From: a virus | Reading direction: 5' to 3' (one strand) | DNA length: 64,000 nucleotides | IMG/VR virus record: IMGVR_UViG_3300050343_000182 | In this document: one piece after another, positions 1-64,000 of the stretch | How the letters are laid out: the number at the start of each line of letters is the position of its first letter | Position numbering within the stretch: position 1 is the first letter of the stretch | Notes under the pieces: model-generated | The model's input: the letters and a program-made list of their open reading frames with translations, nothing else | What the model was told of the DNA's origin: nothing | Databases searched by the model: none | Made by a program: the position numbers and the translations under genes

Positions 1-1
1 C

Positions 2-961
2 TGGTCTGAGGTGCCTGGTAGGGATGCTGCATGGAAAGAGCAGACTATTCGCAACACGTCTGAAGAGCAGTTTAACCAGGAATTTGAATGTGAATTTCTG
101 GGATCGGTTAACACTCTCATTACATCATCTAAACTAAAAACTTTGGTATACGATGATCCTGTGAAGTCCAGTCAAGGACTAGATGTGTATGAAGAGCCAG
201 TAACCGATCATACTTATGTATGCACGGTGGACGTTGCTCGTGGTATAACTAAAGATTACTCAGCATTCTGTGTATTTGATACTACCACGATCCCATATAA
301 GTTAGTAGCGAAGTATAGAAACAATAAAATTAAACCATTACTCTTCCCCAATATCATTCATCAGGTAGTGACGAGTTATAATCATGCCTTTACCTTGATT
401 GAGGTTAATGATATTGGTGGACAGGTGGCAGATATTATGCAGTTTGATCTGGAGTATGACAATCTCCTGATGTCATCCATGCGTGGACGTGCTGGGCAGG
501 TTGTAGGACAAGGATTCTCTGGGTCTAAGGTGCAACTAGGTGTCAAGATGTCTACCACAGTCAAGAAGACTGGGTGTGCAAACATGAAACAGTTGATTGA
601 GGATGACAAACTTGTCTTTAATGACTATGATATCATTGCTGAGTTAACTACATTCATCCAGAAGGGACAGGCATGGGAAGCCGAAGAAGGATGTAATGAT
701 GACCTCTCTATGTGTCTGGTCATATTCTCTTGGTTAGCGACCTCAGACTACTTTAGAGAACTGCATGACAACGATGTCAGGACGCGAATGTATCTGGAGC
801 AGAAGGAAGCAATTGAAGCAGACATGGCACCGTTTGGATTTATGGATGATGGTCTTCAGGAAGAAGTAATTGTAGATCCACAAGGACAGACATGGCATAA
901 CGCAGAAAGAGAATCTATTGCTGAGTATGGCGACATGTCGTATATGTGGGATTACCAATGA
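2..961 (+). CDS. gp17: Terminase large subunit gp17, C-terminal nuclease part (5'-partial)
   Basis: FNQEFECEFLGS, YVCTVDVARG, EVNDIG and EEGCNDDLSM motifs; lies directly upstream of the tail sheath as in T4-like phages; frame is open to the window edge. Confidence 0.95.
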   Translation, partial: WSEVPGRDAAWKEQTIRNTSEEQFNQEFECEFLGSVNTLITSSKLKTLVYDDPVKSSQGLDVYEEPVTDHTYVCTVDVARGITKDYSAFCVFDTTTIPYKLVAKYRNNKIKPLLFPNIIHQVVTSYNHAFTLIEVNDIGGQVADIMQFDLEYDNLLMSSMRGRAGQVVGQGFSGSKVQLGVKMSTTVKKTGCANMKQLIEDDKLVFNDYDIIAELTTFIQKGQAWEAEEGCNDDLSMCLVIFSWLATSDYFRELHDNDVRTRMYLEQKEAIEADMAPFGFMDDGLQEEVIVDPQGQTWHNAERESIAEYGDMSYMWDYQ

Positions 962-1143
962 GTAGCGAATTTGATTACGTTGAAGCACCTACCGAAGGTG
1001 AAGTTGATAAGTGGGGGTTTACTATTAAACCATCTATCAGCGATGAAGAATGCATTCTCCGTTGTATAAAGAATGCACCTGAAGGATGTGATAAAAAACA
1101 AGTTGCCAGATTGGTGCAGGAATGGACTTTGAAGACAACCTAG
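946..1143 (+). CDS. Hypothetical protein
   Basis: 65-aa ORF packed between gp17 and the next ORF with short overlaps; true start may be the ATG at 958. Confidence 0.6.
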   Translation: MGLPMSSEFDYVEAPTEGEVDKWGFTIKPSISDEECILRCIKNAPEGCDKKQVARLVQEWTLKTT

Positions 1144-1349
1144 ATCTAGAAGAGTTTCTATTTGTAGATAGGCAGTGTCGCAAATGTCTTCGCACCCTGT
1201 CACTGGTAGATCATTTCTATAAGACTAGACCTGATAGAGGTAAGAATGTTTCAGCATATTCTTATACTTGTAAACAGTGTCAAGTAAAGCGTAATGCTGC
1301 TAATAGGAAGAAGAAAAAGATATGGATTACTGAATATCCTGACTGGTGA
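1122..1349 (+). CDS. Small zinc-ribbon protein (CxxC...CxxC, basic tail)
   Basis: QCRKC...TCKQC followed by NRKKKK. Confidence 0.65.
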   Translation: MDFEDNLDLEEFLFVDRQCRKCLRTLSLVDHFYKTRPDRGKNVSAYSYTCKQCQVKRNAANRKKKKIWITEYPDW

Positions 1350-1386
1350 TTTCGTCTTGTTTACCCTCTGAAAAACACCGTTATTC

Positions 1387-1392
1387 TAAATA
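1387..1392 (+). promoter_or_regulatory. T4-type (gp55) late promoter of gp18
   Basis: cTAAATAg about 40 nt upstream of the ATG, followed by an AGGAG RBS. Confidence 0.7.
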
Positions 1393-1432
1393 GTTTCAGC
1401 ATCCGACTAGGAATCTAATCAGGAGAATCTAA

Positions 1433-4204
1433 ATGGCATCAACACAACTTTCACCAGGGGTTGTTGTACTTGAAAGAGATCTGACCTCCGTAGCCAACGC
1501 AACAGTTGATAATGTTGCTGCTATTGTGGGATCCTTTGAAAAAGGACCCGTTGAGGCAATGACCACGGTCACCAGTGAGCGCGAGCTCCTGTCGATCTTC
1601 GGTCGTCCAAACGAGTATAACTACGAGTACTGGTTTTCTGCAGCACAATTCTTGCTGTATGGCGGCACCGTAAAGGTTGTCCGTGCAATGAATGACTCGC
1701 TCAAGAACGCAATCGATACTGCACAGTTTATCGTCGCAACCTTCAGCAGCACTGACACTACGCTGACAGTTGCAGCTGCAACCGATCTGGACGTTAACGA
1801 TCTGCTTCTTGTGGACGCAGAATTGCTCGTTATCCAGGCAGTCTCTGGTAACGACGTTACCGTGCTTCGCGGTCAACTTGCAACATCTGCTGCATCTCAC
1901 GCTGCTGCTGCTCCAGTAACTCTTATTGAGCCTGCTGGCACATCATCAACTATTAACGAAGGATCTACCTTCACCGACGCTGACGCCACTCTTACAGTGA
2001 CCTCTGCAACCACCCTTGGTGGCGGCACCAACTCTTACATTAGAGTTGATGACGAGATCATGCAGATCACTGGTGTTTCAGGTAACAACCTCAACGTGAC
2101 TCGCGGTCTGCTCGGCACTACTGCTGCTGCACACACCGATGGATCTGCCGTTGCACTGCAACTGGTAACAGCACAGAAGACTGAGATCAACGAAACAACT
2201 GCAACTGGTATCACTGCTCCACTCATCAAGAACGATGACGAGTATGAGACCAACGTTGAGAGCGCAGCAAACAACTGGAAGTGGGCAGCAAAATCTGCTG
2301 GTCTTCATGGTAACTCCATCCGCGTGGTAATGACCGACGCTGGTGCTGATCAGGTGTTGTCTTTGGCACAACCTACTAGCACTGAGTGGCAATTTGCCAG
2401 TGGTGCAGAAGTTGCATACTCTGCAGCAAACATCTACGCTAAGGTTTACACCTACGACACGATCGTCACCGTGGTTGACGACTCTACCCTGATTGGATCC
2501 TTCGAGAAGGACAACTACATCACTGCTGTTAGTGGTGGTGTTACTGGTCGTATTGTTGCTTGGGATCCTGAGACTCGCAAACTTGAAGTTGCTATCGACT
2601 CCTCCTCCGCTGACGTGCTGGAGATTGGCGATACCATTTCTGAGTTGGCAAACAGCAGCAACACTCCTGGTAGTGCAACTGGCGATGCCGCTACGGTTGA
2701 GGCAATCCGCAGAGAGTTGAGAGTTTCTCTTAACCCTGGATCTCCTAACTTCCAAGCAAACCAGAACGTTGCAGACTCAAATGCTGCTACTGTGCTGATT
2801 GCCGCAGTCGAAAGTGACTACGACACCCGCCTTTATGGGGTGAATCAGAGATGGGCAAACATCGCTCCTCGTCCTACTACATCCGCATATGTGGAAGATA
2901 GAGGTGGTTATAACGACCTGATGCACATCCTGGTCCTTGACGGCGACGGAAAACTGACTGGCACACCTGGCGCTCTCCTTGAGAAGCACCTCAACGTGTC
3001 TAAGGCAACCGATGCCAAGTCTCCTCAGGGTGACAACATCTACTACAAGAACGTTGTTAAGCAATTCTCGCAATTCCTGTATTGGGGATCGCATGAAGTT
3101 AACAACATCTATGATCGCGACACTAACGCTTCTGGCGGTTTCGGTCTTAGTGGTACCAACAGAGAGTTTGATCTGATTAAGTCTGACAACTCCCTCAACA
3201 ACCTTGATGACCCAACAGGTCTCAACCCCCTCGCTGTGCCTCTGGTTGGCACGAAGGGTCGCGCAACGTTGCGCTTTGCTCTCCAAGGTGGCATCGATGG
3301 TTATACCATCTCACGCCCTAACATCTTGGGTGCATACACACTCTTCAATGACGCTGAGACTGTGCAACTGGACTACATCCTGATGGGTCCTGGCATGAAT
3401 AGTTTGAATGATACTATCGCCAAAGCACAACACATCATCGGCATTGCAGATGCCCGTAAGGATTGTATCGCTTTCATCTCGCCATATAGAGGTGATATTG
3501 TCGGACAATCTTCAGTACCTCAAATTGTGCAACGCACAGTTGAGTACTTCGATCAACTTGGATCTTCCTCGTATACTGTCTTCGATAACAACTACAAGTA
3601 TATCTACGACAAGTATAACGATGTCTATCGTTACCTTCCTTGTAACGCTGACATGGCAGGTCTGGTATTGAGCACCACTCTTAATCAAGAGCCTTGGTTC
3701 TCTCCTGCAGGTTTCAACCGTGGTAACCTGAGAAACAGCATCAAACTTGCTTATTCTCCTTTGAAGGATCACAGAGATTTGCTTTATGCAGCAAGAGTTA
3801 ACCCCATCGTCGCATTCCCTGGTCAGGGTATGGTCCTCTTCGGAGACAAGACTGCACTGGGTTATCAATCTGCATTCGACAGAATCAACGTCCGCCGTCT
3901 CTTCCTCGTCATCGAAGAAGCGATCAGTAAAGCGGCTAAGACTCAACTCTTTGAATTGAATGATGAGTTTACTCGCCAACAATTCAAGAACATCGTTGAG
4001 CCTTTCCTGAGATCTGTCCAATCACGTCGTGGTATTGTTGACTTCTTGGTTGTCTGTGATGGCACCAACAACCCAGCGGAAGCAATTGACCGTGGTGAAT
4101 TCTACGCTGAGATCTTTGTGAAACCCACAAGATCCATCAACTTCATCACACTGACCTTCACGGCAACAAGGACTGGCGCTAGCTTTAACGAGCTCGTCAC
4201 CTGA
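1433..4204 (+). CDS. gp18: Tail sheath protein gp18 (enlarged, 923 aa)
   Basis: N-terminal LSPGVVVLERD, WFSPAGFNRG, FDRINVRRLF and C-terminal KPTRSINFITLTF. Confidence 0.97.
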   Translation: MASTQLSPGVVVLERDLTSVANATVDNVAAIVGSFEKGPVEAMTTVTSERELLSIFGRPNEYNYEYWFSAAQFLLYGGTVKVVRAMNDSLKNAIDTAQFIVATFSSTDTTLTVAAATDLDVNDLLLVDAELLVIQAVSGNDVTVLRGQLATSAASHAAAAPVTLIEPAGTSSTINEGSTFTDADATLTVTSATTLGGGTNSYIRVDDEIMQITGVSGNNLNVTRGLLGTTAAAHTDGSAVALQLVTAQKTEINETTATGITAPLIKNDDEYETNVESAANNWKWAAKSAGLHGNSIRVVMTDAGADQVLSLAQPTSTEWQFASGAEVAYSAANIYAKVYTYDTIVTVVDDSTLIGSFEKDNYITAVSGGVTGRIVAWDPETRKLEVAIDSSSADVLEIGDTISELANSSNTPGSATGDAATVEAIRRELRVSLNPGSPNFQANQNVADSNAATVLIAAVESDYDTRLYGVNQRWANIAPRPTTSAYVEDRGGYNDLMHILVLDGDGKLTGTPGALLEKHLNVSKATDAKSPQGDNIYYKNVVKQFSQFLYWGSHEVNNIYDRDTNASGGFGLSGTNREFDLIKSDNSLNNLDDPTGLNPLAVPLVGTKGRATLRFALQGGIDGYTISRPNILGAYTLFNDAETVQLDYILMGPGMNSLNDTIAKAQHIIGIADARKDCIAFISPYRGDIVGQSSVPQIVQRTVEYFDQLGSSSYTVFDNNYKYIYDKYNDVYRYLPCNADMAGLVLSTTLNQEPWFSPAGFNRGNLRNSIKLAYSPLKDHRDLLYAARVNPIVAFPGQGMVLFGDKTALGYQSAFDRINVRRLFLVIEEAISKAAKTQLFELNDEFTRQQFKNIVEPFLRSVQSRRGIVDFLVVCDGTNNPAEAIDRGEFYAEIFVKPTRSINFITLTFTATRTGASFNELVT
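1751..2166 (+). repeat. Two tandem ~62-aa beta-rich domains inserted in gp18
   Basis: TDTTLTV...VDAELLVIQAVSGNDVTVLRGQLATSAASH versus DATLTV...VDDEIMQITGVSGNNLNVTRGLLGTTAAAH. Confidence 0.8.
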
Positions 4205-4257
4205 TCATCCAACCATCTAAACCCCATTACATAAACCAATCGGAGTACTAGACAACA

Positions 4258-4935
4258 ATGTCAGAAAAATACCCAGGGCAGACAGAAGGCAAGATGGTCA
4301 ATGCACCAATCCTTGACTTCAGAAACAGAATCGGGGACCTCGCCCGCCCCAACCTATTTCAAGTTGAAATCGGTTTCCCTAGCATAGTCGATGAAGGCAC
4401 CCCAGCATCGGGTGCCACACCTGGATCTCAAGAGAAACTTCAGCAGGAAACTGCTGGTGCTTCCCAGGCAGGATCCTCCGCTTCATCTGGATCTCTCGCA
4501 ACCTTCCTTGTGAAGGCAGCAAACATCCCCGCTTCTACAGTGGGTGTGATTGAGGTTCCTTACAGAGGTAGGACACTCAAGATCGCTGGTGACAGAACCT
4601 TCGAGCCATGGACAGTTACTGTCCTCAACGACAAAGGATTCGCACTGCGCTCTAAGTTTGAAGAGTGGTCTACTAAGATCCAAAACCTGCAGCAAAACCT
4701 GCAAACACCTCAGAATATCTCTGAATATCAGTCTGGTGCAATTGTGCGTCAGTATGATAGACAGGGTGGTGTTGTAAGATCGTATCAGTTTGTTGGCATC
4801 TGGCCCTCAAACATCAGTGCAATTGATCTTGCATGGGATAGCAACGATACTCCTGAAGAGTATACTGTTGAATTCCAGGTCCAGTACTGGACATACGCTA
4901 ACGATAATAACGCTGGTAACAGTGTTTCTAAATAG
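4258..4935 (+). CDS. gp19: Tail tube protein gp19
   Basis: LARPNLFQVEI, VPYRGRTLKIAGDRTFEPWTVT, EEYTVEFQVQYW. Confidence 0.96.
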   Translation: MSEKYPGQTEGKMVNAPILDFRNRIGDLARPNLFQVEIGFPSIVDEGTPASGATPGSQEKLQQETAGASQAGSSASSGSLATFLVKAANIPASTVGVIEVPYRGRTLKIAGDRTFEPWTVTVLNDKGFALRSKFEEWSTKIQNLQQNLQTPQNISEYQSGAIVRQYDRQGGVVRSYQFVGIWPSNISAIDLAWDSNDTPEEYTVEFQVQYWTYANDNNAGNSVSK

Positions 4936-4950
4936 GTTAAATTCCTAGCG

Positions 4951-4958
4951 TATAAATA
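4951..4958 (+). promoter_or_regulatory. Late promoter TATAAATA upstream of gp20
   Basis: Exact T4 late consensus. Confidence 0.8.
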
Positions 4959-4983
4959 ATTGATAATGTATAGGGACAGTTGA

Positions 4984-6618
4984 ATGTCACAACTATTTGG
5001 TTATTCCCTAGATCGAAAGAAAGGTAAGGGCTCTGCGAAGGGTCCTTCTTTCGTGCATAAAGACAATGACGATGCCGCGCAACCCATTGCTGCTGGTGGA
5101 CATTTTGGTCAGTATGTAGATCTGGGAGACTCGGCAAACAAGTCGAGCGATGTCGATCTTATTGGTCGGTATCGTGGAATGTCTTTGCATCCTGAAGCGG
5201 ATGCAGCAATTAATGACATTGTGAATGAGGCAATCGCTGGAGATCTTGACGATCACCCTGTTGATATTGAGCTTTCAAATCTTAAAGTGTCTGACGCTAT
5301 TAAGACTCGTATCAGAGAGGAGTTTGAGAATGTTCTCAGTCTCCTCGATTTTGATAGAAAGGCATACGATATCTTCCGTAGATGGTATATCGATGGTCGC
5401 CTCTTTTACCATAAGATGATTAACCCTGATAATCCCAAGGAAGGGATTACAGAGTTGAGGTATATTGATCCTCGCAAAATCAAGAAAGTTATCGAGTATG
5501 ATAAACCCAAGGATCGCATTTCACCTGCAGATCCACAGGTCAACGTGCTGATTCCTAAGGCAGTTGAGTATTATATTTACGCGCCTAAGGGTCTACGCGG
5601 TTACGAAAACAATGGAATCAAGATTGCACCTGATGCAATTTGCTATGCCCACTCAGGGCAACTTGATATGCAGCGCAACACTGTGCTGTCACACCTCCAT
5701 AAAGCAATTAAAGCACTCAATCAACTGAGAATGATTGAGGATTCGCTTGTTATCTATCGTCTCTCTCGCGCACCCGAGCGTAGAATTTTCTACATCGATG
5801 TGGGTAACCTGCCTAAGCAAAAGGCAGAGCAATACCTCAGAGAGGTGATGTCTCGCTACAGAAATAAGTTGGTGTATAACGCTGACACTGGTGAGATTCG
5901 TGATGACAAGAAATTCATGTCTATGCTGGAAGATTTCTGGTTGCCAAGACGTGAAGGTGGACGCGGCACTGAGATCACCACACTCCCAGGTGGACAAAAC
6001 CTAGGTGAGTTGGAGGATGTCAAGTACTTCCAGAAGAAACTCTACAGGTCACTCAACGTACCTGAGTCACGTCTAGAATCTGACTCTTCTTTTAACGTTG
6101 GTAGGTCTGCAGAGATCACCCGTGACGAAGTTAAATTCCAAAAATTCGTCGTTAGACTCCGCAAGAAGTTTGGTGATCTGTTTAACGATCTGCTTAAGAC
6201 TCAACTTATTCTGAAAGGTGTCTTCACACCTGAAGAGTGGGAAGATATGAAAGAGCATATTCAATATGATTTTGTTGCTGACAACTACTTCGCTGAGTTG
6301 AAAGAGCAAGAGATCATGAATGCTCGTATGGCACTTCTGCAGCAGATGGACCCATTCGTGGGCAAATACTTCTCGCTGGAATACATGCGTCGTCAGATCC
6401 TTAAGCAACCTGATGCCCTATTCAAGGACATCGATAAGGATATGGCGCAAGAGATCAAAGACGGTAAGGTCATTGATCCTATGCAAATGCCAGCAATGGA
6501 AGTAGAGCAAATGGCAATGTCACTCCAACCAGAGCCAGTTGATCCTGAGCAACAAGCTATGGATCAATACGCGCAGCAGGGAATCGATCCTGCGGATCGT
6601 AAAAAAGGAGATTTCTAA
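4984..6618 (+). CDS. gp20: Portal vertex protein gp20
   Basis: YRLSRAPERRIFYIDVGNLPK, EDFWLPRREGGRGTEITTLPGGQNLG. Confidence 0.98.
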   Translation: MSQLFGYSLDRKKGKGSAKGPSFVHKDNDDAAQPIAAGGHFGQYVDLGDSANKSSDVDLIGRYRGMSLHPEADAAINDIVNEAIAGDLDDHPVDIELSNLKVSDAIKTRIREEFENVLSLLDFDRKAYDIFRRWYIDGRLFYHKMINPDNPKEGITELRYIDPRKIKKVIEYDKPKDRISPADPQVNVLIPKAVEYYIYAPKGLRGYENNGIKIAPDAICYAHSGQLDMQRNTVLSHLHKAIKALNQLRMIEDSLVIYRLSRAPERRIFYIDVGNLPKQKAEQYLREVMSRYRNKLVYNADTGEIRDDKKFMSMLEDFWLPRREGGRGTEITTLPGGQNLGELEDVKYFQKKLYRSLNVPESRLESDSSFNVGRSAEITRDEVKFQKFVVRLRKKFGDLFNDLLKTQLILKGVFTPEEWEDMKEHIQYDFVADNYFAELKEQEIMNARMALLQQMDPFVGKYFSLEYMRRQILKQPDALFKDIDKDMAQEIKDGKVIDPMQMPAMEVEQMAMSLQPEPVDPEQQAMDQYAQQGIDPADRKKGDF

Positions 6619-6644
6619 ATAGTATTACTGAATTCTTAATAATT

Positions 6645-6893
6645 ATGCCAACCCAATCCGCGCTTGAGATCGTCAACGCATTGTTTGCAGGTCAAAAAGA
6701 TCTATCAGACTACGTTGATTCTGCTATGAAAGTCGTAGCGGTTGATCAAATTGACGCCAAGAAGCAAGAAGTCGGATCCTCAATGTTTAAGGAACCCGAC
6801 GAAACACCTGAAGTCGAAGCATCTGCAGAGACCGAGGTAACTGATACCCCACCAGAGGAAACAACAGATGAGACTGATCAGAGAGGAGATTGA
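6645..6893 (+). CDS. Small acidic prohead core protein (gp67/gp68 position)
   Basis: Acidic 82-aa ORF between gp20 and gp21; TAAATA at 6616-6621. Confidence 0.65.
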   Translation: MPTQSALEIVNALFAGQKDLSDYVDSAMKVVAVDQIDAKKQEVGSSMFKEPDETPEVEASAETEVTDTPPEETTDETDQRGD

Positions 6894-7515
6894 ATCCGCA
6901 AAGGTAACGATCACTGAAGGTAAGGATGGTAAGAAACGCCACTTTATCGAAGGTGTTTTCTTGCAGGGTGAGATCAAAAATAGAAATGGTCGCATGTATC
7001 GCGCCGAAACTTTGCAACGTGAAGTTGCTAAATACAACGAGCAATACATCACCAAAGGTCGCGCACTAGGTGAGTTGGGTCATCCTGATGGTCCTACTAT
7101 TAATCTTGACCGCGTGTCTCATCTAATTACTTCTCTGCAAAGAGAGGGTAACAACTTCGTAGGTAAGGCAAGACTTCTCGATACCCCCATGGGTAACATC
7201 GCTAGAAATCTTCTCGACGAAGGTGTAAAACTAGGTGTATCTTCGAGAGGTCTTGGATCTATCAAAGAGGAAGGTGGTATTAAAGTTGTCGCTGATGACT
7301 TTATGCTTGCCACTGCTGCGGATATCGTAGCAGATCCTTCTGCCCCTGACGCTTTTGTCAATGGCATTATGGAAGGAAGAGAGTGGGTCTATGCTGGAGG
7401 CGCAATCCAAGAGCAAAGAATCGAGAAGATTAAACAGAGAATTGATAACGCCCACCGTTCTCAGTTGGATGAGATGAAACTTTCCGCGTTTCACTCCTTC
7501 ATCAAAAATCTTTAA
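6868..7515 (+). CDS. gp21: Prohead protease gp21
   Basis: GELGHPDGPTINLDRVSH, GVSSRGLGS, DIVADPSAPDAFV. Confidence 0.97.
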   Translation: MRLIREEIESAKVTITEGKDGKKRHFIEGVFLQGEIKNRNGRMYRAETLQREVAKYNEQYITKGRALGELGHPDGPTINLDRVSHLITSLQREGNNFVGKARLLDTPMGNIARNLLDEGVKLGVSSRGLGSIKEEGGIKVVADDFMLATAADIVADPSAPDAFVNGIMEGREWVYAGGAIQEQRIEKIKQRIDNAHRSQLDEMKLSAFHSFIKNL

Positions 7516-7517
7516 TC

Positions 7518-7525
7518 TATAAATA
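7518..7525 (+). promoter_or_regulatory. Late promoter TATAAATA upstream of gp22/gp23
   Basis: Exact consensus; AGGAG RBS downstream. Confidence 0.8.
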
Positions 7526-7565
7526 ACTATAGCAAATATCGCACGTTTGTAAACCAGGAGACAAA

Positions 7566-8600
7566 ATGTCACAAGAGATTGAAACAACTCTGGATGAATC
7601 GAGTGTAACCGCTGGCGCAAAACCTGCCGAACCACAGCCCAAACTGGGCGCTGACGGTAGTAGTCTCGCTGGAGTACAAGATCTCGGTGGTCCAACACCA
7701 CAGAATAGCAAACCCACAGATGACAGCAATAAGTATAAGACTGTTGCTGGTGGAAATGCTGCTGCACCCACAACAAAACCCTCTGACGCCTCTGGCGCTA
7801 AAGCAGAATTTGCTGCTAAGGGTGATGTGAAGGCAGGTCACGAGCCCGAGGGCGATGTGATTGCTGAAGAGCCTCAGGAGACTGTAATTGAAGTAGACCT
7901 TTCTGCTGATGTTGCTGCTCTTACCGAAGGTGAAGAGCTGACTGAAGAATTCAAAGAGAAAGCAAAAACGATCTTTGAAGCAGCAGTCGTATCACGCATC
8001 AACGAAGAGTTGGAGCGTATGCACGAGGACTACGCTAAAGTCCTTGAAGAAGAAATTGAGTCTGTTAAGTCCGACCTCGCAGAAAAAGTCGATGAGTATC
8101 TGACTTATGCTGTTGGTCAATGGATGACAAAGAATGAGCTCGCCATTGAGCAGGGTATCAAAACCGAAATGGCTGAGTCCATGCTTGCAGGTCTCAAGCA
8201 AGTTTTCGTGGAGAACTATATTGATCTCCCCGAAGAAAAAGTTGATGTTGTAGAAGAAATTCAGACACAACTCGATGTAATGGAAACAAAACTCAACGAG
8301 TCTATTGAAGAAAATGTCGAGCTTAATAAGAGCGTCGGCACCTATATCAAGAATGGGATTGTGACAGAGATCGCTGAGGGACTATCACTCGCTCAACGCG
8401 AGAAGATTGTATCCCTGGCGGAAGCTGTTGAGTTTGAAAATGAAGAGTCTTTCCGTGCGAAGGTCTCTACCCTCCGTGAATCGTATTTCTCCACTAAGCC
8501 TGAAGTGACTACTGTCACTGAGGATGTCCAAGTTGAGAATCTTCCTGTTGGTGACGCTATGGCAGCATATGCCCAAGCGATCTCCCGCTGGAACAAGTAA
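7566..8600 (+). CDS. gp22: Prohead core scaffold gp22
   Basis: EEFKEKAKTIFEAAV, KVDEYLTY, LRESYF; lies between gp21 and gp23. Confidence 0.93.
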   Translation: MSQEIETTLDESSVTAGAKPAEPQPKLGADGSSLAGVQDLGGPTPQNSKPTDDSNKYKTVAGGNAAAPTTKPSDASGAKAEFAAKGDVKAGHEPEGDVIAEEPQETVIEVDLSADVAALTEGEELTEEFKEKAKTIFEAAVVSRINEELERMHEDYAKVLEEEIESVKSDLAEKVDEYLTYAVGQWMTKNELAIEQGIKTEMAESMLAGLKQVFVENYIDLPEEKVDVVEEIQTQLDVMETKLNESIEENVELNKSVGTYIKNGIVTEIAEGLSLAQREKIVSLAEAVEFENEESFRAKVSTLRESYFSTKPEVTTVTEDVQVENLPVGDAMAAYAQAISRWNK

Positions 8601-8630
8601 TAACCCTTTCATTTAACCTAAGAGTCTAAA

Positions 8631-9992
8631 ATGTTTAACGCAGAATCACTCCAGGAAAAGTGGAACCCCATTCTTGAGCACAATGAGCTCGATCCTATTA
8701 AGGATACCTACAGAAAGGCGGTTACCTCAGTCCTCTTGGAGAACCAAGAAAAATTCCTTAAGGAAGAGCGCGGTCTGGTAACAGAAGCTGCTCCTACTAA
8801 CTCACTGGGCGGCACTGGCTTCTCAGGTGGCAGCACCGCAACTGGTCCTGTCGCAGGTTTCGACCCTGTGCTGATCTCTCTGATCAGACGCTCCATGCCT
8901 AAGCTTATTGCTTATGACATCTGCGGCGTGCAACCAATGACTGGTCCTACTGGACTGATCTTTGCAATGCGCTCCACAACGGGCACCAACAGAGACATCG
9001 CTAACAGCGGCGTTGAGACTTTCTTCAACGAAGTTAACTCCGAGCATTCTTCCGAGAATAGTGCAAACGGTCTTGCATCTAACACTCAGACTGGATCTAA
9101 TCCTGGTCTGCTTGCTGATGGTGCTGGTCAGTACACGATCGGCGGTCAGGGCATGACCACTGCTCAGTCTGAAACACTGGGTGATGGCGCTTCTAACCAC
9201 TTCAACGAAATGGGCTTCTCGATCGAGAAGGTCACCGTTACTGCGAAGTCAAGAGCTCTGAAAGCAGAATACAGTCTTGAGCTTGCTCAGGACCTTAAGG
9301 CAGTCCATGGTCTGGATGCCGAAAGCGAGCTTGCAAACATCCTCAGCACTGAAGTGCTGGCAGAGATCAACCGTGAGGTTGTCCGTACTGTTTACAAGAT
9401 TGCTCGTCCTGGCGCTCAGAACAACACTGCAACTGCAGGTGTGTTTGACCTCGACGTTGACTCCAACGGTCGCTGGTCAGTTGAGAAATTCAAAGGTCTT
9501 CTCTTCCAAATCGAGAGAGACATGAATGCGATTGGTCACGAGACTCGTCGTGGGAAGGGCAACATCCTCATCTGCTCTGCTGATGTGGCTTCCGCTCTGT
9601 CCATGGCTGGTGTGCTTGACTACACCCCTGCTCTGTCTGGTAACGCTCAGTTGCTGCCCGACGACAACAGCAGCACCCTTGCTGGTACGCTTAACGGTCG
9701 TATTAAGGTCTACGTCGATCCTTACTCTGCCAACGTTTCCGATGCTCACTTCTATGTGGCTGGTTACAAAGGTAGCAGTGCTTATGACGCAGGTCTCTTC
9801 TACTGCCCTTATGTGCCCCTCCAGATGGTCCGCGCTGTGGGTCCTGATACCTTCCAACCAAAAATTGGATTTAAGACTCGTTACGGAATGGTCGCTAACC
9901 CATTCGCTGAAGGTCTTACCCAAGGTCAAGGTGCTCTCACCGCTAACGCTAACCGTTACTACAGACGTGTTAAGGTCACCAACCTCATGTGA
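8631..9992 (+). CDS. gp23: Major capsid protein gp23
   Basis: GVQPMTGPTGLIFAMR, KSRALKAEYSLELAQDLKAVHGLDAE, FQPKIGFKTRYG. Confidence 0.99.
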   Translation: MFNAESLQEKWNPILEHNELDPIKDTYRKAVTSVLLENQEKFLKEERGLVTEAAPTNSLGGTGFSGGSTATGPVAGFDPVLISLIRRSMPKLIAYDICGVQPMTGPTGLIFAMRSTTGTNRDIANSGVETFFNEVNSEHSSENSANGLASNTQTGSNPGLLADGAGQYTIGGQGMTTAQSETLGDGASNHFNEMGFSIEKVTVTAKSRALKAEYSLELAQDLKAVHGLDAESELANILSTEVLAEINREVVRTVYKIARPGAQNNTATAGVFDLDVDSNGRWSVEKFKGLLFQIERDMNAIGHETRRGKGNILICSADVASALSMAGVLDYTPALSGNAQLLPDDNSSTLAGTLNGRIKVYVDPYSANVSDAHFYVAGYKGSSAYDAGLFYCPYVPLQMVRAVGPDTFQPKIGFKTRYGMVANPFAEGLTQGQGALTANANRYYRRVKVTNLM

Positions 9993-10032
9993 TCCTGGAT
10001 GTTGTGGCGCTGGTTGCCCAACATGTCCTTTC

Positions 10033-10060
10033 AGACCTCCCGCAAGGGGGGTCTTTTTTT
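10033..10060 (+). terminator. Rho-independent terminator after gp23
   Basis: agacctccc-GCAA-ggggggtct followed by a T run. Confidence 0.9.
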
Positions 10061-10148
10061 GTCTTTGTATAGTTACGTTAAAAAGTAAGGAAACTTAGTT
10101 ACGATATCAAAACAAACATAAGTAGTTAAGCAGATTTGAGGTATTCAA

Positions 10149-10307
10149 ATGCACAGTCTAACATCAAGAAATCAACTCAACGAGTGGAGACATTTTGAGG
10201 AAACTGTAGAGGAGCAAAGCTTGAATGATTATTATGAATGTCTAATTGAGTGCGATATCCAGAGTCAAACTGCATGTAAAAAGATCTGTAGGGAGTTGCT
10301 TGTGTGA
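10149..10307 (+). CDS. 52-aa twin CX3C peptide (not in ORF track)
   Basis: Hand translation MHSLTSRNQLNEWRHFEETVEEQSLNDYYECLIECDIQSQTACKKICRELLV; GAGG RBS upstream. Confidence 0.75.
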   Translation: MHSLTSRNQLNEWRHFEETVEEQSLNDYYECLIECDIQSQTACKKICRELLV

Positions 10308-10334
10308 GAGTCCCCTCACAGTAAACCTTGTCAG

Positions 10335-10358
10335 AGCACCCCTAGTGGGTGCTTTTTT
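10335..10358 (+). terminator. Rho-independent terminator
   Basis: agcaccc-ctagt-gggtgct followed by ttttt. Confidence 0.85.
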
Positions 10359-10387
10359 GTTAAATACCTGTATACTGTGAGAGTAAT

Positions 10388-10549
10388 ATGCCTAGGACTA
10401 GGATGCAGAAGGTTGACCTCCTTGCCAAGATATACAAGCTGAAGACAGCACTATATAATGAGCATGAGGAAGAACATGACGAGTGGCACGATGGTGCTCA
10501 TCATGCGCTAAACTGTGTACTTGATCACTTACAAGAGTATAGAGAATGA
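10388..10549 (+). CDS. 53-aa hypothetical protein (His/Glu-rich; not in ORF track)
   Basis: MPRTRMQKVDLLAKIYKLKTALYNEHEEEHDEWHDGAHHALNCVLDHLQEYRE; TAAATA at 10361. Confidence 0.65.
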   Translation: MPRTRMQKVDLLAKIYKLKTALYNEHEEEHDEWHDGAHHALNCVLDHLQEYRE

Positions 10550-10680
10550 AAGATCTAGACTTCATCGATGACTTCCTAGATGCCAAGGAAAAAGAGCAAG
10601 AGAAGTCTGAGACTATCACCGAAGGTGATGCTAAAGACTGGGAAGATTTCTGGGAAAGATCTGACGATGGCGGAGAGTAA
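10546..10680 (+). CDS. 44-aa acidic hypothetical protein (not in ORF track)
   Basis: ATGA overlap with the previous stop; MKDLDFIDDFLDAKEKEQEKSETITEGDAKDWEDFWERSDDGGE. Confidence 0.6.
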   Translation: MKDLDFIDDFLDAKEKEQEKSETITEGDAKDWEDFWERSDDGGE

Positions 10681-10867
10681 CTACGTCACAGAGGAAAAAT
10701 GCAAGGAGATGATCGATGATGCAATACGACAACATAATCGTAACGCTTCAATTATTTCAGTGTTTGTTGGGTGGATTGTTCTTGCACTTTTTGCTGAGGG
10801 TTTGCTTCGACTTATTGGAGTGATAGAGCCCGTATTCCCCTGGTTGGATATACATACTTTGCTATAA
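10667..10867 (+). CDS. Small membrane protein of cyanobacterial type
   Basis: Probable start MAESNYVTEE; DAIRQHNRNAS followed by the hydrophobic helix IISVFVGWIVLALFAEGLL. Confidence 0.65.
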   Translation: MAESNYVTEEKCKEMIDDAIRQHNRNASIISVFVGWIVLALFAEGLLRLIGVIEPVFPWLDIHTLL

Positions 10868-10894
10868 ATACTAGGACAAGATATCCTATGACAC

Positions 10895-11449
10895 ATGGCA
10901 ACTTGGAATAAGCAAATTGAAAACAGGAATTTCCTGTCGCCTATTGGATTTAGGTTTACCCTTGCCAAGTATCCTAAGGTTGCATATTTTGCACAGTCTG
11001 CAAACATCCCACAGATCACATTAGGTATTCAACAGCAACCTACACCCTACAGAGCACTACCTCTGGAGGGTTTTATGACGTACGATCCTTTTACGTTATC
11101 ATTCCTTGTAGATGAGGACATGACTAACTACATGATCATGCACAACTGGATCCGTGCTTTAGGAACACCTAACGATACTGTAGAGAGAATTGATTTTAGA
11201 AATAAGATGACTGCACTCTTTGGTAATGATGATCTATATGCTGACGCAACGTTGTCTGTGCTCAACAGCAACTTCAAAATGAATTTCAACGTCCAGTTTG
11301 AGGGACTGATTCCCACTGGGTTGAATGCACTAGAATTTAATGCTACAATAGATGGCACAGAGTATGCCATGGCACAAGTAACATTCCAATACATGCGCTT
11401 TGAGATACAAGATACTGTCACCTACCAACGAGACAAGCGACTTACTTAA
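10895..11449 (+). CDS. gp3: Tail completion / sheath terminator gp3
   Basis: NRNFLSPIGFRF, FLVDEDMTNY; TATAAATA at 10863-10870. Confidence 0.88.
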   Translation: MATWNKQIENRNFLSPIGFRFTLAKYPKVAYFAQSANIPQITLGIQQQPTPYRALPLEGFMTYDPFTLSFLVDEDMTNYMIMHNWIRALGTPNDTVERIDFRNKMTALFGNDDLYADATLSVLNSNFKMNFNVQFEGLIPTGLNALEFNATIDGTEYAMAQVTFQYMRFEIQDTVTYQRDKRLT

Positions 11450-11892
11450 TGAATCTAGACAAAATTGAGGAGATGTGGGCAAAGGACTCTGAAAGATTCT
11501 TTGATCACAGGGAGTTACCTGAGCTGTTGGCAAACGACAGTATGGAAACACCCAGACTCCATGCAAAGTATTTGCAATTTATTAATCAATTCAAACTGAT
11601 GCTATCAGAAGCAGAAGTAAAGCGCAAGGTATTACTGCGTGAGAAGTTTGAATACTATTCTGGTAAAGCACCTGCCACAGTCTATAAAGAAAAACCTTTT
11701 GCACTCAAAGTGCTCAAGGGTGACCTTCACATGTACATTGATAGTGACCCAGATCTCACTAGAGCACAGCAAAAAATAGACTACCTCGAAACTTGTATAA
11801 ATTGTATTGATAGGATACTTAAACAGATCGACAGTCGTGGATTTGCAATTAAGAATACTATCGAAATTGTGAAGTATTATGGAATCAGATGA
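11449..11892 (+). CDS. uvsY: Recombination mediator UvsY
   Basis: LHAKYL, EYYSGKA, RGFAIKNTIE; directly upstream of uvsW. Confidence 0.88.
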   Translation: MNLDKIEEMWAKDSERFFDHRELPELLANDSMETPRLHAKYLQFINQFKLMLSEAEVKRKVLLREKFEYYSGKAPATVYKEKPFALKVLKGDLHMYIDSDPDLTRAQQKIDYLETCINCIDRILKQIDSRGFAIKNTIEIVKYYGIR

Positions 11893-13349
11893 TTACTATC
11901 GTGAAGAAAAACGAAGTTTTTCTCAAAGTAGAAGGCGAGCAACACATCCATAAAGAACTAAGCGAGCACTTCCAGTTTGAAGTGCCAGGTGCTAAGTTCA
12001 TGCCACAGTATAGAAAAAAAGTATGGGACGGTAAGATCCGATTATACTCTCCAGGCACAGGAGAGATCTATGTCGGTCTATACGATTACCTTTTAGAGTA
12101 TCTCGACCAGAAAGGATACGAGTATGCTATCCAAGATAGCAAATTCTTTGGTCTACCCAATGAGGAGGAAGAGTATGTATCACCAGAATCAGTGGCGTCT
12201 TTTGTTAGATCTTTGGGACTGCCATTTAAGATTCGCGACTACCAACTCAAAGCACTTTTCACGGCAATTAAGCAGCGTCGCAAGTTACTACTCTCGCCTA
12301 CAGGATCTGGAAAATCGCTGATCATTTATGGTCTAGTCCGCTGGCATCTTAAGGCGGAGCGAGAGATCCTAATCATTGTACCTACAGTCTCTCTAGTCTC
12401 ACAATTAACGCAAGACTTCAAAGACTACGGGTGGCAAGCAGATCACTATGTCCATCAAATCATGGGGGGAAAGGAGAGGTATGTAGAAGCACCTGTCGTC
12501 ATCTCCACATGGCAGAGTATCTACAAGGAACCTAAGAAATTCTTTGAGAGGTTTGATGTAATCATTGGTGATGAAGCACACCTGTATAAGGCGAAGAGTC
12601 TGTCAGGTATTTTGAATAAGTGTCACGATGCTCGCTATCGTGTCGGGCTGACAGGGACCCTAGATGGTATGTACAGTCATCAGTTGGTGTTGGAGGGTCT
12701 ATTTGGACGCTGTGATAGGGTAACAACCACTGTCGATCTAATGAAGAAAGGACAGTTGACTCCATTGAAAGTGAAATGTCTTTTGTTGCAGCATGGTCAT
12801 GTGCCATTCGATACCTATCAGCAAGAGATGGATTATATAGTATCACATCCCAAGAGAAATAACCTAATTTGTAACCTAGCAGAAGACATAGGTGGCAATA
12901 CACTCATCCTATTCAACTACATCGAGAAGCACGGTGACCCTCTGTGGGAGATGCTAAATACTAAGGTGAGCAAAGATCGAAGGATCTTCTTTATTCATGG
13001 TGGTGTAGATGCTGTTGAAAGAGAAGAGGCTCGCAAGATATGTGAGCAGGAGAAAGACGCAATCATCCTTGCATCCTACGGAACATTCTCAACAGGCATT
13101 AACATTCGCAACCTACATAATGTAATCTTTGCGAGTCCATCCAAATCACGAGTAAGAAACCTCCAGTCCATTGGACGTGTCTTGCGAAAGGGAGATAACA
13201 AAGCACAGGCAGTGTTGTATGACATTGCTGATGATTGCTCCCGAGGTAATAGACACAATTATACTCTCCGTCACCTCATTGAAAGATTGAAAATCTATGA
13301 GGAAGAGAAATTTGATTATGAAATCACTAAGGTAAATTTACGACAATGA
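11889..13349 (+). CDS. uvsW: SF2 helicase UvsW
   Basis: SPTGSGKS, DEAH, GLTGT, LQSIGRVLR. Confidence 0.96.
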   Translation: MITIVKKNEVFLKVEGEQHIHKELSEHFQFEVPGAKFMPQYRKKVWDGKIRLYSPGTGEIYVGLYDYLLEYLDQKGYEYAIQDSKFFGLPNEEEEYVSPESVASFVRSLGLPFKIRDYQLKALFTAIKQRRKLLLSPTGSGKSLIIYGLVRWHLKAEREILIIVPTVSLVSQLTQDFKDYGWQADHYVHQIMGGKERYVEAPVVISTWQSIYKEPKKFFERFDVIIGDEAHLYKAKSLSGILNKCHDARYRVGLTGTLDGMYSHQLVLEGLFGRCDRVTTTVDLMKKGQLTPLKVKCLLLQHGHVPFDTYQQEMDYIVSHPKRNNLICNLAEDIGGNTLILFNYIEKHGDPLWEMLNTKVSKDRRIFFIHGGVDAVEREEARKICEQEKDAIILASYGTFSTGINIRNLHNVIFASPSKSRVRNLQSIGRVLRKGDNKAQAVLYDIADDCSRGNRHNYTLRHLIERLKIYEEEKFDYEITKVNLRQ

Positions 13350-13774
13350 TTAACTACATCCGTCACGACAATGAATTCTACGGAATCATCAAGCTAGTAA
13401 CTGGTGAGGAAGTAATAGGTACAATGATCGCCACGAATGAAGATAACTGCACAATGGTATATGTATCTGACCCTCTGTCACCTACACTCACCCCTATAGA
13501 GAAACCTGATGGTGAGATGGGTCTAGCAGCAGGATTTACTAAGTGGATGCTCTGGTCAGATGAAGATTTCTATATCATTCAAGAGCCAGATATTGTGACA
13601 ATTGCCCCTATGTCCACTGAGGCAATCATGATGTATAAAATGTGGTGGAGGAAAGACGGTAAACTAGATAGAGAAGAAGATCCTGGTGTCCCCATGAATG
13701 AAAACATGGGTCTCATCGGTAAAGTCTCAGAGATGAGAAAGAAACTAGAGGATCAGTGGAAGAACTCTAAGTAG
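13346..13774 (+). CDS. Conserved hypothetical protein (Sm-like N-terminal motif KLVTGEEVIG)
   Basis: ATGA-coupled to uvsW; 142 aa. Confidence 0.7.
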   Translation: MINYIRHDNEFYGIIKLVTGEEVIGTMIATNEDNCTMVYVSDPLSPTLTPIEKPDGEMGLAAGFTKWMLWSDEDFYIIQEPDIVTIAPMSTEAIMMYKMWWRKDGKLDREEDPGVPMNENMGLIGKVSEMRKKLEDQWKNSK

Positions 13775-13800
13775 TATTGTTTCCAACCCTTACATGGTTG

Positions 13801-13829
13801 AGTATAATGATTATTCTTAGAGTTGTCAA
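13801..13829 (-). promoter_or_regulatory. Sigma70-type promoter on the minus strand (antisense to the uvsW operon)
   Basis: Reverse complement reads TTGACA-N17-TATACT. Confidence 0.65.
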
Positions 13830-13831
13830 GC

Positions 13832-13860
13832 TTGACTTATGGGATACAAACCTTTATAAT
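13832..13860 (+). promoter_or_regulatory. Sigma70-type early promoter of gp55
   Basis: TTGACT-N17-TATAAT. Confidence 0.8.
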
Positions 13861-13882
13861 GCATTTGTGAGCAAAATTAAAT

Positions 13883-14359
13883 ATGACTTTAATGCCTCCT
13901 AAGAAAAAACAACACTACGTTGATAACAAAAAGTTTCTTGTGGAGATCGTTAAGTACCGAGAAGCAGTTGAGATTGCCAAGATACAAGATAAAGAGAAGC
14001 CTAGGATTACTCATTACCTAGGTGATTGCTTCTTGAAGATTGCTACCCACCTGTCATACAGACCTAATTTTATTAACTACATGTATAAGGAGGACATGAT
14101 CTCCGATGGTGTAGAGAATTGCGTCCAGTATATCGATAACTTCGATCCTGCCAAGAGCAAGAATCCATTTGCATATTTCACGCAAATCGTTTACTATGCG
14201 TTTTTGCGACGAATTGCTAAGGAAAAGCGTCAGATGGATATCCGTGATAAACTGATCGAGAAGAACGGTTACGATCAGGTCTTCCACTCAGATGACAACG
14301 ACAACCACGCTGACATGAATTCCATCAAGAGTCGCATCGAAACCAACATGCGTAACTAA
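13883..14359 (+). CDS. gp55: Late sigma factor gp55
   Basis: HYVDNKKF, YMYKEDMISDGVENC, SKNPFAYFTQIVYYAFLRRI. Confidence 0.96.
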   Translation: MTLMPPKKKQHYVDNKKFLVEIVKYREAVEIAKIQDKEKPRITHYLGDCFLKIATHLSYRPNFINYMYKEDMISDGVENCVQYIDNFDPAKSKNPFAYFTQIVYYAFLRRIAKEKRQMDIRDKLIEKNGYDQVFHSDDNDNHADMNSIKSRIETNMRN

Positions 14360-14363
14360 CTCC

Positions 14364-14645
14364 ATGCCAAAGTCCACCCTTGCTTCATCGTTGGGAGATA
14401 ATCCCACGATTGAGAAAAACATCCCTGATGATGTAGAATGGATTGATGATGCATTCTATATTAAGGAAACCAGATACGGTCTCTACACCAGTGTGCTAAA
14501 GAATCCTCTAGGGGCAAACTTTCTCACTGGTGCTACCAAAGAAGGTATCCTTCAGACAACAAGATGGCATCTGAAGTGTCTGCAAGATGACACTCTCCAT
14601 CTATACACACGAGTAGTAAACGCAACCGCTGGAGTAAAACTCTAA
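14364..14645 (+). CDS. Hypothetical protein
   Basis: 93-aa ORF between gp55 and gp47. Confidence 0.7.
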   Translation: MPKSTLASSLGDNPTIEKNIPDDVEWIDDAFYIKETRYGLYTSVLKNPLGANFLTGATKEGILQTTRWHLKCLQDDTLHLYTRVVNATAGVKL

Positions 14646-14791
14646 TGACACAGAAAGACGGACTTGACGAACTTCACGATGCCCAGCAGAGGGACAATCC
14701 CTGCCGTGATGAGAATGAGCGCGGTTACTACCGCAAACGACTTCGTGATCTAGAAAATGGTAAAAGGAATGAAAATCCTACTGATAACTGA
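14645..14791 (+). CDS. 48-aa hypothetical protein (not in ORF track)
   Basis: TAATG coupling; MTQKDGLDELHDAQQRDNPCRDENERGYYRKRLRDLENGKRNENPTDN. Confidence 0.5.
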   Translation: MTQKDGLDELHDAQQRDNPCRDENERGYYRKRLRDLENGKRNENPTDN

Positions 14792-15794
14792 TCAGCACTT
14801 TGGTGTCAGAAATGACAATCAATTCTTTCAAAAACTTTATAGAAAATTTTACCACGATGTAGTCCTCCCTTACATCGACAGAGAAGGTATCACTCAGGTC
14901 TTATGCTTAGGTGATACCTTTGATCGTCGAAAGTATGTGAATTTTAATTCATTAGAAGCAGCACGAGAGATGTGGTTTGATCCACTTGCTGAGCGAGGCA
15001 TCCGTATGTCTATGCTCATCGGTAATCATGACATCTATTACAAGAATACTCTCAAGGTAAATGCACCTGATCTGCTGCTAGGTGACTACAACAACATCGA
15101 GATCATTACAGAACCTACTGCTAAGAAGTTTGGCAGTAGAAGTTTCCTCCTCCTACCATGGATTTGTCCTGAAAACCAGGACCATATCATGAAAAAGGTC
15201 AAGGCATCTAAAGCATCTGTATGCTTAGGACACCTTGAGTTGAATGGGTTTGAAGTTATCCCTGGTCTCAAGATGGACCATGGTATTGATCGCTCTCCCT
15301 TTGAGAAGTTTGACCTGACATGCTCTGGTCACTATCACATGAAGAGTAAGCAAGGTCCTATCCAGTATCTGGGTAACCCTTATCAACTGTATTGGAATGA
15401 TTATGGGTATAAACGTGGATTCCACGTCCTAAATACAGATGATTTGTCAATGGAATTCGTTGCAAATCCCTATAATACTTTTAGTAAGGTCTACTACACC
15501 GATGATATTGATGTCTCTACCTTCCCACAGTTGGAAGGGACATACGTTAAACTGGTTGTAGGAGAAGAGAAAGATCAAGTTAAGTTTGATCGGTGCATAA
15601 GGAAGCTTCAGCAGGTTGACCTGGCAGACTTGAAGATTGTCGAAGACATGTCTCAAGAGTTGGGTGAAATTGATGAAGAGATTGAGGTTGAAGACACTCT
15701 TTCTATCCTGGAATCATGTGTCTCAGAGTATAAAAATCACGATGAGATTTTTGGCATCTTAAAATCCCTATATGTGGAAGCGTTGGAGGTCTAA
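14769..15794 (+). CDS. gp47: Recombination endonuclease gp47 (Mre11/SbcD-like)
   Basis: TDQHFG, LGDTFD, GNHD, GHLE and SGHYH metallophosphoesterase motifs. Confidence 0.95.
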   Translation: MKILLITDQHFGVRNDNQFFQKLYRKFYHDVVLPYIDREGITQVLCLGDTFDRRKYVNFNSLEAAREMWFDPLAERGIRMSMLIGNHDIYYKNTLKVNAPDLLLGDYNNIEIITEPTAKKFGSRSFLLLPWICPENQDHIMKKVKASKASVCLGHLELNGFEVIPGLKMDHGIDRSPFEKFDLTCSGHYHMKSKQGPIQYLGNPYQLYWNDYGYKRGFHVLNTDDLSMEFVANPYNTFSKVYYTDDIDVSTFPQLEGTYVKLVVGEEKDQVKFDRCIRKLQQVDLADLKIVEDMSQELGEIDEEIEVEDTLSILESCVSEYKNHDEIFGILKSLYVEALEV

Positions 15795-16054
15795 TGTTTG
15801 TCCTGACTGACAATAAATCAGGTGGAGTCTATGCTGTCAGAGATGATGTGGCAGTAGACCGCGTTGTCCAGTTGTTTGTTGACAAGGACGACGCCGAACG
15901 CTATTATATGCTACTGAAGGCAGACGAATACCCTCGTGACCTCTCGGTCACGGAGGTAGACGAAGATACTGTCAAAGAAAACTGTCATCAATACGGGTAT
16001 CGTTTTACCATTATTGATGCTGATGAATTTGTTATCCCGCCCCCACAAGAATGA
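15794..16054 (+). CDS. Hypothetical protein (resembles DUF3110-type cyanobacterial proteins)
   Basis: LFVDKDDAERY; coupled between gp47 and gp46. Confidence 0.65.
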   Translation: MFVLTDNKSGGVYAVRDDVAVDRVVQLFVDKDDAERYYMLLKADEYPRDLSVTEVDEDTVKENCHQYGYRFTIIDADEFVIPPPQE

Positions 16055-17766
16055 TTGTATTTGAAAAGATTCGTTGGAAGAATTTCCTCAGTACAGGTAA
16101 TACCTTTACGGAAATGACACTTAACGAATCTAAGTCGCAACTTGTCATTGGGTCTAACGGTGCAGGTAAATCCACTATGCTGGATGCCCTGTGCTTTGTG
16201 CTATTTAATAAACCTTTTCGTAAAATTAATAAGTCTCAACTGGTCAACAGCGTCAATGAGAAGGAGTGCTGTGTAGAGGTTGAGTTCTCTATTGGTAAAG
16301 TAAATTACCATGTCATCAGGGGCATCAAACCAGGCATCTTTAAGGTCCTTAGAAACGGACAACTGCTTGATCAAGATGCTGCTCAGAAGGACTACCAGAA
16401 GTATCTTGAGCAGAGTATCCTTAAGTTTAACTATAAGTCATTTACACAGGTTGTTATCCTAGGTAGCAGCACATTTGTGCCTTTCATGCAACTTCCTGCC
16501 ACACATAGGAGAGAGGTGGTAGAAGACCTGCTGGACATCAAAATCTTTTCTAAGATGAATACTATCCTGAAGGATAGAGTCAAGGATAATAAGGAGAATT
16601 TCACATCATGTAAGCACACGCTGGAGATTTGTGAGACAAAATTGAATCACCAACGTGCATCTATCCATAAACTCACTGAGTTACAGGATGGCGTTATTAA
16701 AAGTTTGCACACAAAGTTTAATAACAACGAAGATAGTATCGTATGGTTGAATAAGCGTCAGGAAGAAAACAATCACTCGATGGGTGCGCTTGCTGAGAGT
16801 ATTACTGACCAATCTTCATGGCAGGAGAAGTATGATAGTCTCCGTGACATGCGATCTAAGATCGAGCAGAATAAAAACAAGGCAGATAAAGATCATAAGT
16901 TCTATACCAAGCATGATAAGTGTCCAACATGTAGTCAAGACCTAGAAGAAGAGCACAAACATCGTCAACTTGTGGACGCTGAGTCACGTCGTGTCAAGTA
17001 TACTGAAGGTTACACAAAGATCGATGAGCAAGTCAGTCTCATCTATGACAAACTGCGTGACATGAAGGGTTATGGGCAGTCAATTATTGAATTGCAGAGT
17101 GACAATATCAATATTGATAAGCAGGTATCACGACTGCTTAGAGAGAATGAAAGCATCATGGCCGAGGTAAACAAAGAGACCCCAGATATTGATGGTGAGA
17201 GGGTAAGATTAGACGAATATGAGGCAGAATACTCTGAAAATATAGAGCGTTGTGCTGGTGTCAGTAAAGAGTTTGACAACCTAAAAATTGTATCCTCTCT
17301 GCTCAGGGACAGTGGTATTAAAAGTAAGGTAATCAGTAAGTTTGTGCCTATTTTTAACAATCAAATCAATAAATATCTCCAACTCATGGACTTCTTTATT
17401 GGATTCACACTGGACGAAGAATTCAATGAGGTCATCAAGTCTCGTTGCCGTGATGAGTTCTCTTATGCATCGTTTTCAGAGGGTGAAAAGCAGAAAATTG
17501 ACCTGTCTTTGCTGTTCTGCTGGCGTGACATTGCCAAGATGAAAAACTCTGCATCAACCAATCTCCTCATCCTTGACGAGGTATTCGATTCTTCTCTTGA
17601 TACTGCTGCTACAGACGAATTGATGAAGATTCTAAGGGGTATGGACGACAGGACCAACCTATTTGTGATCAGTCACAAGGGTGACATCCTCCTGGACAAG
17701 TTTGATAGTGTGGTCACCTTTGACAAGGTGGGTGATTTCTCGACCATGAAGCAGGACAGTCTATAA
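16051..17766 (+). CDS. gp46: Recombination ATPase gp46 (Rad50/SbcC-like)
   Basis: GSNGAGKST, zinc hook CPTC, FSEGEKQKID, ILDEVFD. Confidence 0.96.
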   Translation: MIVFEKIRWKNFLSTGNTFTEMTLNESKSQLVIGSNGAGKSTMLDALCFVLFNKPFRKINKSQLVNSVNEKECCVEVEFSIGKVNYHVIRGIKPGIFKVLRNGQLLDQDAAQKDYQKYLEQSILKFNYKSFTQVVILGSSTFVPFMQLPATHRREVVEDLLDIKIFSKMNTILKDRVKDNKENFTSCKHTLEICETKLNHQRASIHKLTELQDGVIKSLHTKFNNNEDSIVWLNKRQEENNHSMGALAESITDQSSWQEKYDSLRDMRSKIEQNKNKADKDHKFYTKHDKCPTCSQDLEEEHKHRQLVDAESRRVKYTEGYTKIDEQVSLIYDKLRDMKGYGQSIIELQSDNINIDKQVSRLLRENESIMAEVNKETPDIDGERVRLDEYEAEYSENIERCAGVSKEFDNLKIVSSLLRDSGIKSKVISKFVPIFNNQINKYLQLMDFFIGFTLDEEFNEVIKSRCRDEFSYASFSEGEKQKIDLSLLFCWRDIAKMKNSASTNLLILDEVFDSSLDTAATDELMKILRGMDDRTNLFVISHKGDILLDKFDSVVTFDKVGDFSTMKQDSL

Positions 17767-17800
17767 AGTGGCACCTTCCCCCTTTCGGGGACTGTGTGGC

Positions 17801-17823
17801 TGTGTATAATAGATGCATACACA
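17801..17823 (+). promoter_or_regulatory. TATAAT -10 element inside the palindrome TGTGTA-N11-TACACA (copy 1)
   Basis: tgtgta taatagatgca tacaca, upstream of the VWA gene. Confidence 0.6.
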
Positions 17824-17831
17824 AAGAAAGC

Positions 17832-19949
17832 ATGACCGTACAAGAAGTCAAAGGCACCCTTGCCAAATTACTCGCCGCTGAAAACCTCGTTGTAGAGCAC
17901 AAGGCAGTCAGCACAGCATCCTTTGACGTGCATCTTCGTGTCCTGACCCTCCCTATCTGGAATGCTAAGGAAATTGTCTTCAACCTGCTGGTAGCGCATG
18001 AAGTAGGACACGCTCTCTTCACCCCAGACAGTGACCTTCTAGAGAGACTTCCTTGCCCCAAGTCTTATGTCAATGTGACCGAGGATGCTCGCATTGAGAA
18101 GTTGATGAAGCGTAAATTTGCAGGTATTTCCAAGGATTTCTACGGTGGATACAAGCAACTTCATGAGGATGATTTCTTCAGCGTCAAGGAGATCAACACC
18201 AACTCACTCAAACTGATTGACCGTATCAATCTTTACTATAAATTGGGTGCAAATGCCTTTATGCCCTTCTCTGCTGAAGAGATTCCTCTTCGCGATGCAG
18301 TAGGTGAGGCAGAGTCTTTCCAAGACGCTATCGATGCTGCTGTCGCTATCAAAGAGTTTGAAAAAGCAGAAGCAGATCAGCAAAAAATTGATGATATTAG
18401 TGATGTAGACAACAATTCTGGTGGTGGTAGCGACCAGCAGGAAGCACAAGATGAGAGACCTTCTTCTGGAGGTGATGATGGTGATGAGCAAGACGGTGAT
18501 AATGAAGGTCAGGAAGATGCAGACCTTGACACACCCTCATTCAACCGTGATGGTGGTGAAGGTGCAATGACTGATGAGTCTCTTGAAGAAGCACTGCAGG
18601 ACATTGCAACTGAGAACAGTAACAGTGAGACTAGGTATCTTGAGATCCCTAATGTTGACCTAAATCACGTCATTATTGACCCTAAACTGGTCAATGACGC
18701 GGCACAGGCATACTGGTCTGAGTGGACACACCCACTCACTCCATCCACAAGTCTTGACTGGAGTGTTTCAGATCAAAACTACCAGACTTTCAAGAGAGAT
18801 TGCACCCGTGAGGTGTCATATCTTCAGAAAGAGTTTGAGATGAAGAAGTCTGCAGCAGCACATGCTCGCGAGTCTATCTCTAAGACTGGTGTACTTGACA
18901 CTGCTAAACTTCATCAGTATCTTTACAACGAAGATCTCTTTAAGAAGGTCACAATCCGTCCTGATGGCAAGAATCACGGTCTGATCTTCCTTCTTGACTG
19001 GTCTGGATCCATGGCAGAGGTTATCCATGACACATACAGGCAACTGTTGTCATTGTGTTTCTTCTGTCGCAAGTCTGGCATCCCATTCAGTGTGTATGCC
19101 TTCGTAAATGACGCATCCTACGCTCAGTTCCGTGACTATGAAGAGACTGTTGGTAATGAGAATGACCTGTATGTTGCTAAGCACTTCCACCTTGTAGAAT
19201 TGCTCAACAGCACCCTTAATAACAGCACTTTTGACCGTTATGCTAGGGATATTTACCGTGTGACTCAGATGTATGAGCAACGCTATGGTAACCGCAATCC
19301 ATTCGCGAATCGTCCTGTCCCTGACTGCATCCCTCCTCACCTTATGCTTGGTGGCACCCCTCTGAATGAGGCAATTATATGCCTACAGACTCTGATTCCT
19401 GCATTTACTGCTAAGCATGGTGTTGAGAAGTGCCACGTTAGTATCCTGTCTGATGGCGAGAGCAACTGGTCTGGATGCTGGGTCAAGTCTACATATGACG
19501 ATAAGATCCATCGCTCTGCAATGCCTGCACAGTCCGCTATTCGTTGTCGCAAGACGGGTCGCACCTACAACACACCAAGGTGGGGTAACTACATGACTGA
19601 AACTCTCCTACGTTACATGAAGGGTCGTTTCCCACAGTGTAACTTCACTGGTTTCCGTCTTGGTAGCACCCGTGACATCAATTACATCATCCAAAACTTT
19701 AATACTCTCACTCAACCACAGAGGAAGACCGCTGCTGATGTATTCAAGAAGCACAAGTCAACCTCTGCTCCAATCATGGGTTATCAAGAATTGTTTCTAA
19801 TCCAAAGTAACAAGTTGAATGAGGAGGTAGAGTTTGATGTAGAGGAGTCTGCATCCAAAGCACAGATTACTCGTGCCTTCAAGAAAACTCTCAAGGCAAA
19901 GTCCAACAACAAGAAGATCCTCGCGTCCTTTATCAACCAAATTGCATGA
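17832..19949 (+). CDS. Zincin-motif + VWA (CobT-like) protein, partner of the CobS-like ATPase
   Basis: AHEVGH (HExxH), acidic linker, MIDAS DWSGSM, LGGTPLNEAI, ILSDGES. Confidence 0.85.
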   Translation: MTVQEVKGTLAKLLAAENLVVEHKAVSTASFDVHLRVLTLPIWNAKEIVFNLLVAHEVGHALFTPDSDLLERLPCPKSYVNVTEDARIEKLMKRKFAGISKDFYGGYKQLHEDDFFSVKEINTNSLKLIDRINLYYKLGANAFMPFSAEEIPLRDAVGEAESFQDAIDAAVAIKEFEKAEADQQKIDDISDVDNNSGGGSDQQEAQDERPSSGGDDGDEQDGDNEGQEDADLDTPSFNRDGGEGAMTDESLEEALQDIATENSNSETRYLEIPNVDLNHVIIDPKLVNDAAQAYWSEWTHPLTPSTSLDWSVSDQNYQTFKRDCTREVSYLQKEFEMKKSAAAHARESISKTGVLDTAKLHQYLYNEDLFKKVTIRPDGKNHGLIFLLDWSGSMAEVIHDTYRQLLSLCFFCRKSGIPFSVYAFVNDASYAQFRDYEETVGNENDLYVAKHFHLVELLNSTLNNSTFDRYARDIYRVTQMYEQRYGNRNPFANRPVPDCIPPHLMLGGTPLNEAIICLQTLIPAFTAKHGVEKCHVSILSDGESNWSGCWVKSTYDDKIHRSAMPAQSAIRCRKTGRTYNTPRWGNYMTETLLRYMKGRFPQCNFTGFRLGSTRDINYIIQNFNTLTQPQRKTAADVFKKHKSTSAPIMGYQELFLIQSNKLNEEVEFDVEESASKAQITRAFKKTLKAKSNNKKILASFINQIA

Positions 19950-20482
19950 ATATCTTTGCAGTAGATGATGATCCTGTCCTGGCAGCAACTTGTCTGCCAG
20001 ACAAGCACATCGTCAAGATGCCACTAGAGTGTTGCCAAATGCTCGCCATTGTATTCAGCAAGTGGTATCTCAATGAGGGTCCTGTTCTTAAGAAGGATGG
20101 GACTCCTTACGCTACAGAGAAGGGTGCATTTCGTAATCACCCTTGCACCAAGTGGGTAGCAGAGTCTGATGATAACATTCAGTGGTTGATGCAGCATGGC
20201 ATTTCTCTATGTGAAGAATATACATATAGATACGGTAAAAGACATGCCTGTCAGTCATCACTCGTAGTTGCTGCAGTCACGTATCAGCATGGTTGTCCTG
20301 ATGACCACACTCCGTTCGCTCGCGCTATGCCTGACGAGTGGAAGTTTGATGATAGTATCTCTACTATCGAAGCATACCAACGGTATGTGGCAAGCAAACC
20401 ATGGGTAGCGACTAACTACCTGCGTGTGCCAGATCACAAACCGTCCTGGGTGGACTACTACTCCACCGCAACCTGTGTATAA
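19946..20482 (+). CDS. Pyrimidine-dimer DNA glycosylase (DenV-related) family protein
   Basis: MNIF...DKHIVKMPLECCQML, HPCTKW, LCEEYTYRYGKRH, FARAMPD. Confidence 0.75.
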   Translation: MNIFAVDDDPVLAATCLPDKHIVKMPLECCQMLAIVFSKWYLNEGPVLKKDGTPYATEKGAFRNHPCTKWVAESDDNIQWLMQHGISLCEEYTYRYGKRHACQSSLVVAAVTYQHGCPDDHTPFARAMPDEWKFDDSISTIEAYQRYVASKPWVATNYLRVPDHKPSWVDYYSTATCV

Positions 20483-20496
20483 TTACTGTATACACA
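20474..20496 (+). promoter_or_regulatory. TATAAT -10 element inside the palindrome TGTGTA-N11-TACACA (copy 2)
   Basis: tgtgta taattactgta tacaca, upstream of the cobS-like gene. Confidence 0.6.
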
Positions 20497-20508
20497 ACAA
20501 AGAAACAC

Positions 20509-21591
20509 ATGACATTCGCACCACACCCTGTGACCACCAATCAAATCGTTGACTACCTTCAAAGCAAGCACGGCGAGCAAGTTGGCACCACAGAATTGCT
20601 TGGTGCTGCTGAGCACTTCTCCTGCTCCTTTGCTACTGTCAAGAAGCGTCTCACTGAATACAAAGCAGGTATTGGTAAGTGGAATCTGTCTGTGCAAGAA
20701 GTCAAGCAACAACTTGAGACTGTCGTGAAGCACAGTGAATCACTCATTCCTTCTAAGGATGCCAACTACGTTCCCTTTGGCAACGCTACAGACCTTAAGA
20801 AGATCATCAAGTCCAAGATCTTCTACCCTACATTCATCACTGGTCTCTCAGGTAACGGTAAGACCCTTGGTGTGGAGCAATCCTGTGCTCAACTCGGACG
20901 TGAGTTGATCCGCGTAAACATTACTGTTGAAACTGATGAAGACGATCTTATTGGCGGTTTCCGTCTTGTCGATGGCAATACTGTATGGCACAATGGACCA
21001 GTTATTGAAGCCCTTGAGCGGGGAGCAGTGCTCCTTCTTGACGAGATCGATCTCGCATCCAACAAAATCCTCTGCCTGCAGTCCATACTAGAAGGTAAGG
21101 GTGTCTTCCTCAAGAAGATTGGTCGCCACGTCACACCTGCCCCTGGTTTCAACGTCTTTGCTACTGCTAATACTAAGGGTAAAGGCAGCGATGACGGTCG
21201 TTTCATCGGCACCAACGTGCTCAATGAGGCATTCCTTGAGCGTTTCCCTGTGACCTTTGAGCAAGAGTATCCTGCTCCTGCTATTGAGATCAAGATGCTC
21301 AATAACTACTGCTCTGAGTTGGATTGCTGCGATGATGACTTCATCAAGAACCTTGTTGCATGGGCAGACATCATCCGTAAGACTTTCAAGGATGGTGGTG
21401 TCGATGAGGTGATCTCCACCCGTCGTCTTGTCCACATCATTCGTGCTTACAGCATCTTCTCTGACCGTGTGAAGGCAATTAAGGTCTGCCTCAATCGTTT
21501 CGATGACGAGACCAAGCAATCATTCATCGAATTGTATGACAAGATCGATGCTGACGTTGACGTGTCAGTTGACAATCCCCTCAATCTCTGA
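20509..21591 (+). CDS. cobS: CobS-like (MoxR family) AAA+ ATPase
   Basis: GLSGNGKT, DEDDLIGG, LLLDEID, NEAFLERF, ISTRRL. Confidence 0.92.
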   Translation: MTFAPHPVTTNQIVDYLQSKHGEQVGTTELLGAAEHFSCSFATVKKRLTEYKAGIGKWNLSVQEVKQQLETVVKHSESLIPSKDANYVPFGNATDLKKIIKSKIFYPTFITGLSGNGKTLGVEQSCAQLGRELIRVNITVETDEDDLIGGFRLVDGNTVWHNGPVIEALERGAVLLLDEIDLASNKILCLQSILEGKGVFLKKIGRHVTPAPGFNVFATANTKGKGSDDGRFIGTNVLNEAFLERFPVTFEQEYPAPAIEIKMLNNYCSELDCCDDDFIKNLVAWADIIRKTFKDGGVDEVISTRRLVHIIRAYSIFSDRVKAIKVCLNRFDDETKQSFIELYDKIDADVDVSVDNPLNL

Positions 21592-21597
21592 TATCCT
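21569..21597 (+). promoter_or_regulatory. Sigma70-type promoter upstream of the clamp operon
   Basis: TTGACA-N17-TATCCT. Confidence 0.65.
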
Positions 21598-21619
21598 TTA
21601 TAGATAATCTCTGTATATT

Positions 21620-21910
21620 ATGGCAAACAAGTATAACGAAGAAGAGATCATCAAGGAGTTGAAAGACTACATCTGCGCCACCTACCAGCAGCACTATTCC
21701 AGTGGTAATGGTGAAGGTGTCCAGACCCTTGATCTCATCAATGCTTGTGGTGACGCTGAGGCATTCTGTAGGAGTAACATCCTGAAGTATGCCTCTCGCT
21801 ATGACAAGAAAGGCACTGCTAGACGTGACCTTATGAAAGTGCTACACTACGCTGTGTTACTGATTCATTTCAGTGACGAATCAGCAATCAAAGAAACTTA
21901 CCCCCAGTAA
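21620..21910 (+). CDS. DUF3310-like protein
   Basis: HY...FCRSNILKYASRYDKKG...DLMKVLHY. Confidence 0.7.
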   Translation: MANKYNEEEIIKELKDYICATYQQHYSSGNGEGVQTLDLINACGDAEAFCRSNILKYASRYDKKGTARRDLMKVLHYAVLLIHFSDESAIKETYPQ

Positions 21911-21912
21911 CT

Positions 21913-22635
21913 ATGCAAGCCGAAGCAAGACAAACTGTTAAATTGAGCAAGCAAACCATTGAGGTGCTTCGCAACTTCAGTGCTATTAACAAGTCTATTC
22001 TTATTGATCCTGGTAAGTTTGTAGAAACGATGTCAGTCAATAAGAATATCATCGCAGCAAGCGACATCCGTGAAGGAATCCCTGAGCAGATGGCAATCTA
22101 TGATCTGCCACTCTTCCTCGGTGCTCTGTCACTTTTCAAGACTCCCACTCTCTTCTTCCCTGATAACAAGAAGGTTGTGATCTATGATGAGGACACCAAG
22201 GGTAAGACCACCTTCTACTACAGTGACCCTGAGATCATCGGCAGAGTCCCTGAGTTTAATCCTGACCTCCCTGATCCTGAATTGTTCTTTGACCTGCCAC
22301 AGCAGGACCTGGAGCAACTGATGCAGGCATCTAAAGTCTATGGTGTGGAAGATCTCTGCATCTATGGATATGAAGGTGAGTATAGTATCTGCGTGAAAGA
22401 CAAGAAGAATGACACGTCCAATGTCTTCTCCCTGCCACTGAAGAAACCAACCTTTAGTGACCCAGGTAACATGACAGTTGAGCGTATGACATTCTGTTAT
22501 TGTTTCAAGGTTGAGAACCTGAAACTGCTCCCTGGCAGTTACCATGTATGTCTCTCACGACGTAACATCGCTAACTTCTCCAGTCTCTCCAACTCCTCAC
22601 TCAACTATTTCATCGCACTCGAGCCTAACAAATGA
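21913..22635 (+). CDS. gp45: Sliding clamp gp45
   Basis: KLSKQTIEVLRNFSAINKSI, FKVENLKLLPGSY, YFIALEP. Confidence 0.93.
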   Translation: MQAEARQTVKLSKQTIEVLRNFSAINKSILIDPGKFVETMSVNKNIIAASDIREGIPEQMAIYDLPLFLGALSLFKTPTLFFPDNKKVVIYDEDTKGKTTFYYSDPEIIGRVPEFNPDLPDPELFFDLPQQDLEQLMQASKVYGVEDLCIYGYEGEYSICVKDKKNDTSNVFSLPLKKPTFSDPGNMTVERMTFCYCFKVENLKLLPGSYHVCLSRRNIANFSSLSNSSLNYFIALEPNK

Positions 22636-23579
22636 GTAACAAACTGTTTCTTTGGGTAGAAAAGTATCGTCCTCAGACTATTGAGGAGTGCATTCTACCA
22701 GGAAGCACTAAGGAAATCTTTCAAGGTTTCCTTGATCAGGGTGAGATCCCTAATCTCTTACTCTCAGGGTCTGCTGGTGTTGGTAAAACTACTATCGCTA
22801 AGGCACTGTGTAAAGAGTTAGGTGCTGACTGTCTGGTTATCAACGGATCTGACGAAGGTCGTTTCCTCGATACCGTCCGTAATCAGGCAAAGGTATATGC
22901 TTCCACAGTATCGTTGACCTCCACTGCTAAGCACAAGGTCATCATTATTGATGAGGCAGACAACACCACACCTGATGTGCAGATGCTTCTTCGTGCTTGC
23001 ATCGAAGAGTTTCAAGGTAACTGTAGATTTATCTTCACTTGTAACTACAAGAACAAGATCATCTCCCCTCTACACTCACGATGCTCTGTTGTTGAATTCT
23101 CCCTCAAAGGTGAGGAGAAGCGAGCACTGGCAGGAGCATTCTTCAACCGTGTCAAAACTATCCTAGATAGTGAAGGCGTCAACTATGAGCCAAAGGTTGT
23201 CGCTGAGGTGGTCCAGAAACATTTCCCTGACTTCCGTCGCACACTCAATGAGTTGCAACGGTATTCTTCTTCGGGAAAGATTGACACAGGTATCCTTGGT
23301 GTCTCCAATGACATCAATATTACCAACCTCGTGGGATATATTCGCACAAAAGAGTTTACCAACATGAAGAAGTGGGTGACTCAGAATATGGACAACGAGC
23401 CTATTTCTATTATGAGAAAAATCTATGACAACCTCTACACCCATGTCCAACCAAAGTCCATTCCTGAAGCAGTGCTGGTCATCTCTGAGTATCAGTATAA
23501 GTCTGCTTTCGTTGTTGACCAAGAGATCAACATGGTGGCATTCCTGACTGAGTTAATGATGAGATGTGAATTCAAATGA
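22632..23579 (+). CDS. gp44: Clamp loader large subunit gp44
   Basis: LWVEKYRP, GSAGVGKTT, IIIDEAD, SPLHSRC, FPDFRR. Confidence 0.96.
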   Translation: MSNKLFLWVEKYRPQTIEECILPGSTKEIFQGFLDQGEIPNLLLSGSAGVGKTTIAKALCKELGADCLVINGSDEGRFLDTVRNQAKVYASTVSLTSTAKHKVIIIDEADNTTPDVQMLLRACIEEFQGNCRFIFTCNYKNKIISPLHSRCSVVEFSLKGEEKRALAGAFFNRVKTILDSEGVNYEPKVVAEVVQKHFPDFRRTLNELQRYSSSGKIDTGILGVSNDINITNLVGYIRTKEFTNMKKWVTQNMDNEPISIMRKIYDNLYTHVQPKSIPEAVLVISEYQYKSAFVVDQEINMVAFLTELMMRCEFK

Positions 23580-23866
23580 ATGTAAAACTATTCCGTATGC
23601 GGTCTGGCGAAGATGTCGTTGCAGACCTGATCGAAGACACTGCACTTAGTGTCACCTTCTGTAACCCTATTGTCGCTATCCCTAGTGGAGAAGGTAGACT
23701 GGGGTTTGCTCCTTGGGCACCACTCCTGAATGGACGTGATGCACCTGTGACTGTCCCCAAAGACTACCTTGTCTTCGGTCCTCTGGACACTCAAGAGGCA
23801 GTAGTCAAACAGTTTGAGCAAATGTTTAGTATCATTGAGACCCCTAGTAAAAAACTGATCATGTGA
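23576..23866 (+). CDS. Conserved hypothetical protein (Sm-like motif RMRSGEDVVAD)
   Basis: ATGA-coupled; motif shared with the 32460 ORF. Confidence 0.75.
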   Translation: MNVKLFRMRSGEDVVADLIEDTALSVTFCNPIVAIPSGEGRLGFAPWAPLLNGRDAPVTVPKDYLVFGPLDTQEAVVKQFEQMFSIIETPSKKLIM

Positions 23867-24066
23867 TGATTGAAAAGAGGAGAGCACAAGTTAAGTCCAA
23901 ATTTTATTACATCTTCTGGGGTGTTGCTACTGTTTCAGTACTGCTAGGTCAACTCTATGTTGGTAGTGGATACCGTAAGTTGCATTACTCTATGGAAGAT
24001 CTAATTAATAAGGTTAACGGTGTGTTGTTGGAGGCAAAACCAAATCCATATGAGGGATACATGTGA
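23863..24066 (+). CDS. Small single-TM protein
   Basis: FYYIFWGVATVSVLLGQLYVG. Confidence 0.65.
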   Translation: MMIEKRRAQVKSKFYYIFWGVATVSVLLGQLYVGSGYRKLHYSMEDLINKVNGVLLEAKPNPYEGYM

Positions 24067-24728
24067 GGCAAAATTACGAAGCACTAAACTTCTTTCCTGT
24101 CCAGTGTTATGAGTTTCGTTGTGATCAATTTTTAGTTGACACTACTCTAGGTCTTTTACAAGACGTAGAGTATAAAGCATACAACGAACCTACTGGTGTT
24201 AAAACAAGCGATGACATTCATCGTAGGGAAGTATTCAAACCACTCATGTCCTGGTTTCAGGAGTGTGTGGATACCATTCACTTTGATGCTGGTTACGATT
24301 GTGATCGTCTGGCAGTCAATAAGGCATGGGCAAATAGATCCCTAGCAAATTCTGCTCATCATCATGATGCTCACAGACATCCTATGTCTTATCTGAGTGG
24401 TATCTTCTACCTCACTAAAGGTGCTCCTACAATCTTTGTTGACCCCCTCTTCCAGAGAGAGTGGGGATCTTTCCATTTAGATGGTAAAATCGCTCAGGAG
24501 TTGGCATTTCATGGTGGTCCAGGTGGGTTGGTTGTATTTCCTAGTTACATGATCCATGCTAGTTTACCCAATCATGATGATGTTGATAGGTATACTATTG
24601 CCTTCAATACCTATCCTGATGGGGGTATTAACCAAGGCGGATGGGGTAAACCTATGAGTAAAGTCAAAGTAGAATCATGGAATGATGATCTTGGACCATT
24701 GAAACTTAGTGACTATGCAAGGGACTGA
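24063..24728 (+). CDS. 2OG-Fe(II) oxygenase (TIGR02466-like)
   Basis: HRHPMSYLSGIFY, VFPSYMIHAS, RYTIAFN. Confidence 0.82.
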   Translation: MRQNYEALNFFPVQCYEFRCDQFLVDTTLGLLQDVEYKAYNEPTGVKTSDDIHRREVFKPLMSWFQECVDTIHFDAGYDCDRLAVNKAWANRSLANSAHHHDAHRHPMSYLSGIFYLTKGAPTIFVDPLFQREWGSFHLDGKIAQELAFHGGPGGLVVFPSYMIHASLPNHDDVDRYTIAFNTYPDGGINQGGWGKPMSKVKVESWNDDLGPLKLSDYARD

Positions 24729-25353
24729 AGTACATATGTTTCCTGTCGTGTGCAGGACATATCAACAACCAGACGAGACTCTCAATCAACGTGTGATTGA
24801 ATCAATGGATGGGTATCCTGCTCAGCAGTCCAACTTTCCTGAAGGTGTCATTACTTCACGTCCTGATCTCCATAAACTTGAGGAGGGTCCTATCACAGAG
24901 TTGAGGCAGTTCTTCTGGGACTGTCTGGCAGAGTATAGGTATGCCTACAAACTCTACTGTGATGCCTTAGAGATCTCTTCTATGTGGTTTAACCATGCAC
25001 CTGCAGGGAGTGGGTATGGACACCCCTTACACAGGCATCCAATGTCCTATCTGAGTGCTGTCTACTACCTCACTCCAGGTGCTCCTACCTTCTTTGACGA
25101 TCCTGTTACACCTCGGACATACGACACACTAGATGTCTTCCAAGGTGATATGATGGAGCGTGATTGGGGTATCAATGAAAAGGTTGATGCACAGGAGAAT
25201 AAACTTATTCTCTTTCCCTCCTGGTTACGACACTACTCAGGTCGTCAACTAGATAACTATGACCGTTGGACTATTTCATTTAATGTATTCCCTTGTGGAA
25301 ACATAAATGTAGGTCCATTTGAAATGCCACAACTACACGTCTCTATACAATGA
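24709..25353 (+). CDS. 2OG-Fe(II) oxygenase (TIGR02466-like), tandem paralog
   Basis: HRHPMSYLSAVYY, LFPSWLRH, RWTISFN. Confidence 0.82.
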   Translation: MTMQGTEVHMFPVVCRTYQQPDETLNQRVIESMDGYPAQQSNFPEGVITSRPDLHKLEEGPITELRQFFWDCLAEYRYAYKLYCDALEISSMWFNHAPAGSGYGHPLHRHPMSYLSAVYYLTPGAPTFFDDPVTPRTYDTLDVFQGDMMERDWGINEKVDAQENKLILFPSWLRHYSGRQLDNYDRWTISFNVFPCGNINVGPFEMPQLHVSIQ

Positions 25354-26195
25354 AGTATTTGAAAACTCCACTCCGTTATCCTGGTGGTAAATCAAGGGTA
25401 GCAAAGACGTTGCTTGAGAAATTCCCAAGTGAGATCAATGAATTTCGTGAGCCCTTCGTGGGTGGTGGGAGTGTAGCACTGCTATTCTCTCAGAAGTATC
25501 CTGACGTTCCCATATGGATTAATGATAAGTATGTCTACCTCTACAGTTTTTGGAAGATGCTCCAAGAGCGTGGCGATGAGTTATCGGATACTCTCTACAA
25601 TATCAAAGTCGAAAACAGCACGGAAGAAAAAGCGAAAGAGTTATTCGTATCTGCTAAAGCAGAGATATCCAACGCAGATACTTTTCGCCAAGCTGTGCTC
25701 TTTTGGATTCTTAATAAGTGTAGCTATAGCGGGTTGACTGAAAACTCTTCCTTCTCTAAGACTGCATCCAATCAAAACTTCACCACCCGTGGTGCTCATA
25801 ACCTGAAGAATATCTCTGAGATCATTCAGCACTGGCGTATCACTAACCTAGATTACCAGACCGTAATGAATACTGAGGAGGGGTTGAGTAATACATTCAT
25901 CTTCCTGGATCCTCCATACAAGATCAACACATATCTCTACGGCACTAACGCCGAGATGCATAAGAATTTTAACCACACTCAGTTTGTGGAAGACTGTAAG
26001 GTATGTCCTCACAGTTGGTTGGTTACATACAACATTGACGATGAGTTGAAAGAAGCATATACTGACTACCATCAAGAAGAGTTTCGTATTACCTATGGTA
26101 TGAAGCACCGTCCAGATAATAAACTCAAGACTGAATTGTTAGTTACCAACTTCACTGAATCCACTCCTCTGGCATCCCTTTATGAAACAGTATGA
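25350..26195 (+). CDS. dam: DNA adenine methyltransferase (Dam/D12 class)
   Basis: PLRYPGGKSR, EPFVGGGSV, FLDPPY. Confidence 0.93.
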   Translation: MKYLKTPLRYPGGKSRVAKTLLEKFPSEINEFREPFVGGGSVALLFSQKYPDVPIWINDKYVYLYSFWKMLQERGDELSDTLYNIKVENSTEEKAKELFVSAKAEISNADTFRQAVLFWILNKCSYSGLTENSSFSKTASNQNFTTRGAHNLKNISEIIQHWRITNLDYQTVMNTEEGLSNTFIFLDPPYKINTYLYGTNAEMHKNFNHTQFVEDCKVCPHSWLVTYNIDDELKEAYTDYHQEEFRITYGMKHRPDNKLKTELLVTNFTESTPLASLYETV

Positions 26196-26574
26196 CATTC
26201 CTCTCAAAGATTACCTCAACAGTATCAACCTGAAGCAAGGGGATCTCTCAGAGGATCCTATTGCTATGAAGAAGTATCCAGCATACGTTATCAATAAGTG
26301 TATGATGCACCACATTGATACGTTGATGCACGCTAATGAGATGAATGCGTGTCAGAACTTAGATAGTGACTTACAATATCAATATTTCCTATATAGTGTT
26401 AGGAAATCGAAGAGATTTTCCCCGTGGGACAAGAAGATAAAAGACGGTGATCTTGACCTAGTTAAACGATACTATGGTTACAACACTGAGAAAGCACAAG
26501 CGGCACTAAAGATTCTAACCCAGGACCAGCTAAAAATTATTGCATCTAAATTGAATACTGGAGGTAAGAAATGA
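26182..26574 (+). CDS. gp62: Clamp loader small subunit gp62
   Basis: LKDYLNSIN, YPAYVIN, RKSKRFSPW, RYYGYNTEKA. Confidence 0.88.
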   Translation: MKQYDIPLKDYLNSINLKQGDLSEDPIAMKKYPAYVINKCMMHHIDTLMHANEMNACQNLDSDLQYQYFLYSVRKSKRFSPWDKKIKDGDLDLVKRYYGYNTEKAQAALKILTQDQLKIIASKLNTGGKK

Positions 26575-26993
26575 GCGATGAGATCCAATGGTCTCAAGAC
26601 ATGATGTTAGAAGTGACGCTTAAAGAACCCGACGATTTTCTCAAGGTAAGAGAAACCCTCACCCGTATTGGTGTTGCGTCTAGGAAAGAGCGCAAACTGT
26701 ATCAGTCTTGTCACATTCTCCACAAACGTGGTAAGTATTACGTCGTACACTTCAAGGAGTTGTTTGCGTTGGATGGTAAGCCAACAAACATCACTACGAA
26801 TGATATCGAACGTAGAAGTCGCATTGCGAAACTGTTATCAGACTGGGGTCTGATTGACATTGCTCGTGATGAAGAGGTAGGAGAGCTTGCTCCCCTTAAC
26901 CAAATCAAAGTTTTGTCCTTTAAGGATAAAGGTGAATGGTCTCTAGAGTCCAAATATAATATTGGGAAGAAAAAACAACCAGTTGAATCCTAA
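26571..26993 (+). CDS. regA: Translational repressor RegA
   Basis: PDDFLKVRETLTRIGVAS, LYQSCHILHKRGKYYVVHFKELF. Confidence 0.97.
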   Translation: MSDEIQWSQDMMLEVTLKEPDDFLKVRETLTRIGVASRKERKLYQSCHILHKRGKYYVVHFKELFALDGKPTNITTNDIERRSRIAKLLSDWGLIDIARDEEVGELAPLNQIKVLSFKDKGEWSLESKYNIGKKKQPVES

Positions 26994-27415
26994 TGTCACA
27001 AGAAACCACACCGAAGGAAGAACCTAAAAAGAAAGGTCTCCTAGGTAAAATCAAAGAAGCAGCTGATGACAAAGAAGAGCAGCTAGCTATTCTGTCTACT
27101 TTTGTTAGACTTGGTATTCTCGTTTGGAGTGGTGGTATACTCACTCTAGCGTATATTAAATTACCCCCTGCACTGGGTATTCCAGAGCAGAAACTCGATC
27201 CAACTTTCATAGCCAGCGTCTTCACAGGCGTTTTGGCTACTTTTGGTGTTCAGGCAGCAAAGAAAGCTGGAGAAGGTGGTGGTAATGGTGGTGGAATTAC
27301 CAAAGACCAGATGGAAAGATTGATTGAGAAAGCAGCACAGACTGCACCTTCACAGACTATTCGTCTTGAGCAGGGACCAATCAAAATTTCTACAGATGAA
27401 TCCTACAAACTGTAA
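26993..27415 (+). CDS. Two-TM membrane protein
   Basis: FVRLGILVWSGGILTLAYI and FIASVFTGVLATFGV. Confidence 0.75.
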   Translation: MSQETTPKEEPKKKGLLGKIKEAADDKEEQLAILSTFVRLGILVWSGGILTLAYIKLPPALGIPEQKLDPTFIASVFTGVLATFGVQAAKKAGEGGGNGGGITKDQMERLIEKAAQTAPSQTIRLEQGPIKISTDESYKL

Positions 27416-27420
27416 ATGTT

Positions 27421-27690
27421 ATGCAAAAACTAATTAATGTAATGGCAGTCCTATCATTTGTAGGTACTGCAGGTATCGTCGGAGGTGGCACCTATCTGTA
27501 TGTGCAGAAGGATGCAATTACCGCACAACTTATGGGTAAGGTTGCTGCAGCAGCGACAGAAGCAATCGCTGGTGCATTGCCTAGTATTGTGGATGGCGCA
27601 ATGCCTGAGTTACCTAAGGCAACAGGAGGTGCTGCTCTGCCTTTTGGTGAAGGTAAAGGTGGAGGAGTTCCTGGAATGAGATTGCCATGA
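27421..27690 (+). CDS. N-terminally anchored membrane protein
   Basis: LINVMAVLSFVGTAGIVGGGTYLY. Confidence 0.7.
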   Translation: MQKLINVMAVLSFVGTAGIVGGGTYLYVQKDAITAQLMGKVAAAATEAIAGALPSIVDGAMPELPKATGGAALPFGEGKGGGVPGMRLP

Positions 27691-28256
27691 ATAATAAACT
27701 AAAGATTGTAGCTGCTACAGTTGGTGGTTTATTTGCTGTGGCACATATTGGATTACTTGGGTATGTAGTCAACAGGCCGAAGCATCCTCAGGTCCCTACC
27801 ATTAATATCCCACGAGGCACACCTTACTCTTCTTACAAAATAGAAGCAGGTAAGGATGGTTACAGTATCGAATACAAAGCAAACGATCCTGCTATCCTTG
27901 AGTCTCAGAAATCCTTAGACCTCACTAAAAGTAAAAGTGGTTTCTTTGGTGGTAAGACATATGAAGATCGCACCGAGTTTCGTAGTGATCAATACACTAT
28001 GGATGGGACTAGAAATATTGGGGGTGTTGATAGCGAGGGAAAGTCTGCGAAAGACGTACAGTGTTTAATCGCGGACGCTGGAGCACGCTCACAAGGTGCA
28101 ATGGCAGGTAGTGCTATCGCTGCTGGTGTTGCTGTCCCTGCTGTAATGGGTATCCCATACGTTGGATGGCTAGCAGGTGGTTGGGCATTGCTTCTGGGTC
28201 AGAAGGCAGGCTCATCGGTTGGATCACAAGTGGGGTCAGTATTTAATGATTGCTAA
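27687..28256 (+). CDS. Membrane protein with C-terminal glycine-zipper hairpin
   Basis: N-terminal TM; GAMAGSAIAAGVAVPAVMGIPYVGWLAGGWALLLGQKAGSSVG. Confidence 0.75.
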   Translation: MNNKLKIVAATVGGLFAVAHIGLLGYVVNRPKHPQVPTINIPRGTPYSSYKIEAGKDGYSIEYKANDPAILESQKSLDLTKSKSGFFGGKTYEDRTEFRSDQYTMDGTRNIGGVDSEGKSAKDVQCLIADAGARSQGAMAGSAIAAGVAVPAVMGIPYVGWLAGGWALLLGQKAGSSVGSQVGSVFNDC

Positions 28257-28264
28257 TTTTAATT

Positions 28265-28756
28265 ATGAAAGAGTTGATTGTCCCTCAAACCCATGAGTAT
28301 CATGAGTTAAAGAGTCTGGTAACAGGGGAGTTTTTCCCCTGGATGCGGACTCAAAATCAGTTAGATAATTTTTACTTCTATAGTCATATCTTTCTAGAGA
28401 GACCTGAGATTGCTGGATACCCAGTGCAACAATGTGAATATCTACAGTTATTCCAGGTTGTCTTTAGTCAGATCTGTCAACATAACGAGGACATAGGATT
28501 CAACTACCTCTTAAGGATGAATGCAAATGCTATTGAGCCGTTGCCATCCAACCCTAAGATTGGTGCTGTGCATGAAGACCATACCTTCCCACATAAAAAC
28601 GTTATCATATATTTGACGGACGCTGGTGGTGATACCATCGCTGGCGATGAATCATTCCCTGCAAATGAAGACACTGCGTGCCTATTTGAAGGACCACATT
28701 GTCATGCTCTACCTGAGAAAGATCGTCGTGTTGTATTGGTGGTGACCTATGCCTGA
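28265..28756 (+). CDS. 2OG-Fe(II) oxygenase-like protein
   Basis: HED...IIYL...FEGPHCH...RRVVLVVTY. Confidence 0.7.
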   Translation: MKELIVPQTHEYHELKSLVTGEFFPWMRTQNQLDNFYFYSHIFLERPEIAGYPVQQCEYLQLFQVVFSQICQHNEDIGFNYLLRMNANAIEPLPSNPKIGAVHEDHTFPHKNVIIYLTDAGGDTIAGDESFPANEDTACLFEGPHCHALPEKDRRVVLVVTYA

Positions 28757-29531
28757 TATTCCTGATATTGATATCAATATTAGAAACATTGACATTGGGA
28801 ATGTTAGAATTTCTGAAGTCCGTGATTGGATTGTAAATCCTCCAAGAGTAATCCCACCCAATGTCCCTATCACAGAGCAGATAGGTGTGCCTATTGTAGA
28901 CATGCCTGGATGTGTAGAGGCACACGAATCAAAAAATAATTCTAATACTGTAGGTGTAGATGATGAGAATGGACTGATAACATACTGCGATGCTGGTATG
29001 CCAAACTTCAGTCCTCTTGACTACGACACTAACAAGATGGACTTTGAGTATAACTCTCCAGTCCCACCAGTAAACTCTCCTGAGCAACCAGAGGTTGACA
29101 CACCAGAGATCCCTGCAGGCACTGGTGCAGCGACTGCAAAGGTAGACTGTCCCACAGAGACACAAGCATTAAAAGAACCAGTCGGACACATCAAGGGTGA
29201 CAAGAAGGTCACTGAGTATCGACTGGTTGGTAAGGAGTGTATACAGGTAACAGATAAACTATCCATTCCTGATCAGGTTATAGGTAATCTTCCTAGTGCT
29301 GGTGCTGTTACTGCGACTGCATCGATTGCTGTCGTTGCAACGACTGCTGCACTGCTTTCAAAACCGCTTGCCGATCTAATTCTGAAAGTGGTGAAGCCGA
29401 CTGTGAAGAAGGTAATGAAGAAGATTGCTGCGATACGGGGGAAGACTCCTCCGATTGAGTCGTCAAAGGAGCGCCAAGATCAGCAGCGGATTCGCTCACA
29501 CGCGATTCGGAAACTGAAGGGGAAGGAATAG
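28749..29531 (+). CDS. Pro-rich protein with C-terminal TM and basic tail
   Basis: AVTATASIAVVATTAALL followed by a K-rich tail; Cys pairs. Confidence 0.7.
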   Translation: MPDIPDIDINIRNIDIGNVRISEVRDWIVNPPRVIPPNVPITEQIGVPIVDMPGCVEAHESKNNSNTVGVDDENGLITYCDAGMPNFSPLDYDTNKMDFEYNSPVPPVNSPEQPEVDTPEIPAGTGAATAKVDCPTETQALKEPVGHIKGDKKVTEYRLVGKECIQVTDKLSIPDQVIGNLPSAGAVTATASIAVVATTAALLSKPLADLILKVVKPTVKKVMKKIAAIRGKTPPIESSKERQDQQRIRSHAIRKLKGKE

Positions 29532-30306
29532 AGTGCCTGTGATCCTTTAATACATTTACATTAGTCACTTGGACATCTGCACAGATGGAAGCATACTGTG
29601 TGCCAGGTGCAAAGCGAATACCTTCCTTCATTAAATTTCCACAATTTTTTAGTCTCGCAATCTCAAAGTCGAGACGCTTGTTAGCAGTTAGTTGATTCAT
29701 CATGTTGATGTTAGCAGCAGCTGCTTCTTTGCATTGTGCTTGTAGTTTCTTATCTAATGGTGTTGACCATGTAGCAGAGAAACCTACGCCAATACTGTAG
29801 TTGTCTTTCTGTCCTGTCCTAGTGGGGACATGGTATAAAATCGAGCCAGGATTATCTAAAGATCCGTCTTCATCTAGATCACGCATATCATATACAGGAT
29901 CTTGATAGTAAGGCTCGTATGGTTTAGATGCAGACGCTGTGCCTGTCACATACGGGGTGAAATTCATAGTGGGTCCTTGACAACTAATACCATTCCCATA
30001 TGTATTAGTAATGTATGGTCCCTGCAAAACCTGAATAGCTTGGTTCGTCACTGAGCCAGAGCTATTCGCGATTGGAGATGCTGTTGCACTGACACCACCA
30101 ACCGTCTCAGCGTTAACTGGTGCTGTTATAAACAGTGCTATTACTGGGTAAAGATACTTGTAGTATCGGTGACGCTTGTCACCTCTGTTACCCTTTGGAT
30201 AATTGTCTGTTGAGTCAACCCTGGTCCGCTCAGAGTTTCCGTGAATTGAAACGCTGCGCCTGGTGTCGTTTGTGTAAACGCTGGTTTGTTGGTCGGCGTT
30301 GTCCAT
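29308..30306 (-). CDS. Exported protein (signal-peptide-like segment, beta region, coiled coil); start codon uncertain
   Basis: YLYPVIALFITAPVNA|ET, YSIGVGFSATWSTPL, QCKEAAA...FEIARLKNCG. Confidence 0.7.
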   Translation of the reverse strand: MDNADQQTSVYTNDTRRSVSIHGNSERTRVDSTDNYPKGNRGDKRHRYYKYLYPVIALFITAPVNAETVGGVSATASPIANSSGSVTNQAIQVLQGPYITNTYGNGISCQGPTMNFTPYVTGTASASKPYEPYYQDPVYDMRDLDEDGSLDNPGSILYHVPTRTGQKDNYSIGVGFSATWSTPLDKKLQAQCKEAAAANINMMNQLTANKRLDFEIARLKNCGNLMKEGIRFAPGTQYASICADVQVTNVNVLKDHRHSIPSPSVSESRVSESAADLGAPLTTQSEESSPVSQQSSSLPSSQSASPLSELDRQAVLKAVQQSLQRQQSMQSQ

Positions 30307-30587
30307 GAAGAAGTCACTCCATCAATAGTTACATTGTTTGTACCTGTACCAGGATTTAGGTTACCTGAAGCGGTAACTCCTGAGCCAGTCACAGAGTATT
30401 GATACCCTGTGTTATAGTCCATGCTGTTTATGGTTTCTGTTACCTTACTGGTCGTTTCCGTGTGGCTCGTCATTGACCCCTGGGTGAAGTTTGGGACCAC
30501 GGGGACCGCCTGGACAGGAGCAAGTATGACACTTGCACCCACCACAGACATCACAGACCATAAGATCGTCTTTCCAAAATGGGTCAT
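30141..30587 (-). CDS. Exported Thr/Ser-rich beta protein
   Basis: Signal peptide KTILWSVMSVVGASVILAPVQA|VPVVPNF. Confidence 0.75.
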   Translation of the reverse strand: MTHFGKTILWSVMSVVGASVILAPVQAVPVVPNFTQGSMTSHTETTSKVTETINSMDYNTGYQYSVTGSGVTASGNLNPGTGTNNVTIDGVTSSWTTPTNKPAFTQTTPGAAFQFTETLSGPGLTQQTIIQRVTEVTSVTDTTSIFTQ

Positions 30588-30598
30588 CCCTAACGCTC

Positions 30599-31102
30599 CT
30601 AGTCAATGACAGTGATCTCAGAGACGAATTGTCCCGTGGCAGATGTGCCAGCTCCACCAGCCGTTACCGTAAGAGCACCGCTACTCAAGACTGTACCTGC
30701 AAGGGTTGATGCCACACCAGCAGTGTATGAAGTCTGAGAGGAGTAGTTGCTTACATCACCTACAGTTGGTGCGCTAGTTGAAATAGCATCACCTTGAGTA
30801 AAGGACTGACTGTAGCTGAATGCATTGCCGTTTGTGTGCTGTGTTGCTGCGATAGTGCCAGGTGCCATAACACCTGAGGTGATCGTGCCTGCTGAGATAG
30901 TGCCAGCAGTCGTGCCATCAGTAGTGTTTATACCACTACCTGAGATCGCGTAAGAGTTTCCAACTCTGGAGACGGTAGACCTTGCTGCATCAACATTCAA
31001 CTGCACACTAGAAGCATGTTTAGTAACGAGTCCACCTGCTTGGGCGGCACCCGCTGTCATCAATAACATAACGATAGGGAGCAGAGATTTTCTCATTTCC
31101 AT
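30599..31102 (-). CDS. Exported Thr/Ser/Gly-rich beta protein
   Basis: Signal peptide MRKSLLPIVMLLMTAGAAQA|GG. Confidence 0.78.
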   Translation of the reverse strand: MEMRKSLLPIVMLLMTAGAAQAGGLVTKHASSVQLNVDAARSTVSRVGNSYAISGSGINTTDGTTAGTISAGTITSGVMAPGTIAATQHTNGNAFSYSQSFTQGDAISTSAPTVGDVSNYSSQTSYTAGVASTLAGTVLSSGALTVTAGGAGTSATGQFVSEITVID

Positions 31103-31122
31103 CGGTTATAAAGTGCTAGAGG

Positions 31123-31128
31123 TATTTA
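31123..31128 (-). promoter_or_regulatory. Late promoter for the reverse-strand trio
   Basis: Reverse complement cTAAATAc about 20 nt upstream of the 31102 ATG. Confidence 0.65.
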
Positions 31129-31172
31129 GCAAGATGAGTATGTTTACGGTAAACACTACTAGGTATGTTTAC

Positions 31173-31178
31173 TAAATA
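31173..31178 (+). promoter_or_regulatory. Late promoter for hsp20 (divergent)
   Basis: cTAAATAt. Confidence 0.65.
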
Positions 31179-31234
31179 TATCGGTTGCCTTCGGGGACCA
31201 CACAATACAATCTCGCTTTATAAGGAGAAGTTAC

Positions 31235-31729
31235 ATGGACCTTACTAGATGGTCATCGAAAGATGTCGATAAAATTTTTGATGCTGCGAACAGATACAGC
31301 ATCGGACTAGATGATATCTTCTATCGATTACATTCATATGGATCGAATCATCCTGGTGGACAATATCCCCCATACAATATCATCAAAGAATCAAATATTA
31401 AATGGCGCATTGAAGTAGCACTTGCTGGATGGGATCCGAAAGATGTTGAGGTAACTACTGAGTCAAATATACTCTTAGTAAAATCTGTTGCATCTAAGAA
31501 TGATATTGAAGATGATGAGTATGTGCATCGTGGATTGTCTTCACGCACCTTCACTAGGGGATTCAACCTGAGTGATGATGTCGAAGTCGGTACAGTCAGG
31601 TTTACAAACGGGTTGCTCGTGGTAGAATTGCAGAGGATTATTCCTGATCATCAGAAACGAAAAGTTTATGACATCGAAAATACTGCACTGGATCAAGGTA
31701 GCAGTGACACACCCAGCGACGCACGCTAA
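31235..31729 (+). CDS. hsp20: Small heat-shock protein Hsp20
   Basis: YPPYNII, IEVALAGW, YVHRGLSSRTFTRGFNLSDD, NGLLVVEL. Confidence 0.93.
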   Translation: MDLTRWSSKDVDKIFDAANRYSIGLDDIFYRLHSYGSNHPGGQYPPYNIIKESNIKWRIEVALAGWDPKDVEVTTESNILLVKSVASKNDIEDDEYVHRGLSSRTFTRGFNLSDDVEVGTVRFTNGLLVVELQRIIPDHQKRKVYDIENTALDQGSSDTPSDAR

Positions 31730-31883
31730 CCTTATGATGGTGGGCACTCTGATTATGATTGGAGTGCTCCATAACCATGCTCACTTCTCCATGGAGAAGG
31801 ATGCAGATGCATATGTCAGGCAATGGTGTAGGTCTTCAGATCAAAACAAAGCGACTTGCAAAAGTTACAGCACCGATTATTGA
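31668..31883 (+). CDS. Small membrane protein
   Basis: [19 protein letters not shown]...[10 protein letters not shown]. Confidence 0.65.
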
Positions 31884-31912
31884 TATATACTGGGGTTAGT
31901 GACTTACGAAAC

Positions 31913-32200
31913 ATGAACGTAACTATTAAGCAGACAGACGGGACCGAAACAACTTTTGAATGTGACGGTGACACATATATTCTTGACGCAGCAGAAGAAG
32001 CAGGAGCAGATATGCCATACTCCTGCCGTGCAGGTGCCTGTAGCACTTGTGCAGGCAAGATTGAATCAGGCACAGTGAATCAGGAAGATCAATCATTCTT
32101 AGATGACGATCAGATCGCAGCAGGATTCCTACTCACTTGTGTATCGTATCCCACATCAGATCTGGTGATCCTAGCAGAGCAAGAAGAGTATCTTTATTGA
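31913..32200 (+). CDS. petF: Plant-type [2Fe-2S] ferredoxin
   Basis: [38 protein letters not shown]; likely start MNVTIK at 31913. Confidence 0.95.
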
Positions 32201-32220
32201 CATATATAATATGCAACTGA

Positions 32221-32249
32221 AGAGACCACCCTGATGGGGGTCTCTTTTT
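32221..32249 (+). terminator. Rho-independent terminator after petF
   Basis: agagacc(a)ccc-tgat-gggggtctct followed by tttt. Confidence 0.75.
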
Positions 32250-32266
32250 GTTTGGAGTTGATTTTA

Positions 32267-32509
32267 ATGAACATGTATGTTAACCTGTGTACTGCATACG
32301 CAGAGAAAAGCGAAACACTTACTCTAGACGTGCCACCTGATCAGATGGATACGTTTATGCAGTATGTCCACGTCCTTGCGGAAGAGAAAAACATCTCTGC
32401 TCGCCGTGCCTTTCAAGACATGGTGCAAGGCACTTACGAACAACTAATGGAAAAAGATTATGAGCGTAAAAATCGCAAGAATGCAAAGCGGCGAGGACGT
32501 AATCGCTGA
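32267..32509 (+). CDS. Hypothetical protein
   Basis: MNMYVNLC...; GGAG RBS upstream. Confidence 0.65.
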   Translation: MNMYVNLCTAYAEKSETLTLDVPPDQMDTFMQYVHVLAEEKNISARRAFQDMVQGTYEQLMEKDYERKNRKNAKRRGRNR

Positions 32510-32852
32510 CATTAAAGAAGTCAGGGCGTCCGACGACAGCACTCTGCCTCTCGCGTATCAGTTTAGTCAACCATACTCAGTGGTGATTGAGCAACCAGCA
32601 GACAAGATGTTTGATTTCCAAGGGGGAGAGACTGTCCCTGACGAGATGGACCTCTCTGACGTGCAGATCAAACTGTTTCCATGGTCACCACTGACTGTTG
32701 GTAACAACATTGTATCTGTAATGTCAGTTGTCAGTCTTGGTGACCCTCACGAAAACGTGACTGAAAGTTACAAGGCTATACTTAAATCTCATAAACCTGC
32801 TGGTATGAGTGTTTACTTCGACGAAGAAGATGCATCTGCAAGAGACCTATGA
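32460..32852 (+). CDS. Conserved hypothetical protein (Sm-like motif RMQSGEDVIAD)
   Basis: Paralogous motif to the 23576 ORF. Confidence 0.75.
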   Translation: MSVKIARMQSGEDVIADIKEVRASDDSTLPLAYQFSQPYSVVIEQPADKMFDFQGGETVPDEMDLSDVQIKLFPWSPLTVGNNIVSVMSVVSLGDPHENVTESYKAILKSHKPAGMSVYFDEEDASARDL

Positions 32853-33094
32853 TTAAAGTTTTAATTCTTAAGAACAATCCTGACACTTACCTCATTGGTA
32901 AACTGACTGAGATGGATGAAGAACCCAGTCTCCTATTGGAAGACTCTCATGTGATTGATGTAGACACCAGCCTTCATAGGTATCCCCTGCACACTGACCA
33001 ATCATTTCTCTTCTTGACATCTACAGATATTATGTCTATACTGGATCCTGCACCCGCAGTGCTGGCAGCATACCAGAAAGCAGTTAAGGAATGA
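32849..33094 (+). CDS. Hypothetical protein
   Basis: ATGA-coupled to both neighbours, upstream of gp43. Confidence 0.7.
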   Translation: MIKVLILKNNPDTYLIGKLTEMDEEPSLLLEDSHVIDVDTSLHRYPLHTDQSFLFLTSTDIMSILDPAPAVLAAYQKAVKE

Positions 33095-35598
33095 GTGATT
33101 TTTACACAAGTGTCTGTCTACTGGGCGATGACATTCTCATCAGAGGTTACGAGCACGGAGACCCCGTGCAGTATCGAGAGAAGTCTCGCCCTACTTTGTT
33201 TCTAGTGCCTAACGCACAACAGAAGACGAGTAAGTATCGGACACTGGATGGTCGTTATGCTTTCCCTAAGCAGTTTGATGGCGCTCGTGAAGCACGAGAG
33301 TTTATCAAAACGTATGAGGGCGCATCGGGTCTGGAAGTCCATGGATATGAGCGGTATGTTTATCAACATATTGCTCAGAAGTGGCAGGGTGAGATTGATT
33401 ATGACATGTCTAAGATGAAGATCTGGACTATTGACATTGAGGTTGCCTGCGAAAATGGATTCCCAGACGTGCAAGCATCTGCTGAGGAGATGCTTTGTAT
33501 TACGATGAAGAACTTCAATACCAAGGAGACAATCACCTGGGGGACCAGAGAGTTTGTTGCTCCAAAGGATGTTGAATACCGTGTCTTCTGGACAGAGCAA
33601 GAGATGCTACAGGACTTTCACTCATGGTGGAATCAGAATACCCCTGATATCATTACTGGATGGAATAACAACCTGTATGACATCCCTTACATCTGTCGTC
33701 GTATCGAGCGGGTGCTAGGTGAGAAGTGGAAGAAGTCTCTGTCCCCCTGGAATAGGGTCATTGACAGAGAGATCAAGATGATGGGACGCACCAATATAGC
33801 GTATGAAATAACTGGTGTAGCGATCCTCGATTATCTCGATCTCTATAAGAAATTCACTTACACTAACCAGGAATCCTATCGCCTAGACCATATTGCTATG
33901 GTTGAATTGGGTGATAAGAAGTTGGACCACTCTGAGTTTGAAAACTTCAAGGATTTCTACACGTCTGACTGGCAACGCTTCGTGGAATACAACATCCATG
34001 ACGTGAATCTGGTTGACATGCTGGAAGATAAGATGAAGTTAATCGAGTTGGCAGTTACCATGGCGTATGACGCTAAGGTAAACCTTGAGGATGTATATTC
34101 TCAAGTCCGTATGTGGGACACCCTGATCTATAATGATCTTAAAGGTCGTAACATTGTGGTGCCACCTCGCCTAACTACTAAGAAGGATGATAAGTATGCA
34201 GGAGCATATGTCAAAGAACCGATTCCAGGAAGTTATGATTGGGTGGTGTCTTTCGATCTTAACTCTCTGTATCCTCATCTCATTATGCAGTACAACATCT
34301 CCCCCGAGACGCTCATGGATGAGCGACACCCAACGGTTACAGTTGATAAAATACTTAATCAGGAAATAGTATTCGATGGGGATGGTTGTGTGTGTGCTAA
34401 CGGTGCTCAATACCGTAAGGATACACTTGGATTCCTTCCACAAATGATGCAAAGAATCTATGATGAAAGGACCATTTACAAGAAGAGAATGCTTGCCGCT
34501 AAGCAAAATCTCGAAGATGCCACCACACCTGCAGAAACCTTGGCATTACAAAAGGATGTGTCAAAATTCAACAACATCCAAATGGCAAGAAAGATCCAAC
34601 TCAACAGCGCCTATGGTGCCATCGGAAATCAATACTTCCGATACTACTCTCTGGCAAATGCTGAAGCGATTACTCTATCGGGACAGGTAAGTATCCGATG
34701 GATTCAAAACAAAATGAATACTTACCTTAATAAAATCTTGAGGACTACTGATGTTGACTACGTTATTGCTGCTGATACTGATTCCATCTATCTCAATCTG
34801 GGTCCTTTTGTTGACAAGGTATTCCAAGGCAGAGAGAAGAGCGATGAAAGTGTTGTTAGGTTCCTTAACAAGGTGTGTGAAGTGGAATTTGAGAAGTATA
34901 TTGGAAATTCTTATGAAGCGTTGGCGACCTATGTAAACGCCTACGATCAGAAGATGTTTATGAAGCGAGAGAATATCGCTAACCGTGGCATCTGGACAGC
35001 AAAGAAGAGATATATCCTCAATGTATTTGATAGTGAGGGTGTCCGTTACAAGACTCCCAAACTTAAGATCAACGGTATTGAAGCAGTCAAGTCTTCTACC
35101 CCTGCACCCTGTCGCACTGCCATTAAGGATGCTCTGAAGGTCATTATGAATGGCACAGAGGATGAGTTGCAGAAGTTTATCGCTGACTTCCGTGAGAGGT
35201 TTGAGGCGATGCCTGTGGAGGAGATTGCATTCCCCCGTGGATGTAACAACGTGGCAAAGAATTCGTCACCTGCTACCATCTATGGCAAGGGATGCCCCAT
35301 GCATGTGCGAGGAGCACTGCTGTATAACTTCTATATCAAGAAGAGGAAACTGGCACACAAGTATCCCATCATCCAAGAGGGTGAGAAGATTAAGTATGTG
35401 ATGCTGAGGACACCAAACCAGATCAACGAGAACGTGATCTCATTCTTCCAGACTCTCCCAACCGAGTTTGGACTTGACAAAAGCATAGACTATGACCTAC
35501 AGTTTAAGAAGTCGTTTCTTGACCCTTTGACTGTGATCTTAGACACCATTGGTTGGAAACCCGAAAAAATAAACACCCTGGAGGCACTTTGGTCGTGA
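33091..35598 (+). CDS. gp43: Family B DNA polymerase gp43
   Basis: DIEV exonuclease motif, [33 protein letters not shown]. Confidence 0.98.
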
Positions 35599-36608
35599 AT
35601 TTTCTTTCTGATATCGTAAAGGAGATCGATAATGAATACGCTGGTCTGGTTTCAGACGGAGTTGCAGCAGGTGATACCACCTCTTATATCGATACTGGCA
35701 GTTATATTTTTAATGCACTGGTATCTGGATCGATCTATGGTGGCATCCCGTCCAATAAGATTACAGCTCTGGCAGGCGAGTCTTCAACTGGTAAGACTTT
35801 CTATTGCCTTGGGATTGTCAAGCATTTTCTTGACATGGATCCTGATGCAGGTGTAATCTATTTTGAATCTGAGTCTGCCATCAGTAAGAACATGATCGAG
35901 TCTCGCAAGATTGACTCAAATCGTATGGTCATTGTCCCTGTCACTACAGTGCAGGAGTTTAGGCAGCAGGCAATCAAGATTATTGACAAATACTTAAGTC
36001 TGCCTGAGGAGTCTCGCCAACCTATGATGTTTGTGTTAGACTCATTAGGAATGCTCTCAACCTCTAAGGAGATTGAGGACACCGAAGCGGGTAAAGAAAC
36101 CCGCGATATGTCACGGGCACAGGTAGTTAAGTCTATCTTCCGTGTGCTCACTCTTAAACTGGGTAAAGCAAACGTGCCTATGATCGTTACTAACCACACT
36201 TATGATGTTATTGGATCTTATGTCCCTACAAAGGAAATGGGTGGAGGCAGTGGACTCAAGTATGCTGCATCTACAATCATCTATCTCTCAAAGAAAAAAG
36301 AGAAGGATGGCAAAGAAGTTATTGGAAACATTATCAAGGCAAAGACTGCTAAGTCGCGTCTGAGTAAGGAGAACACTGTCGTTGAAACACGTCTTTACTA
36401 TGACGAGCGTGGACTTGACCGCTATTTCGGACTACTGGAATTGGGTGAGAAGTATGGAGTCTTCCAACGGGTCGGTAATCGTATCAAGTTTGGTGAGACT
36501 TCTGTTTATCCTAAGTCTATTCTCTCTGATCCCGAAAAATACTTCACCCCCGAAGTGATGGTTAAACTTGACAAAGCAGCAGAGCAGGAGTTCTCTTATG
36601 GATCATAA
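35595..36608 (+). CDS. uvsX: RecA-like recombinase UvsX
   Basis: [30 protein letters not shown]; GTG start overlapping the gp43 stop. Confidence 0.95.
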
Positions 36609-37158
36609 GGAATGGATTAAGATCTATCCCAAAGCACTTGATCCAAATGTATGTCGTAATGCTCTCCTTAAGGCAGACAATACTGACAAGATGATGCGGT
36701 GGGATGATGGTGTCCCACAATATAACATCATCAACATTTCTTTCCTGGCAGACGAGGGTGATCATGAGTGGAATGCAATCCAACAACAGATTGTACCCAT
36801 CATTCAGTGGTCTGCACATGAATACATGAAGCAGATGGACTGCGAGAAATTCTGGGCAACCAAGAATAATCTTGAGCAGATCAAATTGAATAAATACAAT
36901 GTCGAGACTGGGGATAACTTCGGTCTACATATCGATGTTGGTGATGCCGACTCTGCTAAGAGATTCCTAGCATACAAATTCTTCCTTAACGATGTTGAGG
37001 AGGGAGGCGAAATGGAATTCCCGCAAGTGGGTCTCAAGATTAAACCACAGCAAGGTGATGTGGTATTATATCCACCTGGGTGGACGTTTCCTTACTCGGA
37101 CAACGCTCCTATCAGTAATGACAAGTATGAATTGACCACCTATCTACATTATCAATGA
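36598..37158 (+). CDS. Prolyl-4-hydroxylase-like 2OG-Fe(II) oxygenase (distal His replaced by Tyr)
   Basis: [28 protein letters not shown]. Confidence 0.78.
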
Positions 37159-38531
37159 GCCTAAAGATCGAAGAGATTGCACTCAGTAAACTTATCCTTG
37201 AGGAAGATTACTGTCGAAAGGTTTTGCCTTTCCTTAAGGATGAATACTTCGATATGTTTACTAACCGTCTGTTGTTTCAGACGATTCAGGAATACATCGG
37301 TGAGTACGATATCAATCCAGAGCCTAACGCTCTGAAGATTGAGATTGAGCAGCGACGTGACATCACGGAGGACACTTACAAGGAGATTGAAACCTTCCTT
37401 GATAACCTAGACCGTGACACATACAACGATGAATGGTTGATGGAGACCACTGAGAAGTGGTGTAAAGAACGTGCAGTCTATCTTGCTCTCATGGAGTCAG
37501 TTAAGATTGCAGATGGACAAGATAAGACAAGGACAAAGGACGCTATCCCCAGCATTATGTCTGAGGCATTGGGCGTCTGTTTTGATGATCATGTAGGTCA
37601 CGATTACATCTCTGATGCATCAGACCGTTACGACTTTTACCACAGGAAAGAGGAGAAGATTCCCTTTGACATCGACTATTTTAACAAAATCACAAAAGGT
37701 GGTCTGCCTAATAAGACTCTCAACATCGCACTTGCTGGCACAGGTGTCGGGAAGTCTCTATTCATGTGCCACTGCGCTAGTGCCAGTCTCCTGCAGGGGA
37801 GGAACGTACTCTACATTACACTTGAAATGGCAGAGGAGAAGATTGCTGAGCGAATTGACGCCAACCTTCTGGACATCCCGATCCAACAACTGAGTGATCC
37901 GATGTTTACTAAAGAGAGATACATCAAGAAGGTGGACTCTCTTAAGAAGAAGACACAAGGTCGCTTAGTTATTAAAGAGTATCCCACAGCGTCTGCACAT
38001 GTGGGACACTTTGAAGCACTCTTGAATGAGTTGTCACTCAAGAAAGGTTTCCATCCTGACATTGTATTTGTTGACTACCTTAATATCTGTGCGTCCTCAC
38101 GATACAAAGGGACTGCAGTCAATTCCTATACATATGTTAAGTCCATCGCAGAGGAATTGAGAGGACTCGCTGGCAAGTTGAATGTCCCTATTGTCTCTGC
38201 TACTCAAACTACCCGAAGTGGATATGGAAATTCTGATGTGGATATTACCGATACTAGCGAGTCTTTTGGACTGCCTGCTACTGCTGATCTTATGGTCGCG
38301 CTTATATCCACAGAGGAGATGGAGCAGCTGGGTCAGATCATGGTCAAGCAACTCAAAAATAGATACAACGACCCCACCCTATTCAAACGATTTGTTGTAG
38401 GGATTGACAGGGCGAAGATGAGGCTGTATGATTGTGACCAGTCCGCCCAGGACAACATCATTGATGCTGGTGACATCAGTGAGGATGCATTCACCGATAC
38501 TAAAAAAAGTTTTGACGGATTCAAAGTATGA
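37155..38531 (+). CDS. gp41: Replicative helicase gp41
   Basis: LAGTGVGKS, TLEMAEE, VDYLNIC, SESFGLPATAD, KQLKNRY. Confidence 0.96.
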   Translation: MSLKIEEIALSKLILEEDYCRKVLPFLKDEYFDMFTNRLLFQTIQEYIGEYDINPEPNALKIEIEQRRDITEDTYKEIETFLDNLDRDTYNDEWLMETTEKWCKERAVYLALMESVKIADGQDKTRTKDAIPSIMSEALGVCFDDHVGHDYISDASDRYDFYHRKEEKIPFDIDYFNKITKGGLPNKTLNIALAGTGVGKSLFMCHCASASLLQGRNVLYITLEMAEEKIAERIDANLLDIPIQQLSDPMFTKERYIKKVDSLKKKTQGRLVIKEYPTASAHVGHFEALLNELSLKKGFHPDIVFVDYLNICASSRYKGTAVNSYTYVKSIAEELRGLAGKLNVPIVSATQTTRSGYGNSDVDITDTSESFGLPATADLMVALISTEEMEQLGQIMVKQLKNRYNDPTLFKRFVVGIDRAKMRLYDCDQSAQDNIIDAGDISEDAFTDTKKSFDGFKV

Positions 38532-39184
38532 CTGACCCCAACAAGTTTACCCAACAAGGTGAGCCTAATTATGAATTAGAGCAACAGACAGAGAAAATCT
38601 CTGGTGATGCTCAAGAGAAGGTTGAAGAGGAGCGTGTTCGTGCTCAAGAGGTCGCAGACTCTACTCCCAAGACTCCTGAGGAGATGCTCAACAACCCTGA
38701 TGTTGTGGCACCCAAGACCAAGAAGAAAGCAGCAGAGAAGAAAGCTGCTGCCGCTGCAGGAAAGGGTGGGAGTGAGAAGTTTGAAGTGGATCTTGATCGC
38801 TATTGCAGTTTTGTAGATCGTGTTACTTCTCCTGCTAGTAAGGACTACCTGTCTTACATGGAGCGTCTGACTGAGTTGCACAAAGCAGGTTGTAACATCG
38901 AGCGTCTTGACACTGCTGCAGCAGGTATCTGTGCAGAGGGTGGAGAGTTTGCAGAGATCGTTAAGAAGATCAAATTCCAAGGCAAACCTTGGGACACTGC
39001 TAACAAAGAGCACCTGCAGAAAGAGTTGGGTGATATCATGTGGTATGTTGCCAATGCTGCTATTGCACTGGACATGCGACTCGATGAAATCATCTACATC
39101 AACACACTGAAACTGGCAGCACGTTACCCTGAGGGTATGTTTGATGTCAACTACAGTGAGAATCGTGCTCCAGGAGATATCTAA
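38528..39184 (+). CDS. mazG: MazG-family nucleotide pyrophosphohydrolase with N-terminal extension
   Basis: AEGGEFAEIVKK, KELGDIMWY, KLAARYP. Confidence 0.9.
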   Translation: MTDPNKFTQQGEPNYELEQQTEKISGDAQEKVEEERVRAQEVADSTPKTPEEMLNNPDVVAPKTKKKAAEKKAAAAAGKGGSEKFEVDLDRYCSFVDRVTSPASKDYLSYMERLTELHKAGCNIERLDTAAAGICAEGGEFAEIVKKIKFQGKPWDTANKEHLQKELGDIMWYVANAAIALDMRLDEIIYINTLKLAARYPEGMFDVNYSENRAPGDI

Positions 39185-39450
39185 TGCAGTTTAGTCAAGA
39201 TGATCTTTGGAATCAGATTGCATCCCTTGGTTGGGATGTAAGGCATGATAACATTCACATCGAGATTGGTGGCACACAGGTATCTGGTATCGAGCAACCT
39301 GAAGGATACAATAAAAAGTGGGCAGCCCAAAAGGGTGACCGCAAGTATAATAAGGATGCATTCATTGTTATCAAGAACCTATCACGCAACGACGACACCA
39401 AGTCTCAACCTATGGACAGGGAGCACAAACCTCATCATCTAAATAGTTAG
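39184..39450 (+). CDS. Hypothetical protein
   Basis: TAATG-coupled to mazG; 88 aa. Confidence 0.7.
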   Translation: MQFSQDDLWNQIASLGWDVRHDNIHIEIGGTQVSGIEQPEGYNKKWAAQKGDRKYNKDAFIVIKNLSRNDDTKSQPMDREHKPHHLNS

Positions 39451-39467
39451 ATCGAGTCCTAGGTCAG

Positions 39468-40292
39468 ATGGCAAACAAGGGTTTACAATTTGAGCACGCT
39501 GTAATGTATTCTGCTATGAGCAGAGTCACCAGTAAGTCATCACAAAATAAAAAAGATTTTGATGATGCTGCTGGACGCTATGAAGCCATTCCTAATGACA
39601 TCAAGCAAGCAGCAGATCGAGTTGTGCAAAACTATGCTCCATCTGGTCTCGGTGCAAGACAAGAATACTATTCTTCATTCGAGAAGATGTCTGGTGGTGG
39701 AGAAGAACCTAAGACTGATATTAAGTTTAAGTCTGGTAGCACAGTATATAAGTGCTCAATGAAATGGGGAGACTCTTTTCAACTCTCATCAGCGGGGGTT
39801 GATAAGAGTCTTCTTGTTTTACAAAATGTTTTGAAAAAGACTGCAAAGGAAATGGGTGGTAGCACTGATGCTGAGACCCTAGGTTATCTACAATTAGTCC
39901 TGGAGCAGATCGGTAACAAGTGTGAGAATGCAAAAGGCACCATCGCACAACCACAGGCCAAAGCAATCCTCTCTGATATCAAGAAGTCGGGTGGGTTGAA
40001 TGAGCAACTGCAAGAGATCTTAGGATCAAAGCAGAAACCTAATGGTGCAGAAGCATATGATAGATTCAAATATAACTTGACGCACGAGTGTATGACTGGT
40101 GCCCTCCTGTTTAACGGTGATGACAGGGCAGCATCTCATATCCTGACAGAGGACGGGATCAAACCCATAGATGAGAAGGCAGTCCGTGACGTGATGAAGG
40201 TGGCAGGAGTCAGGGTATCCCTCAAGGGCAGGGGCACGGACAAAGTTACAGGTGTCCGTCAGAACGCCATTGTGATCCGATACGAGGTATAA
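39468..40292 (+). CDS. Putative PD-(D/E)xK-fold nuclease
   Basis: GLQFEHAV...PKTDIKF...CSMK; TAAATA at 39440-39445. Confidence 0.55.
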   Translation: MANKGLQFEHAVMYSAMSRVTSKSSQNKKDFDDAAGRYEAIPNDIKQAADRVVQNYAPSGLGARQEYYSSFEKMSGGGEEPKTDIKFKSGSTVYKCSMKWGDSFQLSSAGVDKSLLVLQNVLKKTAKEMGGSTDAETLGYLQLVLEQIGNKCENAKGTIAQPQAKAILSDIKKSGGLNEQLQEILGSKQKPNGAEAYDRFKYNLTHECMTGALLFNGDDRAASHILTEDGIKPIDEKAVRDVMKVAGVRVSLKGRGTDKVTGVRQNAIVIRYEV

Positions 40293-40299
40293 TACAGGT

Positions 40300-41484
40300 A
40301 TGGCAAACACACACTTAGAGCACCTAGAGGACGACATCCTCAATGGAGGATCCAAGGGAGGTCACAACGCTATCGCATTCTTGCGCTCGCTAGGCGACAT
40401 GCTTGGCAAACCTCAGTCCAACATGAGGGTCACTACTAAGTGGGACGGTGCTCCCGCTGTCATCTGTGGCATTCATCCTGGCACTGGTAACTTCTTCGTG
40501 GGCACCAAGGGTGTCTTTGCTAAGATGCCTAAGATCTGTGTGACTCATGAGGATGTTGACACATGGTATAGCGGTGCCTTAGCAGAGAAACTTAAAGATT
40601 GTCTTAACGAGTTACCTAAGTTAGGTATCAAAGGTGTGCTACAGGGTGATCTCCTCTTCACTAACGATACGATTGTTAAAAATATTAATGGTGAGAAGTC
40701 CTTGGTCTTCCAACCCAACACCATCACCTATGCAGTACCTGCCGATACAGATATGGCAAAGAAATTGCAAGCAGCGAAGGTGGGCATTGTATTCCACACC
40801 TCATATAGTGGTGGTCCTACCCTCCGTGACATGAAGGCATCCTTTGGTGTTAATGTTAATGGTATGCAGGGTGTGAAGAGTGTCGCTGTATTCTCTTCCA
40901 ACTTCTCAGACGATAAAGGTAAGTCTTACTTCACTAATGCTGAGCGTATTCGTTACAATGCTGCTGTCAAGAAGGCAGAAGGATCTCTCAAGCAGGCATC
41001 TAAGTTCTTAGATATTCTGCAGACGAGTGGTGAAGGTAAGTTTATGCTTGCTCCTATGTTTAAGATTTATTTCAACACATATATTCGACAAGGTAAGACA
41101 TTCCCCAGTGCTGCACAAGTATCCAAGGGATTTGAAGACTTCTATACTGCTGCACTTGATAAGGAGATCTCCCTCAAGAAGCAGGAGACAACCAAGAAGA
41201 AGTATCTTACAATGAAAGAGAATGGTCTGAAGTTTATCAAAATGAATAGCACTGCTATCTACATGACTGTCGCTTCCTACATGAATCTCACTGCTGCTAA
41301 GACTTTGGTCATCAGACAACTAGAGAAAGTCCAAGGCATCGGCACCTATATCAAGACTGATAAAGGTTACAAAGTTACTGCACCAGAAGGATTCGTTGCT
41401 ATCAAGTCGGGCAATGCACTCAAATTGGTGGACCGCTTGGAGTTTTCCAGAGCGAATTTCACCGTCGAGAAGAACTGGGGTTGA
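40300..41484 (+). CDS. Putative covalent nucleotidyltransferase (ligase/capping-enzyme fold)
   Basis: Motif I TTKWDG, III VLQGDLLF, IV PEGFVAI, V ALKLVDR in canonical order. Confidence 0.65.
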   Translation: MANTHLEHLEDDILNGGSKGGHNAIAFLRSLGDMLGKPQSNMRVTTKWDGAPAVICGIHPGTGNFFVGTKGVFAKMPKICVTHEDVDTWYSGALAEKLKDCLNELPKLGIKGVLQGDLLFTNDTIVKNINGEKSLVFQPNTITYAVPADTDMAKKLQAAKVGIVFHTSYSGGPTLRDMKASFGVNVNGMQGVKSVAVFSSNFSDDKGKSYFTNAERIRYNAAVKKAEGSLKQASKFLDILQTSGEGKFMLAPMFKIYFNTYIRQGKTFPSAAQVSKGFEDFYTAALDKEISLKKQETTKKKYLTMKENGLKFIKMNSTAIYMTVASYMNLTAAKTLVIRQLEKVQGIGTYIKTDKGYKVTAPEGFVAIKSGNALKLVDRLEFSRANFTVEKNWG

Positions 41485-41520
41485 TAAATAAAGTATATGG
41501 CTGAGTTTTTTAGTAAACCA

Positions 41521-42636
41521 ATGCGATTTATTACATTCATAAGAGAAGCAGCGGCTGCAGCAAAACCTGCTGCTAAGAAACCTTCCACATCTAGTAAGGG
41601 TAAGTCTCCTGCTGCTCAAGCAAAGATAGATGATAAGCATGTTGCTATCACCTTTGGTAGATTCAATCCACCTCATGCTGGTCATGGTAAACTCCTTGAT
41701 GCAGTCAAGGACCATGGTGGTGACTCAGGTAACTATCGTATCTACCCATCTAGATCGCAAGATCATAAGAAGAATCCACTGACTGCACATCAGAAGGTGG
41801 ATCACATGCGTAAGATGTTTAAGGGGCACAAGGATGCTATCCAGAACAATGAAGCGCACAGAAATATTTTTGATATCCTTCGTGACCTTCATGATGAAGG
41901 GCATGAGCATGTAACTATGGTTGTCGGAGACGACCGTGTGAAAGAGTTTGAAACTCTTGCTAACAAATATAATGGTAAGCACTATGACTTCAAGTCTATT
42001 AACATTAAGTCTGCAGGGGCTCGTGCTACTGACTCTGATGATCCTATCGAGAATCTGTCTGCATCAGCAATGCGTAAACACGCCCAAGGGGGTGACCATG
42101 AATCATTCCACGCTGGGACTGGTGGATACAAGGACTCTAAGAAACTGATGGGTGATGTCCTCACTGGGATGACACCTCCACCTAAAGCGAAGAAGGGTAA
42201 GAAGGGTGAGTCTGTCCACGAATCTGTGTGGTCATACGCTCCTAAACTTGACTTCGATGCCTTCCGTGACTACTATATGCTCAACCAAATCTTTAAGGTG
42301 GGTGCAATCGTAGAGCATGACGACAGTGGTATCCGTGGTAGGGTTGCACATCGTGGCACTAACTACGTTATCATTCGTGATAGTTGGGGTGGCGAGCACC
42401 GTTGCTGGTTGCAGCACATCAGTGAAGTTGCACAACTAGGACCATCAGATCTTAGTCACAAGCAAGAGGTTGCTGCTGATACTACTAAGGATCAAAGCAA
42501 CTATAGTGCCGATGATGGCAGTGGTAACACCTGGAAAGCAGGGACTGATCGCTACCGTGAAGCACTTCAGAACATGACCCCTGGTCAAAAGACAGTTAAA
42601 TTCACAGATTTCAGAAAATCTGCTGAAACTAAATAG
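41521..42636 (+). CDS. Cytidylyltransferase-family (NadM/NMNAT-like) nucleotidyltransferase
   Basis: TFGRFNPPHAGH, SQDHKKNPL, VVGDDR, LSASAMR; ATAAATA at 41484-41490; likely start MRFITFIREA. Confidence 0.85.
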   Translation: MRFITFIREAAAAAKPAAKKPSTSSKGKSPAAQAKIDDKHVAITFGRFNPPHAGHGKLLDAVKDHGGDSGNYRIYPSRSQDHKKNPLTAHQKVDHMRKMFKGHKDAIQNNEAHRNIFDILRDLHDEGHEHVTMVVGDDRVKEFETLANKYNGKHYDFKSINIKSAGARATDSDDPIENLSASAMRKHAQGGDHESFHAGTGGYKDSKKLMGDVLTGMTPPPKAKKGKKGESVHESVWSYAPKLDFDAFRDYYMLNQIFKVGAIVEHDDSGIRGRVAHRGTNYVIIRDSWGGEHRCWLQHISEVAQLGPSDLSHKQEVAADTTKDQSNYSADDGSGNTWKAGTDRYREALQNMTPGQKTVKFTDFRKSAETK

Positions 42637-42666
42637 TATTAGCGAAATTCATTTCGGTTTAGAAAC

Positions 42667-43545
42667 ATGACGTTAGAAATGCTGGTGTCTGCCGCACTCA
42701 TGGATTACAATCCCACTGAGCAGACATACATCCTCAAAGCAATCGAAGAAGATACTCTTCCAAAATCACAGAGACTCCACACAGGTGTCATGAAAGTGAT
42801 GGAAGCATTCGATGCTTACGAGCCTACAGTAGAAGGCTATGCAGGATTCAAAATTGATCGTAACTCCGTCTCAAAGAAGAAGGCAGAGTATAAAGATGAT
42901 CGAAATGTAGGTCGTGTTGTCAGATCTGGTAGTGGTGACTCTATGCTCATCACTGGTAAGAAGGCAGACGGTCGTTACATTGTTGTCGGTAAGAAAGGAG
43001 AGAAGTCAGCGAGAGATGCTGCTGACCTCGGCGTGACCGCCAAAGAAGAAGTGGTCGGCATTGATATCGATGACCTCCATCAAGAAATGCTTGAAGGTCT
43101 CAAGCAAGCACGCAAGAATGTGGGTGCTAGCAAGTGCTGGGACGGATACAAAGCAAGTGGCACTAAGAAGAAGGGTGGCAAAGATGTCCCCAACTGTGTC
43201 AAAGAAGAAGAGTTAGACGAACTCTACAAAGGTAAGCACGGACAGTCCGAGAAAGAGTATCAAGACGGTCGCTCACAAGGTGGCAAGATGGTCTCTGGCG
43301 ATTCTAAAGGGAGTGGTGCAAAATACTCTCACGGCAGAAGAGTTGACGACGGTGGCGCTGGTCCACAACCTGCTGGTGGTTCTAAGAAACCAAAGGCACA
43401 AGGTAGGATGGACAAAGGTGGTCGTGCCGAATTAGTAATGCGTAAAGCAAACCTCAAAGCAAAGAATGAGGACTTTATAAATAAACTATCGGACTCAGGA
43501 TTATTTACTGAGGCTGAATTACAAAAGATGGGTGAGATTGAATGA
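42667..43545 (+). CDS. Late, charged protein, probably a virion internal protein
   Basis: TAAATA at 42630; KCWDGYKASGTKKKGGKDVPNCVKEE module. Confidence 0.7.
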   Translation: MTLEMLVSAALMDYNPTEQTYILKAIEEDTLPKSQRLHTGVMKVMEAFDAYEPTVEGYAGFKIDRNSVSKKKAEYKDDRNVGRVVRSGSGDSMLITGKKADGRYIVVGKKGEKSARDAADLGVTAKEEVVGIDIDDLHQEMLEGLKQARKNVGASKCWDGYKASGTKKKGGKDVPNCVKEEELDELYKGKHGQSEKEYQDGRSQGGKMVSGDSKGSGAKYSHGRRVDDGGAGPQPAGGSKKPKAQGRMDKGGRAELVMRKANLKAKNEDFINKLSDSGLFTEAELQKMGEIE

Positions 43546-43925
43546 AACCAATCGGTCACAAAGAATCATCTCTAAAGACTACCAAGAAAGGTAACGTCAC
43601 CATCAATCCAAAGAAAGAGGACCTTATGTCTGAACATCTGAGAAGTAGAATCCTGAGTAGCGTAGAAGCACTCAAGGAAGCTGCCAAGAAAAAAGACAAA
43701 CACATCAAAGCCGCCAAGGCAGGTAAGCGTTGGCAGGATTCTGACGGCGATGGCAAGTGGTATGAGCCTGGTCAGGATGTCAAGAAAGAAGAGTGCGACA
43801 CCCCTGCCCCCAAGGTAGACAACGTAGCAGACGACGCTGCAAAGAAAGCTGCTAAGGATCGCATGAAGGAAAAGATGCTACAAGCTACAGCCGATTTCGA
43901 TAGAAAGAAGGCAGGCGGGAAGTAA
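43542..43925 (+). CDS. Late basic protein, probably a virion internal protein
   Basis: WQDSDGDGKWYEPGQDVKKEE. Confidence 0.7.
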   Translation: MKPIGHKESSLKTTKKGNVTINPKKEDLMSEHLRSRILSSVEALKEAAKKKDKHIKAAKAGKRWQDSDGDGKWYEPGQDVKKEECDTPAPKVDNVADDAAKKAAKDRMKEKMLQATADFDRKKAGGK

Positions 43926-43958
43926 ACACATATATAGATCAGTAACCCGTATTGATCT

Positions 43959-44135
43959 ATGTTAGCACTGCTCCTACCTTTAGCAAAGAAAACAATCACT
44001 GCACTACTTGGCAAAGACGAAGTGCGCCACTTTCTTGTGGACGTGCTGCGCTCCCTAGTCGCTACAACTGATAACAAGTTAGACGACAAGGCAGTTGATG
44101 TAGTAGAGTCACTTCTTTTCCAGAAAGAAGAATAG
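43959..44135 (+). CDS. 58-aa hypothetical protein (not in ORF track)
   Basis: MLALLLPLAKKTITALLGKDEVRHFLVDVLRSLVATTDNKLDDKAVDVVESLLFQKEE. Confidence 0.7.
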   Translation: MLALLLPLAKKTITALLGKDEVRHFLVDVLRSLVATTDNKLDDKAVDVVESLLFQKEE

Positions 44136-44180
44136 CTATAAATAACTTATAGGAATATAATCTTCATACACGGAGAAACA

Positions 44181-45005
44181 ATGGCTGTATTTGGAAAAAT
44201 TGATGCCGCAACCTTCGCAAACAATGTAGCGGTCACCAATGGTGACGCCACTGTTACGAAAAACGCTGCGGATACCGTCGTCGTAGGCGACATCTTAGAA
44301 CTCTCTAACGTTGCTTACATCGTTAAAGAAGTTACTAGCACTACTGCAATCGAATTGCACAAAGTATATGCAGGTAGCACTGCTGCTGCTCTCGCTGGCG
44401 CTGTCCGTAGGACTGCACCTAAAGCGGTTGCTGAGTATGTGATCAAGGGTGGCGACAGCAACTCATATGATCTCGTATTTGTTGACACCACGGAAATGTC
44501 ACTCGCTGAGAATAAGTCTCGCGGTATCACAGGTCCTGGTTGGTGGCAGTATCGCACATACACCACTGCTAATGGTGACACCAAGCATAAGGCAGAGTGC
44601 TTAGCATTCGTCCATGCTACTGCTGGTGCTGCTGGTGACGACGCTGATGACACTGTGGTTGCTGATGTAGCATCTGCTGTAACTGTTACAGCACAACCTG
44701 CTGCTTCTACTTCTTCCTCTGGTGCTGGTACGTTTACTCTTACCACATCCACCACAGGAACACCTGGAGCACTTGCATATGTCTGGCAACGTCAGACTGC
44801 TGCCTCAACTAAGAAGTGGACTAACATCACTGCTTCCCTTGACACTGGCATCACCTATGCAGACTTCACGACCGCAACTCTTGCTTACAGTGGTCTCGCT
44901 GGCGACACTCTGGACGGTTACAAGTATCGCGTCAAGATTACCTCAGCAGGTGGCACCGAAGAAGTGATCACCGATGGCGTAGGCGCTCTGACCTTCGGGT
45001 CTTGA
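44181..45005 (+). CDS. Virion structural protein with C-terminal Ig-like domain
   Basis: TATAAATA at 44137-44144; VTVTAQP...YVWQRQ...GYKYRVKIT I-set-like pattern; Ala/Thr-rich. Confidence 0.75.
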   Translation: MAVFGKIDAATFANNVAVTNGDATVTKNAADTVVVGDILELSNVAYIVKEVTSTTAIELHKVYAGSTAAALAGAVRRTAPKAVAEYVIKGGDSNSYDLVFVDTTEMSLAENKSRGITGPGWWQYRTYTTANGDTKHKAECLAFVHATAGAAGDDADDTVVADVASAVTVTAQPAASTSSSGAGTFTLTTSTTGTPGALAYVWQRQTAASTKKWTNITASLDTGITYADFTTATLAYSGLAGDTLDGYKYRVKITSAGGTEEVITDGVGALTFGS

Positions 45006-45023
45006 TAACTGACTTTTTACATA

Positions 45024-45395
45024 ATGCATTTTGATCAACTTAGTGAAAAAAACTATTTAATGTTTGCTATTCAGCATTATGATAACCCACAGTCGGTTAC
45101 CGTAGATGATTTTATGGAGGACATGAAGAAATTCAAATACCTTAAGAGGTTACTCAAGAGGTATTTGAAAACGGGTGTCCTCCGTGTCAATCTGATACTC
45201 AATCATCTTATCATTCTGTTTAATGTGTTTAGTGACGGGACGATCCCGCTACTGATGTATAAATTAGAGAGAGAATATTGGTCCCTGATAAAGACCTTTC
45301 TTGTATATCTGAATAGATATCCACAGGTTCCTGCTGGATGTCTTGACCTTGTTGATATCGATAACGACGTAAAAGACTTACTAGAAGATCTGTGA
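45024..45395 (+). CDS. Conserved T4-like hypothetical protein
   Basis: FAIQHYDNP, KFKYLKRLLKRY, LILNHLIILFNVF. Confidence 0.75.
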   Translation: MHFDQLSEKNYLMFAIQHYDNPQSVTVDDFMEDMKKFKYLKRLLKRYLKTGVLRVNLILNHLIILFNVFSDGTIPLLMYKLEREYWSLIKTFLVYLNRYPQVPAGCLDLVDIDNDVKDLLEDL

Positions 45396-45781
45396 TGAAT
45401 GAAGACGCACCCACAATGAGCGCAGGCGATGGTGGTTTCAGCAACACTGCTGATGCAACTGGACCCAATGCTGGTTTCACTCCTCTCCTAGGAGGGTCGA
45501 AAAAGAAACCTAAGAAGCGTCGTCGCTATACTATTTCCCAGTCCGACATGTTAGCGACTGAAGGAGCACAGAAAGATACCTCATACCTACCATTCCTTAT
45601 CTCCTATGATGGGGCAGAGCAGTATGTATTGTATAGTAAGTCAGAAGCACAACTAAAGATAGAACTTCGTAAGATCTATCGCCCAGAAAACTTTAAGAAG
45701 TTGGATGTTAAACGTCTTTATCCTAATGATGTAATCCAGTTTTACTGGAAGAAACGACAAGCAGCACTTAGATCCGAATAA
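45392..45781 (+). CDS. Hypothetical protein
   Basis: Starts MMNEDAPTMSAG; GTGA overlap with the previous stop. Confidence 0.7.
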   Translation: MMNEDAPTMSAGDGGFSNTADATGPNAGFTPLLGGSKKKPKKRRRYTISQSDMLATEGAQKDTSYLPFLISYDGAEQYVLYSKSEAQLKIELRKIYRPENFKKLDVKRLYPNDVIQFYWKKRQAALRSE

Positions 45782-46212
45782 TGGCCGACATTAACTCAGC
45801 GATTCTAGAAAGATTAGAAAAGGTAGTTGATTCATTACAGGATAATTCTGTAAAGATGGGTCAACTACTTGCAGTACATAACGAAAAACTATCTACACAG
45901 AGTGAAGTTGACGGTATTCTATTTGAAAAAGTAGATAGACTTCATGCAGATCTGAATAAAGAGACAGACACAATCAAGAAAGGTTGTGAGAGAGACATTC
46001 GTTTGGTGGATGATAGACTCAGGATGATGGAGAAAAAGATGTGGACCATCTTCGGTGGTCTTGCTGTGATCTCTTTCCTCGTCAGTGTCCCAGGTCAAGC
46101 ATTGCTTAGGTCATTGACACCTGGCGATCCATCTGCTATGGTGGATGCAATGGACCGCTCTGCATGGATTACGTCGATGACAAATACATCCGACTTCTCA
46201 GCACCAGGCTAG
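45781..46212 (+). CDS. Coiled-coil protein with C-terminal TM helix
   Basis: LERLEKVVDSL...RLRMMEKKMWTIFGGLAVISFLVSV. Confidence 0.7.
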   Translation: MADINSAILERLEKVVDSLQDNSVKMGQLLAVHNEKLSTQSEVDGILFEKVDRLHADLNKETDTIKKGCERDIRLVDDRLRMMEKKMWTIFGGLAVISFLVSVPGQALLRSLTPGDPSAMVDAMDRSAWITSMTNTSDFSAPG

Positions 46213-47156
46213 AGAAATACAAACACGTCAAATCAGGACTATATAACTTCCGCTGCCCTTACTGTGGTGATTCACAGAAGCATAAGAATAAGGCACGGGG
46301 GTATTTTTTTCTGAAGAAGACTGAATACATCTTCAAGTGTCACAACTGTGGCATGGGTAGATCGCTGTCTAATTTTCTAAAGGACAATGCTGCTGACCTT
46401 CATGGTGAGTTCGTCATGGAGAAATATAAGCAGGGGATGACTGGTAAAGGTAGGCACACACCTGCTCCTGAATACAAAGGTGCAAAGCCAAAGTTTGCTA
46501 ACAAAGTGACAGATCTCACTCCGATCAGCGAGCTAAATACAACGCACCCCGCCAAGAAGTATCTTCTTGATAGAAGAATCCCAGAAGATCAACTGGGTAG
46601 ATTCTTCTATGTTGACAAGTTTAAGAGGTGGGTTAATACGCAACGCCAGACATTTGACAATCTTCAGAATGACAGACCTAGAATTATTATCCCTCTCATT
46701 GACAAGGACGGTAATTGGTTTGGCATTCAGGGTAGATCTATGGCAGCAACTTCTACGCTACGATACATCACCGTGATGTTTGAGAATCAACTCAAACTAT
46801 TCGGACAAGACCAAGTAAACCCAGAGGAGACAGTGTATGTCACAGAAGGACCCTTCGATAGTACTTTCATTAAGCAATCTGTTGCTATGTGTGGCAGCGA
46901 TGTTGACCACCGCACTCTTCCTTATACACATAGGGTCTGGGTCTTCGACAACGAGCCTAGAAACAGACAGATCGTGTCTAGGATTGATGCGGCAATTGGA
47001 AGCGGCGAAGCAGTAGTCATCTGGCCGAAGTCAGTAAAAGAAAAAGATATTAATGACATGGTGTTGGCAGGACTTGACCCTGCTGCTATAATAAAGAGCA
47101 ACACCTTTTCAGGATTAAAAGCAAAGGTACAACTTACAGATTGGAAAAAGGTATGA
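46164..47156 (+). CDS. gp61: DNA primase gp61
   Basis: FRCPYCGDS, FKCHNCG, VTEGPFDS, VFDNEPRN, KDINDM. Confidence 0.96.
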   Translation: MDYVDDKYIRLLSTRLEKYKHVKSGLYNFRCPYCGDSQKHKNKARGYFFLKKTEYIFKCHNCGMGRSLSNFLKDNAADLHGEFVMEKYKQGMTGKGRHTPAPEYKGAKPKFANKVTDLTPISELNTTHPAKKYLLDRRIPEDQLGRFFYVDKFKRWVNTQRQTFDNLQNDRPRIIIPLIDKDGNWFGIQGRSMAATSTLRYITVMFENQLKLFGQDQVNPEETVYVTEGPFDSTFIKQSVAMCGSDVDHRTLPYTHRVWVFDNEPRNRQIVSRIDAAIGSGEAVVIWPKSVKEKDINDMVLAGLDPAAIIKSNTFSGLKAKVQLTDWKKV

Positions 47157-49474
47157 GCAACACAGTTGTCAAACGCAACGGACAGGTGGAAGAGATCCAC
47201 CTAAGTAAAATCCATGAAATGGTAGAGCACGCTTGCAGAGGACTTGCTGGTGTGTCAGAGTCGGCAATCGAAATGAATGCTAACCTGCAACTATTTGATG
47301 GCATCAAAACCAGTGACATCCAAGAGATTCTTGTGCGCTCTGCTAATGATTTGATTACATTAGATGCACCAAACTATCAGTTTGTAGCAGCACGTCTGCT
47401 TCTGTTTGGTCTTCGCAAGCAAGTATATAATGGACACCCAGACTTGCGTCCTCATATTCAGGAGCATGTATGGGACTGCGTTCATCGTGGTGTCTATGAT
47501 AAAAGTATCCTTACAACATATAGTGATGATGAGTGGGATCAGATTGAATCATTCATTGACCACGACCGTGACTATTTGTTTACATATGCTGGTCTAAGGC
47601 AGGTCGTTGATAAATATCTCGTGCAGGATCGATCGTCTGGGGAGGTGTATGAGACACCCCAGCAGATGTACATCATGATTGCAGCAACTCTCTTCCAAAC
47701 CTATCCACAAGAGACAAGACTCGATTATGTCAGACGATACTACAACGCGATCTCAAAGCACAGGATCAACATCCCAACCCCCATCATGGCAGGGGTCAGG
47801 ACCCCTCTACGACAATTTGCTAGCTGTGTTCTTGTTGATGCTGATGACACCCTCGATAGCATTTTTAGCAGTGACATGGCTATTGGTTACTACGTTGCTC
47901 AAAGGGCGGGGATTGGCATCAACGCAGGCAGAATCCGTGGCATCAACGCTAAAATCAGAGGGGGAGAAGTTCAACACACAGGTGTTATCCCTTTCCTCAA
48001 GAAGTTTGAGAGCACTGTCAGATGCTGTACTCAAAATGGCGTCCGAGGTGGAAGCGCAACTGTCCACTTCCCCATCTGGCACAGAGAGATCGAAGACATC
48101 ATCGTCCTCAAAAACAACAAAGGCACAGAAGACAACCGAGTAAGGAAACTTGACTATTCTATCCAAATTAGTAAACTATTTTATGAAAGATTCATCGGAA
48201 ACGGAGAGATGGCGCTTTTCAGTCCTCATGATGTCCCTGGGTTGTATGACGCTTACGGGACTGATGAGTTTGACGCTATGTATCTTGGTTACGAAGGGGA
48301 TCAGTCGGTCCCTAGACTCACCATCTCTGCCCAGCAACTCTTCCTTGATCTACTAAAGGAGCGAGCAGAGACAGGTCGTATTTACATCATGAATATCGAC
48401 CACTGTAATACTCACTCCTCCTTCAAGGACAAGGTGAATATGAGTAACCTCTGTCAGGAGATCACTCTACCTACTGATCCTATCAATCACATTGATGATC
48501 GTGGTGGTGAGATTGCTCTGTGTATTCTCTCTGCTATCAACGTGGGTAAACTGAAGTCCCTAGATGAGATGGAAGACCTCTGTGACCTCTCTGTGAGGGG
48601 TCTGGAGGAGTTGATTGACTACCAGGAGTATCCAGTCGCTGCTGCTGAGCGTAGCACGTTGGCACGTCGCTCTCTGGGTATTGGATACATCGGACTAGCA
48701 CACTACCTTGCTAAGAACGGTGAGCATTACGATGACAAAGGTGCATTGAGACTCGTCCATGAGTTGACTGAAGCATTCCAATACTACCTGCTGAGAGCAT
48801 CTAATAGACTCGCTCAAGAGCGTGGTCCATGCGAAGCATTCCACCGCACCAAGTACTCTGATGGACTTCTACCATTAGATACATATAAGAAGGATGTCGA
48901 TGACTTAGTAGCACCAGAATACAACTATGATTGGGATTCTCTTAGGCAATCTATCGATGAATACGGACTCAGGCACAGCACTCTGTCCGCACAAATGCCA
49001 TCGGAAAGCAGTTCCGTTGTGTCAAACGCAACAAATGGAATTGAGCCACCTAGAGACTACTTGTCCATTAAAAAGTCCAAGAAGGGACCTCTTAAGCAGA
49101 TTGTTCCTCAATTCAATACACTGAAGAATAACTATACTCTCCTATGGGAAATGCAATCCAACAAAGGATACGTTGAGATTGTTGCAGTCATGCAGAAATT
49201 CTTTGACCAAGCCATCTCAGGCAACTGGTCTTATAACCCAGAGAAATTTGAAAATAATGAAGTGCCTGTATCCGTTATGGCACAAGACCTACTAATGACC
49301 TACAAGTATGGTTGGAAAACTTCTTACTATCAAAATACATACGATGCCAAAAAAGATGTAGACGAGCCTGCTCATTCAATTGGATGGGTTGATGAGACTG
49401 CTTCCAAACTAGACAATCTCTTAGCGGAGATTGATGCAGGCGATGAGTCTGAATGCGATGCCTGCAATGTCTAA
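47153..49474 (+). CDS. nrdA: Ribonucleotide reductase class Ia alpha subunit
   Basis: ATP-cone VVKRNG, PTPIMAGVRT, FASC, SNLCQEI, QMPSESSS. Confidence 0.98.
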   Translation: MSNTVVKRNGQVEEIHLSKIHEMVEHACRGLAGVSESAIEMNANLQLFDGIKTSDIQEILVRSANDLITLDAPNYQFVAARLLLFGLRKQVYNGHPDLRPHIQEHVWDCVHRGVYDKSILTTYSDDEWDQIESFIDHDRDYLFTYAGLRQVVDKYLVQDRSSGEVYETPQQMYIMIAATLFQTYPQETRLDYVRRYYNAISKHRINIPTPIMAGVRTPLRQFASCVLVDADDTLDSIFSSDMAIGYYVAQRAGIGINAGRIRGINAKIRGGEVQHTGVIPFLKKFESTVRCCTQNGVRGGSATVHFPIWHREIEDIIVLKNNKGTEDNRVRKLDYSIQISKLFYERFIGNGEMALFSPHDVPGLYDAYGTDEFDAMYLGYEGDQSVPRLTISAQQLFLDLLKERAETGRIYIMNIDHCNTHSSFKDKVNMSNLCQEITLPTDPINHIDDRGGEIALCILSAINVGKLKSLDEMEDLCDLSVRGLEELIDYQEYPVAAAERSTLARRSLGIGYIGLAHYLAKNGEHYDDKGALRLVHELTEAFQYYLLRASNRLAQERGPCEAFHRTKYSDGLLPLDTYKKDVDDLVAPEYNYDWDSLRQSIDEYGLRHSTLSAQMPSESSSVVSNATNGIEPPRDYLSIKKSKKGPLKQIVPQFNTLKNNYTLLWEMQSNKGYVEIVAVMQKFFDQAISGNWSYNPEKFENNEVPVSVMAQDLLMTYKYGWKTSYYQNTYDAKKDVDEPAHSIGWVDETASKLDNLLAEIDAGDESECDACNV

Positions 49475-49634
49475 GGACATTACTATCACACTCAGCAAGG
49501 ACTTACAAGAAGAATTTGAGTCCTATCTTGACTGCTGTGACTCCCTGGACTTTGCTCCAAGGATCAATGCATTCCTAAATTATATTCACAACTACGGTAC
49601 ATGCAAGAATCCAAGGGAGCCAAAATGGGACTGA
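49467..49634 (+). CDS. Small hypothetical protein
   Basis: MSKDITITLSKDLQEEFESYLDCCDSLDFAPRINAFLNY; overlaps nrdA and nrdB. Confidence 0.6.
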   Translation: MSKDITITLSKDLQEEFESYLDCCDSLDFAPRINAFLNYIHNYGTCKNPREPKWD

Positions 49635-50761
49635 CTGTTTTCAACGACAAGAAAGTAGACACCAAAAAACAACCAATGTTTTTCGGAGCTCCCTTGGGGA
49701 TGCAACGATACGATGAATATAAGTATCCTGACTTCGACAAACTAACACAGACACAACTCGGTTACTTCTGGAGACCTGAAGAGGTATCTCTACAGAAGGA
49801 CCGTGCCGATTACAAGACACTGAATGAGCAACAAAAACATATCTACACCAGCAACCTCAAGTATCAGATCCTTCTGGACTCTGTGCAAGGGCGTGGTCCT
49901 GGCATGGCATTCTCACCTTACTGTAGTCTTCCAGAGTTGGAAGGATGCATGGGAGTCTGGGAATTCATGGAGCAGATTCACTCTCGCTCCTATACCCATA
50001 TCATCAAGAACGTATACGCAGACCCATCAGAAGTCTTCGATGCAGTATTAGATAATGAGAAGATCCTTGACCGTGCTACAGCAGTATGCAAAGCATACAA
50101 TGACTTCATTGAGGTAGCAACTGAGTGGTCACTCAGTAACATGTGGAAGGAAGGTTGGAAAGACTCTCCTACTTCACAGTGGACTATCAGAGATGTCAAG
50201 CGTAAACTCTATCTGGCGATTGCTAATGTCAATATCCTTGAAGGAATTCGGTTTTATGTTTCTTTTGCTTGCAGCTTTGCTTTTGGTGAACTTAAACTCA
50301 TGGAAGGTTCTGCAAAAATTATCTCCCTTATTGCCAGGGACGAGTCACAGCACCTCGCATTGACCCAGAAGATCCTCTACAAGTGGAAGAAGGGTGACGA
50401 TCCTGAGATGCAGCAGATCATTCAGGAAGAGGAAGAGACAGTGCGTCAGATGTTCCTTGACGCAGTTGCCCAAGAGAAAGAGTGGGCAAAATATTTGTTT
50501 GAGAATGGTAGTATGATCGGTCTTAACGAGCGTCTGCTTTCTCAATACGTGGAATGGATTGCTAATCGTCGTATGAAAGCAATCGGACTAGCACCCGCCT
50601 TCGATATCCCTGCTAAAAACAATCCTCTGCCTTGGACAGAGCACTGGCTAAATAGCAAGGGTCAACAAAATGCCCCTCAGGAAACTGAGATTGAATCCTA
50701 TGTCGTTGGGGGAATCAAGCAGGATGTTAGTGCGGAAACTTTTAGCGGGTTTAAGCTATAA
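49625..50761 (+). CDS. nrdB: Ribonucleotide reductase class Ia beta subunit
   Basis: FWRPEEVSL, LDSVQGR, EQIHSRSY, ARDESQH, APQETEIESY. Confidence 0.97.
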   Translation: MGLTVFNDKKVDTKKQPMFFGAPLGMQRYDEYKYPDFDKLTQTQLGYFWRPEEVSLQKDRADYKTLNEQQKHIYTSNLKYQILLDSVQGRGPGMAFSPYCSLPELEGCMGVWEFMEQIHSRSYTHIIKNVYADPSEVFDAVLDNEKILDRATAVCKAYNDFIEVATEWSLSNMWKEGWKDSPTSQWTIRDVKRKLYLAIANVNILEGIRFYVSFACSFAFGELKLMEGSAKIISLIARDESQHLALTQKILYKWKKGDDPEMQQIIQEEEETVRQMFLDAVAQEKEWAKYLFENGSMIGLNERLLSQYVEWIANRRMKAIGLAPAFDIPAKNNPLPWTEHWLNSKGQQNAPQETEIESYVVGGIKQDVSAETFSGFKL

Positions 50762-51017
50762 AATTACAACATGGATACGGATACCCAAGGTGTATCCAGA
50801 TACACATCACGATGCCGAGAAGAAATTGGAAGAGACAAGCGAGGTCCCTGTATACAAACGAGACACAATCGACTGGTATTCCGAAAACCCCGATACATGG
50901 TATCAGGGACCACTTATCCTTCTTGAAGAAACTCAAGAAGGACTTAAAGAATACCAAGCCCATTAGTAACACTCCCTACCATCGTCGCAAAAAGAAACGA
51001 AAGAAGTAGGGGGTTGC

Positions 51018-51024
51018 ATAAATA
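51018..51024 (+). promoter_or_regulatory. Late promoter ATAAATA upstream of the riboswitch-like leader
   Basis: Consensus match, followed by the hairpin tgtcatg-ctat-catgaca (51029-51046). Confidence 0.6.
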
Positions 51025-51049
51025 GTAATGTCATGCTATCATGACAACA

Positions 51050-51278
51050 CGTTCATCCCACTCTTGGGTGGGACGCAAGTAAGTCGCGCAACGGAGCGTT
51101 GATCCCATGTTTGAATTACTTCTGTATTCATCACTCACCTGCCAACAAGCTGATACAATCATGCTTAAAATGAAAGCAAATGAGGATCTCTCACATGCTT
51201 TTAAGGTAGAGTTGATAGAGACCGTAAAGGAATCTGTCCCTGAGTGTTATTGGGACGCACACGATTGAAGGAACGGGG
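51050..51278 (+). ncRNA. Tandem/nested Downstream-peptide (glutamine-II riboswitch-like) RNA elements
   Basis: cgttca-tcccac/gtggga-cgcaa...caacgg, then cgttga-tccca...tggga-cgcac...gaacgg; upstream of a YRG-motif peptide. Confidence 0.7.
51107..51268 (+). CDS. 53-aa peptide embedded in the second RNA element (not in ORF track)
   Basis: MFELLLYSSLTCQQADTIMLKMKANEDLSHAFKVELIETVKESVPECYWDAHD. Confidence 0.7.
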   Translation: MFELLLYSSLTCQQADTIMLKMKANEDLSHAFKVELIETVKESVPECYWDAHD

Positions 51279-51308
51279 ATTAAAAACCCTAACTTCGGAG
51301 ACGAACTC

Positions 51309-51476
51309 ATGAACACACTTAACCTCATTCGCAAGCAAATTCACAAGGCATCTGCCTTGCATAACGCACAGATTACTCACACCACATATCGCGGTGTAAA
51401 GTATGACACACGTTGTGTGGAAAGCAAAGAGTCTCACGGGACTTTCTGCTACCGTGGAAAGACCTACAGCAAGTGA
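51309..51476 (+). CDS. DUF4278-like YRG-repeat peptide (not in ORF track)
   Basis: MNTLNLIRKQIHKASALHNAQITHTTYRGVKYDTRCVESKESHGTFCYRGKTYSK; GGAG RBS. Confidence 0.8.
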   Translation: MNTLNLIRKQIHKASALHNAQITHTTYRGVKYDTRCVESKESHGTFCYRGKTYSK

Positions 51477-51483
51477 CCTAAGT

Positions 51484-51507
51484 AAGAGGGGGTAACCCCT
51501 CTTTTTT
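51484..51507 (+). terminator. Rho-independent terminator
   Basis: aagagggg-gtaa-cccctctt followed by tttt. Confidence 0.85.
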
Positions 51508-51520
51508 ATTATACTTTTAT

Positions 51521-51739
51521 ATGAAACTATTAACGTTAGATGATTACAAGAAAGCAGGAGATACTTTCTGGGAAAAGTATTGGTATGTTGCTAAAGAGTT
51601 AGGCGGTGATGCTAAGACCGAAGACATCCTCAAAGTAATGGAGTCTCTGGGTGCTGTTGCACTTAAGTTGAGACTAGAAGAAGATAAAGTTTCGCCGTTT
51701 GGATTCAAGAAGGAGACTGAAGAAGATGTCATTGAATAA
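51521..51739 (+). CDS. Hypothetical protein
   Basis: FWEKYWYVAKELG...KVSPFGF. Confidence 0.7.
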   Translation: MKLLTLDDYKKAGDTFWEKYWYVAKELGGDAKTEDILKVMESLGAVALKLRLEEDKVSPFGFKKETEEDVIE

Positions 51740-51896
51740 GATCGACACACAGGGCATGAGTCTCCCTGGCAAATCAAAGAAACCTAGTAGTTATGCACCT
51801 ATGCCTGTCAAGGTAAGGACAATCTTTACAGCAGAAGAACGTATTGAGTTGAAGCAAATTATTCATGAAGCACTTGATGAGAGGATACCTAAGTGA
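51726..51896 (+). CDS. Hypothetical protein
   Basis: MSLNKIDTQGMSLPG...ELKQIIHEALDE; overlaps both neighbours. Confidence 0.6.
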   Translation: MSLNKIDTQGMSLPGKSKKPSSYAPMPVKVRTIFTAEERIELKQIIHEALDERIPK

Positions 51897-52249
51897 AACC
51901 ACAGAGTGCGAAAGCAAAGGGTAGAAACTTCCAGAAGTGGGTGAGAGACATGCTCATTGAGCATAGGGATGTCCACCCTGAAGACATTGAGTCTCGCAGC
52001 ATGGGTGCTGGTGGAGAAGATCTCATCATGGCACGAGATGCTAGGAAGAAATTTCCTTTTAGTATCGAGTGTAAAAATGTAGAGAAGTTGAATGTGTATG
52101 ATGCTTACGATCAGGCATGTGCTAACTCTGGAAATTACGAACCCATCCTCTTCATGAAAAAGAATAGGAAGCAAGCACTCGTGGTAGTGGATGCCGAATG
52201 GTTTATCAAACACTTTGGGGTTGACAGTCAACCTATTGAGCATATATAA
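51893..52249 (+). CDS. Hjc-like PD-(D/E)xK endonuclease (putative resolvase)
   Basis: KAKGRNFQ...GGEDL...SIECKN. Confidence 0.75.
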   Translation: MKPQSAKAKGRNFQKWVRDMLIEHRDVHPEDIESRSMGAGGEDLIMARDARKKFPFSIECKNVEKLNVYDAYDQACANSGNYEPILFMKKNRKQALVVVDAEWFIKHFGVDSQPIEHI

Positions 52250-52279
52250 TTAGCAAGTTAAGGGAAGTGGAGACCTACC

Positions 52280-52432
52280 ATGGAAAATCAATTTCTTGAG
52301 GAGATTGATGAGATTAATTACACAATCGAATTTCTAGTAGACCAACTACATGAAGCCTTAGCAGCAGGAGATCTCCTACGAGGTGAAGTCCTTGCAGACA
52401 AGATCAAACAATACTCTGAAGCATCTAAATGA
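52280..52432 (+). CDS. 50-aa acidic protein (not in ORF track)
   Basis: MENQFLEEIDEINYTIEFLVDQLHEALAAGDLLRGEVLADKIKQYSEASK; TTGACA...TATAAT upstream at 52221-52250. Confidence 0.6.
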   Translation: MENQFLEEIDEINYTIEFLVDQLHEALAAGDLLRGEVLADKIKQYSEASK

Positions 52433-53019
52433 TTCATTCTTTATTCTCAATTCCGATTGCACACTATGAAATACAGAATTGGAAACAGAATAAAGAAAAG
52501 ATCATGAGTGCTCTGCCTATCTTTGGGCAAGAGCATTTAGATTCTAATGGTGAGCAATACACAGACTTCTTTCATCAGGCAGAATGGGAGTTGCCACCTT
52601 ACGCTGATACGGTAATTGATATTATCGAGCCATACATTGCTGAGTTTACTGAGCGTAGACGCACCGAGTTTACTGACATGTGGTGTCAAACATCATACAA
52701 AGGTCAGAAGCACGGTCTACACAATCATGGACACAGTGGATGGTCAGCAGTAATGTATGTGGACTTTGATCCACAACTCCATCAAGCCACGCAATTCATT
52801 TCACCTTTCAATAATCCTTGGAGCGGTAGGTTACAGTCCTTCGTCCCACCTGTTAAAGAAGGTGACATGGTTATTTTTCCAGCAACCATTGCACATGAGG
52901 CACTACCCAATGAGTCAGACAGACCACGCACCATCGTTTCGTTTAACCTACGAGGCAAAGTTGACAAGGTTAAGAGGACTATGTGGGAGGGTGACCCAAT
53001 CGTTCGTGTAAATGCTTAA
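52429..53019 (+). CDS. 2OG-Fe(II) oxygenase (TIGR02466-like)
   Basis: HGLHNHG...WSAVMY, IFPATIAHEA, RTIVSFN. Confidence 0.82.
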   Translation: MIHSLFSIPIAHYEIQNWKQNKEKIMSALPIFGQEHLDSNGEQYTDFFHQAEWELPPYADTVIDIIEPYIAEFTERRRTEFTDMWCQTSYKGQKHGLHNHGHSGWSAVMYVDFDPQLHQATQFISPFNNPWSGRLQSFVPPVKEGDMVIFPATIAHEALPNESDRPRTIVSFNLRGKVDKVKRTMWEGDPIVRVNA

Positions 53020-53093
53020 GGTCCAGTAGCTCAGTGGAATAGAGCAACTGCCTTCTAAGCAGTCGGTCGATGGTTCGAATCCATCCTGGATCG
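53020..53093 (+). tRNA. trnR-TCT: tRNA-Arg (anticodon TCT), no encoded CCA
   Basis: Acceptor GGTCCAG/CTGGATC, D-arm AGCTCAGTGGAATAGAGC, anticodon arm actgc-CTTCTAA-gcagt, T-loop GGTTCGAATCC. Confidence 0.95.
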
Positions 53094-53137
53094 TTGCACC
53101 CTAGGGTGCATGTTGGAAAACCGAATAGGAGTCAGTC

Positions 53138-53362
53138 ATGACTGTTAGAGATCGCTTTGCAGATTCTATGCAAATTCTGAAGGAGACTGTCAATGGTAAC
53201 ATTGCCCTTGACACAGAGTATCCTCCCCTCTTCTCAGCACTCTGTCGCTTTTACAGTGACAAGAGCGCACGTCACGTCCACTTTTGGGGACTGGATGTTG
53301 AGGAGGACTATACGATTCTCATTGATAACATGATTGCCGATGGCGTCCTGGAAATGACCTAA
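53138..53362 (+). CDS. Hypothetical protein
   Basis: AGGAG RBS; 74 aa. Confidence 0.7.
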   Translation: MTVRDRFADSMQILKETVNGNIALDTEYPPLFSALCRFYSDKSARHVHFWGLDVEEDYTILIDNMIADGVLEMT

Positions 53363-53385
53363 ACTTTACCCTGGTCGGGATACTT

Positions 53386-54009
53386 ATGCTTAAAGAAGAA
53401 ATCACAATTTATAAAGGTAACGTCTGCACCCCACTTAATGATGAGTGTAATGACTTCATCTGGGGTAATTTTATTGATGAATCCGTTGTGACGGGACTTG
53501 AAGATTTCTGGCATAATCAAAACGTCTTGAATTTTCATGAGGGTCAGGTCCTTAGACAAGGAGATGTGACGGTGGATAAGGAGTATAAAGACTCTCTCGA
53601 TCTACATGTCCCTTATCAACTGTCCTGTCCTCAGGTGCAAAACTATATGCACGCACTTCAAGACGTGCTCAATCAATACTTGGAGAGGTTTCCTTTCTGT
53701 GAGACCTCACGATTCCAAGTAAAGGAGCCACTGTCTATGCAGTGGTATCCTAAAGGTGGTGGATTCAAGCAGTGGCATACCGAAAGGTCTAATGCCCTGC
53801 CTGGATCCGTCTATCGACACCTAGTCTTCATGACTTACCTCAATGATGTCCCTGATGGTGGTACCGAATGGTATTATCAGCAGAAGTATGTCCCAGCGCA
53901 GCGTGGATACACTGTGATCTGGCCAGCAGATTGGACATTCCACCATCGTGGTAGAGTCTCTAACGATAGTGAGAAGATGATTATTACAGGTTGGTTTAAT
54001 TTTATCTAA
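53386..54009 (+). CDS. Prolyl-4-hydroxylase-like 2OG-Fe(II) oxygenase
   Basis: QWYPKGGGFKQWHTE, FMTYLNDVPDGGTEW, WPADWTFHHRG. Confidence 0.85.
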   Translation: MLKEEITIYKGNVCTPLNDECNDFIWGNFIDESVVTGLEDFWHNQNVLNFHEGQVLRQGDVTVDKEYKDSLDLHVPYQLSCPQVQNYMHALQDVLNQYLERFPFCETSRFQVKEPLSMQWYPKGGGFKQWHTERSNALPGSVYRHLVFMTYLNDVPDGGTEWYYQQKYVPAQRGYTVIWPADWTFHHRGRVSNDSEKMIITGWFNFI

Positions 54010-54017
54010 GGAGTTAC

Positions 54018-54188
54018 ATGGAGACACAGGACGACAAATGGAATAGGGGACTTGACATTTTCATAGAGAGTGTGCTAGAACCTGATCCCAAACTGAGAGC
54101 ATGTGCTCATTCCCAGAAATGTTACCACGAACTGTTGTGGATCCGTGAGGATGTGCTATCATATTTGAAGACACTCAGACGACCATGA
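54018..54188 (+). CDS. 56-aa hypothetical protein (not in ORF track)
   Basis: AAGGAG RBS; METQDDKWNRGLDIFIESVLEPDPKLRACAHSQKCYHELLWIREDVLSYLKTLRRP. Confidence 0.7.
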   Translation: METQDDKWNRGLDIFIESVLEPDPKLRACAHSQKCYHELLWIREDVLSYLKTLRRP

Positions 54189-54466
54189 ATGATCTTGATC
54201 CGCAGTCAGTCGCAACGACCAAGACTACTGTGATTCACGAGAGGTTTCCCTATCGCTATGTGCAGAAGGGTCACATTCAATTGAATGGCAAACCTGATTT
54301 TCGTTTGCAAAAAGCAAACGAGTATACAAAGAAGTATTCTGACATCTATCTCTTTGATAATGGTGATCAGATGCTTCTTGCTATTGAAGACTTTGAGTAT
54401 GCCAAATGGTTAGACCCTGCTGGTGTCCCTTGCTATACACGAGACAGTGTTAAAGCGTCTTCTTAA
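54185..54466 (+). CDS. Conserved hypothetical protein
   Basis: ERFPYRYVQKG...DGDQMLLAIEDFEYAKWLDP. Confidence 0.7.
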   Translation: MNDLDPQSVATTKTTVIHERFPYRYVQKGHIQLNGKPDFRLQKANEYTKKYSDIYLFDNGDQMLLAIEDFEYAKWLDPAGVPCYTRDSVKASS

Positions 54467-54677
54467 CGTCTGGAAGTATTCCCTAGGGTCATTCTCTGAT
54501 GACAAGACAGGACCCTATGATAATTACATTGCAGGTATTCGTACCTGCATTTTTGTATCCTATCTTGTCACCAATTGTTTTATCGTCAGCGGAGTTATCC
54601 GTCACTGGAATTATGAAAGCAGAATTGACAGCAGCAACAGAGGCACTCAAGAAAGCACTGCACAGTGCGATCGATGA
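54423..54677 (+). CDS. Small single-TM protein (start may be GTG 54447)
   Basis: WKYSLGSFSD...IRTCIFVSYLVTNCFIVSGVIRHW. Confidence 0.6.
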   Translation: MSLAIHETVLKRLLNVWKYSLGSFSDDKTGPYDNYIAGIRTCIFVSYLVTNCFIVSGVIRHWNYESRIDSSNRGTQESTAQCDR

Positions 54678-54930
54678 CCCTAACTTCAATCGCAGTCACC
54701 TGAGTGAGCTGTGGCGTCACTACAATGGTCTACAGACCATCACTGAGCAGTGTGCTGAGGACGTGCCACAGATCGAATTCCCTAGCAGTCCGATCTATCT
54801 CAACGATAACTATGACTTCCAGAACATTGAGAGCAGTGACACGATCTCCTTCAGTGGGGACACCTTTGCAGCACAACCAGTAGACCTCGGTGGGGTGATC
54901 GGTGGACAGGATGTCATCACATTTTCTTAA
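54613..54930 (+). CDS. Hypothetical protein
   Basis: Likely start MKAELTAATEALK; ends DVITFS. Confidence 0.6.
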   Translation: MKAELTAATEALKKALHSAIDDPNFNRSHLSELWRHYNGLQTITEQCAEDVPQIEFPSSPIYLNDNYDFQNIESSDTISFSGDTFAAQPVDLGGVIGGQDVITFS

Positions 54931-54936
54931 GGGGGC

Positions 54937-54981
54937 TTGACAAATATTGTAAAGTTATATATAGTTACAAGAAGTAACATA
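54937..54981 (+). promoter_or_regulatory. Sigma70 promoter of hli with HLR1-like direct repeats
   Basis: TTGACA-N17-TATAGT; GTTATATA-ta-GTTACAAG-aa-GTAACATA. Confidence 0.65.
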
Positions 54982-54990
54982 CCTTAACAA

Positions 54991-55209
54991 ATGACTGTTA
55001 CAATCGAAGACGGTGGTCGCACCAACATGTATGCCACCGAGCCCCAAATGTACATCGACCCTAAAGTGGAGAAAGCAATGCAATCAGAAGTATACGAGAC
55101 TCACAATGAGTCCGCAGAGAAACTCAACGGACGCCTAGCAATGCTTGGCATCGTCTCTGCCTTCCTGTCCTATGCCTTCACTGGCAAACTCTTCTTCGGA
55201 GTGTGGTGA
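54991..55209 (+). CDS. hli: High-light-inducible protein (long form)
   Basis: AEKLNGRLAMLG chlorophyll-binding helix; TGKLFFG. Confidence 0.93.
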   Translation: MTVTIEDGGRTNMYATEPQMYIDPKVEKAMQSEVYETHNESAEKLNGRLAMLGIVSAFLSYAFTGKLFFGVW

Positions 55210-55210
55210 A

Positions 55211-55318
55211 ATGACTCCTCAAGCAGAACGTTTTAATGGTTGGATGGCAATGATCGGAATCGTTGCCGCAATGGGCACCTACGCTGTCACAGGACAGATC
55301 ATCCCAGGTATTTGGTAA
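55211..55318 (+). CDS. hli: High-light-inducible protein (short form; not in ORF track)
   Basis: MTPQAERFNGWMAMIGIVAAMGTYAVTGQIIPGIW. Confidence 0.93.
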   Translation: MTPQAERFNGWMAMIGIVAAMGTYAVTGQIIPGIW

Positions 55319-55455
55319 TGAGTCTAGAGGTATTTCAGACGATCGTCTTCTGTTTTACTCCTTTCATTATCTTGCTACTACTAGCAGACACTGATGAGGA
55401 TGACGACGGAAGTGATGGGGGAATGATGATTCCTTCTTATGCTCCAACCTCTTGA
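55318..55455 (+). CDS. 45-aa single-TM peptide with acidic tail
   Basis: TAATG coupling; ...FIILLLLADTDEDDDGSDGGMMIP. Confidence 0.65.
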   Translation: MSLEVFQTIVFCFTPFIILLLLADTDEDDDGSDGGMMIPSYAPTS

Positions 55456-55479
55456 CAACCACGCTAAATACGCTATGAT
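55452..55479 (+). promoter_or_regulatory. Overlapping sigma70 and late promoters
   Basis: TTGACA-N16-TATGAT with TAAATA (55465-55470) in the spacer. Confidence 0.55.
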
Positions 55480-55509
55480 ACTCGGGTGCCTCTGGCACCC
55501 TTTTCTATT

Positions 55510-56103
55510 ATGGATAGACTAGACATGAGACCACTTGTAATGGTAACAGCAATGCTGCCACTGCTTATGGCATGTACTTCTTCTGCTCCTCACAAAGTTG
55601 AAGCAGCAGGACTGAGACCTACAAAGATCTTAGAGACTAAATGGGAGTGTGAAGATTGCTCCCCTGAAGAGACAAAAGTCGTAGCGTATTTACAAACACC
55701 ATCAGTAAATATCAAAGACAAAAATGCTATTGCTACAATTCTTGGCAACATTAGACAGGAGTCTAATTTCACTGCCAATATATGCGAGGGAGGTGCTAGA
55801 GTTTCTTACCACGATTGTCATCGGGGTGGTTATGGCATCATTCAGTGGACCAGCGTAAACCGCTACGTCAACCTCGGCAAATTTGCCAATAAGTTTGAGT
55901 GTGATCCCTCCACATTCGACTGCCAACTTCGTTACATGGTTAACGAGAATATATTTCAGCGTCAACTTCCATACTTCCAATCGAATGGAATGAGTATTGC
56001 ATACTATATGCAACCTTCTTATCGTTGGTTGGGATGGGGCATCAAAGGTAACCGTGAAGTATATGCTTGGGATTATCTAAATAAACTCAGGTTGGATGCA
56101 TGA
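55510..56103 (+). CDS. Phage-tail-lysozyme-like muramidase with predicted lipoprotein signal
   Basis: ATILGNIRQESNF, GGYGIIQWT, QLRYM; lipobox LMA|C. Confidence 0.72.
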   Translation: MDRLDMRPLVMVTAMLPLLMACTSSAPHKVEAAGLRPTKILETKWECEDCSPEETKVVAYLQTPSVNIKDKNAIATILGNIRQESNFTANICEGGARVSYHDCHRGGYGIIQWTSVNRYVNLGKFANKFECDPSTFDCQLRYMVNENIFQRQLPYFQSNGMSIAYYMQPSYRWLGWGIKGNREVYAWDYLNKLRLDA

Positions 56104-56106
56104 GTC

Positions 56107-56262
56107 ATGTATTGCTTAGAGTTTTACTGGGATGGTAACTGGGTTAAGTTAAAAAACTACTCCAACCTATCCCTACACAAGGCTCAATTTCTTCTGCACC
56201 TGTGTGAAGCAGGGCAGAAGGCATTCCAAACTAAAAAAGAATTCAGGATGATTGCTCAATGA
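56107..56262 (+). CDS. 51-aa hypothetical protein (not in ORF track)
   Basis: MYCLEFYWDGNWVKLKNYSNLSLHKAQFLLHLCEAGQKAFQTKKEFRMIAQ; ATGA-coupled to the next ORF. Confidence 0.55.
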   Translation: MYCLEFYWDGNWVKLKNYSNLSLHKAQFLLHLCEAGQKAFQTKKEFRMIAQ

Positions 56263-56564
56263 TTGAAGACTGGCGCTATGACGACGGCAAGATGGCAGAG
56301 AGACAGATTTGTCTGACTGCATTTATTCATAAGCAAATCCCCATAAATAGAGAAGTGTATGAGTTCTGTCACTACTATGTGTCGAATGGGTTGCTTAATG
56401 TCCCATCCACCCAGCAAGGATTAGAAGAAGCATTGTCTACCCATGGCGGAGACCTCTATGCTTTCGTTGGTGAGAATCTCTTCAAAGAATTTTCTAAATA
56501 TCAATCCATTAATGGAAGAAAAGAAACAACTCTCAACAAAGAAAGCAGTAAAGAAACTACTTAA
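56259..56564 (+). CDS. Hypothetical protein
   Basis: MIEDWRYDD...REVYEFC. Confidence 0.65.
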   Translation: MIEDWRYDDGKMAERQICLTAFIHKQIPINREVYEFCHYYVSNGLLNVPSTQQGLEEALSTHGGDLYAFVGENLFKEFSKYQSINGRKETTLNKESSKETT

Positions 56565-56649
56565 AGGAGCAAAGAAACATCCCAATTGGTATACACCAGA
56601 GGAAGTTTTGTATGCTAAGATGATTAAAAAGACACTGAAAAAAAAGTAA
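56512..56649 (+). CDS. 45-aa Lys-rich peptide
   Basis: KKAVKKLLKGAKKHPNWYTPEEVLYAKMIK. Confidence 0.6.
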   Translation: MEEKKQLSTKKAVKKLLKGAKKHPNWYTPEEVLYAKMIKKTLKKK

Positions 56650-56650
56650 C

Positions 56651-58120
56651 ATGCGTATTGTGATTGTCGGTGGTGGTACATCTGGTTGGATGACTGCCGC
56701 CGCTTTTTGTAAAACTTTCCCTAACTGGGACATCACTATGATCAATGGTGGTGATGCCATCGGTGTAGGTGAAAGCACTACGCCACACATCAATCAGTAT
56801 CTTGATTACATGGGGATCACTGATGAAGTATTCCTCCCTGCAGCACGAGCAACATTCAAATCCTCTTCAAGGTTTGATGGTTTCGTGAAGGAGGGTGAAG
56901 TATTTCACTATCCCAATGGACAGTCAGTCGCAAAACATATAAAATTTCAAGAGTGGATGCTCGCCAAAGCATTTCATCCAGAGAATCTACCACCCTTCTC
57001 CCAAGTATTCATGCCATTCACGGCGGTGGCAGAGGCAGGGCGACTACCACTGAATAAAAATATCCTAGGACCATATGACCTCGCTAAAGACAGATCATTC
57101 CATATTAACGGAGCAGCCTTCTCCAACTTTCTCAGAGACACCTTCTGCAAAGATCTTAAGGTGGTTAATAGCACAGTTAAGTCTGTTGCTACTAAAGGAA
57201 GGAACATCGAGCACGTCGTGGTCACAGGTGGACCATACAAACTCGGGGGAGAAAAGATTTTTGGTGATCTCTTTATCGACTGTAGTGGGCAGCAAGCAGT
57301 TGTCGGGGGGGCGCTTAGCAAGTGGAAACCCTACGATTCAATTGTAACTGACAGCGCACTCGTAGTTAAGACTGACTACACTGATCGTGAGACCGAGATG
57401 GTCCCCTACACCAACGCTAAAGCAATGACTGCTGGTTGGCAGTGGACCATCCCTACCTATGACTTCCTCAGCAGGGGATATGTATTCTGCTCAAAGTTTC
57501 AGAGCGAAGAGGATGCCCGTAAAGAATTCGGATACGATGATGCACGTCTGATCAAGTTTGAAAACGGCAGGCATGAGAGAGCATGGACAGGTAACTGTGT
57601 GTCCATCGGACTCTCGTTTGGATTCATTGAGCCGTTAGAATCTACAAGTCTCTTCAACACACACCATGGCATCCTTGCTCTCATGGACCTCCTACAGGAG
57701 GCACCTCTGCCTGGACAATTCCAGCGTGATCGCTTCAACCATAACCTCACTGAGCATATGGACGGATGGCGTGAGTTTGTAGAGGCACACTACTATTACA
57801 GTCGCCGTCGTGACACACCTTTCTGGAGTCATGTCAGCGATGAGATAGAGTATGATCTCACAGGAACCCATGAAGCCATTCAGTATATTATGAATGGCAA
57901 CGAAGCCATTTCCCATGGTGGCACACAGGTCCTTCACATCCTTGCAGGATCAGGTTATACTACAGTCAACAAGCGACTCACTGAATACTTCAAGTATCCA
58001 GAGCTTGTTACTCGTCGCAAAGTCGATGACTGGGCATATGAGCACCAACTTGTGCTACAATATGCCAAGACATGTCCTCCTATGTCGGTTTTCTTGGAGT
58101 CCACCTTCGATTACACTTGA
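56651..58120 (+). CDS. prnA: Flavin-dependent tryptophan-halogenase-like protein (PrnA family)
   Basis: IVGGGTSGW, GVGEST, FIDCSG, halogenase WxWxIP motif (GWQWTIP), FIEPLEST. Confidence 0.88.
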   Translation: MRIVIVGGGTSGWMTAAAFCKTFPNWDITMINGGDAIGVGESTTPHINQYLDYMGITDEVFLPAARATFKSSSRFDGFVKEGEVFHYPNGQSVAKHIKFQEWMLAKAFHPENLPPFSQVFMPFTAVAEAGRLPLNKNILGPYDLAKDRSFHINGAAFSNFLRDTFCKDLKVVNSTVKSVATKGRNIEHVVVTGGPYKLGGEKIFGDLFIDCSGQQAVVGGALSKWKPYDSIVTDSALVVKTDYTDRETEMVPYTNAKAMTAGWQWTIPTYDFLSRGYVFCSKFQSEEDARKEFGYDDARLIKFENGRHERAWTGNCVSIGLSFGFIEPLESTSLFNTHHGILALMDLLQEAPLPGQFQRDRFNHNLTEHMDGWREFVEAHYYYSRRRDTPFWSHVSDEIEYDLTGTHEAIQYIMNGNEAISHGGTQVLHILAGSGYTTVNKRLTEYFKYPELVTRRKVDDWAYEHQLVLQYAKTCPPMSVFLESTFDYT

Positions 58121-58145
58121 CAAGGTGTTGAAAACCATATATAGT
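58117..58145 (+). promoter_or_regulatory. Sigma70-type promoter of psbA
   Basis: TTGACA-N17-TATAGT. Confidence 0.75.
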
Positions 58146-58171
58146 ATGGACGGTCGTTACACAACGACACA

Positions 58172-58291
58172 CTTGACGCCTCACCAAGACTAAACAGCGT
58201 CATTAAATAACAGTCTTTCATACCTGCTGCTGAGGGTGCAACAGGCATATTATATTAGTGTTTCCCTGCACTCATACCTACCCTAATTTCA
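58172..58291 (+). ncRNA. Structured psbA leader, PhotoRC-II-like
   Basis: cagtctttcatacc...ctgagggtg... directly upstream of phage psbA; recognised from memory of the family. Confidence 0.5.
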
Positions 58292-59372
<1,081 letters not shown>

Positions 59373-59394
59373 TCACTCAACTTGTGGTATAATA

Positions 59395-59420
59395 AAGGGG
59401 TCTACGGACCCCTTTTCTTT
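59395..59420 (+). terminator. Terminator after psbA
   Basis: aaggggtc-tacg-gacccctt followed by ttcttt. Confidence 0.85.
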
Positions 59421-59441
59421 TCTTCATTACTGTAAAGTTTT

Positions 59442-59663
59442 ATGTCTACTGATCTAATCGAATTGCTCACTTACTATGTGATCGGTGGTGCTTTAATCAT
59501 TGGTCCTCCTGCTATCTTCCTTATCATTGCTATGATGGGTGCTATCCAAAATACAAAAGGTCGCATGGTTGGATACAAAGATCATAAAATGTATGGTGAC
59601 ATCTCATTCTACGAGAATGCACCTAGTGATCAAACAAAATTCTATTTGGAACTAAACAACTAA
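59442..59663 (+). CDS. Small single-TM protein
   Basis: YYVIGGALIIGPPAIFLIIAMMG. Confidence 0.7.
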   Translation: MSTDLIELLTYYVIGGALIIGPPAIFLIIAMMGAIQNTKGRMVGYKDHKMYGDISFYENAPSDQTKFYLELNN

Positions 59664-59674
59664 GGTAAAATTCA

Positions 59675-60730
59675 ATGACGACTGCTACACTACAACAACA
59701 ACGGAGGGGTTGGTTTGATATCCTTGATGACTGGCTTAAACGGGATCGCTTTGTCTTTGTGGGTTGGTCTGGAATACTTCTTCTTCCCACTGCTTATCTT
59801 GCCATTGGTGGTTGGCTTACTGGCACAACTTTTGTCACGAGTTGGTACACCCACGGACTTGCTACTTCCTATCTTGAGGGTGCTAATTTTCTTACGTCAG
59901 CTGTCTCAACGCCTGCTGACGCTATGGGTCATTCTCTTCTTCTACTTTGGGGTCCTGAAGCTCAGGGGGATTTCGTCCGCTGGTGCCAACTTGGGGGACT
60001 CTGGGCTTTCGTGGCTCTCCACGGTGCCTTCGCTCTCATTGGTTTCATGCTTAGACAGTTTGAGATCGCTCGTCTAGTTGGTATCCGTCCCTACAATGCT
60101 ATTGCGTTCTCTGGTCCTATTGCTGTCTTTGTCAGCGTATTCCTTCTGTATCCACTGGGTCAGTCTTCATGGTTCTTTGCACCTAGTTTCGGGGTAGCAG
60201 CAATCTTTAGATTCCTACTCTTCCTGCAAGGTTTCCACAACTGGACCCTCAACCCCTTCCATATGATGGGTGTTGCTGGTATACTGGGTGGAGCATTGCT
60301 ATGTGCAATCCATGGTGCTACTGTAGAAAACACGCTGTTTGAAGATGGTGAGCAAGCGAATACTTTCAAGGCTTTTGAGCCTACGCAAGAGGAGGAAACT
60401 TACTCGATGGTTACTGCGAACCGTTTCTGGTCACAGATCTTCGGTATTGCTTTTAGTAACAAGCGTTGGTTGCATTTCTTTATGCTATTCGTGCCCGTCA
60501 TGGGTCTCTGGACTTCTTCTATCGGTATTGTTGGACTCGCTCTTAATCTTCGTGCTTACGACTTCGTATCTCAGGAGATTCGTGCAGCGGAGGATCCTGA
60601 ATTCGAGACCTTCTACACCAAGAATATCCTCCTGAATGAAGGACTCCGTGCTTGGATGGCACCTGCTGACCAACCACATGAAAACTTCATCTTCCCTGAG
60701 GAAGTACTACCAAGAGGTAATGCACTGTGA
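59675..60730 (+). CDS. psbD: Photosystem II D2 protein (intact)
   Basis: [47 protein letters not shown]. Confidence 0.99.
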
Positions 60731-60972
60731 TTAAATCACTCTTCAGTATTATGTTTGCTGCTCTAATGTGGGTGCAAGTCCCACAGTGGAGTGACGATTG
60801 GTCTAAGTGTGCAGTAGATGTGCCTGACACATCATGTCATTGGTATATCACTGCACCTGATAACACCTTTGGTGAAGGATTCAGTTGGGCTAATGCTCCT
60901 TGGTTTAGTGCCGAGGGTCTTCGTGATGTTGGTGAGTTACACAACACAGTTCAATCTCTTCAGGAGGCATGA
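60727..60972 (+). CDS. Small exported/membrane protein of cyanobacterial type
   Basis: N-terminal hydrophobic segment; [15 protein letters not shown]. Confidence 0.7.
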
Positions 60973-61175
60973 TGAATAGTTTTGAAGTCTTTCTTTACTT
61001 CACATGCTTCGCTCTCATTGCTGGCGGTGCCTTTGCTCTTATGTATTACAACCTTAAATCTATTTACTGGGGTGCTAGATCTCGGAAACATCCCGAGGCA
61101 CCTCAGATAGGTGAAGAGGTATTGTATGTAGATCTATCCAGAGAAAAACTGGAGAATCTATACAACGATAAATAA
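60969..61175 (+). CDS. DUF2973-like small membrane protein
   Basis: TM helix followed by RKHPEAPQIGEEVLYVD. Confidence 0.65.
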   Translation: MMNSFEVFLYFTCFALIAGGAFALMYYNLKSIYWGARSRKHPEAPQIGEEVLYVDLSREKLENLYNDK

Positions 61176-61230
61176 AGTATCGTCGCCGCTGATGTGGATG
61201 GCAAAATCCATCAAACACATCACACTAAAT

Positions 61231-61258
61231 AGAGGAGCAGCACCCGCTCCTCTTTTTT
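61231..61258 (+). terminator. Terminator-like hairpin overlapping a late promoter (TAAATA 61226-61231)
   Basis: agaggagc-agcaccc-gctcctct followed by ttttt. Confidence 0.65.
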
Positions 61259-61259
61259 A

Positions 61260-64000
61260 ATGTCCGAGCATATTCGTAATCTAGTTGCTCGCTGTTACAA
61301 TGTCACGGGTCCGATTGGTCTGACCCCCAACGCATTGGATGGTGAGAATCCTGCTAGTGAATTTAGACCCGCAGGTGGAACCTCCGAGGGTATACCACCA
61401 ACACTAACACCTTCTGAAGTGATTCAGAATCTGGTGGGTAGATGTTATGGTCCTACTGCACCACCAAACAGTCCCAACCCACTGGACTCGCTCAATATCC
61501 CTGAGCGTCCTGATGCTCCTGAATTTACTCCCCCGCCAACACCTAATGAGGTGATTCAAGATCTGGTTGGGAGATGTTACCCTGCCCTTCCGCCACTACT
61601 ACCACCCCGTCCACCTGACGATTTACCTGATCTCCCTACGATTGTTAACATCGATCCTATTATTTGTTTCGTTGTAGATGAATTAGGTATAGAAATTCCT
61701 GGTCTGAAATGCGGCAATCCCATCACCATCCACTGGCCAACTGGTCCCGAGCCTGATGGTCCATGGATAGGCACTGGTGGTAGCACTGGCGGTGGTCCCC
61801 CTGATGACTGTAAGCGTGTCAGTGAGTTAAGAATTCGTGGCAAAGTAAAAGATATAGGTAATGGATACTGGAAAGTAATTGGAAGTGACCCTGAAGAGAT
61901 ATTGTATTGTCCTTTCTCTAAACCAGAGGATGACGATTGGGCACGATGTGTTAGAAAAACTTTAGAATGTACATTCAAACCATACCTAGGTGGTGGTTGG
62001 ACACCTGCCAAGGCAGACTGTGAAGGATTCCACCCTCGTGGATGGTCTGCTAACAAGACGGAAGTTTGTATCAAGAACTGCTTCCCTGAGAGAGTCCCTG
62101 TCTATGAATCCGAGAATGGTAATGAGTACAACTATCACAATGAGATTGCTGGTCCTTCTGGATACTCTCTGACTGATGGTGATGCTGCATGGTGGTGCCT
62201 AAAGGATAAGGTGCCTGGATCAGCAGGTGGTAGTGGACAAAACGTAGAGCTAATCACTGGTAGCAATTCAGGATTCACAACATCAGAAAAGAATCCACCG
62301 ATCAAAACTACTAACAATGAAGGTGTAGGTAATGGCACCTGGGTTTATAATGAGGGTGGTGCTGACTTCTGGCCTAAGAAAAACCTAGGTTTAAGTAGTG
62401 GCAATGGAAGAAGAGGAGATATCGCACAGCACACTATCAGATATGGTGGTGCTGTGATTAACTTTGAAGTCAGACCTGTATATAATGTAGGCAGTGATGG
62501 TAAGGCAGATGATATTGATAGTGAGTGGAGAGTAACCTCTTGGACTGGTAAACTTCCTGAGTCTGGTGTGGAGATTCCATTTACATTCATGCCTCAGCAG
62601 AATGGTAATGACGGTCAGAGGGTGATGAATATCACTGCATCTATCCTTGGATCTGAGACAAGAGATAGAAGTGTGCCTCTGTTTAAGTACAAAGGTAGCA
62701 ATCCTCATGATTATTTCCTGACCACTAACCCTGGTGCTCCTGATACTCAGGGTGCTGGTGAGAGAGACACCATGAATGGTGCTGGCATGGTCTTCCATAG
62801 TATCCTGGGGTATGTCTTCCAGAAGAAACCCGATGGCATTGAATTCATTGCTGATAAGGAAAAACTGTGGGGACTTCATCGCTTCTACAATCCCTCCACA
62901 GGTGACCATAGGTATACAATTGACCCACAGAACAACACCATCCCTCAGAGGGTCTCACGGAGCAGGTTTGCATACCGTATCCCTCAGAAGGTTACTACTG
63001 ATCTTACCGTCCGTCTGGATGTGGAGAAGGGTAAGGCAGGATACGACAATGCATTTGGTTACTACCTAGCAAATAGCAGTGGTCCTCAGTGGGGCAAGAT
63101 CGTTGTGCCTAGTGCTAAGAATGCTGAAGAGGGTGGTGGTAACGAGACCAACGTCGTCACAATCAGTGTGTCTGAGTTGCAGGCATATAAAGGTGGCACC
63201 ATGGGATTCTTCCTGCTGTCTGATGGTGCTGGTCAAAACAGTCTGAGCACCAACCAGACATTTAATATCAACTCACACTCCAACGGTCATGGTTCTGGAT
63301 TCCGTGGTAGTGGTATTGATACCAAGGAGAATGATTACATCCTCTTCTCAGATAAGGAGTGGAATCCTGAGGACAAGAAGGACTACACCAAGTGGAAGGG
63401 TCCCAACAAACAGATGTGGGAAGACCTTATTGATGGTGACGATGACTATGATGACCTGATCCTTTGGCATACTGTAGAGTTTACTGCTTATCCTGGTTAC
63501 ATTTACGAGGGTATTCAGTGCTATGTGTTTGCAGACAACAGACCTGAGCCTGTGATGCTGAAGATTGATCTGTCTAACCCATGTGATCCTCAGTCATTTA
63601 AGAAAAACTTTAAGGATGTTATCCTCCAACGTCAGGGGTGTGGTAACGATTCACCTATCACATTTGGTGAGTGGGATGAAAACCATGAGTGTGGTAAGTG
63701 TGACGGGGACTACTCAATCTCACAAGGTCGTAACCAAACTATTACTACGATCACAGGTGGTAACTTTAAGTTGAAGTCCTTCGGTGGTATCACTGGTGGT
63801 AGCACAGGTGACTGCATCAGATTCAAAATGAGGATGAAAAAGAATGGATCGGAGATCTTTTCGCAGAGGTATGACGCTGGGGACTGGCCGACTATTGGGC
63901 AAGACCTCTATGATGGCACCATTTCCCTCTCGCCTGGAGACAAACTTAACTTCAAACTGCAGTCAATTATCACTGGTCCACCTACAGGAACGATCACACC
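61260..64000 (+). CDS. Large multidomain virion/fibre-like protein (3'-partial; not in ORF track)
   Basis: Hand translation stays open for 913 codons from ATG 61260 to the edge; Pro-rich N-terminus with 3x (I..)NLVxRCY; LHRFYNPSTGDHRYT (DUF5648-like); GYDNAFGYY...WEDLIDGDDDYDDL (DUF4114-like). Confidence 0.85.
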   Translation, partial: MSEHIRNLVARCYNVTGPIGLTPNALDGENPASEFRPAGGTSEGIPPTLTPSEVIQNLVGRCYGPTAPPNSPNPLDSLNIPERPDAPEFTPPPTPNEVIQDLVGRCYPALPPLLPPRPPDDLPDLPTIVNIDPIICFVVDELGIEIPGLKCGNPITIHWPTGPEPDGPWIGTGGSTGGGPPDDCKRVSELRIRGKVKDIGNGYWKVIGSDPEEILYCPFSKPEDDDWARCVRKTLECTFKPYLGGGWTPAKADCEGFHPRGWSANKTEVCIKNCFPERVPVYESENGNEYNYHNEIAGPSGYSLTDGDAAWWCLKDKVPGSAGGSGQNVELITGSNSGFTTSEKNPPIKTTNNEGVGNGTWVYNEGGADFWPKKNLGLSSGNGRRGDIAQHTIRYGGAVINFEVRPVYNVGSDGKADDIDSEWRVTSWTGKLPESGVEIPFTFMPQQNGNDGQRVMNITASILGSETRDRSVPLFKYKGSNPHDYFLTTNPGAPDTQGAGERDTMNGAGMVFHSILGYVFQKKPDGIEFIADKEKLWGLHRFYNPSTGDHRYTIDPQNNTIPQRVSRSRFAYRIPQKVTTDLTVRLDVEKGKAGYDNAFGYYLANSSGPQWGKIVVPSAKNAEEGGGNETNVVTISVSELQAYKGGTMGFFLLSDGAGQNSLSTNQTFNINSHSNGHGSGFRGSGIDTKENDYILFSDKEWNPEDKKDYTKWKGPNKQMWEDLIDGDDDYDDLILWHTVEFTAYPGYIYEGIQCYVFADNRPEPVMLKIDLSNPCDPQSFKKNFKDVILQRQGCGNDSPITFGEWDENHECGKCDGDYSISQGRNQTITTITGGNFKLKSFGGITGGSTGDCIRFKMRMKKNGSEIFSQRYDAGDWPTIGQDLYDGTISLSPGDKLNFKLQSIITGPPTGTIT

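Follow-up and report, generated by a model that had tools for sequence, protein, structure and literature searches.

What do the genes between regA and hsp20 contribute to a T4-like marine cyanophage? The question arises from positions 26993-31128 of the window, the 64,000-nucleotide stretch of viral DNA analysed here, where a reading of the sequence alone had seen an island of seven membrane or exported proteins and proposed a phage-encoded machine acting on the cell envelope. The interval carries a conserved functional module, made up of cyanophage proteins that are targeted to the host envelope.

Composition and distribution of the block

Inspection of the interval reveals eight real genes, five on the plus strand (g1-g5) converging on three on the minus strand (g6-g8; Table 1). 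The seven reading frames described by the sequence-only reading are all found where it placed them, each with a strong phage-family match (PHROG E 1e-31 to 1e-145) and two with Pfam matches; its count nevertheless overlooked an eighth, non-membrane gene within the block, g4. As it had also proposed, the minus-strand trio comprises the only clearly coding genes on that strand, these being the sole minus-strand ORFs of at least 110 aa with family support in the window.

Table 1 Genes and late-type promoter motifs of the regA-hsp20 interval
Feature	Position	Strand	Length	Description	Families
g1	26993..27415	+	140 aa	two-TM protein	DUF6450 (Pfam E 1.4e-35); T4-GC218; phrog_2714 (PHROG E 1.2e-73)
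g2	27421..27690	+	89 aa	Gly/Ala-rich, N-terminal anchor	T4-GC414; phrog_568
g3	27687..28256	+	189 aa	N-terminal anchor, C-terminal Gly-rich hydrophobic hairpin	T4-GC219; phrog_605 (PHROG E 8.6e-92)
g4	28250..28756	+	168 aa	soluble, between g3 and g5	phrog_274 (PHROG E 9e-23)
g5	28749..29531	+	260 aa	acidic Pro-rich N-terminal domain, TM segment, basic C-terminal tail	T4-GC234; phrog_570
g6	29308..30306	-	332 aa	'Gp165-like', exported	T4-GC235; phrog_848/1755
g7	30141..30587	-	148 aa	exported Thr-rich beta protein	DUF6322 (Pfam E 8.5e-40); T4-GC236; phrog_650
g8	30599..31102	-	167 aa	exported, Thr/Ser/Ala/Gly-rich	T4-GC237; phrog_564 (PHROG E 8e-74)
CTAAATA	31123..31129	-		T4-late-type promoter motif, 20 nt 5' of g8 ATG	
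CTAAATA	31172..31178	+		divergent late-type motif, 56 nt 5' of hsp20, right-hand block border	

Hydropathy bears out the membrane layouts described for g1, g2, g3 and g5. The TM segments of g1 (residues 31-55 and 71-89) are Gly-, Ser-, Thr- and Ala-rich and lie between charged N- and C-termini; the g1 start codon shares bases with the stop codon of regA (TAATG), and translation of the two genes is coupled. The hairpin of g3 spans residues 138-170. In g5, the N-terminal domain (10% Pro) carries invariant C55, C80, C134 and C164 ahead of a TM segment at residues 185-211, with a predicted N-out, C-in topology, and its 3' end overlaps that of g6 by 224 nt, a tail-to-tail overlap present in 65/71 loci. 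The database label 'plasmid stability' attached to g2 has no evidence behind it.

Gene order and orientation are conserved in 80/80 related myovirus-type contigs. Across the phage collection g1 (443 records) and g6 (444 records) have the same distribution, exclusively in cyanophages, so that co-occurrence is near-perfect, while the g6 family occurs in 0/214 good cyanobacterial genomes. The block is the near-core Kyanoviridae set T4-GC218/414/219/234-237, and "island" in the sense of a variable region does not describe it. Within the set, g2 is found in most of the 80 loci, and g3 is accessory, being the member most often absent (e.g. from L007, L008, L022 and L023). In contrast, g4, for which hydropathy indicates no TM segment, holds the same position in only 3/80 loci (L012, L033, L034), does not stand at the corresponding position in Syn33, and lies outside the conserved module. 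In P-SSM2 and P-HM2 the block stays together at another genomic site, and S-PM2 lacks it entirely, with regA directly followed by hsp20. Among neighbouring genes, hli genes adjoin the block in P-HM2, pstS adjoins hsp20 in S-RIM12, and photosynthesis genes are abundant both in the window (petF at 31856-32200) and in its relatives.

T7-like cyanopodoviruses carry a related cassette of four genes: a g5-like gene (Pro-rich, C-terminally anchored), DUF6450, DUF6322 and a g6-like (Gp165-like) gene. Their order is invariant in 80/80 contigs, wherever the contig extends far enough, and the cassette sits between the tail fibre and small terminase genes, among late structural genes. The g5 counterpart has equal architecture and a weak profile match confined to the TM region (hhalign probability 50%, E 1.7e-4); for g8 no podovirus counterpart was found. 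In two divergent lineages (L170, L171) DUF6450, DUF6322 and g6 remain adjacent despite rearrangement. The core of the module is g1 (DUF6450), g5 (bitopic), g7 (DUF6322) and g6 (Gp165-like), to which the myoviruses add g8, g2 and g3, and the module recurs as a linked set in hundreds of cyanophages belonging to two different families. The earlier reading had mentioned neither the podovirus cassette nor two features described below, the g7/g8 paralogy and the g7/g6 overlap kept by selection.

Export signals and structure of the minus-strand trio

The Sec-type signal peptides assigned to the trio are supported by comparison of distinct homologous sequences. Ala occupies position -1 in 87/93 (g7), 63/63 (g8) and 65/67 (g6) distinct sequences, and position -3 is nearly always A, V, S or T. 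Presequences are hypervariable whereas mature N-termini are nearly fixed; g7 has 88 distinct presequences against 11 distinct mature starts. Both g7 (signal peptide residues 1-27) and g6 are exported via Sec and have signal-peptidase-I sites, and the signal peptide of g8 ends AQA↓GG. For g6 the signal peptide proposed earlier is present (core residues 52-66, ending VNA↓E), but a basic extension of about 50 residues preceding it, encoded within g7, had been overlooked.

Sequence does not separate export to the periplasm or outer membrane from export to the thylakoid lumen; in cyanobacteria, Sec leaders direct proteins to either periplasm or lumen. With photosynthesis genes nearby (petF here, hli in P-HM2), the trio might accordingly reach the lumen and the membrane proteins the thylakoid membranes, as auxiliary proteins altering photosynthetic membranes during infection. 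We regard this as improbable, given that expression is mostly late whereas photosynthetic auxiliary genes are usually early or middle, that no host homologue and no cofactor motifs were found, that Thr/Ser/Gly-rich hairpin proteins are unlike lumenal photosynthetic proteins, and that the podovirus copy sits in a region of late structural genes.

The mature N-terminus of g7 (PNFTQGSM) and its C-terminal S-x-F-x-Q are invariant in the alignment, and a low-confidence fold model (pLDDT 56) joins the two termini in one long beta-hairpin. g8 is a diverged paralogue of g7: its homologues have a precomputed match to PF19847 (DUF6322) and the two proteins show pairwise similarity (E 3e-4). After its signal peptide, g6 contains a disordered, conserved SGSVTNQ segment, a beta-sheet and a 42-residue helix, with four conserved Cys (109, 192, 222, 242); its Ser/Gln-rich tail, antisense to g5, is unconserved. 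The strand pair and Cys-flanked helix previously described for g6 are reproduced in an AlphaFold model (pLDDT 79). g7 and g8 contain no Cys. None of the three exported proteins has a lipobox or a C-terminal aromatic beta-signal, and none can be a lipoprotein o-spanin.

Searches linked none of the module proteins by fold or sequence to CsgG/Fap, spanins, porins or pore-forming toxins, revealed no similarity to any holin, and matched g6 to no solved structure. The only structural neighbours of the g6 and g7 models, both with long beta-hairpins, are stems of oligomeric pores or rings, and these matches are non-significant (Foldseek E 0.16 or worse; VIA Z 3.9 or lower). Very long Thr/Ser-rich hairpins of this kind recall beta-barrel pore formers (aerolysin, lysenin and anthrax PA stems; phi29 tail-knob hairpins) and, judging from the models, would make sense only in an oligomer; no head domains are held in common, however. 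An outer-membrane nutrient channel encoded by the phage, raising solute influx as a companion to phage pstS, would fit these hairpin leads, the pstS gene beside hsp20 in S-RIM12 and the name 'OMP1 protein' given to g8 in some records. The name has no traceable evidence, however; there is no porin family match, the proteins lack the terminal aromatic signal and are too short for a classical barrel, and late timing leaves little time for an uptake benefit, making such a channel very improbable.

The last 55 codons of g7 are also read, in a different frame, as the beginning of g6, whose translation starts at an ATG within g7. A T that would create a stop in the g6 frame occupies the third position of g7 codons in 354/1357 susceptible contexts (26%) outside the overlap versus 2/767 (0.26%) inside it. 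That is to say, the overlap is kept open by selection.

Late expression

CTAAATA occurs 16 times in the window (6.8 expected). Of these copies 15 are on the plus strand, and 9/15 lie 15-56 nt before an ORF start. The late motif noted earlier ahead of the trio recurs among relatives, with [C/A]TAAATA no more than 40 nt from the called start of g8 in 59/62 distinct upstream regions, mostly at 19-39 nt and between otherwise unconserved flanks. A gp55-type late promoter drives transcription of the trio. Within the block the late motif acts on this trio only, and in the window the plus-strand genes of the block lack one of their own. Block homologues are mostly late-expressed in the transcriptome of the relative P-HM2, where PHM2_191, 192, 194 and 197 are late, PHM2_196 is late or middle, and the g6 homologue falls in the middle rather than the late cluster (PMC5082946, Table S2).

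Late expression, together with a podovirus cassette adjoining tail-fibre and terminase genes, might point to virion or assembly components missed by proteomics. Cleavable signal peptides are incompatible with cytoplasmic virion assembly, and no block product was detected in the S-SM1, Syn9 and S-PM2 virion proteomes (PMC3037559, Table S8), which leaves this explanation with a very slim chance. At no point did the genes fail to co-occur, prove to be plain tail components or lack functional signal peptides. The earlier proposal of an envelope machine thus stands as a co-occurring, envelope-directed set, but none of the specific machines it named (pore or fibre, spanin-like, exclusion) is singled out.

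A possible role at the end of infection

The best explanation, which we hold tentatively and at somewhat less than an even chance, is that the module forms a non-canonical late lysis or outer-membrane-breaching apparatus. It would act as infection ends, in a form that departs from canonical holin-spanin sets. As a small protein with two TM segments, g1 would be a holin-like inner-membrane component and g5 an inner-membrane anchor extending into the periplasm; g7/g8 and g6, as disulfide-stabilised beta-hairpin and coiled-coil proteins, would assemble into oligomers in the periplasm or outer membrane, making the latter permeable or breaking it open, and replace a lipoprotein o-spanin. Counting for lysis are the linkage, the podovirus slot, export, late timing, non-detection in virions and in the sampled host genomes, the spanin-like overlap, the lack of recognised competing lysis genes and the weak structural lead of the hairpins. 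Against it count the missing lipobox and C-terminal aromatic beta-signal, the absence of Cys from g7 and g8, the lack of an adjacent endolysin gene and of known-family similarity, the middle clustering of the P-HM2 g6 homologue, the lack of a plus-strand late motif, possible lumen targeting, the reliance on a T7 analogy and the low pLDDT of the g7 model. A search for three lysis Pfam families found neither Phage_lysozyme nor Rz in five complete module-bearing genomes.

Two-component spanins (lambda Rz/Rz1, T7 gp18.5/18.7, T4 PseT.3/PseT.2) offer the closest comparison. Like the module, they are late genes for envelope proteins, the downstream gene starts within the upstream one in another reading frame, as in g7/g6, one periplasmic partner combines a long helix with conserved Cys, and the final lysis step in a diderm host is the role proposed here. 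The T7 spanin genes also lie in the region between tail fibre and terminase, where gene 17.5 (holin) occupies the slot and 18.5/18.7 are nearby; the argument from this slot is one of positional analogy, not homology. In contrast, neither sequence nor fold matches, the upstream spanin is a type II membrane protein with coiled coils whereas g7 is all-beta with a cleavable leader, and the module has a large g6 that lacks a lipobox and the extra members g8 and g5. The unimolecular spanin T1 gp11 resembles g5 in its C-terminal TM anchor and extended, probably periplasmic domain; g5 lacks the N-terminal lipoprotein signal that is the u-spanin hallmark. g1 resembles class II holins or pinholins (phage 21 S21-68) in its small size, two TM helices, charged termini, small-xxx-small face of Gly/Ala/Ser/Thr-rich helices, late expression in P-HM2 and linkage to exported proteins. 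Unlike them, it has no holin-family match and no adjacent endolysin gene, and in this window it is coupled to regA and has no late promoter of its own.

Since S-PM2 lacks the block and still lyses its host, the block must be dispensable or replaceable, a further point against the lysis reading. Dispensability suits a regulator better than an essential effector, so that the same localisation and timing could reflect control of lysis timing instead of its execution, with the secreted proteins serving as a periplasmic antiholin or sensor like T4 RI and the membrane proteins as holin-side partners. We find this distinctly unlikely: three abundant beta-rich exported proteins, two of them paralogous, exceed known antiholin needs, no similarity to RI or RIII was found, and to our knowledge lysis inhibition is undescribed in these cyanophages.

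An accessory fitness function would equally be dispensable. Exported and membrane-bound proteins that escape detection in virions and are confined to phages of one host group might coat or modify the outer membrane or periplasm in superinfection exclusion or receptor masking, either blocking DNA entry by other phages or keeping progeny off the debris of lysed cells. T4 Imm/Sp and T5 Llp likewise are small membrane or exported phage proteins acting on the envelope of the infected cell. These are early single proteins, T4 imm and sp among them, whereas the module is mostly late, multi-gene and present in two phage families, with no homology and no match in PADLOC or another family. We know of no receptor that the myoviruses and podoviruses have in common, which disfavours receptor-specific masking, and exclusion or masking in either variant is unlikely.

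The module is a testable candidate for the machinery that these cyanophages bring to bear on the cyanobacterial envelope as infection ends.

Gene content and conservation of the block

The window derives from a T4-like cyanomyovirus of the family Kyanoviridae, with S-RIM12 and Syn33 as its closest records at ~80% nucleotide identity across parts of the region. The block of eight ORFs (g1-g8) has dam, gp62 and regA as left-hand neighbours and hsp20, petF and gp43 as right-hand ones. In some S-RIM12 isolates pstS, a phosphate-binding protein gene, lies directly 3' of hsp20 (6894-7859 of retrieved locus L002), and it is missing from that place in the window. All eight ORFs have strong phage protein family matches, indicating that they are real genes and not chance ORFs. 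Two belong to uncharacterised Pfam families above the curated gathering threshold, g1 to DUF6450 (121.4 bits; cut-off 25) and g7 to DUF6322 (135.8 bits; cut-off 30.6). Hydropathy agrees with the layouts that a sequence-only reading had assigned to the membrane proteins g1, g2, g3 and g5. That reading had also singled out g6, g7 and g8 (the trio) as the only clearly coding minus-strand genes; the remaining four minus-strand ORFs of at least 110 aa in the window have no PHROG match, which leaves the trio as the sole family-supported ones. The soluble, 168-aa g4 has no hydrophobic segment and occupies its block position in just 3 of 80 related contigs, and we therefore regard it as an insertion outside the module. 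Its family is labelled 'DNA endonuclease V', and its H-x-D...H pattern recalls that of 2OG-Fe(II) oxygenases.

Genes and late-type motifs of the block
Feature	Position	Strand	Family or context
g1	26993-27415	+	DUF6450
g2	27421-27690	+	phrog_568
g3	27687-28256	+	phrog_605
g4	28250-28756	+	phrog_274
g5	28749-29531	+	phrog_570
g6	29308-30306	-	phrog_848/1755
g7	30141-30587	-	DUF6322
g8	30599-31102	-	phrog_564
late-type CTAAATA	31123-31129	-	20 nt before g8
late-type CTAAATA	31172-31178	+	facing hsp20; back-to-back with the g8 copy in the 132-nt g8/hsp20 intergenic region

In the gene clusters of Sullivan et al. 2010 the block genes are T4-GC218, 414, 219 and 234-237; 15 of the 16 cyanomyoviruses in that study have T4-GC218, 219, 234, 235 and 237, fewer have T4-GC236, and S-PM2 forms an empty column. 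S-PM2 has lost the entire block together, hsp20 (96194-96604) coming immediately after regA (95618-96043), while P-SSM2 and P-HM2 keep the block intact as a unit tens of kilobases away from regA. In all 80 IMG/VR contigs retrieved with g7, the genes g8, g7 and g6 converge on g5, with g2 and g1, and usually g3, upstream of g5. The co-occurrence on which the earlier proposal of a cell-envelope machine depended thus holds, with linkage in 80 of 80 contigs and joint loss in S-PM2. Matches in the phage collection number 443 records for g1 and 444 for g6, with an identical name breakdown consisting of cyanophages throughout, and 414 and 404 for g7 and g8. The g6 family comprises more than 7,600 clusters at 90% identity, and few sets of unknown cyanophage genes are as widespread as this module. 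Among 301 sampled cyanobacterial genomes the family occurs in one, a 77%-complete assembly sharing phage DNA with the window, and in none of 214 of good quality.

None of T4-GC218, 219 and 234-237 is listed in the published virion proteomes of S-SM1, Syn9 and S-PM2, which speaks against plain tail components, and the trio carries cleavable leaders. That the block encodes virion structural proteins missed by proteomics is accordingly a most improbable explanation.

The module extends beyond the myoviruses, as g6 also matches T7-like cyanopodoviruses, whose protein the databases name 'Gp165' after Syn9, hinting at the cross-family link. In P-SSP10 and KBS-P-1A, one strand encodes in order a tail fibre, a Pro-rich protein ending in a TM segment and basic tail, DUF6450, DUF6322, a g6-like protein whose gene overlaps the DUF6322 end, a small hydrophobic protein, the small terminase and, later, the large terminase. 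By PHROG models, three of the four cassette genes are of the same families as g1, g7 and g6. The Pro-rich protein has the architecture of g5 and a common IPP(N/S) motif. Direct BLASTP between the two is not significant, and hhalign (probability 50%, E 1.7e-4) aligns the TM region only, giving weak support for homology; we therefore call them architectural counterparts and possibly homologues. Gene order is invariant in 80 of 80 podovirus-type contigs where the contig extends far enough. In the divergent locus L170, DUF6450, DUF6322 and g6 are still adjacent beside T7-type tail genes; L171, also divergent, orders them DUF6450, DUF6322, DUF6322 and g6 along a single strand, alongside a convergent 267-aa gene and dam. 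An adjacency that outlasts such rearrangement is good evidence for functional coupling of the three. The hydrophobic protein directly after the cassette (phrog_2738; 53-54 aa; L003 4763-4927 in P-SSP10, L004 3294-3455 in KBS-P-1A) may represent an additional membrane component or a candidate holin.

Export signals, overlapping frames and expression timing

Signal peptides were judged comparatively from 93 (g7), 63 (g8) and 67 (g6) distinct sequences. Ala occupies position -1 relative to the proposed cleavage site in 87, 63 and 65 of these, respectively, and A, V, S or T is found at -3 almost throughout. Ahead of the site, 18 residues are hypervariable, and the next 12 are almost fixed, such that 88 distinct presequences precede 11 mature starts in g7, and 63 precede 8 in g6. 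This is the pattern expected for leaders removed by signal peptidase I, and it bears out the Sec-type AxA signal peptides read earlier from the three sequences. Remote g6 relatives start with textbook MKK-hydrophobic-AxA leaders. The trio cannot be lipoproteins, since g7 and g8 lack Cys altogether and g6 has its first one at residue 109, which is 43 residues beyond the AxA site. By their leaders the three would be delivered to either the periplasm or the thylakoid lumen. The second destination would suit a thylakoid-directed auxiliary function, which we consider improbable.

In T4-like phages, g6 has a single canonical start codon, an ATG located 166 nt inside g7 with GGAG 10 nt upstream, and this start places a ~50-residue basic extension before the hydrophobic core of the leader. 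The g6 frame is that of g7 shifted back one base, so that g6 codon position 1 is g7 position 3; the segment 30141-30306 is dual-coding, its DNA serving as the final 55 codons of g7 and, in the other frame, as the initial 55 of g6. To quantify selection on the overlap, we counted stop-creating contexts, defined as a T at g7 codon position 3 preceding a codon start of AA, AG or GA, in 74 distinct g7 genes. Outside the overlap 354 of 1357 contexts (26%) carry the T, versus 2 of 767 (0.26%) inside, a ~100-fold avoidance of codon pairs that create g6-frame stops. With ~10 stop-prone contexts per gene, the g6 frame would rarely remain open through the overlap without selection, and it is open in 73 of 74 distinct sequences; frame and conserved ATG are retained in all lineages but one. 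That exception, L020, has g6 separated from g7 and preceded by an ordinary short leader, suggesting that the N-terminal extension is translated yet not indispensable. The g7/g6 pair is thereby a clean, quantifiable example of an overlapping reading frame held by selection. We set aside a g7-g6 fusion made by programmed frameshifting, because g6 has its own conserved ATG and GGAG and stands as a separate gene in L020. Among the 50%-identity cluster representatives for the locus 29308-31102, some (P0147, P0171, P0197, P0253) read as a g7-like N-terminus joined in frame to the g6 N-terminal extension; assembly frameshifts may account for these, or they may be a hint of genuine fusion or frameshift products.

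A second overlap joins g5 and g6 tail to tail over 224 nt in the window (29308-29531). It is kept in 65 of 71 contigs (median 128 nt), its lengths falling into two classes of ~110-150 nt and ~206-266 nt. The g6 tail past ~residue 284 is unconserved and is probably mere antisense of the conserved TM segment and basic tail of g5. No terminator-like site was found within the overlap, the closest candidate (+ strand, 29713-29725) lying ~180 nt beyond the g5 stop and within g6; convergent transcription may couple expression of the two genes.

The T4-type late promoter has the established consensus TATAAATA. The window contains 16 copies of the motif CTAAATA where 6.8 are expected, 15 of them being on the plus strand and 9 of those 15 sitting 15-56 nt ahead of an ORF start; this excess and these positions fit such a promoter. 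The late-type TAAATA previously noticed ahead of the trio is conserved, with [C/A]TAAATA at most 40 nt (mostly 19-39 nt) from the called g8 start in 59 of 62 distinct sequences whose other flanks are unalignable. At least one of the three lacking it probably has a miscalled upstream start. No late motif precedes the plus-strand block genes in the window, where the regA stop and g1 ATG overlap (TAATG, 26990-26995), coupling g1 translationally to the regA operon.

Timing was taken from P-HM2 (PMC5082946, Table S2), in which we identified homologues of the block genes. PHM2_191 (g1), PHM2_192 (g2), PHM2_194 (g5) and PHM2_197 (g8) are late, PHM2_196 (g7) is late in light and middle in dark, and PHM2_195 (g6) is middle (PMC5082946).

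Structure models and comparison with known lysis and envelope classes

The g6 mature domain, modeled from a 47-sequence alignment (A1) at pLDDT 79, begins with 22 disordered residues and continues into a beta-sheet (35-117) and a 42-residue helix (120-161) flanked by conserved Cys, in accord with the strand pair and Cys-flanked helix anticipated from sequence. In all, four Cys are invariant or nearly invariant. The disordered segment contains the most conserved motif, SGSVTNQ; conservation despite disorder in the modeled monomer suggests that g6 has a partner. Foldseek of this model against the PDB returned nothing at E 0.001 or better, and VIA-align wide matched only the single long helix (Z <=5.2). 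The g7 model (alignment A2) is poor at pLDDT 56; its better-scored N- and C-terminal strands form one hairpin of ~33 residues per strand. From this low-confidence model VIA-align wide retrieved just nine chains at Z >=2, all at Z <=3.9, including pore-forming toxin stem hairpins, flagellar MS-ring proteins, the phi29 collar/tail-axis complex and two spore-appendage fibres. We treat the predicted likeness to pore and ring hairpins as a lead and not a finding. Searches of BFVD and the ESM Atlas returned the proteins' own family only, profiles of A1, A2 and a third alignment (A3) matched no PDB sequence, and NCBIfam and PADLOC gave no meaningful matches. Homologues of g8 have a precomputed PF19847 (DUF6322) match, while g8 itself is unmatched in the Pfam scan; together with a weak g8/g7 alignment (E 3e-4), this makes g8 a diverged paralogue of g7, one that by sequence appears only in the myovirus form of the block.

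Known classes were compared in turn. The trio has no lipobox Cys at +1, its leaders all finishing in A-x-A, and thus differs from Rz1-type outer-membrane lipoproteins (o-spanins). An i-spanin (Rz-type) joins an uncleaved type II TM anchor at the N-terminus to a coiled-coil domain in the periplasm; g6 has a long Cys-flanked helix, but its hydrophobic core spans a mere ~14 residues and leads into the conserved AxA site, and there is no Pfam Phage_lysis match. The two-frame arrangement of g7 and g6 is that of two-component spanin gene pairs, although overlapping genes alone do not define spanins. T1 gp11, a u-spanin, combines an N-terminal lipoprotein signal with a C-terminal TM segment; g5 shares only the latter, its N-terminus being hydrophilic with neither leader nor lipobox. 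Holins trigger lethal membrane lesions at a set time, and g1 resembles class II holins or pinholins in its small size, two TM segments, charged termini and late P-HM2 homologue, without matching any holin family. A role of the module confined to the control of lysis timing is one that we judge unlikely.

A classical outer-membrane beta-barrel, a class with at least eight amphipathic strands, is not indicated, as no OMP family matches at E up to 1, the C-termini of g8 (...ITVID) and g7 (...SIFTQ) are to be set against the C-terminal aromatic beta-signal of barrels, and the label 'OMP1' occurs as a record annotation only. A channel for nutrients is on this evidence quite improbable. As to the suggested CsgG/Fap-like folds, the trio has no Pfam match to curli or Fap proteins (CsgA/CsgG, FapC/FapF) and g6 no fold match beyond its single helix, and the g7 model is too weak to judge.

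Five complete genomes carrying the module yielded no recognisable lysozyme or Rz genes. Amidase_2 was found only inside a 925-aa ORF of Syn33 (L168 10663-10980) and S-RIM12 (L169 10422-10739), probably a virion-associated cell-wall hydrolase, and in none of P-HM2, P-SSP10 and KBS-P-1A. Lysis-family searches in G002, the closest virus record, are uninformative, as this fragment is only 31% complete.

A candidate role at the host envelope

The block is well supported as a co-inherited phage module of inner-membrane and Sec-exported proteins, mostly late and common to two families of phages of marine picocyanobacteria. Breaching of the envelope at lysis is the function we favor, tentatively and at somewhat below even chances. 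Late timing for the most part, export, the spanin-like gene pair, the position of the cassette in the slot of the T7 holin gene and the five genomes lacking recognisable lysozyme or Rz genes all favor lysis, and conservation across families is more suggestive of a host-envelope target than of a phage-specific one. Against it, S-PM2 manages without the block, the g6 homologue is middle class in P-HM2, the trio may reside in the thylakoid lumen rather than the periplasm, and an adjoining endolysin, a lipobox and homology to any lysis protein are all lacking. Superinfection exclusion or receptor masking would likewise place exported proteins at the envelope and tolerate loss in S-PM2, with mostly late expression aligning more readily with lysis; we consider it an unlikely, though not negligible, function.

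Within the lysis reading, a more specific scheme is possible but doubtful, in which the two cyanophage families would share an unrecognised way of breaching a diderm envelope that substitutes for spanins. The DUF6450 protein (g1) would act in the inner membrane in the manner of a pinholin, with g5 as a reverse-topology anchor in the same membrane. The Sec-exported, non-lipoprotein beta-hairpin DUF6322 and Gp165-like proteins, encoded in overlapping frames, would form an outer-membrane-disrupting oligomer in place of spanins.

To our knowledge, and consistent with limited searches, the lysis genes of Prochlorococcus and Synechococcus phages have never been identified. The gene families are catalogued yet uncharacterised; a literature search on DUF6322, DUF6450, 'OMP1' in cyanophages and cyanophage spanins brought up no relevant work and no paper on these families. 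The cross-family four-gene cassette, the selection-held g7/g6 overlap, the g7/g8 paralogy and the all-or-none behavior of the block are, as far as we know, undescribed. Four core genes (g1, g5, g6 and g7), with S-PM2 as a dispensability control, turn the open question into feasible deletion and expression experiments. Should the function prove to be exclusion or thylakoid remodelling, the module would still be a cross-family host-interaction system with no characterised relative. Phages of Prochlorococcus and Synechococcus kill a large share of ocean primary producers, and the traits of this module, that is to say its sharing between myoviruses and podoviruses, mostly late-expressed homologues, exported trio and lack of detection in virions, are those expected of envelope-acting, end-game proteins.

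Follow-up and report, generated by a model that had tools for sequence, protein, structure and literature searches.

A proposed late gene module of a marine T4-like cyanophage: a divergent ligase-superfamily nucleotidyltransferase (DUF6267) and an NMNAT-like partner with a capsid-targeting-like leader

Closest described systems and layout of the locus

The nick-sealing ATP-dependent RNA ligases, represented by Naegleria NgrRnl (Rnl5), T4 Rnl2, trypanosome REL1 and the fungal Trl1 domain, carry a KxDG lysine, an acidic-residue strand, an EG strand and a lysine strand in this order, and have no OB domain. The NMN/NaMN adenylyltransferases (archaeal NadM, the NMNAT domain of NadR, NadD) are nucleotidyltransferases of PF01467. 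The internal head proteins of T4 (IPI, IPII, IPIII and Alt) enter the head by means of a leader of about 10 residues ending in hydrophobic-x-Glu, then Ala; the T4 capsid-targeting leader is MKTYQEFIAE (PMC8442874). Among the monomeric type IIP restriction enzymes HinP1I, MspI and HhaI, the core of the last reads SD-X11-EAK (PMC7026639).

In this work, we analyzed three consecutive late-type genes, ORFs A, B and C, located between uvsX/gp41 and gp61/nrdA of a marine T4-like cyanophage; the window, that is, the whole stretch of DNA analyzed, comprises 64 kb. ORF B shares with the nick-sealing RNA ligases the fold, the motif order and the lack of an OB domain, but it has no detectable sequence or profile similarity to them, contains a ~130-aa helical insert before motif IV and an invariant N-terminal HLEHLED, has a single lysine in motif V (KLVDR), and belongs to a family partnered with or fused to a HIGH nucleotidyltransferase, many members of which appear to be head-targeted. 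ORF C has in common with the NMN/NaMN adenylyltransferases the GRFNPPHAGH motif, SASAMR (ISxxxxR-like) and the PF01467 domain; however, it falls under every curated cut-off, and beyond the enzyme domain it has an invariant tail, an SH3-like region and a leader of the capsid-targeting type. The leader of ORF C, its late promoter motif and its virion-detected orthologue resemble those of the T4 internal head proteins, whereas the predicted cargo would here be an enzyme pair, a kind not known among them. ORF A is similar in fold to HinP1I, MspI and HhaI over most of its length, with a Glu in the N-terminal helix, the D at the start of a strand and the xK ending the next one (TD-X12-SMK against the HhaI core). 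In contrast to these enzymes, a Ser replaces the second acid, no methyltransferase is adjacent, and the gene belongs to the late class of a phage and probably shares a transcript with a ligase-like one.

The three ORFs lie where the original prediction had put them, all on the plus strand, but MazG, said to be one gene upstream, is two genes upstream of ORF A, with an 88-aa gene intervening (Table 1). ORF C most likely starts with M9 of the listed frame (ATG at 41521), since nearly all relatives begin there and GATAAATA is found at 41483-41490. Late-promoter-like motifs precede both ORF A and ORF C, CTAAATAG being common to ORF A and the gene at 42667; the cyanophage late promoter consensus is NATAAATA (PMC2984593). 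No enrichment of sigma-70-type promoters was observed in the region. The first 180 aa of the protein encoded at 42667 are 53% identical to the 457-aa protein S-SZBM1_139, present in the published S-SZBM1 virion proteome, and phrog_22379 is common to this protein and the C-terminal region of ORF C. The 42667 gene product is a probable virion-associated neighbour, part of the context and outside the enzyme pair.

Table 1 Features of the locus and their positions in the window
Feature	Coordinates	Strand	Description
MazG	38528-39184		two genes upstream of ORF A
88-aa gene	39184-39450		phrog_475; between MazG and ORF A
Late-promoter-like CTAAATAG	39439..39446	+	22 nt 5' of ORF A start codon
ORF A	39468..40292	+	274 aa; nuclease-like, HinP1I/MspI/HhaI-type fold; phrog_22045
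ORF B	40300..41484	+	394 aa; Pfam DUF6267 (PF19782), divergent ligase-superfamily lysyl-NMP nucleotidyltransferase
Late-promoter-like GATAAATA	41483..41490	+	30 nt 5' of ATG at 41521
ORF C	41521..42636	+	371 aa from likely start; ORF listed from 41497
Capsid-targeting-like leader	41521..41547	+	MRFITFIRE, then Ala; family consensus MRFxQFIxEA
Downstream charged protein	42667..43545	+	292 aa; CTAAATAG at 42629 precedes gene

Ligase-like features of ORF B

ORF B matches PF19782 (DUF6267) in Pfam with an E of 7e-129, a family not mentioned in the literature searched. The motifs TTK47WDG, VLQG116D117LLF, PE363G364FVAI and ALK375LVDR had been read, in this order, as the canonical motifs I, III, IV and V. 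This reading was confirmed by aligning 69 relatives (33-94% identity), in which K47, D49, G50, G116, D117, Y144, H166, E363, G364 and K375 are invariant and the N-terminal HLEHLED is conserved or invariant; a 302-aa short form of the DUF6267 protein also retains all the motifs. K47 is the predicted nucleotide-accepting lysine.

In the AF2 model (pLDDT 93.5, pTM 0.90), the motif strands are placed as the fold predicts, K47 ending strand 43-47, EGFVAI lying on 364-369 and LKLV on 372-376. The helical insert spans residues ~213-341, and no OB domain is present, as the chain stops some 10 residues past motif V. The best rows obtained with VIA-align were NgrRnl (Z 8.6), REL1 (7.9), Trl1 (7.7) and T4 Rnl2 (7.3), and an independent search of 48,161 chains gave mostly ligases in its top rows, from Z 8.6 (rmsd 3.8, 181 aa) to about 5; these matches span about 180 aligned residues and, according to the search tool's own caveat, Z 8.6 is only slightly above values that unrelated models often reach. 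In a second-look structural alignment the top 43 rows were ligases only, RNA ligases first. At the sequence level, Pfam and NCBIfam returned the DUF only, leaving PF01068, PF09414 and PF09511 unmatched, and neither sequence nor profile searches against PDB sequences gave a meaningful match. Nor did a comparison of the DUF6267 alignment with T4 Rnl2 (single sequence) by hhalign detect a relation, and Foldseek against the PDB returned nothing at E <= 0.001, ligases surfacing only near E ~1. Taken together, the AF2 model, the ligase-only top structural rows and the conservation of K47 bear out the prediction, and the ligase nucleotidyltransferase fold of ORF B is well supported at the level of the model. 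ORF B is a previously unrecognised member of the covalent nucleotidyltransferase superfamily, to which ATP-dependent ligases and capping enzymes belong.

Alternatively, ORF B might take the place of T4 gp30 and be the replicative DNA ligase "missing" from cyanomyoviruses, acting on recombination nicks and on those between Okazaki fragments, with ORF C supplying a cofactor, for instance NAD+. Homologues of gp30 had not been found in cyanomyoviruses, and an unrecognised distant homologue was left possible (PMC2984593). This gap in the literature speaks for such a role, as do the position of ORF B between uvsX/gp41 and gp61/nrdA and our profile searches of complete genomes of relatives, in which no PF01068 ligase was found in S-WAM1, S-SZBM1, S-IOM18 or HTVC008M, and no PF01653/PF09414 ligase in S-WAM1, S-IOM18 or HTVC008M. 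Nevertheless, RNA ligases match ORF B best, with DNA ligases ~2-3 Z lower, the model lacks the OB domain, the promoters are late-type rather than early, many DUF6267 relatives bear capsid-targeting leaders (see below), and Stenotrophomonas phage DLP_6 carries both a DUF6267 protein and a PF01068 ligase. We consider this role improbable.

ORF C, its leader and its coupling to ORF B

The motifs FGRFNPPHAGH (53-63), SQDHKKNPL and SASAMR (188-193) of ORF C are invariant in 29 closely related relatives, and the protein scores 37.1 bits against PF01467 in Pfam (cut-off 21). Its weak best matches in NCBIfam are the NadD, NadR and NadM/NMNAT families, in agreement with the HxGH, NMNAT/NadM-like pattern originally described. 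It remains, however, below the curated NMNAT/NadD equivalog cut-offs: TIGR00482 (27 vs 112.45), TIGR01526 (18.6 vs 341), TIGR01527 (11.6 vs 181 bits) and NF002243 (15.9 vs 127). Comparison of the ORF C sequence with PDB sequences gave no meaningful match either. The nucleotidyltransferase domain (nt ~41626-42141) is followed by a small SH3-like region (~42244-42444) and an invariant C-terminal tail; ORF C corresponds to phrog_395, "cytidyltransferase", and also matches the C-terminal half of phrog_455. Judged by its motifs, ORF C is a HIGH/SxxxxR nucleotidyltransferase that is NMNAT-like but lies far under the NMNAT family cut-offs.

The link between ORF B and ORF C is well supported. Fusions of both proteins occur in other phages and in both orders, as in the S-PM2 fusion protein (591 aa, TM 0.95), and one PHROG profile covers the two. 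Of 65 loci whose flanking DNA is long enough for a judgement, 55 have the transferase downstream of DUF6267 on the same strand, and the cyanophage record counts are nearly equal (368/61/24 for ORF B vs 375/61/24 for ORF C). Essentially every sequenced cyanomyovirus, about 450 isolate records, carries DUF6267 and its partner, as do thousands of metagenomic proteins, usually annotated as "hypothetical" or "cytidyltransferase". As T4-like gene order is kept by descent, the mere fact that genes are neighbours is a weak argument, particularly in the case of ORF A, but repeated fusion in both orders argues for a joint action of ORF B and ORF C. The predicted synteny in marine T4-like phages was confirmed; the case is weaker for ORF A, whose own family is rare and for which our data gave no fusion to the other two. 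The fusions in either order, the leader of ORF C, its virion-detected orthologue and the late-promoter-like motifs are new with respect to the original prediction.

The leader of ORF C reads MRFITFIRE|A. A leader pattern of about 10 aa ending in (L/I)-x-E fits 112 of 120 ORF C relatives and none of 120 members of the ORF A family, and no other gene in the window truly begins with such an N-terminus. By analogy with T4, the prohead protease would cut ORF C after the leader Glu. ORF C is 69% identical to the S-SZBM1 cytidylyltransferase, which is present in the virion proteome with 2 peptides; the S-CREM2 orthologue was likewise detected in virions, with the authors' caveat that abundant late proteins may merely co-purify with them (PMC10665884). 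All this gives ORF C the appearance of a protein packaged in the head. Regarding DUF6267, 98 of 132 representatives have an N-terminal extension of 9-45 aa, and 45 of those carry the strict leader pattern, but the leader was found in 0 of 120 ORF B proteins of the clade of the window, and the S-SZBM1 virion proteome list does not include its DUF6267 protein. In some relatives, leader-bearing adenylate kinase and AAA_33 kinases are encoded between the two genes.

These data also bear on the possibility that ORF C acts on its own, as an NMNAT injected to sustain host NAD+ against an NAD-depleting defence, with ORFs A and B as neighbours unrelated to it except by gene order. The weak best matches to NadD, NadR and NadM, the presence of an orthologue in virions and the HIGH (GRFxPxHxGH-type) and SxxxxR motifs are in agreement with it, and in recent work on cyanophages the gene is labelled NMNAT, with a role in NAD+ support proposed for it (PMC10665884, PMC12801897). 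Against this stand the repeated DUF6267 fusions in both orders, which point to joint action, and scores far under the NMNAT equivalog cut-offs. Moreover, NMNAT by itself does not suffice to make NAD+ again from ADP-ribose and nicotinamide, and no Nampt was seen in the region examined. A solitary action of ORF C is, in our opinion, quite doubtful.

The nuclease-like gene and the proposed module

The core of ORF A reads E9 ... E80-P-K-T-D84 - X12 - S97-M-K99. F8E9, K82T83D84 and S97M98K99 are invariant in 34 relatives, and so are E80 and E146; Ser97 occupies the position of the second acid, for which E9, E80 or E146 might stand in. No match was found in Pfam, and a sequence search against PDB sequences gave nothing meaningful. 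In contrast, structural alignment of the AF2 model (pLDDT 85.5) with VIA-align placed HinP1I (Z 8.9/185 aa), MspI (Z 8.8/188 aa) and HhaI (Z 6.3) above the next, unrelated row (5.2), these matches covering 151-188 of the 274 residues, and Foldseek returned HinP1I (E 0.018). Both results support the two-sheet fold of these restriction enzymes, in keeping with the earlier assignment of ORF A as PD-(D/E)xK-like. No cognate methyltransferase adjoins the gene, its neighbours being MazG, the 88-aa gene and DUF6267.

The ORF A family is present in just 10 isolate phage records vs 468 for ORF B. In most relatives, another gene, which also encodes a D…SxK core, occupies the slot upstream of DUF6267, and this core is the only recurring feature of the upstream clusters. 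Profile-profile comparison of nine such clusters gave no significant pair with that of ORF A (E ~0.06-0.6); homology between ORF A and the other slot proteins rests on this short shared motif only. An Atlas look-up placed one upstream-slot cluster nearest HpaII (0.83), which we take as a lead only. Nuclease-domain fusions were not found among 150 DUF6267 representatives.

We also considered that ORF A could be a CCGG-specific enzyme, the phage being self-protected by loss of the site, and rejected it. CCGG is absent from the window, but equally absent from the S-WAM1 and S-SZBM1 loci, both without the ORF A family, and palindrome avoidance varies between phage groups; for these reasons the pattern is not attributable to ORF A. 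The absence of CCGG may reflect host restriction.

Altogether, our results point towards a late module of two coupled nucleotidyl-transfer enzymes, the ligase-like ORF B and a packaged ORF C of the NMNAT kind, with ORF A as an accessory nuclease, a reading that we hold to be probable, if only modestly so. ORF B, closest in fold to the nick-sealing RNA ligases, would charge K47 with a nucleotide and hand it to the 5'-phosphate end of RNA or DNA, so that the break would be sealed or the end left adenylylated. ORF C, working with ORF B, would supply a nucleotide cofactor, for instance NAD+, by synthesis or regeneration, or would handle a nucleotide product. Because of its T4-type leader, we propose that ORF C enters the head, is trimmed by the prohead protease and is injected alongside the DNA. 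In many other phages, the ligase-like protein likewise bears such a leader or forms one protein with the transferase; in the clade of the window, the leaderless ORF B might be carried along with ORF C or be left behind. ORF A would be a HinP1I/MspI-like nuclease co-transcribed with ORF B, probably a fast-evolving accessory rather than a fixed part of the module. As to function, we infer nucleic-acid sealing, NAD handling or counter-defence; the role put forward originally, a cut, adenylate and seal activity or a countering of NAD depletion, is a putative one.

That ORF B is instead a non-catalytic internal or assembly protein retaining a ligase-like fold, as its lack of detectable sequence kinship to active ligase families, its large helical insert and its leader-bearing relatives, like head-internal proteins, could suggest, is very improbable, because the invariance of the nucleotidyl-transfer residues K47, D49, G50, D117, E363, G364 and K375 down to 33% identity, retained also in the 302-aa short form, is hard to explain other than by catalysis.

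With DUF6267 placed in the ligase superfamily, there is a concrete candidate to fill a gap known since 2010, namely that no ligase can be recognised in T4-like cyanomyoviruses (PMC2984593). Judging from the leaders, marine phages may deliver enzymes of nucleotide handling into the host together with their DNA: a ligase-like protein, an adenylyltransferase and, among relatives, adenylate kinase along with further kinases. If true, these would constitute a new class of early-acting cargo. It is tempting to go further and to imagine a virion-delivered pair in which the transferase makes the donor (NAD+ or a relative) and the ligase-like enzyme seals or adenylylates broken RNA or DNA moments after genome entry, a possibility that we regard as unlikely but worth stating. 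Should it hold, ORF B and its relatives would represent the first injected ligase and the long-sought ligase activity of the cyanomyoviruses, a group that ranks with the most abundant ocean viruses.

Gene neighbourhood and the B-C partnership

The window is from a T4-like cyanomyovirus, and in a DNA similarity search the region matched Kyanoviridae only (76-82% across part of ORF C). The genes run uvsX, 2OG-Fe(II) oxygenase, gp41 helicase, MazG, an 88-aa gene, the nuclease-like ORF A, the ligase-like ORF B, ORF C (a HIGH-motif nucleotidyltransferase, hereafter the transferase), two charged Lys/Gly-rich proteins and a head protein, an order identical in S-WAM1, S-SZBM1, S-IOM18 and DSL-LC02. 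The proposed synteny was found, and all motifs originally listed were present and conserved in alignments of relatives; MazG lies two genes upstream of ORF A rather than one. The start of ORF C is most likely 41521, not 41497. The fold assignments of the three proteins and the partnership of ORF B and ORF C are supported; the biochemical role of the trio is one that we infer.

Features of the trio, its surroundings and the surveyed loci
Feature	Coordinates	Strand	Size or residues	Description
ORF A	39468-40292	+	274 aa	nuclease-like
ORF B	40300-41484	+	394 aa	DUF6267 (PF19782), ligase-like
HLEHLED	40300-40335		ORF B residues 5-11	mature DUF6267 N-terminus
ORF C	41521-42636	+	371 aa	transferase
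ORF C tail	42490-42636		residues ~332-379	near-invariant motif
First charged protein	42667-43545			Lys/Gly-rich, behind late-promoter-like motif
Second charged protein	43542-43925			Lys/Gly-rich, behind late-promoter-like motif
Locus L027	6651-11251			genes between DUF6267 and transferase
Locus L041	7190-10813			genes between DUF6267 and transferase
Locus L026	4464-8558			genes between DUF6267 and transferase
Locus L055	5362-8968			genes between DUF6267 and transferase

The link between ORF B and ORF C is visible in the PHROG profile phrog_455 (764 positions), whose first half matches ORF B and second half ORF C, and in DUF6267 fusions in both orders among representatives, some with HIGH-like domains overlooked by Pfam. 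For ORF B, the top viral hit by structure was an S-PM2 protein of 591 aa (TM 0.95), whose annotation reads 'cytidyltransferase-like'. Among 80 IMG/VR loci containing DUF6267, the transferase lay downstream on the same strand in 55 (adjacent in 32, 1-3.6 kb off in 23); 15 loci end too early to judge, and 10 gave no transferase match despite at least 2.6 kb of downstream DNA, one of them with inserted sugar-metabolism genes. Isolate records for Synechococcus/Cyanophage/Prochlorococcus are nearly equal (368/61/24 for ORF B, 375/61/24 for ORF C).

Folds of the ligase-like protein and the transferase

ORF B is a full-length member of DUF6267 (Pfam, E 7e-129), a very large family (8000 or more matches in 90% clusters; 2511 representatives at 50% identity) on which our literature search found no paper. 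K47, the predicted nucleotide-accepting lysine, proved invariant across 69 relatives, the most distant at 33% identity, together with D49, G50, G116, D117, Y144, H166, E363, G364, K375 and H8 of the N-terminal HLEHLED. In the confident AlphaFold model (pLDDT 93.5, pTM 0.90), K47 ends a strand followed by a DG turn, QGD, EGFVAI and LKLV all lie on strands, and residues ~213-341 form a helical insert, which is shorter in the 302-aa form of S-IOM18, where every motif is kept. Foldseek of the model against the PDB gave no significant match. With a Foldseek-independent structural aligner (48,161 chains), RNA ligases ranked first, namely NgrRnl (Z 8.6; 181 aa, rmsd 3.8), REL1 (7.9), Trl1 (7.7 and 7.6), T4 Rnl2 (7.3) and T4 Rnl1 (6.2), DNA ligases ranking below (Z 5-6), and the best 43 rows of a second-look search were all ligases. 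Model, rankings and invariant motifs thus support the predicted ligase nucleotidyltransferase fold. As PDB sequence searches and hhalign against T4 Rnl2 found no kinship to ligases, membership of the superfamily rests on fold and motifs; we consider it likely, short of proof because Z values near 8 only modestly exceed background.

HLEHLED (H5, H8, E10 and D11 invariant or nearly so), at the mature N-terminus of DUF6267 proteins, directly follows the predicted protease site in relatives. To our knowledge it has no counterpart in solved ligases, and it could bind a metal or leaving group.

The suggested NadM/NMNAT identity of ORF C held in part: GRFNPPHAGH and SASAMR resemble NMNAT-type enzymes and the PF01467 cut-off was passed, but the best NCBIfam matches (NadD, NadR and NadM) all scored far below cut-off. 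Recent cyanophage papers already name this type of protein NMNAT, by prediction. Its tail, QSNYSADDGSGNxWKxGTDxYRxAxQxMTPGQ, is near-invariant across the family; no known domain was found there, and it may serve for docking or interaction. ORF C-type transferases also occur in ~100 jumbo-phage records outside marine groups, from phages infecting Escherichia, Klebsiella, Pseudomonas, Xanthomonas and Cronobacter; for Pseudomonas phage PA5oct there is, in addition, a weak match to the structure of ORF B (BFVD, E 1.8e-4).

The nuclease-like protein and its slot

The PD-(D/E)xK-like reading of ORF A gained support from its model (pLDDT 85.5), which matched HinP1I (Z 8.9), MspI (8.8) and HhaI (6.3), the next row being at 5.2; Foldseek agreed weakly. 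TD84-X12-S97MK99, invariant in relatives, parallels SD-X11-EAK of HhaI, in which D likewise starts one strand and K ends the next. This is a small family (10 isolate records, 161 clusters); wherever it occurs, it lies immediately upstream of DUF6267. In other phages this slot holds 350-500-aa proteins of other BLAST clusters, seven of which (61/80 upstream ORFs) have a common D[ILF]…hSxK core, which lines up with that of ORF A in hhalign. Since the core is shared but no pairwise hhalign score was significant, a conserved 'nuclease slot' is plausible, short of proof.

CCGG is absent from the 64-kb window (expected 47 from trinucleotides, 157 from base composition) and likewise from the S-WAM1, S-SZBM1 and S-IOM18 loci. 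GGCC (10 vs 54), GTAC (56 vs 221) and AGCT (63 vs 215) are also strongly avoided in the window, and GATC is not. Other phage groups avoid different 4-mers (GGCC 0/83 in Stenotrophomonas phage DLP_6, GATC 0/45 in locus L084).

Probable late expression and head packaging

Late-promoter-like motifs (NATAAATA or CTAAATA; cyanophage reference PMC2984593) immediately precede ORF A, ORF C and each of the three genes that follow; given the gap of only 8 nt, ORF A and ORF B are probably co-transcribed. Members of the ORF C family open with MRFxQFIxEA, which resembles MKTYQEFIAE, the T4 capsid-targeting sequence behind which internal proteins are cleaved (PMC8442874). A strict pattern for this leader was matched by 112/120 ORF C relatives, by no ORF A relative (0/120) and by no close ORF B relative (0/120); 41521 is the sole real gene start in the window that has it. 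In the wider DUF6267 family, HLEHLED is preceded by an extra 9-45 aa (MKSFKQFL..E, for example) in 98/132 representatives, and 45 of these 98 fit the pattern.

PF01068 was not found in the complete genomes of S-WAM1, S-SZBM1, S-IOM18 and HTVC008M, nor PF01653 and PF09414 in those of S-WAM1, S-IOM18 and HTVC008M, in line with the literature, where gp30 homologues have been noted as missing from cyanomyoviruses (PMC2984593). A purely replicative role for DUF6267 is less likely, because DLP_6 carries a PF01068 ligase and DUF6267 together, and because of the late promoters and leaders.

In related marine myoviruses, several genes separate DUF6267 from the transferase; their products are adenylate kinase (E 7e-34), AAA_33/zeta-like kinases, SufE and a SET-domain protein. 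The transferase itself is there joined to a Pol-beta-type nucleotidyltransferase or, in L023, to a kinase, in proteins of 700-900 aa. Almost all these proteins have T4-like capsid-targeting leaders.

The S-SZBM1 orthologue of ORF C (69% identical) and the product of the next gene downstream were both detected in purified virions; S-CREM2 virions also contained the transferase, although the authors of that study warn of co-purification. The first charged protein is 53% identical across 180 aa to this downstream S-SZBM1 protein; both it and ORF C, in its C-terminal part, contain a small SH3-like module (phrog_22379). Packaging of ORF C into the head is probable, and the two charged proteins are probably further head-internal proteins.

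Follow-up and report, generated by a model that had tools for sequence, protein, structure and literature searches.

The closest described relatives of the element reported here are glutamine riboswitches. Those of the Glutamine-I class (RF01739), for example the leader of gifB/IF17 in Synechocystis (PMC6212724), share with it a P1 helix, an unpaired A, a P2 hairpin, a CGC strand, an E-loop built from AGUA and GAAG, a P3 helix, and a gene for a DUF4278-type peptide downstream; translational activation by release of an anti-ribosome-binding-site strand is likely here as well. They differ in that their P3 ends in a small loop, whereas the phage P3 is capped by a second complete core, and in that a P2 hairpin of the phage (one here, two in some of its relatives) surrounds a translated gene with its stop at the P3/E-loop boundary. 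The Glutamine-II class (Downstream-peptide, RF01704; PMC6698751), which in marine picocyanobacteria precedes DUF4278-like peptides, has the same ligand-contacting nucleotides and the same variable C5:G36 pair, and it lacks an E-loop, as does the phage inner core. The phage element, however, is without the 3' P2 hairpin that bears GGAACGG in its loop, and its CGUUC:GAACG helix is nested, with no H-type pseudoknot.

Tandem riboswitches, such as the glycine doublets and the pseudo-cooperative glutamine doublets (PMC9481103), likewise combine two homologous aptamers, one ligand, and one expression platform, but each of their aptamers folds by itself, whereas the phage cores exchange strands and share P3; the word 'nested' does not occur in that review of tandem riboswitches. 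Small ORFs that interact with a riboswitch on one leader are known from the B12 and Mbox leaders of Mycobacterium tuberculosis (PMC11260477, PMC12810186), where, in the available text of the two reports, the upstream ORFs are controlled via the expression platform and apparently lie outside the aptamer. In the phage, by contrast, the aptamer contains the first ORF, and the two ends of this ORF make up one of its helices. Homing-endonuclease genes sit in the peripheral loops of group I introns, and there, too, the coding insert is spanned by a long-range helix and leaves the RNA core intact; the phage ORF, unlike these, is no mobility gene, and both its start and its stop are integral to the sensor and to the control platform of the next gene. 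In text searches of the accessible literature, neither a gene within a glutamine aptamer nor a nested doublet was found to be described. A 2017 survey of riboswitches counted just two glutamine aptamers among cyanophage genomes and judged phages to be rare users of riboswitches (PMC5473149).

The element described here lies in a 64,000-nucleotide stretch of viral DNA (IMG/VR record IMGVR_UViG_3300050343_000182; the window) and comes from a T4-like cyanophage. We consider it likely that it forms a self-contained phage cassette comprising a promoter, a glutamine riboswitch with two interlocked cores, two small genes, and a terminator. Its features are as follows.

51014-51042, + strand: promoter region, weak sigma70-type, read from the sequence
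51029-51046, + strand: 7-bp hairpin or palindrome TGTCATG-ctat-CATGACA, from covariation of its arms; also present in the computed fold
51050-51054, + strand: strand a, CGUUC, 5' strand of the outer P1, pairing with strand d at 51271-75
51056-51073, + strand: hairpin H1, the outer P2, TCCCAC-tcttgg-GTGGGA, four basal pairs of which covary
51074-51088, + strand: joiner J1, from the RF01739 alignment of ORF-less relatives and P3 pairing
51089-51101, + strand: closed inner-core helix, with strand b CAACG (51089-93), loop GAG (51094-96), and strand c CGUUG (51097-101)
51103-51107, + strand: 5' arm of hairpin H2, UCCCA, pairing with 51251-55 across 143 nt
51107-51268, + strand: ORF1, 53 codons, phrog_504, from a profile match and dN/dS
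51251-51255, + strand: 3' arm of H2, UGGGA, in ORF1 codons TGG GAC, from covariation with the 5' arm
51256-51270, + strand: joiner J2, from the RF01739 alignment of ORF-less relatives and pairing across relatives
51271-51276, + strand: strand d, GAACG, 3' strand of the outer P1, plus the G of the long-range C:G pair, from pairing with strand a and the nucleotide roles in PMC6698751
51293-51300, + strand: CUUCGG (51293-98), 3' arm of the anti-Shine-Dalgarno hairpin, with the ORF2 Shine-Dalgarno GGAG (51297-300), from complementarity
51309-51476, + strand: ORF2, 55 codons, DUF4278-like (IF17-like), phrog_545, from profile matches
51484-51506, + strand: intrinsic terminator at the end of the cassette, from a terminator scan

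A sequence-only reading of this stretch had described two riboswitch-like units, the first made up of CGTTCA (51050-55), TCCCAC/GTGGGA (51056-73), CGCAAGTA..., and GCAACGG (51088-94), the second of CGTTGA (51097-102), TCCCA (51103-07), and TGGGA-CGCAC...GGAACGG (51251-76), and all of these are present at those positions. The C-C and G-G mismatches that it noted within the units, and the perfect pairing that it noted between them, are both real. Relatives were then compared as 135 unique elements, 127 of them ORF-containing and 8 ORF-less. Strands a and d are Watson-Crick paired at all five positions in 135/135 (fifth pair C:G in 126, U:A in 9), and so are b and c in 135/135, with G:C as the outer pair in 100 elements and C:G in the other 35, among them the window; the covariation of caacg with cgttg that the earlier reading proposed as a check, and with it the nested fold, is thus borne out. 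In a scan of strand b, neither A nor T turned up at the swap position. All four combinations of the a:d and b:c swaps are present (99, 27, 8, and 1 elements), the window itself being a natural swap mutant, and in the 17 contigs in which d is AAACG, a is CGUUU in all 17.

The other way to read these strands is as two ordinary glutamine aptamers standing side by side (a:b and c:d), independent or pseudo-cooperative, the second with a long loop. In 99/135 elements, each of the four strands reads CGUUC or GAACG and either pairing is possible, single units match RF01704 below threshold, and 157 glutamine doublets are counted as pseudo-cooperative in the tandem-riboswitch review (PMC9481103). The side-by-side pairs are mismatched, however, at a:b in 35 and at c:d in 36 of the 135 elements, whereas the nested pairs never are, and this window would carry both the C-C and the G-G mismatch. 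In a 48-sequence alignment, 99.3% of the cells of the nested structure are paired, as compared with 91.0% in shuffles (0/500 reach 99.3%) and 29–52% when the partners are slid, and 10 nested pairs show changes on both sides; the innermost side-by-side pair is unpaired in 16–17 of 47 sequences, with no compensation. The computed energy (ViennaRNA) is -21.7 kcal/mol for the nested core and -11.8 kcal/mol for the side-by-side one. Furthermore, the halves of the E-loop and the strands of P3 lie in different units and so meet only in the nested fold, and RF01739 aligns the unit pair of ORF-less relatives as one nested aptamer above threshold. The uncompensated mismatches across relatives lead us to reject the side-by-side fold, which we regard as highly improbable, and the comparative data identify the fold as nested. 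Sequence counts overstate the independence of this evidence, since the two compensatory swaps probably represent no more than two evolutionary events, spread by descent and recombination, and since strands b and c are 8 nt apart.

A related proposal is that the RNA alternates between the two topologies where its strands permit, a:b forming first during transcription, and that this exchange, not the anti-Shine-Dalgarno hairpin alone, is the regulatory event. The order of transcription does favor a:b, as c and d are not yet made, the b:c hairpin would be a natural anti-aptamer for unit 1, and the crystallization of a Glutamine-II RNA as a strand-exchanged dimer means that exchange is physically possible (PMC6698751). 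That 36/135 elements, including the window, have weakened side-by-side pairs without compensation nevertheless indicates that selection does not keep these pairs, and we think such switching unlikely.

In the nested fold, the outer core is a glnA-type (Glutamine-I, RF01739) three-way junction. P1 spans 226 nt; strand a is the counterpart of C1-C5 in the solved glutamine aptamers, nucleotide roles following those in the crystal structure of Glutamine-II (PMC6698751). The unpaired A51055 precedes H1 and CGCA (51074-77) follows it, and H1 encloses a 65–75-codon gene in 25 related loci. J1 consists of CGC (the groove strand of the outer core), A, the 5' half of the E-loop (AGUA, 51078-81), the 5' strand of P3 (AGUCG, 51082-86), and CG, and J2 consists of CGC (the groove strand of the inner core), ACA, the 3' strand of P3 (CGAUU, 51262-66), and the 3' half of the E-loop (GAAG, 51267-70), so that E-loop and P3 each draw one strand from J1 and one from J2. 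P3 (51082-86 : 51262-66) includes one G-U pair; among relatives its pairing reaches 100%, and within the P-SSM7-type lineage its pairs covary (U:A 77 / A:U 21; G:C 80 / A:U 5).

The assignment of the element to a riboswitch class changes accordingly from the earlier Glutamine-II proposal, of which the glutamine-riboswitch part stands and the class does not. Present in the window are the Glutamine-I features, namely P1 CGUUC:GAACG, P2 after an unpaired A with CGC(A), and E-loop plus P3; the Glutamine-II pseudoknot, with GGAACGG in a 3' hairpin loop, is absent, and the strands form nested helices. A scan of the whole window at Rfam gathering thresholds returned only tRNA and PhotoRC-II and no riboswitch match. 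With RF01704 the window scores 24.8 bits on 51047-51100 (unit 1), as compared with a gathering score of 33, and the best relative 32.1 bits; with RF01739 it scores 15.3 bits on unit 1 only, as compared with a gathering score of 35, because of the 175-nt insert in the P3 loop. RF01739 gives two ORF-less relatives, L001 and L146, scores of 41.1 and 42.9 bits, above the gathering score, and aligns them with a:d as P1, with E-loop and P3 taken from both joiners, and with the inner unit as an insert of 41–48 nt. The covariance-model test suggested previously thus succeeds in the ORF-less relatives and gives no match at gathering threshold in the window.

The inner core sits in the P3 loop and is circularly closed, with H2 as its P2 and the CGC strand 3' of H2; P3 is common to both cores, viewed from opposite ends. 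Some relatives carry a GIY-YIG endonuclease gene in the b:c loop. In the solved structure the ligand is contacted by C1, G2, G18, C19, C39, G40, and G41, and the C5:G36 pair is variable (PMC6698751). The corresponding positions are kept in the outer core (C51050, G51051, G51075, C51076, C51274, G51275, and G51276) and in the inner core (C51097, G51098, G51257, C51258, C51092, G51093, and G51094), and with every contacting nucleotide conserved, both cores are predicted to bind glutamine. The long-range C:G pair of the inner core would leave a loop of 2–3 nt between G41 and C1, which raises a steric question.

One hairpin of the aptamer encloses a whole ORF. The earlier statement that ORF1 lies inside the hairpin of unit 2 holds, but not that it lies entirely in the loop: the last base of the 5' arm of H2 is the A of the ATG, and the last six codons (TGG GAC GCA CAC GAT TGA) traverse the 3' arm, CGCA, and the P3 strand, with the UGA stop (51266-68) straddling the P3/E-loop boundary. 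The first four pairs of H2 are intact in 127/127 unique elements, as compared with at most 110 in 5000 permutations, and all four covary (for example CCCC/GGGG, UCUA/UAGA, and GAUUAUGG/CCAUAAUC). The last codons of ORF1 show reduced synonymous variation, with an entropy at position 3 of 0.32, as compared with 1.13 in the body. One could suppose that the insertion of ORF1 ruined a second aptamer whose flanks were kept only as the start region and C-terminal codons of ORF1, so that unit 1 or nothing senses. In keeping with such a relic, CGCA and the 3' arm belong to coding sequence (WDAxD*), and the GGAG of the b:c loop, which ORF-less elements lack, resembles a Shine-Dalgarno sequence for ORF1. 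A relic would not explain why four positions of the 5' arm, which is non-coding, covary with those of the coding 3' arm, why strand a covaries with strand d on the far side of the ORF, why synonymous sites are frozen in the overlap, or why unrelated-looking ORF variants of 49–66 codons share frame and stop, and we give this idea very little credence.

Equally little credence is due to the converse idea, that the ORF1 region is an untranslated, structured RNA spacer, although the location of the start codon in a stem could be taken to favor it. The median dN/dS of ORF1 is 0.20, codon position 3 is more variable than position 1 and position 1 more than position 2, insert lengths in the region are divisible by three, and neither C12 nor C47 varies among 110 ORF1 sequences with identities to the ORF1 of the window down to 17%. 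ORF1 matches phrog_504, a family without known function, over its full length (residues 1-53 of 53, E 3.4e-27), and it shows profile homology to the family of ORFs in H1 (91.7%, E 7.7e-7). Stops fall at the same TGA or TAA in 162/168 homologues, and retrieval by protein placed ORF1 between c and d in 136/139 loci with full flanks, the other three being strand variants. These observations mark ORF1 as a real gene, as far as comparative evidence goes, and its Shine-Dalgarno is likely the GGAG at 51093-96 (b:c loop), which is found in 105/127 ORF-containing and 0/8 ORF-less elements. AlphaFold2 predicts a helical hairpin (pLDDT 79), for which Foldseek returned no match at E <= 0.001; a Pfam search gave no match to ORF1, and a protein atlas search gave viral hypothetical proteins only.

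As previously claimed, a DUF4278-like YRG peptide and a terminator follow. ORF2 carries two YRG motifs and matches phrog_545 (E 6e-35); its match to Pfam DUF4278 (PF14105; residues 24-54, E 1.2e-4) scores 22.8 bits, below the 25.3-bit cut-off. ORF2 is likely a distant DUF4278/IF17-like member, with a putative role in inhibition of glutamine synthetase. Upstream of it, CUUCGG (51293-98) can pair with UUGAAG (51265-70, in J2) as the other arm of an anti-Shine-Dalgarno hairpin, and the ORF1 stop codon thus lies in the strand able to mask the ribosome site of ORF2. The arms are complementary at 6/6 positions in 130/135 unique elements, and CUAAAG always occurs with CUUUAG. In computed folds without ligand (ViennaRNA), the anti-Shine-Dalgarno state has a slight advantage in stability over the nested one (-74.2 vs -70.6 kcal/mol), and in an accessibility model, the ORF2 Shine-Dalgarno is more open in 98/107 elements when the nested fold is enforced. 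These model results support glutamine-ON control of ORF2.

At the other end of the cassette, the promoter has a -35 box TTGCAT (51014-19) and a -10 box TATCAT (51037-42) with a 17-nt spacer, and a box like that of T4-type late promoters, CATAAATA (51017-24), overlaps the -35. It is weak here, and the scan tool found no sigma70 site in the window at its threshold; relatives have at the same site TTGACA or TTGACT, 17 nt, and TATAAT, with TAAATA overlapping the -35. The palindrome has the -10 box at its middle and lies 3 nt 5' of P1, and its arms covary among 133 unique upstream regions, 84 of which have a 7-bp stem. No further CGTT.A...AACGG elements were found in the window. Matches to the element came from 413 phage records and from hundreds of viral contigs. 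A host origin was considered and rejected, because the J1 motif occurs in only six species-representative genomes, in all of them on contigs resembling mis-binned phage DNA.

We suggest the following mechanism. Glutamine binding would stabilise P1, the E-loop, and P3, and the stabilised aptamer would take UUGAAG away from CUUCGG, which would free the ORF2 Shine-Dalgarno and switch on the IF17-like peptide; the same ON-switch logic has been demonstrated by experiment in cyanobacterial glutamine riboswitches (PMC6212724). Ribosomes starting on or crossing ORF1 would have to melt H2, P3, and the E-loop, so that translation of ORF1 and sensing of glutamine should be mutually exclusive on each RNA molecule. 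A ribosome terminating at the ORF1 stop could open the anti-Shine-Dalgarno hairpin and couple ORF2 to ORF1, which would blur a simple ON switch. More tentatively, and with somewhat less than even confidence, we propose a translation-gated two-way switch, in which glutamine on both cores would shut the embedded two-cysteine gene or genes while the IF17-like peptide is made, and in which, without glutamine, ribosomes would keep the sensor unfolded, terminate in the E-loop, and reset or couple the next gene. A firm claim that glutamine turns ORF1 off was dropped, as the secondary-structure accessibility model gave no signal of glutamine-dependent occlusion of its start.

Aptamers are usually seen as compact non-coding domains, yet here a protein gene is part of one, and ribosome traffic and ligand sensing must consequently compete on one RNA. 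Interlocked cores with one common helix are not listed among known tandem riboswitches and offer a natural system for the study of cooperativity, and the window and its relatives provide natural compensatory mutants with which to test the topology. The element is widespread among phages, yet invisible to standard covariance-model scans. Its presence suggests that cyanomyoviruses read the nitrogen status of the host to time production of an IF17-like peptide and of small cysteine proteins, and, if the two-way switch proves true, the phage would pick between two protein outputs by host nitrogen status from a single mRNA.

The region belongs to a T4-like cyanomyovirus genome; nrdB (49601-50761) lies directly upstream of the riboswitch region, and blastn matches to the stretch came from 413 records of phages of Synechococcus and Prochlorococcus. 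On rereading the sequence, we found at its position every motif of the sequence-only reading, which had proposed a tandem or nested glutamine-II-like riboswitch with a whole ORF inside one stem. The element comprises unit 1 (51050-51094) and unit 2 (51097-51276), followed by a peptide gene, with these parts:

51050-54, strand a, CGUUC
51056-73, hairpin H1
51074-88, joiner J1
51089-93, strand b, CAACG
51097-101, strand c, CGUUG
51103-07 and 51251-55, hairpin H2, UCCCA paired with UGGGA
51107-51268, ORF1, a 53-codon gene enclosed by H2
51256-70, joiner J2
51271-75, strand d, GAACG
51309-51476, ORF2, a 55-codon peptide gene
51484-51506, terminator

Three nucleotides upstream of the aptamer, in the promoter region (51014-51046), is a 7-bp palindrome or hairpin, TGTCATG-ctat-CATGACA, whose centre is the -10 box and whose arms covary among 133 unique relatives. 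A T4-type late box (CATAAATA at 51017-24 in the window, TTGACTAAATA in relatives) overlaps the -35 region, and a late transcript would begin just 5' of this hairpin and bear it at its 5' end; this arrangement points to a dual early/late promoter that yields two RNA isoforms.

The four strands can pair in a nested manner (a:d and b:c) or side by side (a:b and c:d). Among 135 unique elements gathered from IMG/VR and GenBank phages, variation falls at position 5 of the CGUUC strands and position 1 of the GAACG strands; C5:G36 is, in the Glutamine-II crystal structure, one of only two non-conserved pairs of the ligand-binding helix (PMC6698751). The state (a5, b1', c5, d1') is C,G,C,G in 99 elements, C,C,G,G in 27, the window included, U,C,G,A in 8 and U,G,C,A in one. 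In every element the variable pair is C:G or U:A in a:d and G:C or C:G in b:c, and the proposed caacg/cgttg pairing (b:c) is thus compensatory across phage relatives. Side-by-side pairing leaves a:b mismatched in 35/135 elements and c:d in 36/135. These counts overstate independence, since b lies close to c and the swaps probably trace to just two evolutionary events; even so, each event is an exact compensation under the nested fold, and neither is one under the side-by-side fold, which we rejected because its mismatches go uncompensated and the nested pairs are never broken. A targeted scan found 17 contigs with a strand d other than GAACG, and all 17 combine AAACG with a = CGUUU. In a 48-sequence MAFFT alignment, 99.3% of cells were paired in the nested structure, with 10 pairs changed on both sides; none of 500 shuffles matched it, and slid partners paired in only 29-52% of cells. 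The innermost pair of the side-by-side structure was unpaired in 16-17 of 47 sequences, with no compensation, and ViennaRNA gave -21.7 kcal/mol for the nested core versus -11.8 kcal/mol for the side-by-side core.

Three further features can be satisfied by the nested fold alone: the E-loop halves AGUA and GAAG sit in different units; AGUCG in J1 is complementary to CGACU in J2 (CGAUU in the window, giving one G-U pair); and the eight-position P3 of the P-SSM7-type lineage covaries (pair 8, U:A 77 / A:U 21; pair 5, G:C 80 / G-U 15 / A:U 5). The window carries the b:c swap as a natural mutant, and its strands pair fully in the nested fold only. The nested structure is well supported by comparative sequence evidence.

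The P-SSM7-type lineage (phage P-SSM7, L221, at 555-800, and loci L230-L349) has J1 AGCCGACU with J2 AGCCGACU or AGUUGACU and two conserved C-A mismatches in this P3, and about 40% of its elements lack the ORF. Rare elements, perhaps copies in decay or rearranged, carry a damaged strand: b = CAACC in the relatives L081 and L082, and in L358 an altered strand d with a further CGUUCA unit after it.

The RNA consists of two pseudo-symmetric three-way junctions with a common P3. The outer core runs, 5' to 3', through a, A, H1, CGC-A, AGUA and the P3 5' strand, then the P3 3' strand, GAAG, d and G; the inner core consists of c, A, H2, CGC-ACA, P3 read from the other end, CG, b and G, with its helix b:c capped by a GAG loop. 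Nucleotides C1, G2, G18, C19, C39, G40 and G41, which contact glutamine or form base triples (PMC6698751), are all present in both cores. The inner core is a candidate glutamine site, whose long-range C:G pair would have to form over a very short loop. Since Glutamine-II RNA crystallised as a strand-exchanged dimer (PMC6698751), such strand exchange is physically reasonable.

A whole-window scan gave no Rfam riboswitch match to the element at gathering threshold, and assignment to the Glutamine-II class did not hold: in E-value mode, unit 1 scored only 24.8 bits on that model (gathering score 33) and 15.3 bits on the glnA-type Glutamine model. The sole matches at gathering threshold in the window were a PhotoRC-II RNA (49.9 bits; gathering score 39) and a tRNA (69.3 bits), at 58162-58258 and 53020-53093. 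The same element lacking ORF1 occurs in phage ACG-2014f (L001) and contig L146, where the second hairpin is a plain UCCAG-GAAA-CUGGA, and these two exceed the Rfam Glutamine (RF01739) gathering score of 35, at 41.1 and 42.9 bits. RF01739 aligns these ORF-less elements as one nested aptamer, with a:d as P1, H1 as P2, CGCAAGUA facing GAAGG as the E-loop, AGU...ACU as P3, and b, c, H2 and the second CGCA as a P3-loop insert of 41-48 nt. The window has all columns of this alignment, but with ORF1 inside H2 its insert reaches 175 nt, and the model fails on account of that length. The ORF-less relatives reveal the ancestral form, and the element is a new architectural variant of the glutamine riboswitch.

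In all 127 unique ORF-containing elements, H2 pairs 1 to 4 are standard, and every position covaries (UCCC/GGGA, CCCC/GGGG, UCCU/AGGA, UCUA/UAGA and GAUU/AAUC, with longer arms GAUUAUGG/CCAUAAUC and UCCCAUGG/CCAUGGGA); permuting the 3' arms left H2 intact in at most 110/127 (5000 trials). Since only the 3' arm is coding, this covariation is at the RNA level, spanning 140-200 nt. The inner ORF is a real gene. Its whole length matches phrog_504 (E 3.4e-27), and its 168 homologues have 49 to 66 codons, insert lengths in multiples of three and, in 162, the same TGA or TAA stop ten nucleotides into J2. Median dN/dS is 0.20; variability falls from codon position 3 to 1 to 2 in the body and levels out at a low value over the final codons, where gene and aptamer overlap. 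C12 and C47 are invariant in 110 sequences, at identities to the window's ORF1 down to 17%. AlphaFold2 predicts a helical hairpin (pLDDT 79), for which structure and protein-atlas searches returned no informative match. When the family was retrieved by protein similarity only, from two divergent queries, it occupied the c-d interval, with H2 intact, in 136 of 139 full-flank loci, the remaining three being strand variants. GGAG at 51093-96, which comprises inner-core G40 and G41 plus loop, has a counterpart in the b:c region of 105/127 ORF-containing and 0/8 ORF-less elements, and on this association probably acts as the ORF1 Shine-Dalgarno.

A gene (phrog_6471) likewise sits inside H1, which is P2 of the outer core, in the model phage Syn9 (gp196) and 25 other contigs, with its ATG in the 5' arm and its stop (TGA, TAA or TAG) in the 3' arm, where it covaries with the 5' arm. 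Phrog_6471 is homologous to the ORF1 family across the Cys-to-Cys core (hhalign 91.7%, E 7.7e-7), and from this layout gp196 of Syn9 is the H1 gene, gp197 the H2 gene and gp198 the peptide. The H1 gene has 65-75 codons (Syn9, L220, 204-404; also L140, L145, L173 and 22 other loci). The b-c loop too accommodates a large coding insert, a 192-aa GIY-YIG-like homing endonuclease gene (phrog_314, E 9e-9; contig L206, 2256-2831), as it does in L208, L213, L214, L216 and L168; the conserved aptamer sequence may serve as its homing site. Across 185,579 species-representative genomes, the J1 motif occurred in only six contigs (L224-L229), from assemblies labelled Synechococcus, Verrucomicrobiales, Euryarchaeota, Nonlabens and 'uncultured bacterium'; two are 188-194 kb, and all resemble cyanophage sequence that was binned or assembled together with cellular genomes.

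In the searchable literature we found no description of a nested two-core fold or of a gene inside the aptamer. Cyanophage glutamine riboswitches appear there only as Rfam matches (PMC9964418), a survey reporting two in cyanophage genomes concluded that riboswitches are rare in phages (PMC5473149), and a review of tandem riboswitches classed 157 glutamine doublets as pseudo-cooperative and does not use the word 'nested' (PMC9481103).

The predicted DUF4278-like peptide and terminator do follow the element; ORF2 matches phrog_545, with a sub-threshold match to DUF4278. UUGAAG at 51265-70, comprising the last two P3 bases and E-loop GAAG and containing the ORF1 stop, is complementary to CUUCGG at 51293-98, which overlaps the ORF2 Shine-Dalgarno (GGAG, 51297-300). 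A 6/6 complement to this site is present in 130/135 elements, and the CUAAAG variant is always paired with CUUUAG. The anti-Shine-Dalgarno hairpin and P3/E-loop are mutually exclusive; ViennaRNA, with no ligand, gave -74.2 kcal/mol for the former state versus -70.6 for the nested state, and in an accessibility model enforcing the nested fold opened the ORF2 Shine-Dalgarno in 98/107 elements. The nested fold would thereby place ORF2 under ON control, in agreement with the ON logic demonstrated for gifB and a Prochlorococcus DUF4278 gene (PMC6212724). In many relatives, though not in the window, a further conserved module separates strand d from the ORF2 ribosome site (AAACGGAUCC, a hairpin, then GAGAAGGUU..CACCC; Syn9, L220, 624-660; L037, L043, L057, L141 and others), possibly a second expression platform or one of a different kind.

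The observation of the sequence-only reading is confirmed and its interpretation holds in part: comparison backs the structure well, and the regulation is inferred. Initiation at ORF1 and passage of ribosomes through H2, P3 and the E-loop would clash with the folded sensor, and a ribosome terminating at the ORF1 stop would open the anti-Shine-Dalgarno hairpin too. As the accessibility model showed no difference between ligand states at the ORF1 start, we claim only competition and leave aside either direction of ORF1 control: translation of ORF1 would compete with glutamine sensing.
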